Source: a virus
Taxonomy: Duplodnaviria; Caudoviricetes
IMG/VR virus record: IMGVR_UViG_3300036719_000099
Coordinates: 1 to 28,917 of that record
Reading direction: 5' to 3' (one strand)
DNA length: 28,917 nt
Shown: piece after piece, positions 1 through 28,917 of the stretch
How positions within the stretch are numbered: position 1 is the stretch's first letter
How the letters are laid out: the number at the start of each line of letters is the position of its first letter
Made by a program: the position numbers and the translations under genes
Notes under the pieces: model-generated
Told to the model about the DNA's origin: nothing
The model's input: only the letters and a program-made list of their open reading frames with translations
Databases searched by the model: none

Positions 1-821
1 GTGGTATTGCAGTAGTGCTTGAAAATCACCTCGCTGGTGTTGCCGGCCCATGCAGCCACCTGTGGCACTGGGATTCCGGCTTCAATCCAGCGGCTGATTG
101 CCGTATGCCTGCAGTCGTACGGACGGTACAGGTGGGAGATCAACCCAGCGCCATGCAACGGCTGCAGCTTTTTACGGAAGTAACTCTGAAACGCCACTCG
201 ATTCCACGGGAAGATGCACTCGTTTTCCTGTGGCAGTTGCTCAAGGATGGCTCGGCATTTGCTGTTCAACGGCACCCATCGCTTCTTGTTGGTTTTAGTG
301 CTGTCTTTATAGCCGTGTGTAAGTGTCCAGTTGCTATGTACAAGGATCTTGTTTTCCTTGATGTCTGACCATCTCAAAGCTCGCACCTCACCAGTACGCA
401 TTGCAGTTTGCAGCATGAACTCGGTGTACCACGACCAGTTGACATCTTGATAGCTGCATTTTGCAGCAAGTGCAGCAAGCACTATGCCGACTTCATTGCG
501 TGGTATTACGACAATCTCCTCGTCTTTTTGCGGCGCCTTCGGCATTTTGAAGCTGGCCAGCGGGTTGCGCTCTAGGTAGCCAACATCCTCTTGCGCCGCC
601 CACTTGTACATGCTTTTGGTGTACATCGCCACGCGCCGTGACGACAGCACAGGCTTTTCGCCTAGGACCCAGATCATCACCTGTCTTGCGTGGCTGAGGT
701 CCTGCACAGGACATCGAATCAACCACTTGCGAACCTGCCGGTAGTCAGAGGTAAGGCTTGTTGGGCACAAGGCAATAGAACGCTCAGCGAGGAAGGCGTC
801 CCAGAGTTCTACAAGTGTCAT
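1..821 (-). CDS. Tyrosine recombinase (Xer/Int family, short form with no evident arm-binding domain); 3' end truncated by the window edge
   Basis: Not in the ORF track because there is no stop in the window. Manual translation from ATG 821: MTLVELWDAFLAERSIALCPTSLTSDY...NPLASFKMPK...FMLQTAMRTGEVRALRWSDI...STKTNKKRWVPL...LYRPYDCRHTAISRWIEAGIPVPQVAAWAGNTSEVIFKHYCNT. Catalytic R (TAMRTGE), K (STKT), YxxR(H) box II and nucleophile Y (KHY, nt 12-14) are present; the frame is open for 273 codons. Confidence 0.93.
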   Translation of the reverse strand, partial: MTLVELWDAFLAERSIALCPTSLTSDYRQVRKWLIRCPVQDLSHARQVMIWVLGEKPVLSSRRVAMYTKSMYKWAAQEDVGYLERNPLASFKMPKAPQKDEEIVVIPRNEVGIVLAALAAKCSYQDVNWSWYTEFMLQTAMRTGEVRALRWSDIKENKILVHSNWTLTHGYKDSTKTNKKRWVPLNSKCRAILEQLPQENECIFPWNRVAFQSYFRKKLQPLHGAGLISHLYRPYDCRHTAISRWIEAGIPVPQVAAWAGNTSEVIFKHYCNT

Positions 822-827
822 GTACCA

Positions 828-833
828 ACCCTA
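828..833 (-). promoter_or_regulatory. Putative -10 element (TAGGGT) 6 nt upstream of the recombinase ATG
   Basis: TAGGGT-tggtac-ATG; the same TAnnnT-N6/7-ATG geometry is seen at three other genes in the window. Confidence 0.45.
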
Positions 834-834
834 C

Positions 835-862
835 AAGAAAAGCCCGCCGGTTACAGCGGGCT
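835..862 (-). terminator. Rho-independent terminator after the tail fibre gene
   Basis: Minus strand AGCCCGCTG-TAAC-CGGCGGGCT followed by TTTCTT: a GC-rich hairpin plus U-tract about 30 nt after the fibre stop codon. Confidence 0.8.
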
Positions 863-871
863 CACGCTCAG

Positions 872-886
872 TATTGAAGGTGACTA
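872..886. repeat. Putative recombination site 6 (TAT-tgaaggtga-CTA, one mismatch), just downstream of the fibre stop codon
   Basis: GTAT TGAAGGTGA CTAC on +; same arm and spacer geometry as the intragenic sites. Confidence 0.45.
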
Positions 887-892
887 CTGGCT

Positions 893-2899
893 CTAGCAAG
901 CCATCAGCACGCAGGGCACGCAGTAGCTACCGTCCTCGTAGGTGCAGCTCACGTTGGTGCTGGTGACCTTGGCCACAGTCTTGCTGCGAATGATGTCGTC
1001 GTCCTGGGGTTTGGCAGTGCCATCACCAGCGGACATGAGTAGATCGCCACGCTGAACTGTGACGCCTTCGGCAATGCGGATGATCATGTCACCCGTCATT
1101 GCACAGTAGAAATCTTTGGTGTGAACTTCATCGTCATTGTCCCACCCCTGAAACACACCAGCAACATTGAAATCACCTTCAACATCGCTCACTTTCATGC
1201 GGTTGAGTTGTTCATTTGTTTGTTCGCCCCAATCGCACATTTCATCCAAGTTGCTCAGCACAGTGCCGCGTAGGATTTCAACACGATCTCCGTTCCCAGG
1301 GAGCTGTGACCAACGGCTTAGGTGAGCACCGTTCAGAGAGACAGTGTTACCTGAAACAGAAATGCTGCCTTCAATGGCTGTGTCTTGGTAAAACTCAAGC
1401 AGGTTGCCGTCATCGGTAGTCCTGTTGACATGCAATGGCGTACCAGACGCACGTTGGAAAGTCCCAGCTCCAACGACAGTAAGCCGTTCGGCGCTGGTAA
1501 TGATTGCGCCTGTTGTTCTATTGATAAATACGCCACCTGCATTATCAATCCTCATCCGCTCCGTAGGACCAGCCGCGCCATCTGCCGTAGTGGAGAACAC
1601 TAACCTGCCCGGCATGTCATCAGCGCCGGGGGTGCCGTCTACTTGTGCTGTAATTGATGCGCTACTGACAAAGTTTGTATTATCGGCACCTTGGAAAAAG
1701 ATCGAGCCCAGCGAATCACCATCAGCAACGATGTCAGGAGTTGCATCGCCTACTGTTGTGGAGCGTGATTTAGCGAGGTAAATTCCGCTTTGTCCGGTAT
1801 CGTTTGAGTTCCTAAGAATTGACAATGCTGAGTTGTTAAGAGAGGTGCCTTCTATTTGGAAGGGGCTGGTTCTTGCGCCGCTTGTGAAGTTTGCACGCGC
1901 ACTAGACGTGCCAACTAAGAGGCGACCCGAGGCATCAAATCGCGCTTTTTCACTGCCACCTGTGACAAACGCAAGATTATCCGTGGCAGGCCGATACAAA
2001 CCGGCGCTGAACGCTACGGCAGAACTGTTCGCGGTGAAGGCAATTCCTCCGGCTGTACTTGAACAAGCAATGGTTCCATTGACATCCAATGTAGTAGCCG
2101 GACTCGTAGTGCCAATCCCTACGCGGCCTGCGGAGGTGATCCGCATCCGCTCGATTCCGCTAGCGCTATCGGCATTGGTGCGAAAAGTTAATGCCGTTGC
2201 ATTCTGAGCTGTAGTTTCATTTACGCCATAAATGCCTGCGGCTCTGGTTGCGCCTCCAGTGTTTGGGGAAAATGTAATACCTATAGCCGTATTAGCTCCT
2301 GAGTTTTGGTTGTGCAGTAGCACACCAACCGCATCAACACCGGCAGCATCTTTCCGTATCTCTAAAAGTTCCTGAGGACTAGAAGTCCCCAGACCTAAGA
2401 GGCCTGCGGGCGTGATACGCATCCGCTCAACGGCATTAACGCCAAAAACAAGAGACTTGTTTTCGTAGTTGTATAGGTATCCAAAGTCGTTATCAATTCC
2501 TACAAAAAGCCCATCTGTTGCGGTAGAACCGTACGCAGAAGTGGAAATCTGTACGCCCGCCAAGCCATCAGTTGCTTTTTGGATGTGAAACTGTGTGACT
2601 GGACTGGCCGTACCCACCCCAATATTTCCATTTGCACTGACAAACAACCGCCCCGTGCCATTAGTTGAGATGGCTAGTTGGTCAGCGCCAGGGCTGTAGA
2701 TGCCGGTGTTTTCGTCGCCTTCGATGGCAATGCTTGGTGCAGCAGCAGTACCAAGCGGCACGCCACGGAACAACTCCTCAATGGTGATCCGCTTGTTCTT
2801 ACTGGCAGCAGCAACCTCGCTGATGTCAACGATGGGCAGGTAGTCACCAGCCGCTGGTGCAGTCAGTGCTGTCAGATCCGAAATCTTACGGTCAGCCAT
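893..2899 (-). CDS. Modular tail fibre / receptor-binding protein with an N-terminal 'KISxL' domain, ERMRI..G..GIGT..P repeats and a probable C-terminal intramolecular chaperone domain
   Basis: 668 aa ORF with RBS AAAGGA at 2911-2916. N-terminus MADRKISDLTALTAPAAGDYLPIVD...NKRIT; five RL/RMRI-x3-G-x2-(I/L/V)G(T) repeats typical of phage fibres; C-terminal GDLLMSAGDGTAKPQDD region resembles G2-type autocleaving chaperone domains (recognition only). Confidence 0.85.
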   Translation of the reverse strand: MADRKISDLTALTAPAAGDYLPIVDISEVAAASKNKRITIEELFRGVPLGTAAAPSIAIEGDENTGIYSPGADQLAISTNGTGRLFVSANGNIGVGTASPVTQFHIQKATDGLAGVQISTSAYGSTATDGLFVGIDNDFGYLYNYENKSLVFGVNAVERMRITPAGLLGLGTSSPQELLEIRKDAAGVDAVGVLLHNQNSGANTAIGITFSPNTGGATRAAGIYGVNETTAQNATALTFRTNADSASGIERMRITSAGRVGIGTTSPATTLDVNGTIACSSTAGGIAFTANSSAVAFSAGLYRPATDNLAFVTGGSEKARFDASGRLLVGTSSARANFTSGARTSPFQIEGTSLNNSALSILRNSNDTGQSGIYLAKSRSTTVGDATPDIVADGDSLGSIFFQGADNTNFVSSASITAQVDGTPGADDMPGRLVFSTTADGAAGPTERMRIDNAGGVFINRTTGAIITSAERLTVVGAGTFQRASGTPLHVNRTTDDGNLLEFYQDTAIEGSISVSGNTVSLNGAHLSRWSQLPGNGDRVEILRGTVLSNLDEMCDWGEQTNEQLNRMKVSDVEGDFNVAGVFQGWDNDDEVHTKDFYCAMTGDMIIRIAEGVTVQRGDLLMSAGDGTAKPQDDDIIRSKTVAKVTSTNVSCTYEDGSYCVPCVLMAC
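1588..1602. repeat. Putative recombination site 5 (TAG-tggagaaca-CTA)
   Basis: Exact inverted arms TAGT/ACTA around 7-bp core GGAGAAC; encodes L-V-F-S-T-T using a TTA codon. Confidence 0.6.
1903..1917. repeat. Putative recombination site 4 (TAG-acgtgccaa-CTA)
   Basis: Exact TAG-N9-CTA with core CGTGCCA; encodes L-V-G-T-S-S using a TTA codon. Confidence 0.6.
2107..2121. repeat. Putative recombination site 3 (TAG-tgccaatcc-CTA)
   Basis: GTAG-N9-CTAC with core GCCAATC; encodes V-G-I-G-T-T using a GTA codon. Confidence 0.6.
2383..2397. repeat. Putative recombination site 2 (AAG-tccccagac-CTA, one mismatch)
   Basis: Core CCCCAGA; encodes L-G-L-G-T-S using a TTA codon, at the position equivalent to site 3 in the protein repeat. 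Confidence 0.5.
2662..2676. repeat. Putative recombination site 1 (TAG-ttgagatgg-CTA)
   Basis: Exact TAG-N9-CTA with core TGAGATG; encodes L-A-I-S-T-N using a CTA codon, at the end of the N-terminal anchor region. Confidence 0.6.
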
Positions 2900-2921
2900 T
2901 GCTGGAACAGTCCTTTATGGC

Positions 2922-3110
2922 CTACTCTACTGCTTCTGGGATTTCAGGCGCCACAAAGCTGCCGTCTGCATATCCCCAGCCGATACCTGCGCCATCCTGC
3001 AATGGCACCAGATCGCAACCTTCAGGTGGTTGCCATGATGCCTCGCCATCCCAGATGGTGACATTGATGACGATGCCGTTTTCGACGATTGCGTAATTCA
3101 TAGTCATCAC
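2922..3110 (-). CDS. Small fibre-associated protein (putative assembly chaperone of the Gly-rich fibre)
   Basis: About 60 aa, YAIVENGIVINVTIWDG...AGIGWGYADGSFVAP, a type commonly found after glycine-rich phage tail proteins; ATGA overlap with the upstream stop. Confidence 0.7.
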   Translation of the reverse strand: MMTMNYAIVENGIVINVTIWDGEASWQPPEGCDLVPLQDGAGIGWGYADGSFVAPEIPEAVE

Positions 3111-4150
3111 CAGATGTAGACGATGCAGAGGCCAGCGCCGCCAGCACCACTGGCAACTGCTGTTTGATTAGAACCACCGCCGCCGCCGCCCGGTACGGAT
3201 GCAGCAGTGCCGGTGTTGGACGTGGCGCCATCACCACCGTTGAGGCTGTCGCCACCTGCGCGTTGGGTGGCAGAACCGCCAACAGAAGCAGCGCCACCAC
3301 CGCCGCCACCCCAGAAAGCAGCCGGGCCATTGCTTGTGCCGCTAGCGCCACCGGCACCACCGTAATCACCTGTATCCCCTGCATTGCCGCCGGTCAATAT
3401 AGAGCCGTGGCCAGCACCGCCTGTACTGCTAGATCCAGCAGCCAGGCTGCCGCCACCGCCGCCGCCAGTAGCAATAAGTGTGCCCCCCACATTGGTGCGG
3501 CTACCACCAGCGCCGCCGTAAGCAGTCATCAAGCTGCCGAAGCTGCTGGTGCCGCCGACGTTGCCATTGGCATCAGTGCCGGATGCAATGGCTGCACCAC
3601 CTGCGCCGATTGTGACCGCAGCAGAACCGGGCAAATCAGACAACTGGAATAACCGCTGCACGCAAGCACCGCCACCACCGCCACCACCGGCTGTTGCTCC
3701 GTATCGCGCACCACTGCCGCCGCCGCCCCATAGCGTGATCAGTGCAATGGTGCCGGCGGTGGGCTTTACCCATGTGCCGTTAGCAGTAAAAACTTCCTTA
3801 CTAGAGCCGGGCGGGATGGCGTTCCAGCTTGCGACAGTGCCGTTAGTGGTGAGGTACTTACCGCTTTGGCTGGTCTGCGACGGCAGCGTGCCCTCAAAGG
3901 TGATTGTATTACCAACAATCGTGGCGACCTTGATCCAGGCGTTGTTGTTGGAATTGCGCTTTCTCCAGACTGGGGAGGTGGATGTTGGATCGATTGTCGT
4001 TCCAAGGTCGATCCAATCCTGAAACGCCACCGTGCTTGATGGCTGAGGAACGCCGCTGCTGTTTGAAAACAGTGCGGCCAGGTTGTTGTTGATGTCAGCG
4101 CGGACCGTCGGGAATGTGTCGTTCTGAACGGTCTGGTCAGCTTGCGCCAT
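3107..4150 (-). CDS. Glycine-rich tail fibre / adhesin
   Basis: Start reassigned to ATG 4150 (TAATG overlap with the gpJ stop). N-terminal anchor MAQADQTVQNDTFPTVRADINNNLAAL, linker LPSQTSQSGKYLTTNGTVASW, then a Gly-rich domain from VFTANGTWVKP...WGGGGSG to GAGGAGLCIVYIW. Confidence 0.8.
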   Translation of the reverse strand: MAQADQTVQNDTFPTVRADINNNLAALFSNSSGVPQPSSTVAFQDWIDLGTTIDPTSTSPVWRKRNSNNNAWIKVATIVGNTITFEGTLPSQTSQSGKYLTTNGTVASWNAIPPGSSKEVFTANGTWVKPTAGTIALITLWGGGGSGARYGATAGGGGGGGACVQRLFQLSDLPGSAAVTIGAGGAAIASGTDANGNVGGTSSFGSLMTAYGGAGGSRTNVGGTLIATGGGGGGSLAAGSSSTGGAGHGSILTGGNAGDTGDYGGAGGASGTSNGPAAFWGGGGGGAASVGGSATQRAGGDSLNGGDGATSNTGTAASVPGGGGGGSNQTAVASGAGGAGLCIVYIW

Positions 4151-7100
4151 TAGACGATCTCTCTGCCGTAGCCAGTAGCAGTGTAATCGCAACTGCGGGT
4201 GACGCCTGCATTGGCACTGTTGTAGAAGTTTACAGTGAAGCCGGTGCGGCTGGTAGAGGTGACCGTGTAGTAGTCACCAGTTGCCATGTTCGACGGGCTG
4301 ATCACGATGTTCGGTGTCTGGTAAAACGCCTGCGCAAACGTGACCGTGTAGGTGTTGGCGCCAGTGCGGTTGCCAGATTCAACTCGCTGCTGCAGTTCAG
4401 CCGTTGCACCTAGGTCTGAGATCGCCAAGCCGATTAGGTTGCTTTGGGTGATGCCAATCACCCGCACCTGGATGGCGCGTGCCCGGACCACGGCATTGAC
4501 AAACTCGTTCCATGGTCCCCACGTTGGCGTGCCGGCTGGGTTGTCGTTAGTTGTGCGGACATAGGTAATGCAGTTGGTTTGGTCAAGGTCACTACCGTCG
4601 AAGTTGCCGGGTTGGTCGTCAAAAAAGCTATCCACCGTGCCAGTACCTGTGCCAGGGCCTGTTGCCGTGAAAATAAGGCCCACGGTATTGCTGTCTGCGC
4701 CAATGGCAAGAAAATCTGTTGTACCGATGGAAACAATTTTATACCTTTTGCCTGCGACAATTCCAGTCACGGACAATGCCACCCCGACGCTATCAAAGTT
4801 GATTGATGTGCTGACCGGATAGCTAATGATCCGGCGGCGAAGGTTGATGTCATAAACCTGCGTCAGGTCCAGCGTGTCCTTGTAGACATAGGTACCAGTC
4901 AGCGCAGTCGCTGGGTTCAAATACAGCGCAACCTTGCCAGCGTCATACACGAAGTTGGTTTTGGTGCCATCAAACTTGGGCACCAGGTTTTGCTCTTCCC
5001 AGACCTTTACGCTTAGGCGTGGCTGCGGCGTGGGCAATGCTGCATGGATGCCGACCGGCACCAGCGACCGCACGCCGGACTGATCACGGAAGGCGACGAA
5101 ATAAGTGCCGGCCAGCAACGGCACCTGCTTTTGGGTTTGGTTGCCAGCCGCTGCCTGCACGATGGCATTACTGGTTGACCACTCCGCTGCTGGCATGTCA
5201 CGCGGGTCATGGCGAATCAGCACTTCACCGCCAATCAGCACATCGAGGTCGGTCGCTAGATCCCACTGGATAATGGCGGTGCTTTCGTTGATGGGCACCA
5301 AGCTGACGCCTGTCGGGTTGGCAGGTGGTGCGCCAACGCCCGTCACCGAGAACATCATCTCTGCCGGTGCGCTGCTAATCACCTGCGTGGAGCTGATTGC
5401 ATACACCTCCACTTGATAATTGCCGGTTGTGACGTCCTCGATTTCGTACAGCGGGCCGTATTGGCGCACCTCGGTCCAGTTGCCAAACTCTGCCCGCCAC
5501 CGAATTTTGTATTCATTGACGCCACGGACACCCTTCCATGTGAGTGCCAACTTGGTGGTAACCCGACCATTGAGCGGATACAGAATCTCGGTGCCGGTCA
5601 AGTCCTGCGGTGTTTCAGGTGGCACGTTTAGGTTGGTAATGTCGCGGGCTTCAAGTGGTGCGCCGCGCTCCACATAGTCGTATTTGCTGCTGTTGTAGCT
5701 GACGGCTGTGATCGAATAATTGATGCCCTCTTCTTCTTGGATGCCCAGCACCTTCCATTGCGTCGGTTGGATGTCGCTGGTTTCAACCATCCACACACCA
5801 CCATTTTGTGGCGCCATGCTGAAAGGCGGCGTGACTGTGTACACACCAGCGGTCAAGTCTGTGATGGTGCGCGATTCAACGATGCCATCGTCTAGCACCA
5901 CGCTCAGGGTGCCGGTGCTGGGCAGATCGGTTGCATTGTCAACCGTGACGGTGCTTGCGGTTCCGCTACTGATGCGGCCAGCGCGGCGAGCGCCAGACTT
6001 AACAGGGTCGGCAATGTTGATGACAGCACCGGGACGAACGATGATGCCGTTCTCCAGGCTGGTGGTAAAGCTGCATACTTCTGTCTCGTAGCGTTCGGAG
6101 TAAAGAATCCACTCGCCCACGCGATGCGCTTGTGACCGGCTGGTGGTGGCAAATGCCGTGACCTCTTTAGTCACTACGCCATAACGGGCGATGCCTTCAG
6201 GATCTTCGACTACTTCCCGATCAATGTCGCCCAGCTCTAGGTTGAGCCAGCCAACAACAACAACAGTTGAGCGGGTCTTTAGGCTGCTGGTTTCGTAGCT
6301 AAAGCCGTCTTCGCTGACATTGGCAAGACTGAACAGCGCAACCGGATCTGATGGCCGGTCCTGCATCATGCTCAACGATCCAGCCGCCCAGTACGGCATG
6401 GCCCGGAAAATTGAACACATGTCATTGATTAACCTATAAGCTTCTTCTTGGGTTTGGATGTTGACGTTGCAGCTAAACCGTGGCTCGCTAATTGGATCAT
6501 TTAGGCCAGTCGATACCAGTTCAGCGCAATACTTACTAGCTTGAAAAAATGCCCACTTGTCCAATGTGTTGGCTTGGATGTGATCACCCAGTCCATAGCG
6601 TTTTGATACCAAAATGTCCCAAAGAATCCAAGCGGGGTCGCTGGTCCATGCAGCAGCGCCGAATGTTCCATTCCAAATACCGGAATAGGTGAGCCTGCCG
6701 GTTTCTAGGTCAACGGTTGCATTGCTCGGAATAGCAACCTTGATGCCACGAATTTTGTAGGCGCGTTGCGGGATGTTGCTGAACTGCTCAGCATCAATCC
6801 GTGTGGCAACGTAGGCAGTGTTTGGGTACTTCAGCTTTTTATAAATTAGCTCGGTGTAGCTAGACCACGAGAAAGTATTGGTCTCCTTAATGCTGGTCGG
6901 TTCTGCTGATGTGCGGCTAACGCGGATGTCAACCGGAAACGTATCATTAAGTTCTATATTTCCGTTTGTGGTTAAAGAAGAGCTAGCTACATAAGAAAAA
7001 GAAGTTAGGCTAATTACTGTGGCAACAGTGTACGTGCTGCTAGCGGCTGAACCAGATAGGATATTTGCGTAGAAAGCTGTGCCGACTGAAAGATTGTGGG

Positions 7101-7791
7101 GAGTAGATGTTGTTACGGTTACGGTAAAATTAGTTTGGCTGTAACTTCCGCTGATAACGCCATTAACGGTATCCAAAGTGACTATATAATCGCGCTGATA
7201 CAGATCAGAAGTGCGGCCTGAAATGGTGTCATTGATGACCGTGGCGTAGCTACCGCCGAAATAACGAACTGCAATTGCTAGCGACAATGACGTGCCAACG
7301 ATGTCGCCGTTGTCAAGTACCTTTTGCAGCAACGGAACGCTAATGGTTAACCGTACAGCATTGACGTTGGTGTCAATGATGGTCTTTACAACAGGCGTTG
7401 CGAGCACCACGTCTTGGCCAACTGAAATCTCTTCCTCGATGGCATCAAACCCCGGCACATAGGCCTGGCTTTGCGTGCCAAACTTGGTCACGACGGTGAC
7501 GTTTTGAAAGTTAAAGTCGGATTCCTGCGGCAGTGTGTTGTCGGCAGTGGCATTAAGCAGCCGCGTCTTGTTGAAGTAAATATCCTTCATCGACGCATTC
7601 ATGTATTGCGTCGTGCCTTGCGTCAATCCCAAACGTGATGGCGTGGCAAATCCTTCGATTTCACCTTCGCTAAGGATTTCAACAATCTTGGCGTAAGCCG
7701 TTGAATCAAGGTTGTCTTTGGCTTCTGTGGATTTACGAAAAGCGCCGCCGCCTTTACCCTTACCACCACCACCAGCACCGTAGATGCTCAT
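4150..7791 (-). CDS. Tail tip / host-specificity protein, lambda gpJ-like
   Basis: 1213 aa; motifs ILSEGEIEG, YPNTAYVA, IRGIKVAIPSN, WTSDPAWILWD, EPRFSCN, TSRSQAHRVGEW; FN3-like domains; follows gpI. Confidence 0.93.
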   Translation of the reverse strand: MSIYGAGGGGKGKGGGAFRKSTEAKDNLDSTAYAKIVEILSEGEIEGFATPSRLGLTQGTTQYMNASMKDIYFNKTRLLNATADNTLPQESDFNFQNVTVVTKFGTQSQAYVPGFDAIEEEISVGQDVVLATPVVKTIIDTNVNAVRLTISVPLLQKVLDNGDIVGTSLSLAIAVRYFGGSYATVINDTISGRTSDLYQRDYIVTLDTVNGVISGSYSQTNFTVTVTTSTPHNLSVGTAFYANILSGSAASSTYTVATVISLTSFSYVASSSLTTNGNIELNDTFPVDIRVSRTSAEPTSIKETNTFSWSSYTELIYKKLKYPNTAYVATRIDAEQFSNIPQRAYKIRGIKVAIPSNATVDLETGRLTYSGIWNGTFGAAAWTSDPAWILWDILVSKRYGLGDHIQANTLDKWAFFQASKYCAELVSTGLNDPISEPRFSCNVNIQTQEEAYRLINDMCSIFRAMPYWAAGSLSMMQDRPSDPVALFSLANVSEDGFSYETSSLKTRSTVVVVGWLNLELGDIDREVVEDPEGIARYGVVTKEVTAFATTSRSQAHRVGEWILYSERYETEVCSFTTSLENGIIVRPGAVINIADPVKSGARRAGRISSGTASTVTVDNATDLPSTGTLSVVLDDGIVESRTITDLTAGVYTVTPPFSMAPQNGGVWMVETSDIQPTQWKVLGIQEEEGINYSITAVSYNSSKYDYVERGAPLEARDITNLNVPPETPQDLTGTEILYPLNGRVTTKLALTWKGVRGVNEYKIRWRAEFGNWTEVRQYGPLYEIEDVTTGNYQVEVYAISSTQVISSAPAEMMFSVTGVGAPPANPTGVSLVPINESTAIIQWDLATDLDVLIGGEVLIRHDPRDMPAAEWSTSNAIVQAAAGNQTQKQVPLLAGTYFVAFRDQSGVRSLVPVGIHAALPTPQPRLSVKVWEEQNLVPKFDGTKTNFVYDAGKVALYLNPATALTGTYVYKDTLDLTQVYDINLRRRIISYPVSTSINFDSVGVALSVTGIVAGKRYKIVSIGTTDFLAIGADSNTVGLIFTATGPGTGTGTVDSFFDDQPGNFDGSDLDQTNCITYVRTTNDNPAGTPTWGPWNEFVNAVVRARAIQVRVIGITQSNLIGLAISDLGATAELQQRVESGNRTGANTYTVTFAQAFYQTPNIVISPSNMATGDYYTVTSTSRTGFTVNFYNSANAGVTRSCDYTATGYGREIV

Positions 7792-8396
7792 ACGCCTGAC
7801 ACCTGCACAATGTCAGCGCCAGCGCTAACGACAATGCCGCCAACCAGCATCTCGCCATAGACAACAGGCACCGGCACACCAGCCCGCGTGGTGTTCTGGA
7901 TGCCGCTAAAGCTGAAACTTTTCTTGGGGTCGCCTTCGTCTTGGTCGGTTTTGGGCGTTGGGGTCAAAGCCTGTGAGATGCCGCCCACAACAAGACTCAA
8001 GCCAACGCTGAACAAAATTTTTCCAACAACGGTGAAGCCAGCAGCCACTGCAGCCTTGCCGCCCGCCGCTGCTACGGCAGCCGCCCAACCAACGCCAGGC
8101 ACAAAAGCCAGAGCTACTAAGGCAATCCCCAGCAAAATTTTTCCAATTGCGCCCCCGCCGGCAATGACTGGAATAATTTCGATTTCACGGCCCATCGGGT
8201 TGTGGATGTCATCGAGGGCCAGGTCTTCGCCAGCGGTATGGACGCGGTAATACTGCTGCGCCATATGGGCTTCTAACTCTGGCCAGTTGGTCACTAGAAA
8301 ACGGACGGCCTCAGCAGCAGTGGCGACATCTGCTTCCAGTACGCGATGGCCGACGAACTTAGCGAGGGCGCCGTATAGCTTGATCTTACGCAGCAT
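7788..8396 (-). CDS. Tail assembly protein, lambda gpI-like
   Basis: Start at [14 protein letters not shown] (ATG 8396); ubiquitin-like N-terminus ending IIPVIAGG, hydrophobic middle, C-terminal [19 protein letters not shown]. Confidence 0.9.
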
Positions 8397-9093
8397 GACG
8401 CAACCTCCTTCCGACACATTTTAGGGTCCAACCTCCAAGAATATCCCTAGATGACAGCCGTCCTTGCAGATGGTGAAGCATCATCTGATCGCCTAGGTAC
8501 ACGGCGCAGTGGTTGAGGCCGGGACTGCTGATGCTCATGAACAGCAGGTCACCTTTTTCTAGTTCTTCATCAGGCAGCAACTCGCGGAAACCTGTCACCT
8601 TCCAGCAATCATCAAAATACGGTTTGGCTTGAAAGTCTTCTGGGTTGGCGCAGCGCTCCCAGTCGCGTAGCTTGATGCCCTGCTCGGCATACCAGTCACG
8701 AACCAGTGTCCAGCAGTCATGCACTGCCCACACCCACTCGCGGCCAATCAATGGCGCCTTATAGCCGCATGGCTTGCATTCGCCCCAGGCTCCTAGGTTG
8801 GGATTGACGATGTACCAAGGCAAGCCGCTGGCTTCACATGCGGCGCGGTCTGCTGGTGATGGATGCGGTGGTGTGCTTGGGTGGCTGTGAACAATAGCCA
8901 ACACCTCGCCTTGATCTTCGGCTGCGGCGTAATCCTCAGTTGACAGCACAAACATCTGATCCGGTGCTGCCGCTTGGTTGCGACATGGGATGTAGTGCTC
9001 GCGGCCTTTGATGACCACCAGCAACCCACAGGCCTCGCGGGGTTGTTCCGCTTTGGCGTGCTCTAGTGCTGCGTCGCGCCAGATCATGGTCAT
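8386..9093 (-). CDS. Tail assembly protein, lambda gpK-like (JAB/MPN + NlpC/P60)
   Basis: PREACG and IVHSHP...PSPAD (JAB motif); [11 protein letters not shown] and NHCAVYLG...LHH (NlpC/P60). Confidence 0.93.
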
Positions 9094-10067
9094 CCGCTAA
9101 ATGTACCAACGCCAGGGAAGCCACCAAATGGCAATTCAGCATTTTGCCCGAACCGCAGGTGGCAGCTATTTAGTCGCTTGCCGCATACGTCACCGCTGGC
9201 ACTCAGCACCGACTGGTCTGCAGCATCAAAATAATTGGTGCCGGTGTAGCCGCATTCAGCAGAGCGGTAGGTCCATGGGCACAAGTTGGCGATGCACTGC
9301 CGCTTGGGTGCTCGCACGCCAGCAATGTCAAAACTAGCTGCCAGTTCAAACTCAACGAGGCTGCGATTTTCCGCACTCTTTCTATCTACATAATAAATTT
9401 CTCGCGGAAATTCGGCGCTGCCATCTTCACTGGGATTGATTGGCTCCAGCAGGAAACTACCGCCATCTTCAAGCAGCAACGCATCACCATCCTCAAGTAA
9501 AAGGATGTCACCGCTGGGTGGGTAGTTGACCGCATCAAGATATTTAGCCAGCGTGCGAATGCGCGTTACCTTTGCACCTTCCAGTCCAACCGGCAAACTG
9601 AGGATGATGGCCGTAACCGTGCCGAAGATATTGCTGACACGGATTTTTGGCCGTGGCAATGTCCCTTGGCCGCTGTATTCAAACCCATCGGCCTCAATCG
9701 GAAATCTTAGGTAGCTATTGCCACGCCAGATTACATCACCGTTATTGACCAAGCTGGTACCCGAGTGGAAACGATAAATCTCGTTACTGCCGTGGATAGC
9801 AGTGACCAGCTCCAACTCAAACAGCTCGATAATCGCGCTGGGGTTGGGCGACTGAAAATCACCCGACAGGATGGTAACCGCCATCCATGTAACGGTGCCA
9901 TCGACAGTGGTATTACCGATGACCGTCGGCCAGAACGGTTCCGTCGCGCTAGTTGTACCAGCAACCGTGCAGCGGAAGAAGAAGCCCGTCGCTGGTGGAA
10001 TCGTTGCCTGAACAACATCACCGACGTTGTAGGCGTAACTAGCTTGCCACAGTGCGGGTGCGCTCAT
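9090..10067 (-). CDS. Minor tail protein, lambda gpL-like, with an extra N-terminal CBM-like module
   Basis: [34 protein letters not shown], and the C-terminal Cys set [12 protein letters not shown]...CGKRLNSC, ending FGGFPG. N-terminal [13 protein letters not shown]...EPFWP...DGTVTW module. Confidence 0.92.
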
Positions 10068-10765
10068 GGTTCAAATACCCTTTTGAACGTTGCGCCAACA
10101 CTGTTGTTATTGAAGTTCATGTATTGAATACTCCATTCGCTGCAGACGAATTTAGCCGTTTGACCGCTCCTTGGATCCGTCCAAGCAAATCCTGTAACGC
10201 CTTTAGCGCCGCGCAGATAATCACGGATTTGATTGCGCTCAGCATTTGTTCGGTTATCAAATGCAAGCGTCCAAGTCTCCTCTTGCGGTTGCAAGCCAAA
10301 GGCAATGCGTTGGCGGTAGCCATCTCCAAATGTGGTGACCTGTGCGCGGCTATCAAACGAATGCTTGGCCGAGAATTCTGGTATCCAAGAAAATGCAACA
10401 GTTGGCTCCGCAGGCAATGTCAGGTTGGGGCCCTCTGGCAAATACTGCAATTCAAACGTGGCGCTGATAGTGCTGTAATTGCAAGAGTCAAGCGTTGTAT
10501 CCCACGAAGGGCAGACAAAACTTGCCGTCTCGCCAAATGGCGTCTCCCATTGAAATGGTTCGGTTCCAGCACGCGCTTGAAGGAAGCTATAAATGCCATC
10601 ACGATCAGCGCTGGTGCGACCACTGAATGTCAGCTCCCAAGTGTCCTGCAAAGGATTGAGGCCGAATGTTGTGCGATGCTCGTAACTGGGATAAACGACT
10701 TGGCTGACGCGCGGCTTAGTGCTTTCTTGCACCGGGAAGTCAGGGACGTAGGTGAATGTGGCCAT
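10064..10765 (-). CDS. Distal tail protein, lambda gpM-like, two tandem domains
   Basis: Two similar halves: TFTYVPDF...FGLNPLQDTWELTF...FQWETP...FVCPSW...ISATFE and FSWIPEF...FGDGYRQR..FGLQPQEETWTLAF...FAWTDP...FVCSEW...[11 protein letters not shown]. Confidence 0.88.
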   Translation of the reverse strand: MATFTYVPDFPVQESTKPRVSQVVYPSYEHRTTFGLNPLQDTWELTFSGRTSADRDGIYSFLQARAGTEPFQWETPFGETASFVCPSWDTTLDSCNYSTISATFELQYLPEGPNLTLPAEPTVAFSWIPEFSAKHSFDSRAQVTTFGDGYRQRIAFGLQPQEETWTLAFDNRTNAERNQIRDYLRGAKGVTGFAWTDPRSGQTAKFVCSEWSIQYMNFNNNSVGATFKRVFEP

Positions 10766-10768
10766 GCT

Positions 10769-13700
10769 TTACCTACCTCCCGAAAGTAAGCCACCAGGGC
10801 GCTGCTGCTTAATCAGCTCGGCTTGCACTGCGCCGGCAATCACACGGCCCAACGCAGCGCCCTGCGCAGAGTCGCCTTGCACCTGCGTGCCCTTGGCATC
10901 AACACTGACATTAACAGTGGTGGCGCCACTGCCGCCCCCCGCAACGCCAAGCTTGCCGTCTGGACCGCGCTTGAGTGGCATGATCGCTTCAGGTCCAGCT
11001 TCACCCATGACTCCTGTAGCCATGGCGCTGCCACGAGCAAACTTAAACAGCGTTGGACTGTTGACGATGCCTCCCTTGGCATAAGGGACGATTCCGTTTT
11101 GCGCGAAGGCGTTGCCGTTGGCATTCAAGACGCCTAGAGGGTTATTGATTGAAGCGGGAGCAGACAAATCAGAGAGTCCAGCTCCCCCAGCTGCAGCGCC
11201 AGCGGTGGGATTGAAGATCCTTACAATCGTGTTCAAGATCGCCAGCTTGATCCATTCCGCAATCATCTTGGCGGCCATGTCAGCGAAATACTCGGCCACG
11301 CTGCTGAAGAAGCCAGCCAATGCTTCCTTGGCACTCACGCTGCCGGTAATGACGCCCTTGAATGCATTGCCAAATGCATCGCCAATTGCGGTGGCGGCGC
11401 CGACGACCTGATTGCCAACATTAAGCAGCTCATTCAATCCACCCTGGATCCTTTCAATCTCGGCGCCAATAATTGTTGAGGGAGAGTCATTGCTAGCAAT
11501 ACGATCCTGCTCAGCCTTGCCCTCGCCCTTAATTCTTTCAAGTTCCTTGCGTTGCCGCTCGATCTCATCAGCAGAAGCGCCATCAGCCTGAGCCTTGACA
11601 AGCGCTGCCTCTGCGGCGCGAATTGTCTCCTCAACCACTTTCTTGGTCTCAAGATACTGTCTTGCTGTAGCTGGCAAGGTCCCCTGCGCAATCAATTCAC
11701 CATATTCACGCTCAAAAGAAGCACGATCTTTGAATTCCGCCATTTGCTTGGATGCGGTTTCCATTGATTTTTTTAACTCATCATTTGCTTTCTTCTCTTG
11801 CTCGGCAAGACTAAAAACAAGCTTTGCGGATTCTTGAATTGATTGCTTTTTAAGTATTTCAAGCCTTAGCTCTTTATCCTTGGACGGAATTTTTTCTAGA
11901 TCAAGTTTTGCTGCCTCGGATACCAATCGCGTTTGAGCAACAAGCGTTTGCAGGATTGCGGCCTCACGCTCATCACCAGCTAACTTCGCTTGAGAAATTA
12001 ACGACTCAGCTTCAAGCAGCTGATCCATCAAGTTCAATTCAATGCGCAATTCAGCGGCGCGACTTTCTGGTCCCTTGGCGCCCTTGCCGCCCCCCTTGCC
12101 ACCGCCGTCCCCTGCACCCGTGCCTCGACCAAAATTAAAAGAACGTGTTCGCGTGGATCGAAAACGGACCTGAGAGCTAGGTGCTCCATAGCGCCCAAAT
12201 CCACCGGTATCCCCAAAAGTGCCGACAGGCCCGCCCTGCGCGGCGCGGCTGGAAGCGCCAGCGGCATACTGAGCTGCGCCTGCTAGCAGGCCTGCAGTAT
12301 TCCCGCCCAGAATGCTGCGAATTGGCGCAGGCAAATTCTGCCACCAATTGGCAATAAGACTACTCAATCCGTTAAATGCTGCCGAAGCATTGGACTGCAT
12401 GTTTGAAAAAGCGTCCGCCCAAGCGCTATCAGTATTTTCAGCGCTTACTTGGCCAGACTGAGATACAGAACCAAAAACATCATCAAACAATTGCTGAATA
12501 AACGACGCAGCTGGAGAGAGACTGTCTCCCAAGTTTTCAAAAGCCTGTCCGACATCACTCGCAGCTGCCTGACCATCTTCTTTAATTTGCTCCATGCTGC
12601 GCTTAAAGTCTCCCGCAACAACATTTCCAATGTTGTCAACCCAGTTTCTAAAGATTTCATTGGTGTCATAAACCGCTTTGCCAAGCAGCCCCAGGCCAAC
12701 AACTCCCGCCGCCACCCAGCCAAATGGCGATATGCCAAGCAATGCAGCCTTCAACCCTTGCACAGCCAGACTTGCCGTGCCAGCGATGCCACCCATTTGC
12801 GCGATGGCGGCAGAAACCTTAACAAAGGCCGCTGCAGCATTTGTTGCTATTGGAATTGCGGCTGCTATTGCGCCCAGCCCCAGCAAAGCCTTAAGCCCTC
12901 CTACGATTACTCCAGAATTATCAGCAATGGTTTTAGCGATAGCAGCAATACTTGCAGCAAAGTTGATAATATTTTGCTCATTTTCAATTAAAATATTTGA
13001 AACAATTTCCTGGAACTGTGCGCCAACTGGCTGCAGCTCACGCCCAACCGCTTCTCGCAATCGGGCAAAAGTGACCTGAATTCGATCACCAGCAGCCTGA
13101 CTGCTGGCTGCAATTTCATTTGCAGAACTGCCATAACGGGTACTCAATGCTTGCACAAATTTCATGAAGTCATTAAGTCCGACTTCACCGCCCTCCAGCA
13201 ACTTATCCAATTCTTGCGGGGTCTTGCCAATGGATTGCGCAAATAGCGTGAATGCACCAGGGAGTCGCTCACCAATTTGCTGCCGCAATTCTTCGGCGCT
13301 TACCTTGCCTTTGCTAAACACCTGCGCCGTAGCCCGCAACGCAGCTTCCATGTCATTCAAGTTGCCACCCGTACCACGGATACCAGCAGCAATTCCCTCA
13401 AATGCCAATTTGGCGGCGTCAACATTGCCACCAGCGCCGATCACGCTGGCCGATAGCTGAGTGAATTGCTTATTCAACTGATCCTGAGGAATCGCCAATC
13501 GACGGCTAGTGGCATCAATAAATTGCAAGCTCTTTTCGTACTCAGCTTGGCTGCCAACCACATTGCGCAGAGCAATCCGCTGCTTGTCGATTTCAGCCGT
13601 GAAGGCCGCCATCTGGCCTAGCGATTGCCGAATCATTCCTGCCTGCGCACCAATGGCAGCACCAGCAAAGGCGCCAGGCACGCCGCCAACTGCTGTGCCG

Positions 13701-14989
13701 ATTGCGCCACCAATGGCGCCCTCAGGACCACCAAAGATGCCACCACTGATGACAGCGCCAGCCGCTTGGGTGGCTTCCATGGCGCCAAGGCGGCGGCGGC
13801 GGCCCTGCATCCGCTGCATTCGGCGGTCGATTGCAGCCATAGCCTGATCGGCTTCCCTGGCAACCTTTCCGTAGTCAACGCTTAGTGGGCTGATCGTGGT
13901 GCGAAGTTGTTGCCAAGCATCACGCTGTTGTTGCAGGCTGCGGACGCTGCCATCCGAAGAAGCCGCAACAGTGCGAATTTGTTGTGCAACTTCCCCATAG
14001 GTGCGGCCCATGAGTTGCGCAGCGTTTGCACCGGCTTGGCCGCTGATTGCTCCAATAGAGCGGAATAGTTCACTTGGCGCTTCTGGGCCAAACATTTCCC
14101 CCGTCAAGCCGCGCCCAGCAATCCCCGCTCGCTTTGCACGATTTCTTTCGATAGAACGGCTAACCGCATCCCGGGCACGCAGAGCATCATTCTCTGCATT
14201 GATCGCTCTTAGGTTTGCAATGCGATCATTGATTTCATCTTTGCGAGCCTTGTTAGCCTCTCCCGTAACGCGATCAAGCTCCTGTTGTACTGTTTTAATT
14301 TCACTAAGGCGTTGCTTGTAATCACGAAGCGTGTAATTAGTATTTTGCAGGTCTTCTCGCAGCTCGACAAGTCGAAGACTTAGTGCAGCAGTTGTTTTTG
14401 GTAGCTCCTGCTCCGGCGTCATCGCACCAATCAATGGTGCCCCAACCGCCTGTGCGCCAGCAATTACGCCCTGGCGAGCCTGCGCCCGCCCAAAAGCCGT
14501 CTCCCTAATTGTGATTTCAGTGAGTTTGTCGCCATATGCCCGGGCGCTGACGCTTATGCCATCCAGCTCACGCCGCAATGCAGCAAGCTGAATGCGGAAG
14601 GCTTCGGGGCGACGGGCAGGAAATTGATTTGCAATTTGCCGATCAGTTTGCTCAGCAGCACGGCCAACAGCTTTGTAATCCTGTTCCAGGCTTTTAAGTG
14701 TTTTGCTGAGCCGGGTTACATCATTGGCAAGTTGTGAGTAAACATTGCCGCCAACAGTGGCCTGTGTGCGCAGCGTTTGAAGCGCCTGAATCTGACCCTT
14801 TAGTGCTTGCTCGCTATTATTTAGGCTCTTGGCGTATTCATTGATCTGCTTACGAGCAGATTCAATTTGCGTGTCAGTAAGAGTTGTTGCGCGGCCTAGC
14901 TCACGAAAACCACTCGCAATCTTTTTTAGCTCCTCACCGCCTTCAAACTTAAGTTGAACCAGCAGCTCCTCAATCCGGTTCCTAGCCAT
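10769..14989 (-). CDS. Tape measure protein
   Basis: 1406 aa, helical and Ala-rich; tape-measure motif QVFSKGKVSAEELRQQIGERLPGA; lambda-type C-terminus ANGNAF...MGEAGPEAIMPL...QQRPGGLL. Confidence 0.95.
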   Translation of the reverse strand: MARNRIEELLVQLKFEGGEELKKIASGFRELGRATTLTDTQIESARKQINEYAKSLNNSEQALKGQIQALQTLRTQATVGGNVYSQLANDVTRLSKTLKSLEQDYKAVGRAAEQTDRQIANQFPARRPEAFRIQLAALRRELDGISVSARAYGDKLTEITIRETAFGRAQARQGVIAGAQAVGAPLIGAMTPEQELPKTTAALSLRLVELREDLQNTNYTLRDYKQRLSEIKTVQQELDRVTGEANKARKDEINDRIANLRAINAENDALRARDAVSRSIERNRAKRAGIAGRGLTGEMFGPEAPSELFRSIGAISGQAGANAAQLMGRTYGEVAQQIRTVAASSDGSVRSLQQQRDAWQQLRTTISPLSVDYGKVAREADQAMAAIDRRMQRMQGRRRRLGAMEATQAAGAVISGGIFGGPEGAIGGAIGTAVGGVPGAFAGAAIGAQAGMIRQSLGQMAAFTAEIDKQRIALRNVVGSQAEYEKSLQFIDATSRRLAIPQDQLNKQFTQLSASVIGAGGNVDAAKLAFEGIAAGIRGTGGNLNDMEAALRATAQVFSKGKVSAEELRQQIGERLPGAFTLFAQSIGKTPQELDKLLEGGEVGLNDFMKFVQALSTRYGSSANEIAASSQAAGDRIQVTFARLREAVGRELQPVGAQFQEIVSNILIENEQNIINFAASIAAIAKTIADNSGVIVGGLKALLGLGAIAAAIPIATNAAAAFVKVSAAIAQMGGIAGTASLAVQGLKAALLGISPFGWVAAGVVGLGLLGKAVYDTNEIFRNWVDNIGNVVAGDFKRSMEQIKEDGQAAASDVGQAFENLGDSLSPAASFIQQLFDDVFGSVSQSGQVSAENTDSAWADAFSNMQSNASAAFNGLSSLIANWWQNLPAPIRSILGGNTAGLLAGAAQYAAGASSRAAQGGPVGTFGDTGGFGRYGAPSSQVRFRSTRTRSFNFGRGTGAGDGGGKGGGKGAKGPESRAAELRIELNLMDQLLEAESLISQAKLAGDEREAAILQTLVAQTRLVSEAAKLDLEKIPSKDKELRLEILKKQSIQESAKLVFSLAEQEKKANDELKKSMETASKQMAEFKDRASFEREYGELIAQGTLPATARQYLETKKVVEETIRAAEAALVKAQADGASADEIERQRKELERIKGEGKAEQDRIASNDSPSTIIGAEIERIQGGLNELLNVGNQVVGAATAIGDAFGNAFKGVITGSVSAKEALAGFFSSVAEYFADMAAKMIAEWIKLAILNTIVRIFNPTAGAAAGGAGLSDLSAPASINNPLGVLNANGNAFAQNGIVPYAKGGIVNSPTLFKFARGSAMATGVMGEAGPEAIMPLKRGPDGKLGVAGGGSGATTVNVSVDAKGTQVQGDSAQGAALGRVIAGAVQAELIKQQRPGGLLSGGR

Positions 14990-15341
14990 TGGCTTTCTCC
15001 TTGTGAAGCTCGGCTAGGGCTGCGGTCTCCATGATCTGCAGGTCTTCCAACATGCCACGCCGGTCCTTGACATCATAAAGCTCAAACATCCCCCCGGCAC
15101 CCAGAAGCACTTCATATTTCATCCCGGTGTAGCCCGCCATGCTCACCTGCCACTGCGTACCCATACGCAGGAACATCATCACTGTTTCCCAGTTGTCATC
15201 CCAAACCAAAAAGCCCTCAGGCCTTGAGGGCTTGTTCTCAACGGGCAGGATCAAGCCAAATGCCTTGGCGTCATCATCCGTCTTGTCATCTACCGGCTGC
15301 GCACCCCCTGCCCAGTGGATCGCAGCGTCTCTTAGTTTCCC
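14982..15341 (-). CDS. Tail assembly chaperone gpT segment (DUF1799-like), expressed as gpGT by -1 frameshift
   Basis: The -1 frame is open from the slippery site: GKLRDAAIHWAGG...AFGLILPVENKP...VWDDNWETVMMFLRMGTQW...LQIMETAALAEL. Confidence 0.85.
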   Translation of the reverse strand, partial: GKLRDAAIHWAGGAQPVDDKTDDDAKAFGLILPVENKPSRPEGFLVWDDNWETVMMFLRMGTQWQVSMAGYTGMKYEVLLGAGGMFELYDVKDRRGMLEDLQIMETAALAELHKEKANG

Positions 15342-15658
15342 TCCCGTGCCGCGTTGAAGGTCTCGGTGTAAGCCTTCAGTACACCACGGATCCAGTAGGG
15401 ATCATCAGCGAATTCTTTGACGGCTGCCTGGGAGAACGGAATGGGCTTGCCATCCTCATCATCCATGCCGTCCCAGTTGACAAGCACTGCCTGTAACATC
15501 TGCACGTCGCCTTTCTCGCTCAACTTGGCGAACTCAGTACGCCCCAGCCGCTTGAACGTGGCATCAAAGGTGCTGGAGTCAAAGGTGCCGCCATCAGACG
15601 GCTCTTCCACCGTGACGGGCCACTTGAAGGTTTTAACCTTCTTTCGGATAAAAGTCAT
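15332..15658 (-). CDS. Tail assembly chaperone gpG
   Basis: 108 aa between tail tube and TMP; FKWPVTVEEP...VNWDGMDDEDGKPIPFS; ends GAG GGA AAC TAA. Confidence 0.88.
   Translation of the reverse strand: MTFIRKKVKTFKWPVTVEEPSDGGTFDSSTFDATFKRLGRTEFAKLSEKGDVQMLQAVLVNWDGMDDEDGKPIPFSQAAVKEFADDPYWIRGVLKAYTETFNAAREGN
15335..15341 (-). other. Programmed -1 ribosomal frameshift site G GGA AAC
   Basis: X XXY YYZ heptamer in the correct phase immediately before the gpG stop; the -1 frame joins the 14982..15254 ORF with no intervening stop. Confidence 0.88.
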
Positions 15659-15690
15659 GTGAGGTACTGGACTGCTACAAGCATACAGTC

Positions 15691-15738
15691 AAACAAAAAA
15701 AATGGCCTCACGCCTTGGTTAAATGCGCTGCGCAGCCT
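15691..15738 (-). terminator. Possible terminator after the second tail tube gene
   Basis: GC-rich imperfect stem (GGCTGCGC...GCGTGAGGCC) followed by a run of 9 T on the minus strand; the stem is weak. Confidence 0.4.
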
Positions 15739-15742
15739 CGGG

Positions 15743-17008
15743 CTAGGCAAAAACCAGCTTGAATTCGTCGTTGCCGTTGGTCGATGGCGTTGCCACATAC
15801 GGGATGGAAAGGCCTTGGATGCTCTCTGCGTCTTCATAGTCAGGATCCACCAAGTCAATTCGGCTGGACAGCAGCGCCACCAGATTTCCAGCAGTCTTTC
15901 CATGGATGAAGGACAAATCACCTGCAGCGGGGTCGGTTGGATCTAGGTAAATACGCTCAGAATCTTCGTAAAGCAAATCGAAAGAATCCTCGGTCAATAA
16001 GGCGTCAACAGGGTCCATCTCGCCGCCCAGCGCTGCAGCGAAAAAATCCTTCCCACTGACCCCAGCCAAGACTGGCGCCTCTATTTCAACGCTGCCATTC
16101 ACGTCACGACCCGTGATGAATACCTCCTCATGGCAATTGAGCAGATCACGAAAAATCAGTTCGTTGCCCAATTCCATGACGACTGATCGAAGACAGCCAC
16201 GGAATCCAAGCAGGGCAAAAGCACCTGTGTTGCCAGCCTTGAAAATACTTGGCGGCCCCTGATTGGCATATGTCACCGCCGGCAACGCAGTATCCGTTGG
16301 AGGGTTGTAAATGCCGTTGAAAACAAACTCAATGGCCGGTATCGAGCCCAAGTCCGCAACTACGGCACAGGTGCCCCTGCATCCGGTAATACGATGAAGC
16401 GTTCCATCAACATTGTAATAAATAGTTGTTGACTGTGGATTGTCGCTAATAGGTTCGTAGATAGTGGAAACATCAATGCTGTAAACACTTGTACTGTCGT
16501 AAGTTGTATTGTTGTTCAAGGGTCGAATTGATGCAACCTTACTGGCGCCGACATAATCAATAATCAGCCCAAGTGTTCCTTGCCCCAATCCGCCAGTCAC
16601 TCGAATAATTCGGCCAACGTAAACACGCTCAACCGAGCTAGCACTGGCATCAAGCGTGATTGCATTGACTCCACCCCCAGCCGCAGTGCCTGCAACCGGG
16701 CCGCTTGTCACTGTTTCGCTCAGCGAACAGGCCTTCAGCAGTGAGCTGAATTGTGGTGTCACTCCGACTACGCCGCTGCCTGTCAGCTCAACACTCATTG
16801 ATACTTCGACACGAGTATTGGCCAGCAACTGCTCCGAAGCGCCGTAATACGGACGCACGGTCTCACGATCAACTACTTCGCTTTGCAGCGGAATAATTTC
16901 CAAGTCAAAAACGTGTATGGCATCAAAAGCTCCACTAGGAGCTGAATCAATGCCATACACGCCCTCAATTTTGGAAAGGATCAGTCGCTTCTTGGTAAGT
17001 TGCACCAT
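15743..17008 (-). CDS. Tail tube protein paralog 2 (minor/divergent copy with an acidic insertion)
   Basis: Colinear with 17033..18196 (LTKKRLIL, RPYYGASEQLLANTRVE, IFKAGNTGAF, GNDEFKLVFA) plus an insertion of about 30 aa. Confidence 0.85.
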   Translation of the reverse strand: MVQLTKKRLILSKIEGVYGIDSAPSGAFDAIHVFDLEIIPLQSEVVDRETVRPYYGASEQLLANTRVEVSMSVELTGSGVVGVTPQFSSLLKACSLSETVTSGPVAGTAAGGGVNAITLDASASSVERVYVGRIIRVTGGLGQGTLGLIIDYVGASKVASIRPLNNNTTYDSTSVYSIDVSTIYEPISDNPQSTTIYYNVDGTLHRITGCRGTCAVVADLGSIPAIEFVFNGIYNPPTDTALPAVTYANQGPPSIFKAGNTGAFALLGFRGCLRSVVMELGNELIFRDLLNCHEEVFITGRDVNGSVEIEAPVLAGVSGKDFFAAALGGEMDPVDALLTEDSFDLLYEDSERIYLDPTDPAAGDLSFIHGKTAGNLVALLSSRIDLVDPDYEDAESIQGLSIPYVATPSTNGNDEFKLVFA

Positions 17009-17032
17009 GATGGCGCTACCGCTGAAGCCACC

Positions 17033-18196
17033 CTAGGCGAAGACGAGCCTAAACTCGTCATTACCAGCCGTGCTCGGGATTGCCGTGTAAGGCAGCGACA
17101 GCATGTGAATGCCATCTTGATCCTGATAGCTGGGGTCACCGATGTCCACGCGGGTGGACTGCAACGCCACGATGTTGCCACCAGTGGTGCCATGGATGAA
17201 TGAAAGCTCACCCAGGGTGCCGTCAGTCAACGCAGCAGTGAAATAGTCCTTCTGCGCGATGGTCGGTGCCTCGATCACAACCGTGCCAGTGGTGGCGCGA
17301 TCAGTGATCAGCACTTCCTTGGTGCAGCCCACCAGCTCCCGATACACCGTGCTGTTGCCCAGGTCCATCGAAACAGACTGGAGGCAGCCGCTGTAATCCA
17401 GCAGGGTGAAGGCACCGCTGTTACCAGCCTTGAAGATCCGAGGCGTTGCCTGATCGGCGTAGGTGACGCTCGGCGCAGCAGTGTCGGTCGGAGCGTTGTA
17501 AACCCCGGTCATCGTGAAGTCGATGGTCGGGATTTCGCCAACAGCAGTGTTGATCGAGAACGTGCCACGGCAACCAGTGAGCTTGTGCAGCACACCGTCA
17601 ATGTTGTAGTGAAGCGTCACCGAACCAAACGTGGAACTCACCGGGGTGTAAACCACGTGAGCGTCAATGCTGTAAACGCTGGTGTTATTCAGGGTCACCG
17701 CAGCGCCAATGGAACGCAGCGTGGCGACCTTGGTCGAGCCAACGTAATCGGTGATCAAGAACACCGAGCCAACGCCAAGACCAGAAGTGATGCGAATCAC
17801 TTGGCCGTTGTAAAAGTCGTTGTTGGAGCTAGCGCCAGCAGCCAAGGTGATGCTGTTGGAGCCACCAGCAGTGGCAGTGCCGGTCACAGCAGGCGAAACA
17901 GTCGTCTCAGCCAAAGCACATGCCTTGAGCACCTTGCCAAAGCGTGGCGCGGTGCCAGCAGTGCCACTGCCAGCCAGTTCCACGCTGAAGGTGCATTCAA
18001 CGCGAGTGTTGGCGAGCAGTTGCTCGGATGCACCCAGATAGGGTCGCACCAGATCGCGGTTGACCACATCACTCTGCTGAGGAGTGATGTTCAGATCCCG
18101 CACCAAAATGGCATCAGCGCCATCGGGCGAAGGGTCAACCCCGTAGCTGGACTCCGTCTCCGCCAGAATCAGGCGTTTGCGTGTCAGAAGTGGCAT
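17033..18196 (-). CDS. Major tail tube protein (paralog 1)
   Basis: MPLLTRKRLILAETESSYGVDP...SVELAGSGTAGTAP...LHKLTGCRGT...GNDEFRLVFA; lies between the terminator protein and the chaperones. Confidence 0.88.
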   Translation of the reverse strand: MPLLTRKRLILAETESSYGVDPSPDGADAILVRDLNITPQQSDVVNRDLVRPYLGASEQLLANTRVECTFSVELAGSGTAGTAPRFGKVLKACALAETTVSPAVTGTATAGGSNSITLAAGASSNNDFYNGQVIRITSGLGVGSVFLITDYVGSTKVATLRSIGAAVTLNNTSVYSIDAHVVYTPVSSTFGSVTLHYNIDGVLHKLTGCRGTFSINTAVGEIPTIDFTMTGVYNAPTDTAAPSVTYADQATPRIFKAGNSGAFTLLDYSGCLQSVSMDLGNSTVYRELVGCTKEVLITDRATTGTVVIEAPTIAQKDYFTAALTDGTLGELSFIHGTTGGNIVALQSTRVDIGDPSYQDQDGIHMLSLPYTAIPSTAGNDEFRLVFA

Positions 18197-18371
18197 CGGA
18201 AATTACCTCTTGGATTTCAGGTTCCCCCGCCATTCCTGGTGGGAGTGTGCGTTGCACCAAGGTGCGAACGCCGGTCTCGGAGTCAAGGATGTACGAGCCA
18301 CCTTGCCCTTGGTACGCATCTACAACAATAGGTTGAGGTGCTTGGTACTCCTTGCGTTGACGTGATGTCAT
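18135..18371 (-). CDS. Small hypothetical protein overlapping the tail tube start
   Basis: DAYQGQGGSYILDSETGVRTLVQRT motif, which I recall preceding tail tube genes in related phages; ATGA overlap with the upstream stop; start uncertain. Confidence 0.55.
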   Translation of the reverse strand: MTSRQRKEYQAPQPIVVDAYQGQGGSYILDSETGVRTLVQRTLPPGMAGEPEIQEVISDATSDTQTPDSGGDGVQLRG

Positions 18372-18793
18372 GCTGTGAGATCCGCGACTTGCGTGCGATA
18401 AAGCACGTCGTACTCACAAGAGATTACTCCGGCAGGCTGATCAGCCTCAACCATATTGAAAGTCGTCAAAGCTGGCTGGATGTCAATTGCCAGTCCGCCC
18501 AATGTCAGATCAGCCATTAACTTGCTGTGCATATCCACAATTGTTGGGTCAGCAAGTTGATCAGGCACGTTGCCACGCACGATCACCACCACACGAACGC
18601 GCATGGTCGCATCTAGCTTTGGCAGGCTGGTGTTCTGTTCATACGTGATCGTCGCAGGCTCAATCACAATCGCAGGCGTTTCAGCCCTCGCCATTGCTTC
18701 AACACGACTACGCCAGATCCGTGTACCAGCGCCTGCTGTTCCTTGCAATGCGGTGTAAATCGCTGCGAGGATTTGCTCTCGTTTACTTGCCAT
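18368..18793 (-). CDS. Tail terminator / tail completion protein
   Basis: 141 aa, SKREQILAAI...IWRSRVEA...LMADLTLGGLAIDI...YDVLYRT; positioned upstream of the tail tube. Confidence 0.78.
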   Translation of the reverse strand: MASKREQILAAIYTALQGTAGAGTRIWRSRVEAMARAETPAIVIEPATITYEQNTSLPKLDATMRVRVVVIVRGNVPDQLADPTIVDMHSKLMADLTLGGLAIDIQPALTTFNMVEADQPAGVISCEYDVLYRTQVADLTA

Positions 18794-18932
18794 TGATGAA
18801 TCCCGGCGGACCTGGGTCGCAACCCTTAGTCAGTATCGCAACAGCACGCTTGTAGTAGTAGCAGTCCGTTTTACCTGCACGCTCTAAGGCTTCCTTCACC
18901 TTGGCCCAGTTGGCGCGGGTGTCGGCATCCAT
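18783..18932 (-). CDS. 49-aa cyanophage-type hypothetical protein
   Basis: Manual translation MDADTRANWAKVKEALERAGKTDCYYYKRAVAILTKGCDPGPPGFINGK; TAATG overlap upstream; fills the gap exactly. Confidence 0.8.
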   Translation of the reverse strand: MDADTRANWAKVKEALERAGKTDCYYYKRAVAILTKGCDPGPPGFINGK

Positions 18933-19549
18933 TACGCAACCTCAACAGCCACAAGCCGAGCCCGGCCAAGAGTGATGTCCACATTGCTGCTGTGGTTGGC
19001 AATGAACAGCGCCACCTCGTCGCCAGCAGCCATGCTGATGATCCAATTGGTAACCAGCTTGGCTTCCTCCGCGCCGGAACCTGTAAAAGCGCGGCACTCG
19101 GTTTGATCTATGGCAGTGCCATTCTTAGCCAGTTTGATACCGAGGATCTTGTTGTTGCCGCTGACAGTTTTGGCGTCGATGCTGCCGTAGATCTGCATCA
19201 GCTTGGTGCTGCCGCTAGTGTTCTTCACCGCAAATGCGTTGGTGGTGCCAAGCGTCATGCCGTTGGCTGTGGTGCTGTCAAAGGTGCCAGTAAGACCAGT
19301 GGAAACGTAGACGCCCTGCGTAACTATGTCGATGGTGCCAGCGTCCATCTTGCTCACCTGGCCGCGCACCACCGCCCCTGCCGCTGTTAAGTAATAAGAC
19401 AATGCAGACCAAGCGCTGCTGCCATTACCGACCTTGAAGTTGCGGGTGTCAGTCTCGATGCCAACCTCCCCCAACAAAAGCACGGGATTCGCTGCTGTCC
19501 ATGCAGAGGCTGTATCACGCCGAAGCCGAAGTCGTGCTGTGCTGCTCAT
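18932..19549 (-). CDS. Mtd N-terminal-domain fibre/spike protein with a C-terminal beta-sandwich
   Basis: RLRLRRDTASAWTAANPVLLLGEVGIETDTRNFKVGNGSSAWSALSY matches the Mtd_N/hyaluronidase-N pattern; C-terminus is C1q/BclA-like (MAAGDEVALFIAN). Confidence 0.82.
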   Translation of the reverse strand: MSSTARLRLRRDTASAWTAANPVLLLGEVGIETDTRNFKVGNGSSAWSALSYYLTAAGAVVRGQVSKMDAGTIDIVTQGVYVSTGLTGTFDSTTANGMTLGTTNAFAVKNTSGSTKLMQIYGSIDAKTVSGNNKILGIKLAKNGTAIDQTECRAFTGSGAEEAKLVTNWIISMAAGDEVALFIANHSSNVDITLGRARLVAVEVA

Positions 19550-19983
19550 GCCGCCCCGCTGTCAAATACGTTCTCATCAGCGTAAACGGTACTTGCGCCA
19601 CCACCGTCAACAACAGAGTCGAGCTGCACCACGGGTGCTACCGGAATATCGCTATCAGCATCATCACCATTGATCGGCGTGAAACTCGTCTGATATGGCG
19701 TCTCAACAGAACGCTGAAGCATCAACTCGACAAACTTGCCGTCATCCATAAATTGCACATTCCGCACCGTGTAAGCCGCGCCATTGACCGAAACCTGCGA
19801 GCCGTTCAACAGATCGCCAAACTCAGATGCCTTTGCTGTCACCTTGTAGTCCGTAGTCAAGATCACGCCATCAGCGATGATCTCGCTTGGCATATCAAAA
19901 ATGCCAATGCCGCTTACATCGCCTGCCGTTACTGGCACGCCGAAATCGGCCAAAAACAGATCCAGGTCTTCGCTGAATGCCAT
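19546..19983 (-). CDS. Head-tail joining protein (gpFII-like) with an acidic C-terminal extension
   Basis: FSEDLDLFLADFGVPVT...GIFDMP...VNGAAYTVRNV..MDDGKFVELML; about 45 additional acidic residues at the C-terminus. Confidence 0.78.
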   Translation of the reverse strand: MAFSEDLDLFLADFGVPVTAGDVSGIGIFDMPSEIIADGVILTTDYKVTAKASEFGDLLNGSQVSVNGAAYTVRNVQFMDDGKFVELMLQRSVETPYQTSFTPINGDDADSDIPVAPVVQLDSVVDGGGASTVYADENVFDSGAA

Positions 19984-20032
19984 GACTACATGGTAGCGGC
20001 CTCGCTATTGTTCAGCCACTGGTGGTGTGGCA

Positions 20033-20353
20033 ATGCTTTCAACCAAGTACCGCCTGCGCCTGGAAGCAATCTGTGCCCGCATTGCAGCGCAGCAACCAGT
20101 CGAGCTGCAAGATCGCATCTGGGCAAACAAGCTTGGCGAGGTCAATCGCACTGCAGCCTCAATGCTGCGGCAAGCGCAACGCCGAGCGCAAAACCCTGAA
20201 ATGCACGAAGGAAGCCTTGATGACTTCCTCAATCAACTTGACATCGGAGGAGTTGGCGACGAAGCCAAGGGCATTCGTCGTTTCAACAGCCCAGATGAAA
20301 TCGCAGACTTCTTTCGGCAAGACAAACCTGAGGACTGGCGGCAGCGAGACTGA
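20033..20353 (+). CDS. Conserved cyanophage-type hypothetical protein on the opposite strand
   Basis: MLSTKYRLRLEAIC...IWANKL...GSLDDFL...F.SPDEIADFFRQDKPEDWRQRD; fills a gap with no credible minus-strand gene; resembles a family I recall from cyanomyoviruses. Confidence 0.85.
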   Translation: MLSTKYRLRLEAICARIAAQQPVELQDRIWANKLGEVNRTAASMLRQAQRRAQNPEMHEGSLDDFLNQLDIGGVGDEAKGIRRFNSPDEIADFFRQDKPEDWRQRD

Positions 20354-20506
20354 TCAGAATTCGCAGGCGATGGTATCGCCGCTTTCCATCAACAAGTAGT
20401 CGCCATTTTCCAGCTGGAAATGGCTGACGACTATCAGCGTCAAGTTGTAGATCATGTCAAGAGCGCCAGGACCTAAAAGCCCACGGCCACGCAGCAGATC
20501 TTCCAT
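20354..20506 (-). CDS. 50-aa protein ending in an LLxEDG-type motif
   Basis: Manual translation MEDLLRGRGLLGPGALDMIYNLTLIVVSHFQLENGDYLLMESGDTIACEF; starts 1 nt after the upstream stop and abuts the convergent gene. Confidence 0.68.
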   Translation of the reverse strand: MEDLLRGRGLLGPGALDMIYNLTLIVVSHFQLENGDYLLMESGDTIACEF

Positions 20507-20507
20507 G

Positions 20508-20846
20508 TCACATCGTCCCCACCTTGCAGCTAACCGTTGGCGTGCCGCCAGTAATAGACACCAGCCTCAGTCTTACGAATGACACAGGTGCCATCAGGTA
20601 ATAGGCGGTCGTGCCATTCGCTGAAAGTGTCGTATCGGTATTCGTGGCGTTCAGGTTGAAATAATTCGTGCCATCCAGGCTCCCCTCAAGCCGAATAACG
20701 ACACTCGTTCCCACATCAGCCAACGTCACCTGAAAGGTCAGTGTTGCGCCAGTTGTCGCCTGAGCAGTGGTGACACCAGTTCCACTCAGCGAGCCAAGGT
20801 CAGCAACGTCAAAAATGCTGTTATACCCAAAAGGCACATGCGTCAT
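20508..20846 (-). CDS. Small beta-sandwich virion protein (putative head spike base/decoration)
   Basis: 112 aa, Thr-rich, VVIRLEGSLDGTNYF...FVRLRLVS; RBS AGAGGA. Confidence 0.65.
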   Translation of the reverse strand: MTHVPFGYNSIFDVADLGSLSGTGVTTAQATTGATLTFQVTLADVGTSVVIRLEGSLDGTNYFNLNATNTDTTLSANGTTAYYLMAPVSFVRLRLVSITGGTPTVSCKVGTM

Positions 20847-20880
20847 GTCATCCTCTTTGCTACCAACAGCCTACCAATGG

Positions 20881-20911
20881 AAAGCCCCACCCCACTTGAG
20901 TGGGATGGGGC
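20881..20911 (-). terminator. Rho-independent terminator after the capsid/decoration genes
   Basis: Minus strand GCCCCATCCCAC-TCAA-GTGGGGTGGGGC followed by TTT. Confidence 0.75.
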
Positions 20912-20927
20912 AACCAATCACTCAAGA

Positions 20928-21338
20928 TCAGGCGTACTTCAGCACGGCAACAGCATTGACGCTATAGACATGAGTCGAGGTGTCCACAGTGGACACAGCC
21001 TTGATCCAGCGCTTGGCAACACCCTTGGGGAACACCAGGAACTGCTTAGAGGCAGTGGTGCTCACCTGAGCGAAGGCAACAGTGCCGGAAGCCTGCTCAA
21101 CGCCACCACGGCTGAACACAGTGGTGATGTCGGTGTAATCTCCTGACTCAGTGTCAGAAGACTGCAGCTTCACGTTCAGGGTCGAAGTACCACCGTTGGC
21201 GACATCAAGAATTACGACGACATCGCCTTCGTAGTTCTTCATGTCAACGGCAGTGCCGTTAAGAGCGCTGGTGCGGCTTGCAGTAGGCGCAAACGCAACA
21301 TGAGACAGTTTTTCCAGACCAGTAGAAAGAATGGCCAT
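20928..21338 (-). CDS. Capsid decoration / cement protein
   Basis: 136 aa jelly-roll-like sequence (NGTAVDMKNYEGDVVVILDV...LNVKLQSSDT...KRWIKAV), downstream of the capsid gene. Confidence 0.65.
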   Translation of the reverse strand: MAILSTGLEKLSHVAFAPTASRTSALNGTAVDMKNYEGDVVVILDVANGGTSTLNVKLQSSDTESGDYTDITTVFSRGGVEQASGTVAFAQVSTTASKQFLVFPKGVAKRWIKAVSTVDTSTHVYSVNAVAVLKYA

Positions 21339-21341
21339 GAT

Positions 21342-21656
21342 TTACTCCTTGGAGGAACGGGGTTTGCGGGTACGTCGCATGGACGCATTTTCCACGACCT
21401 CCACAACTTCTTCAGGAGCAAGCTCCTCTTCAGTTTGGAGTGTGGTCTCCACTGGCTCAAGCACAGGCTCAAGCTCAGTGGCAACTTCAGGCGCGATCTC
21501 AACAGGTGCGGTTTCTGCTGACAGCCCCTCCACCACCGCAGCGGCTTTATTGGAGCTGATCAGCAGAAAGGCATCATTTGCCTCCAGATCAAGGATGGAG
21601 CCCACCTCGGCGGGCTCTCCTTTGATCATTACGCCTCGCAGGATCTCAACCTTCAT
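21342..21656 (-). CDS. Small head-associated protein with an acidic low-complexity tail
   Basis: MKVEILRGVMIKGEPAEVGSILDL...AFLLISSNKA, then Glu/Pro-rich linker and basic end; typical gene after the major capsid gene. Confidence 0.7.
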   Translation of the reverse strand: MKVEILRGVMIKGEPAEVGSILDLEANDAFLLISSNKAAAVVEGLSAETAPVEIAPEVATELEPVLEPVETTLQTEEELAPEEVVEVVENASMRRTRKPRSSKE

Positions 21657-21661
21657 GATGA

Positions 21662-24343
21662 TCAGGTGCCGTAGCAGAAGGCGCCGGGCTGCTTAACAGC
21701 CACGTCGAGGTCTTGATGGGCAATCACGCGCACGGTGCCAGCAGTGGCCCCAGCGTAGGGATCAACCATCAGGTCCAGACCGGACCACATGCCCATCACC
21801 ATCTGGCTGAAGTCACCGAACAGAGCATCGTTGCTCAGCAGTTGGTTGGAGACGATCACCGGATAACCGTTGACCTCGTTGTTCTCCCACACAAAGGAAG
21901 CCTCGGTGCCGGCCTTGCTGGTGGACTTCAGGAGGCCACGAGCGGTGGCGTTCATGATGTACCGCAGCGAACCCACGTCAGCGTTAGCAACAGCAACGTC
22001 GGTCTCCATCGCAATCAGCTGCACAAAGGTGCCAGCGTTGGTCAGGGTCTCAGTGCCGATGCCAGTGGTGTTGATCAGACCCAGAGGCTGGTTGGTGGAG
22101 CCAGTGCCGTACATGGCAGCACGGTCAACTTCCAGAGCGATCACACGAGCCAGGTCGTTACGGATCATGCCCTCAACGTCGATGCTCGACTGGAGCAGCA
22201 GACGACGGCTGTAGTCCACAAAAGCGGCCACAGTCTTGGGGGTCATGTTGACCTGATCAATCGCTTGCTGCGATTCGGTCGGAGCAACGTTCTCACCCAC
22301 CCAGTAAGCAGTGGCGGCGCTGGTCTGACGGGGGATCGAGATGTTGCCCTGCAGGCCAGTCAGCATCGTCACGCCAGCCTGGGCCAGTGCCAGACGGTTG
22401 CGGAGCAGATCAATGAAGCTGCCAGCAAGCAGTTCATCAGCCACCAAGTTGCCGCCGGAAGCGGGGATGTCCACCACCAGATCACGACGCAGCACCTCGT
22501 TCGGCACCACGATGCCGTTTGAAGAGCGCTCGTACTTGGAAGCGGCAGCCTTACCAACCTCAATCTCAAATTCAGCAGAGCGACGGGCGCTTGCATCACC
22601 AGGATTGGCCAGGTAGTTCAGAGCCTTGATGAAGCTGAAGCGCTTCACCTCTTTCTTGTCCAGACCCAGATCGTTCTGAGTCATGTCTTGAGAGCGAATA
22701 GGTTGTTCCATGGGGGCTTGGCCGAGTTTGTCGAGGACAGAAGCACGCGCTTCATCGAGGGTGCGACCACCATCGATCAATTCGCGGGCCAGATCTTGCA
22801 GCTGGTGCTTTTCGCCCAGTGCGGTGATGGCGGCGATACGGCTCCGCTCGGCCTCGACGGCCTTGGACCGGATCACCTCCACATCAGGGGTGTTGTTCTC
22901 CATTTGAACCTCAGGTTCGGGTGATGCGGCGGAGGCCGCTTGACTGCGCACTTCCTCCTGAATGGATTCAGTGACTTCAGTTTCGATCTTAGTCTCCTCG
23001 GGTTGCATAGTTTGCTCCGGAATGAGTGAACGTCCTACGCCCACCGTCGGATCGGCGGGAATAGAAACAACGCTGATTTCATAAGGAGACCAGCTCGTGG
23101 CGACCATTGCGCCGTCGCGCTCTTGCATTTCATCAATTGAATAGCCGAAGCTCACGCCACGCAAAATGCCATCGCGCACGTCATCAAGGATCTCTTGAGC
23201 AGCCTTGCTGCGGCTGAAACGCACTTTTGCGTAACCACGCCTCTTCTGACCGTCAACCCAAGCGCGTTCAACCACGCCCAGTACACGATCAGGATCATGG
23301 TTAAACAGCAGCGGTGCGCCATCGTTCAACCGCTCAAGGACTGCTGCATCCATTTCATGGCTCAGCACTTCCTTCCCGAAATACCGTTCAACCGGATACT
23401 CCGAGCTGAACGGGAATTCCATCACCCGCTCTTCAATAGAACGAAACTGAGTGGCCTCAGTACGTTGATACTTGCCGGTGTAGTCCCGCTTGTCATCCAT
23501 AGACCTCAATGCCTCAATTTTGGTCAGCGTACTGAAGCGATGACCGACAAGGGTCTCCGTTTCTTGCCATTCATTATCGCTGTCCTGCCTATAGATACGA
23601 ATCAATGCCGCTGGATCTTCAGCCGTTGCATTGATGCTGAAGCTGCTTTCGGGCACGCCCAGCACCCCCTCACGCATCACATGCTCGATACGGCCTCGTG
23701 CCGTACCGCCTGAGCTATTCCATGACACAAAATCACCTTCCTTCAGTGCATCAGGCGCTGCACGCAACTCACGCTCGCCTGTTGCCTCCTCAAATTCAAT
23801 TGGCTCATAGTCACGGTCACTGAGCCATTTGCGGGCTTCAGCAGCCGTGAACTGGCTCAAACGGAAACGGATCGCCTGCAGTTCAGCGCCTTCCTCTCCT
23901 TCCTTGATGCCAAAAATGAAGTCCACACCTTCACCAGCCGCATCGTTACGGCGACGAAAGCTGTCGTACTGCCCAGGATCACGCAATCGAGCAGCATGTT
24001 CATTGGGATAGGGGCGTTCTTCGTTCATGATGCGATCCATCTTTGCAACAAGGCTATCTGCCCAAGCTTTACCAGGATCACCACCCCATGCTGCCCATGC
24101 CACCCTGCCGGGCGATGGATAACCCTCTTCACCAGGACTGAAGCCTTGACCTTGCTTGTCAACTTCATGACGAGCAAACCATGCACTCATCGTCACGATC
24201 GTCTCATCACTCAATTCTTCACCACTGAGAATCTGCCCAGCACGCCGCGCAGCAACCTCAGTGCCACCCTTGCGGCCCTCTTCCTTCCACTCCCGATAAC
24301 GACGCGCTTCCTCGCGCATCCCTTCAGTTGGCATTGCGCTCAT
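21662..24343 (-). CDS. Fused prohead protease + scaffold + HK97-fold major capsid protein, with three extra N-terminal domains
   Basis: Protease: FSSEYPV...LLFNHD...GVSFGY...PYEISVVSIPADPTVGVGRS. Capsid: GGNLVADELLAGSFIDLLRN...AYWVGE...TPKTVAA...SRRLLLQSS...FGDFSQ...DVAVKQPGAF. Confidence 0.93.
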   Translation of the reverse strand: MSAMPTEGMREEARRYREWKEEGRKGGTEVAARRAGQILSGEELSDETIVTMSAWFARHEVDKQGQGFSPGEEGYPSPGRVAWAAWGGDPGKAWADSLVAKMDRIMNEERPYPNEHAARLRDPGQYDSFRRRNDAAGEGVDFIFGIKEGEEGAELQAIRFRLSQFTAAEARKWLSDRDYEPIEFEEATGERELRAAPDALKEGDFVSWNSSGGTARGRIEHVMREGVLGVPESSFSINATAEDPAALIRIYRQDSDNEWQETETLVGHRFSTLTKIEALRSMDDKRDYTGKYQRTEATQFRSIEERVMEFPFSSEYPVERYFGKEVLSHEMDAAVLERLNDGAPLLFNHDPDRVLGVVERAWVDGQKRRGYAKVRFSRSKAAQEILDDVRDGILRGVSFGYSIDEMQERDGAMVATSWSPYEISVVSIPADPTVGVGRSLIPEQTMQPEETKIETEVTESIQEEVRSQAASAASPEPEVQMENNTPDVEVIRSKAVEAERSRIAAITALGEKHQLQDLARELIDGGRTLDEARASVLDKLGQAPMEQPIRSQDMTQNDLGLDKKEVKRFSFIKALNYLANPGDASARRSAEFEIEVGKAAASKYERSSNGIVVPNEVLRRDLVVDIPASGGNLVADELLAGSFIDLLRNRLALAQAGVTMLTGLQGNISIPRQTSAATAYWVGENVAPTESQQAIDQVNMTPKTVAAFVDYSRRLLLQSSIDVEGMIRNDLARVIALEVDRAAMYGTGSTNQPLGLINTTGIGTETLTNAGTFVQLIAMETDVAVANADVGSLRYIMNATARGLLKSTSKAGTEASFVWENNEVNGYPVIVSNQLLSNDALFGDFSQMVMGMWSGLDLMVDPYAGATAGTVRVIAHQDLDVAVKQPGAFCYGT

Positions 24344-25860
24344 GGTTGCTCCTCAACAGCAGGTGGTGGTGGTGCCACCGCACCAAGCAAGTCCTTGTCC
24401 AAGGTGACGCCCGCCGCATCGGCAACACTTTGCTCACGAGCAAGCTCCGCCACATTGTCGTCAAAGTCACCGCCACCCGATTGCGCAATGATCTGCGCCT
24501 TAGTCATGTAACCAGCTTGCTCAGCTTCACGGTATGCCTTGACCTCCTTGAGCGGATCAACCCAGCTCCATCCACGGGTCAGCCACTTGGGATTGTCGTA
24601 CCGCTCAGGGCGCAGCTCATAATCCTGAAATGGCAGCTCACCGGCCAACACCGCAAGGTTCAGCCACTCGCGGTAGATCCGCATGTGAAAATTCTCAATC
24701 AGATAGTTCTGCACTACCCGCCAATGCTCACGATCCTCCAGCAACGACAGCCTGCTGCTTGAGTAATTGGTTTCCGAGAAATCCCTGCTCAGGGTCTCGT
24801 AAGAGCAACCAAAGCCTGATGCGAATCGCCGCACCTTGTTGCGGACAAACATGTCAAACTGCTGATCCGGTGAGTCAATGTTCGGCACAGTCACGTTCTC
24901 GCCTGGCGCCAGATATTTGAACGTTCCAGGCTCAAACTCGCTGATCCTTTGATTGTTCTCGATGTCGTCTGGCGTTAGCTCACCTTCATTATTTGTAATG
25001 AATCCCATCAAGCTGGCGCCCGCACGAGCACGAATCACCGCTGCCTCTTCATACCCTTGCAGTTGATGGGCATCGGCCATCACTGCATGGAACCAAGGCA
25101 CTCCACGGTTCTGCCCGGGCCTTTCTGGTAGGAACAGGTGAATGACATCCTCAGCAGGCAGGAACACATGCTTCTCGTTCCGCTGCTTGCCGTTCTGGAA
25201 CCAGTAATCACCTGGATGCCGCGTCAGCATCGCGTACCGCACGGGGCGGCCCCATTCATTCACTTCAACGCCATTGCGCCACTCATTACCCGCAGCAAGC
25301 GTTCCGCCTTGATATTCCTCATCAAGCATGTCGGACTCAAGAATCTGCAGCGCCAGCGGCACACTTGACCCGCCAAATGAACGCCGCACGATCCGAAACA
25401 GTGCTTCACCACTCTCCGGCAAGGCACCAGTGGCGAGCCATTCCAAATCGTGGAAGCTATACCGCCCAGCCACATCGCAATGCTCCTTACGGCACCACGT
25501 CTTCCACTTGCCCTCAATCAACTTGTTGATTCGCTCGTCACGACGGTTGCCGCGCAGCAGCATCACCTGCGCCTGCAGTGCTACCCCAGTGCCTACAACG
25601 TTGATCTGGGTTGTGCGCTTCGCTTGCTTTGCATATGGATTGTTCCGCACCATCTCGCGGGAACGATCCCGCAACTTCCGCAGACTGGTGCGAATCTCCG
25701 CGTCCGCGCTGGTTTGCGTTGCCAACCAGTCAGCAGTCAGTCGGCTGATAATTGCGCCTTGATACGTCCGCTTTAGCTTGCGTGGTGCCGCCTGTGCCAA
25801 AGGCGCAGCCTTGGACTTGCCAAAACCAAGAGCATGACTGATGCGGTCGCGGAAGCCCAT
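24340..25860 (-). CDS. Portal protein, lambda family
   Basis: LRDRSREMVRNNPYA, ERPGQNRGVPW, NYSSSRLSLLE, WSWVDPLKE. Confidence 0.95.
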   Translation of the reverse strand: MGFRDRISHALGFGKSKAAPLAQAAPRKLKRTYQGAIISRLTADWLATQTSADAEIRTSLRKLRDRSREMVRNNPYAKQAKRTTQINVVGTGVALQAQVMLLRGNRRDERINKLIEGKWKTWCRKEHCDVAGRYSFHDLEWLATGALPESGEALFRIVRRSFGGSSVPLALQILESDMLDEEYQGGTLAAGNEWRNGVEVNEWGRPVRYAMLTRHPGDYWFQNGKQRNEKHVFLPAEDVIHLFLPERPGQNRGVPWFHAVMADAHQLQGYEEAAVIRARAGASLMGFITNNEGELTPDDIENNQRISEFEPGTFKYLAPGENVTVPNIDSPDQQFDMFVRNKVRRFASGFGCSYETLSRDFSETNYSSSRLSLLEDREHWRVVQNYLIENFHMRIYREWLNLAVLAGELPFQDYELRPERYDNPKWLTRGWSWVDPLKEVKAYREAEQAGYMTKAQIIAQSGGGDFDDNVAELAREQSVADAAGVTLDKDLLGAVAPPPPAVEEQP

Positions 25861-25862
25861 GA

Positions 25863-26441
25863 TCAAGCGTTGAATCGAACGAACATATTCCGTGGATTGC
25901 CTAAACCATTGGCAATCATCTCAGCTTGCTTTTCACGAGCCACATCAGCCTTCAACTTGCCTTCAAGCTGCAACAGCTCGGCCAGGTCATATCGTTTGAT
26001 GCTGCGATTACCAATCCGGTACTCCTTGGTGCTACCACCAGCAAGCAGCGTCCTGATCGCACTCTGTACGGCCTCTAGATCCTTCTCAGCCTGGCTGCGA
26101 CCGTCATAAGCGGTAGCCGTACCCGTATAAGCAAGGCTTGGCTCCAGTGTCAGTGAGCCGCTTCCCAGCGTTGTGTTGCTGGAGTCGCTGATCTTGGTGG
26201 CAACCGCCTGCCAGTAATAGATGGTTGGCGCCGTGACACTTTCATTCACCACCCAGGTGAATCGCCACTCACTGCCTTGCGCAGTCGCAGTCAGAGTCTC
26301 TGCTGCTGCACTCGCATTGGCACGCAGGTAATACACCAGCGTGTGGTTCGTGGCGTCAACTGCTTGGCCGAACACATCCACCGTTGGCTCGTCAAGCCAA
26401 ATCACGGTGTCACCGTTCCGTGCTGATTGCGGAATCTTCAT
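25863..26441 (-). CDS. Head completion/adaptor protein (gpW-like C-terminus with an N-terminal beta domain)
   Basis: Start MKIPQ (ATG 26441); C-terminal DLEAVQSAI...KEYRIGNRSIKRYDLAELLQL; lies between terL and portal as in lambda. Confidence 0.8.
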   Translation of the reverse strand: MKIPQSARNGDTVIWLDEPTVDVFGQAVDATNHTLVYYLRANASAAAETLTATAQGSEWRFTWVVNESVTAPTIYYWQAVATKISDSSNTTLGSGSLTLEPSLAYTGTATAYDGRSQAEKDLEAVQSAIRTLLAGGSTKEYRIGNRSIKRYDLAELLQLEGKLKADVAREKQAEMIANGLGNPRNMFVRFNA

Positions 26442-26461
26442 GTCCTGCAGTCTAAACCCGC

Positions 26462-28318
26462 TTACCACTGACTAACAAAACTCTTCCTGCGTGGTGGCGC
26501 CACCTTATTGCGCTTCTCCTCGACGCCCTGCGCAGACTCCAGCCTCCGCTCCATCTGGTCCCACAGCGTTCGCTTGTCATACACCATGTACAGCCGATGC
26601 AGCGCTGCATAGCCATACACCAACTCGTCCACCGCTTCATTGGCTGCATTAGGGCGCTTCACCCAATGGCGTTCAGGGAAGCCATTCTTGAATCGCATCA
26701 CCTGCTTCTCAGCAGTCAGCTCCTCGAAGTAATCGCCTGGCGTCGTCGGAAAGAAATGCAGATACCCAGCACCGGGATCGTTATGTCGCAACCTTGCGAA
26801 CAACAGTGATTTCACCGTGTCACCACCAACAGGAAAGACCTGCGCTCCTTTCTTGATGGTCTTGCCCTGGCTATTCACATCAACCTTGGTCGCCTTGCCA
26901 ATTGGCGGCTTGCCTTTCTGCGACATACCTTTCACCGCAATCACCCCAAGCTGTTGCCGCTCCTTGGCGTATTGATACACCACATGAGCGTTGAAGCCTG
27001 AGTCAATCGCGCAACACAGCACACGCCGCTCTGAGCCATCTTCTGCCTTGTACGGCGTCTGGAGCACTTGATCCAACTGGTTCCACACCTCAGGTCGTGT
27101 TGGGTCGCCATACAACTTGATCCGGTCCACCAGCCATCCTTCTTCCTCCCTACCCCATCCCCACACACTCAAGCTCAACCTGTCGTGCTGCACGTCGCAG
27201 CCAATCGTTAATGCCAACACCTCAGCAGGTGCCACACCTTGTTTGTAGGTCTCCTTGCCTGCACGCTCTGCCAATGCATCAGCGCCGATCTTGCTTGCGT
27301 ACTCGTCTTCCCACGTCTCACCCAACACCGTGTTTACAAAAGTTTTTAATTGCTCTGCATCATTCTTCGCCTCTAGGAACTCCTCCACCAAATTCGGCCA
27401 CATCGCATTTGGGCTGTAGCTATAAGCCGCCCAAATGTGAAATGACAGATGCTTGCCATTGCCCGGCGCTGTAGGCCGCCATTCGCCGCGTTCTACCATC
27501 CACCGCTTCTTCGTATGCGGAATCCATACCCCACACTTCTCGCAGCAGTAACTCGCTGTATCAGGGTCGCCATCACGCCACTTGATGTTCGTCCATTGCA
27601 AATACTGCATGTGTTCGCAGTCGGGGCATGGCACGAAATACCTGCGCTGGTCGCCCTGCTGGAACATCCGCTCCACACGGCTGAAATCCTTGATCGTCGG
27701 CGTTGAGCCGGCCACGATCTTGCGGTTCCAGTAATACTCCGTTCGCCTAATGCCCAGCTTGATCTGGTCACCCTCGGTACCAGCTGAAGGTGGGTAACCA
27801 TCCACCTCGTCAAACAACACCACCCGTCTGCTTACACGCCTGAAGCCACGCGGGCTGTTGGCACCCACCAAGCTCAGCGAACCCCCAGGAAACTGCTTCT
27901 GCAAGATCGTGTTTGCACCATCTTTTGCTTTCGCCTCGGTGACCAAACCAGCCAGACACGGCGTATCACGCAGCATCGGCGCGATCTCTTCCTTCGAGTA
28001 GCCCTGCGCATCCTCGATGGTTGGTTGGACAATCATCAAGGGACACGGATCCTGATGAATGTGATAGGCGGCAACGTGATTCAGGATCTTGCTGTAACCC
28101 ACGCGGGCGGATTTCATCACCGTGATCTGCTCTACCCTTGGATCAGTTATTGCATCCATAATCCCTTTTTGATATGGCAAAGTGTGCCATCTTCCGCCTT
28201 CTGCGCTGCTTTCTGCACTTAAATACGCATAATTGTCAGCCCACTCACTCAAACTCAACCGTTTTGGTGGCTTGAATGCTAACAACGTTGCTTTTTCAAC
28301 CCTTGTGATGTTACTCAT
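26462..28318 (-). CDS. terL: Terminase large subunit, lambda gpA family
   Basis: Start MSNITR (ATG 28318); KSARVGYS Walker A, VLFDEVD Walker B, GSTPT, CPDC/CEKC, FVNTVLGETW, IGCDVQ, NEAVD. Confidence 0.96.
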   Translation of the reverse strand: MSNITRVEKATLLAFKPPKRLSLSEWADNYAYLSAESSAEGGRWHTLPYQKGIMDAITDPRVEQITVMKSARVGYSKILNHVAAYHIHQDPCPLMIVQPTIEDAQGYSKEEIAPMLRDTPCLAGLVTEAKAKDGANTILQKQFPGGSLSLVGANSPRGFRRVSRRVVLFDEVDGYPPSAGTEGDQIKLGIRRTEYYWNRKIVAGSTPTIKDFSRVERMFQQGDQRRYFVPCPDCEHMQYLQWTNIKWRDGDPDTASYCCEKCGVWIPHTKKRWMVERGEWRPTAPGNGKHLSFHIWAAYSYSPNAMWPNLVEEFLEAKNDAEQLKTFVNTVLGETWEDEYASKIGADALAERAGKETYKQGVAPAEVLALTIGCDVQHDRLSLSVWGWGREEEGWLVDRIKLYGDPTRPEVWNQLDQVLQTPYKAEDGSERRVLCCAIDSGFNAHVVYQYAKERQQLGVIAVKGMSQKGKPPIGKATKVDVNSQGKTIKKGAQVFPVGGDTVKSLLFARLRHNDPGAGYLHFFPTTPGDYFEELTAEKQVMRFKNGFPERHWVKRPNAANEAVDELVYGYAALHRLYMVYDKRTLWDQMERRLESAQGVEEKRNKVAPPRRKSFVSQW

Positions 28319-28865
28319 CGTCCTCCGGTGCTTGCTCAGCCAGATCTTCCAGCGTTTCACGCACAATCGCATCCAGCACCCCAATGGCATCCACGTCCAA
28401 ATCAGGGATGCGCTGCTTTGCTTTTGTCGGGATGCCCAAAATCTTTGTCCTGGCCATCACCACAATCTCGACCCACTTCGCTTCGACATCGGCGGCAGGC
28501 ACCAGCAGCCCCTCCTTCTGCTTGCGCTCCAGCTCCAGCAGCTCTGCCTTGAGGTGCTCAGTCCTCGCCCTGCTCTCGTTGTAGTCGGGGACCGCTTCGC
28601 TGGTCTTGGTGATCCGAGGTGACACCCGCTCCTCACGGCTACGCAGTGCTGGCTTGTCCACTGTCTCTCCTGGTGACTTGGGTCCGACTCCAATACGCGA
28701 CTGGCTGTTGCGCGTCCATTCGTCGTACATGGTCTCACTGTTCACACGGATCTGACCATCGACGCAGTTCTTGGAGGTCAGGCGTCCCTCCGTGACTGCC
28801 TTGTAAACGGCTTGCTTACTGACGCCAAGCGCTTTCGCGGCTTCGGCTCTAGTGATCATTGGCAT
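28311..28865 (-). CDS. terS: Terminase small subunit (Nu1-like)
   Basis: N-terminal HTH (ITRAEAAKALGVSKQAVYKA); C-terminal YNESRARTEHLKAELLELE...GLLVPAADV...RTKILGIP; overlaps the terL start. Confidence 0.88.
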   Translation of the reverse strand: MPMITRAEAAKALGVSKQAVYKAVTEGRLTSKNCVDGQIRVNSETMYDEWTRNSQSRIGVGPKSPGETVDKPALRSREERVSPRITKTSEAVPDYNESRARTEHLKAELLELERKQKEGLLVPAADVEAKWVEIVVMARTKILGIPTKAKQRIPDLDVDAIGVLDAIVRETLEDLAEQAPEDDE

Positions 28866-28917
28866 ACACAAATACTACATTGAAATTGGATGACTGTGCT
28901 ACAGTGTCCCGCTTTTT

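Follow-up and report, generated by a model that had tools for sequence, protein, structure and literature searches.

Palindromic sites with 7-base cores bound exchanged tail-fibre modules in cyanobacterial viruses and in some of them adjoin a candidate recombinase

The fibre locus and its sites

The window (the whole stretch of DNA analysed, 28,917 nucleotides from a virus of the Caudoviricetes) carries at one end a modular tail-fibre gene and, behind it, a gene for a tyrosine recombinase. The following features can be differentiated:

893..2899, minus strand: modular tail-fibre gene, 668 aa (PHROG tail-fibre families 18345 and 9942)
2662..2676, minus strand: site class A, peptide LAISTN, coding-strand core CATCTCA (exact motif match)
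2383..2397, minus strand: site class B, peptide LGLGTS, core TCTGGGG, right arm CTT (one-mismatch match)
2107..2121, minus strand: site class C, peptide VGIGTT, core GATTGGC (exact motif match)
1903..1917, minus strand: site class D, peptide LVGTSS, core TGGCACG (exact motif match)
1588..1602, minus strand: site class E, peptide LVFSTT, core GTTCTCC (exact motif match; linkage drops across the site)
872..886, minus strand: non-coding site class G after the fibre stop, core CACCTTC, right arm ATA (one-mismatch match)
832..863, minus strand: intrinsic-terminator-like hairpin between site G and the recombinase start (stem 863-840 plus T tail)
1..821, minus strand: arm-less tyrosine recombinase, 273 of its 282 aa in the window (PF00589)

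Over much of its length the fibre shows 31-47% identity to fibres from cultured phages of Synechococcus and Pelagibacter, and its gene is mosaic when compared with three related loci (L001, L002 and L080). The recombinase gene is cut by the window end; its length of 282 aa is that found in the 99%-identical L001. The hairpin is a consensus match only (three were found in the scanned region against 2.9 expected), and it may serve to hold recombinase expression low.

The original prediction had described four exact TAG-N9-CTA repeats (1588, 1903, 2107 and 2662) and two one-mismatch copies (2383 and 872). All six positions are correct, as are the listed 7-bp cores, and a scan of all 28.9 kb yields no fifth exact copy. 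On re-reading, all five intragenic sites share one codon phase and use NTA and wCT codons. Five further one-mismatch matches inside the fibre gene (1040, 1738, 1800, 1840 and 2284) had been omitted, and the choice of 2383 and 872 is vindicated by L080, in which both classes are exact (class B is also exact in L001, and class G stands in L080 with no recombinase behind it). The genome had been called GC-rich, and the window has only 54.5% GC. The expectation of 0.3 exact matches came from a 1.1-kb stretch chosen post hoc; in shuffles of the whole window the mean is 1.76 and 11/100 reach four, so that four matches per whole window are not significant. The valid enrichment test is instead the synonymous-codon permutation of the fibre gene, in which 3/5000 permutations reach four exact sites.

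Site architecture and points of exchange

Across homologues, the proposed class-specific 7-bp core with a variable base on each side is borne out: the site has the format TAG-N-(7-bp core)-N-CTA, and the same arms surround about 30 unrelated cores. In this fibre family, five core classes occur in frame and in a fixed order. Free variation of the NTA and wCT codons among homologues would have spoken against a DNA signal, and the synonymous codons at the sites are frozen instead; the peptide VGIGT is spelled with two different fixed cores. The accessory genes behind the fibre are flanked by at least eight non-coding site classes, with class G as the final site in many of these arrays, and 34/63 accessory ORFs end at a site. 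Of 183 non-coding sites picked solely by left arm and core, 69 have CTA at exactly +12, none at +11, +13 or +14, 18 at +15 and 17 at +21.

Nor is the system confined to a single fibre gene, as had been supposed, since a second tail-gene family and the non-coding arrays carry sites too. This second family (DUF7483/SPRY/LamG, with lectin domains) is unrelated to the fibre and has both arms in a different reading frame (95/103 codon-blind matches), with 215 sites against 46 expected under codon permutation and a peak only at N9. Identical cores are common to siphoviruses, 80-kb phages and T7-like podoviruses, and lytic podoviruses that infect estuarine and marine hosts have intact sites. Two kinds of match were set aside: (i) a chance match to class E in L296, a 941-kb contig that lacks a fibre gene; and (ii) several DSPTN "motifs", which are site D read on the reverse strand.

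The mosaic breakpoints, which had been expected to coincide with the sites, fall there, as does the loss of linkage. In the window itself, site A is the left edge of a cassette replaced in L002; at site B, identity with L002 restarts one base before the arm; at site C there is a 20-bp identity island with L001, while identity with L080 stops four bases past the arm; at site D, identity restarts four bases before the arm in L080 and within the core in L001; and at site G, identity with L001 restarts one base before the site. Single-cassette swaps are visible against L002 and L080. More generally, shared modules mostly start and stop at sites. For pairs that share the downstream module (n=31), mismatch is 0.31 immediately left of the arm and at most 0.03 from the arm onward; shared cassettes begin abruptly at their 5' edge. 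For pairs that share the upstream module (n=57), about one fifth of the divergence begins within 30 bases before the core, with a mismatch of 0.04-0.12 in those 30 bases, 0.02 further left and 0.25 to the right; moreover, three near-site right ends extend 37-50 bases beyond the site, and identity boxes of 15-100 bp surround the sites. These conclusions rest on later tallies that replaced an initial one in which conserved boxes dominated, with peaks at -42 and +54.

At site E, third-position linkage of 0.052 on one side compares with 0.004 across the site (n=73), whereas in site-less homologues the same comparison gives 0.021 and 0.022 (n=54); the drop at the core lies within an 86-bp box that is homologous throughout. 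Linkage is about zero across sites B, C, D and F; around the site of the second family it is low overall and shows no clear pattern. Lake assemblies contain alternative inserts between identical site pairs, in assembled contigs, which cannot phase cassettes onto one backbone, and no excised circles were found among the joints listed from such contigs. With shared modules mostly bounded by the sites and with linkage collapsing across the core, the arms are a signal in the DNA and not an accident of spelling. The tail-fibre modules of many freshwater and coastal cyanobacterial viruses are thus bounded by palindromic sites with 7-base addresses, and these sites are points at which fibre modules and accessory genes were exchanged between cyanophages, unrelated ones among them.

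The recombinase and its association with the sites

The protein matches PF00589 (E 7e-14) and a PHROG integrase family, and retains the residues of a tyrosine recombinase: Arg142, Arg238 and Tyr270 are kept in 57-58 of 58 full-length homologues, and Lys172/176 is conserved. Both catalytic His positions are invariantly replaced (YxxR and Asn261). With a dN/dS of 0.045 and saturated synonymous sites, the gene is intact and under purifying selection. The N-terminal arm-binding domain of lambda-type integrases is absent: the nearest outside relatives, mostly of 350-400 aa and about 30% identity, carry 70-100 extra N-terminal residues, and the phrog_1 match begins only at profile position 164. Profile searches hit the XerA and XerD structures only weakly, and a single-sequence PDB search gave no match. 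Homologues at 73-90% identity are common to genomes of 34-87 kb. The gene sits in the tail region and is the only PF00589 gene in 16/17 carriers, the carrier G054 having a second, longer tyrosine recombinase besides. Inspection by eye showed no conserved att-like element next to the gene apart from the sites. In the Atlas, the nearest clusters are 97-100% viral; cyanobacterial genomes yielded no close homologue (the two GTDB hits are non-cyanobacterial MAG contigs), the search for cyanobacterial prophages carrying a homologue gave no hit, and the one for loci of the 45% homologue P0126 gave none.

Judging by sequence, the palindromes are likely to be the recombination sites of this adjoining arm-less enzyme. 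A known-class site lies within 5 kb of 51/52 homologues at 72% identity or more and of 25/34 at 48-71%, the list of known cores having been drawn from the same loci; some homologues adjoin the second gene family, in either orientation. As predicted, no core is repeated within recombinase-bearing loci. Repeated cores occur in 0/55 such loci against 9/80 others (Fisher p=0.011) and, in another count, in 0/54 against 5/49 (p=0.022), in a comparison whose loci are not phylogenetically independent, in which recombinase "not seen" includes fragments, and which is biased by up to two-fold because pattern searches favour repeat-bearing genes. On whole contigs, site E has one copy in each of the 21 recombinase carriers with a match and at least two copies in 3/22 others (recombinase status checked for 15), a count that overlaps the former ones and is not independent of them. 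A lack of repeats beside the recombinase is as expected if the enzyme deletes direct repeats in cis. Phages of the S-CBP3 type have a repeated core.

Most site-bearing phages are without the gene. The recombinase is present in 3/60 loci found independently of it, and in 6/50 second-family contigs (3/12 of the near-complete ones), so that about 5-25% of site-bearing phages encode it; among cultured site-bearing phages, four of five have no PF00589 gene at all. S-CBP4, WH11-B, DSL-LC07 and S-H1 are cultured phages without the enzyme, and S-LBS1 has it. In consequence, the enzyme either acts in trans or another one is involved. The decay of sites predicted for relatives lacking the recombinase is absent, site integrity being only modestly higher with the enzyme in cis (112/152 motifs vs 104/182). 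Conserved arms of 3-6 bp are, besides, short for a tyrosine recombinase. Taken as a whole, the original idea of recombinase-driven cassette exchange keeps its core structure, frozen codons and breakpoints, and loses both the decay without the enzyme and the limit to one gene.

Proposed core-matched exchange, its alternatives and its meaning

The reading that we prefer, with a probability of about 55%, is a core-matched cassette exchange between co-infecting phages, partly catalysed in trans, which would resemble that of pdif sites but take place inside genes. Sites would be joined by the recombinase only where their 7-base cores agree. When two genomes share a cell, one crossover at a matching core (co-integration) and another at the next matching pair (resolution) would replace one slot in frame. 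Different cores within one genome would not react together and, hence, the fibre gene would not be deleted. The enzyme would also act in trans on co-infecting phages without the gene, and modules with intact arms, being the ones able to move, would be those that spread. Some exchanges, a minority, probably go by ordinary homology within the conserved boxes that surround the sites. Whether the exchange extends to the whole community is an evenly balanced matter: one phage-borne recombinase family, carried by a minority, may be a shared good through which receptor-binding modules, lectin domains and accessory genes are swapped slot by slot between picocyanobacterial siphoviruses, podoviruses and larger phages, with about 30 orthogonal sites lodged in synonymous codons.

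According to the sections consulted of a paper on the pdif/xrs sites of Acinetobacter plasmids (PMC11705084), these replicons carry many XerCD sites with differing central regions, show no excision within a replicon and form co-integrates only between matching central regions; a two-step exchange has been proposed, and the enzyme acts in trans. Here, too, multiple sites with different cores bound exchanged modules. In the same sections, the pdif arms are ATAA and TTAT around the central region (PMC11705084), whereas here TAG and CTA enclose N-7-N. Furthermore, unlike pdif, the present sites lie in frame inside genes, spelled in synonymous codons and in a fixed order, with a 7-bp core and short arms, and the candidate enzyme is a single phage-borne protein instead of host XerCD. 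The requirement for matching cores is assay-based in pdif (in the sections consulted) and indirect here, where it is drawn from the frozen cores, the fixed order and the lack of repeats beside the enzyme.

The Rin shufflon of bifidobacterial prophages, in the consulted part of its description (PMC6109161), likewise has an arm-less tyrosine recombinase adjoining a receptor-binding gene and sites within and just after that gene, but works by inversion at identical repeats with silent cassettes in cis. Here, by contrast, each site has a different core, all sites run in one orientation and the pool is distributed among other phages; the silent cassettes, which the original prediction had not seen either, are lacking downstream of the recombinase in L001, and no fibre homology was found downstream or on the other strand in recombinase loci. 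Rci, Min, Gin and Cin are grouped with Rin as comparable systems. Tetart reportedly described, in 1998, recombination at conserved motifs in the distal fibre and adhesin genes of T-even phages. The T-even and PeSL junctions are homologous repeats, for which we know of no dedicated enzyme; unlike them, unrelated junctions here share palindromic arms at a fixed spacing. The exchange of small genes or variable segments where short junctions are conserved is nonetheless also a trait of PeSL cassettes, in the consulted part of PMC2839356. Integrons too are relevant here. In them a tyrosine recombinase, IntI with its extra helix, stands at one end of a small-gene array, with attC hairpins of the bottom strand and a single insertion point. 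The present loci are alike in that a tyrosine recombinase ends a small-gene array in which accessory ORFs (the 34/63 given above) end at a site; they differ in lacking a single insertion point, in having slots whose order follows distinct cores and in sites that reach into coding sequence. No attC-like long hairpins or inverted repeats were seen by eye, the sites being of 15 bp.

Three other explanations have to be weighed. That the sites are truly core-matched but are served by a host (picocyanobacterial) tyrosine recombinase or another protein, in the way that host XerCD serves plasmid pdif sites and with the phage gene as a passenger or booster, is unlikely. The 75-95% of site-bearing phages without the gene would fit it, and so would the intact sites of estuarine and marine lytic podoviruses, where S-LBS1-like integrases are reported to be rare in the consulted part of PMC6157547; yet a host enzyme would purge repeats everywhere, and they are missing only alongside the phage gene, whose conservation and tie to the sites would be left unexplained, and of which cyanobacterial genomes yielded no close homologue. 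About as unlikely is ordinary homology-dependent recombination or strand annealing in the short conserved boxes, as at the T-even and PeSL junctions, with the palindrome as a fixed codon spelling or as a site bound by a protein that is not a recombinase. The identity boxes, the shoulder before the core in the mismatch profile and the frequent absence of the recombinase agree with it. Homology, however, needs no common arms, and here arms and spacing recur at about 30 cores, in two frames and in non-coding DNA; it would lead one to expect spread crossovers with no common sequence, and what is found is common arms, a sharp 5' step and a linkage dip at the core of a fully homologous box that site-less homologues do not show, with a minority shoulder remaining.

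The recombinase could also be a lysogeny integrase, or a genome-dimer resolvase, with a site of its own unrelated to those of the fibre. Its closest cultured counterpart, integrase A12 of Synechococcus phage S-LBS1 (MG271909), is 88.6% identical and stands in the same place, after a fibre that carries sites C, D, E and F; the consulted part of PMC6157547 presents it as a lysogeny integrase and makes no mention of the sites. The PF00589 and PHROG integrase matches point the same way, as does the lysogeny proposed there. Even so, this explanation is very unlikely, given the missing N-terminal residues, the tail-region location with no conserved att-like element seen, the occurrence at 73-90% identity in genomes of 34-87 kb, the second, longer enzyme of G054 and, in the same part of that paper, mitomycin C induction that gave no sign of S-LBS1 integration (PMC6157547).

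If core-matched exchange is the true explanation, it would amount to a natural, in-frame version of heterospecific cassette exchange, whose very short arms, dozens of natural orthogonal cores and ORF-compatible sites would offer a useful means of swapping domains without scars. The S-LBS1-type "integrase", which has been read as evidence of lysogeny in freshwater Synechococcus phages, would then need another interpretation. The passage of tail-fibre domains between phage families with little else in common would be accounted for, and the evolution of host range in abundant cyanophages would be a programmed, testable reaction and not a matter of chance homology.

Fibre gene, site classes and arms

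The window corresponds to the structural half of a lambda-like siphophage, and every gene lies on the minus strand. The analysis centers on two neighboring genes:

2899-893, minus strand: tail-fibre gene, 668 aa, with the tyrosine recombinase downstream
821 to the window end, minus strand: tyrosine recombinase (282 aa in the 99% identical relative L001)

Among cultured phages, only the Synechococcus phage S-LBS1 has a close relative of the recombinase (88.6%) and, therefore, the host is probably a picocyanobacterium. Elsewhere in the window, 15743-18196 contains two tail-tube-like genes in tandem (PF18906; 421 and 387 aa), and the tail tip protein J (4150-7791) has a 75-aa insertion relative to L001:239-3655; the gene for this protein has no exact TAG-N9-CTA site.

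When the whole window was scanned, four exact TAG-N9-CTA sites were found, all within the fibre gene, which confirms the original observation; codon phase, codons and cores also agreed on re-check. The enrichment claimed there holds for the fibre gene (at least four sites in 3 of 5000 synonymous-codon permutations) but not for the whole window (11 of 100 shuffles reach four). The two one-mismatch sites then chosen are exact in relatives, although five more in the gene had been omitted.

Among 78 viral recombinase loci, exact sites have a density of 1.62 per kb within the ORF upstream of the recombinase, compared with 0.18 per kb in the remaining sequence. Of 116 sites, 100 share one phase; 15 fall on a stop codon. 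In 54 distinct fibre genes, the sites sort into classes that follow the order A-B-C-D-E and have frozen middles; the commonest spellings of these classes occur 6, 13, 30, 29 and 34 times, respectively. The middle seven bases (the core) are constant and the base beside each arm is variable, giving TAG-N-core7-N-CTA, a geometry reminiscent of the 7-bp overlap in lambda-type recombinases. Non-coding classes lie (i) at the fibre stop; (ii) between small accessory genes, 34 of 63 accessory ORFs ending within 40 bases of a site; and (iii) before the recombinase or before the DUF7936 partner gene.

The arms constitute a DNA signal. Non-coding sites selected by left arm and core alone (n = 183) have CTA at +12 in 69 cases, in none at +11, +13 or +14, in 18 at +15 and in 17 at +21. 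A codon-blind search with the E peptide returned 130 contexts, 57 with both arms and 73 with free codons; in the former, the inner codons are nearly fixed (GTG 55, TTC 56, TCC 47). For the C peptide, both arms are present in 24 of 121 matches, 17 of these 24 with the class core. The VGIGT peptide has two fixed DNA spellings. Of 103 codon-blind matches in the DUF7483/SPRY/LamG tail gene, which is unrelated to the fibre, 95 have both arms, in a different frame; genes of this family hold 215 sites versus a mean of 46 (maximum 61) over 30 codon permutations, and other spacings give 4-58. That some 30 unrelated cores have the same arms is explained neither by constraint on the protein nor by homology.

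Genes of this second family (L618:5926-8292, the loci L655 and L646, and relatives) are divided by sites that combine the same arms with family-specific cores, and two of these sites overlap in a common CTAG. A third site-bearing family may exist: in L487, L506, L517, L527 and L532, exact sites with recurring cores mark the junctions between tandem 250-300-aa genes, which lie upstream of 63-82% homologues of the recombinase. Identical cores are found in the T7-like podoviruses S-CBP3, S-CBP4, WH11-B and DSL-LC07, as well as in S-LBS1 and S-H1; S-CBP2 and a Mediterranean fosmid phage have no exact site. The S-CBP1 fibre (L739) has lost all six intragenic sites and keeps a single exact one, at the stop codon. 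A complete 80-kb genome without the recombinase (G010; L614, L616) contains three fibre-family genes with site E, two co-oriented and one inverted.

Module exchange at the sites

The predicted coincidence of mosaic breakpoints with the sites was borne out, with a minority of breaks falling before the core. The window and L002 differ in the A-B cassette alone: identity stops 22 bases past arm A (a stretch common to L001) and restarts one base before arm B. With L080, which lacks a recombinase between fibre and partner gene, A-B and B-C are identical, and C-D and E-G are different. L001 has D-E in common with the window, plus 15-21-base islands at B and C. In pairs with only the downstream module in common (n = 31, all classes), mismatch falls from 0.31 at -5..-1 to at most 0.03 from the arm onward. 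In pairs with only the upstream module in common (n = 57), it is 0.02 far left, 0.04-0.12 in the last 30 bases and about 0.25 right of the site; hence, roughly a fifth diverge ahead of the core.

In a smaller breakpoint set, the interval -3..+8 contains 7 of the 17 left ends and +14..+19 contains 5 of the 25 right ends, where 6% would be expected in each; three right ends extend to +37..+50, and most others fall within the conserved N-terminal part. Within an 86-bp homologous box at E, third-position linkage drops from 0.052 on one side of the site to 0.004 between the two sides (n = 73); the corresponding values in site-less homologues are 0.021 and 0.022 (n = 54), and the ranges on all of these reflect subsampling rather than confidence intervals. 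Lake assemblies break at sites and present alternative inserts between identical site pairs; among the loose ends listed (24 of 147), 15 are at most 4 bases away from a site edge.

The recombinase and competing explanations

The recombinase, without the N-terminal extension present in its nearest relatives (~30% identity), belongs to a compact (17 representatives at E < 1e-30), almost entirely viral family. Genomes of 34-87 kb share it, and 16 of 17 carriers have no other PF00589 gene. Full-length homologues (n = 58) retain the catalytic Arg, Lys, Arg and Tyr (dN/dS 0.045, median pS 0.84). Distant homologues often adjoin the DUF7483/SPRY/LamG family, in either orientation. In L045-L066, a TTGACA box frequently adjoins or overlaps the last site upstream of the gene, and non-ATG starts seem to be used by many homologues, which suggests that expression may be low or self-regulated. 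In L001, an HNH-type endonuclease gene (by eye; 7925-8599) lies between the recombinase and DUF7936 genes, and an assembled contig in runs X1 and X4 joins across it; in L025, a 349-aa ORF in the accessory slot upstream of the recombinase resembles, by eye, a reverse transcriptase.

Sites of known classes, whose background density is 0.56 per 10 kb, occur within 5 kb of 51 of 52 close homologues; among more distant homologues, the proportion is 25 of 34. The list of cores behind these counts is partly circular. The most telling point for this enzyme is the deficit of repeated cores: none in 55 recombinase-bearing loci versus 9 of 80 others with equal mean site number (p = 0.011), a test weakened by sampling bias, relatedness of loci and fragmentary contigs. 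Among loci with seven or more sites, the counts are 0 of 5 and 5 of 8, respectively.

The gene is, nevertheless, optional among site-bearing phages. Of 60 loci retrieved without the recombinase as query, 3 carry it, as do 6 of the 50 second-family contigs examined out of 120 loci (among the near-complete contigs, 3 of 12). None of 21 site-bearing contigs picked for no local recombinase has one elsewhere on the contig, and among five site-bearing phages in culture, four lack any tyrosine recombinase. Site integrity is modestly higher with the recombinase (74%) than without it (52-61%). Homologues in L075, L520, L524, L487 and L473 carry a disrupting stop or frameshift, or are shortened, so the gene has been lost at times. 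Being absent from most site-bearing phages, the recombinase can be the enzyme only if it acts in trans. The original interpretation, exchange at incompatible sites by the adjacent recombinase, is partly supported (by site anatomy, breakpoints and repeated-core deficit) and is extended here.

Our preferred reading, at somewhat better than even odds (about 0.55), is that matched-core recombination between two co-resident phage genomes replaces one slot in frame. The data establish the anatomy and order of the sites, the breakpoints, the spread of the system and the repeated-core deficit; beyond these, the recombinase would bind the sites, select among cores and catalyze the exchange, acting in trans. 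Action by a host or another enzyme is unlikely; a host enzyme is not expected to make repeated cores absent specifically from carriers of the phage recombinase. Slightly less likely still is swapping through homology boxes, which leaves the arms shared by unrelated cores unaccounted for and gives no reason to single out carriers in the repeated-core deficit. Four results argue against the palindrome being an accident of spelling: the arms of non-coding sites, the second gene family, the drop in linkage at E and the repeated-core deficit. That the recombinase is an integrase unrelated to the sites is highly improbable; the S-LBS1 study (PMC6157547) found no integration.

Relation to known systems

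T-even fibre motifs are a homology-based precedent for module exchange. PeSLs are another (PMC2839356), and module shuffling within natural phage populations is already known (PMC7468147). The Acinetobacter pdif/xrs system works alike: there, sites with different central regions undergo no excision, and replicons co-integrate when regions match (PMC11705084). The cyanophage system is not a member of it, since it has different arms, sites in frame and a candidate enzyme of viral origin. The Rin shufflon (PMC6109161) likewise places an arm-less tyrosine recombinase next to a receptor-binding gene, but the cyanophage system has neither identical inverted sites nor silent cassettes. No published description of these sites was found in literature coverage that leaves out most subscription journals.

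In the proposed matched-core exchange, two phage genomes in one cell would co-integrate at one core class, and resolution at the next class would replace one slot in frame, the resident gene being protected by its differing cores. Arms would persist in enzyme-less phages because the armed modules would be the ones that travel. We regard the system as a novel form of heterospecific site exchange; the odds are about even that it is a distinct phage-community system.
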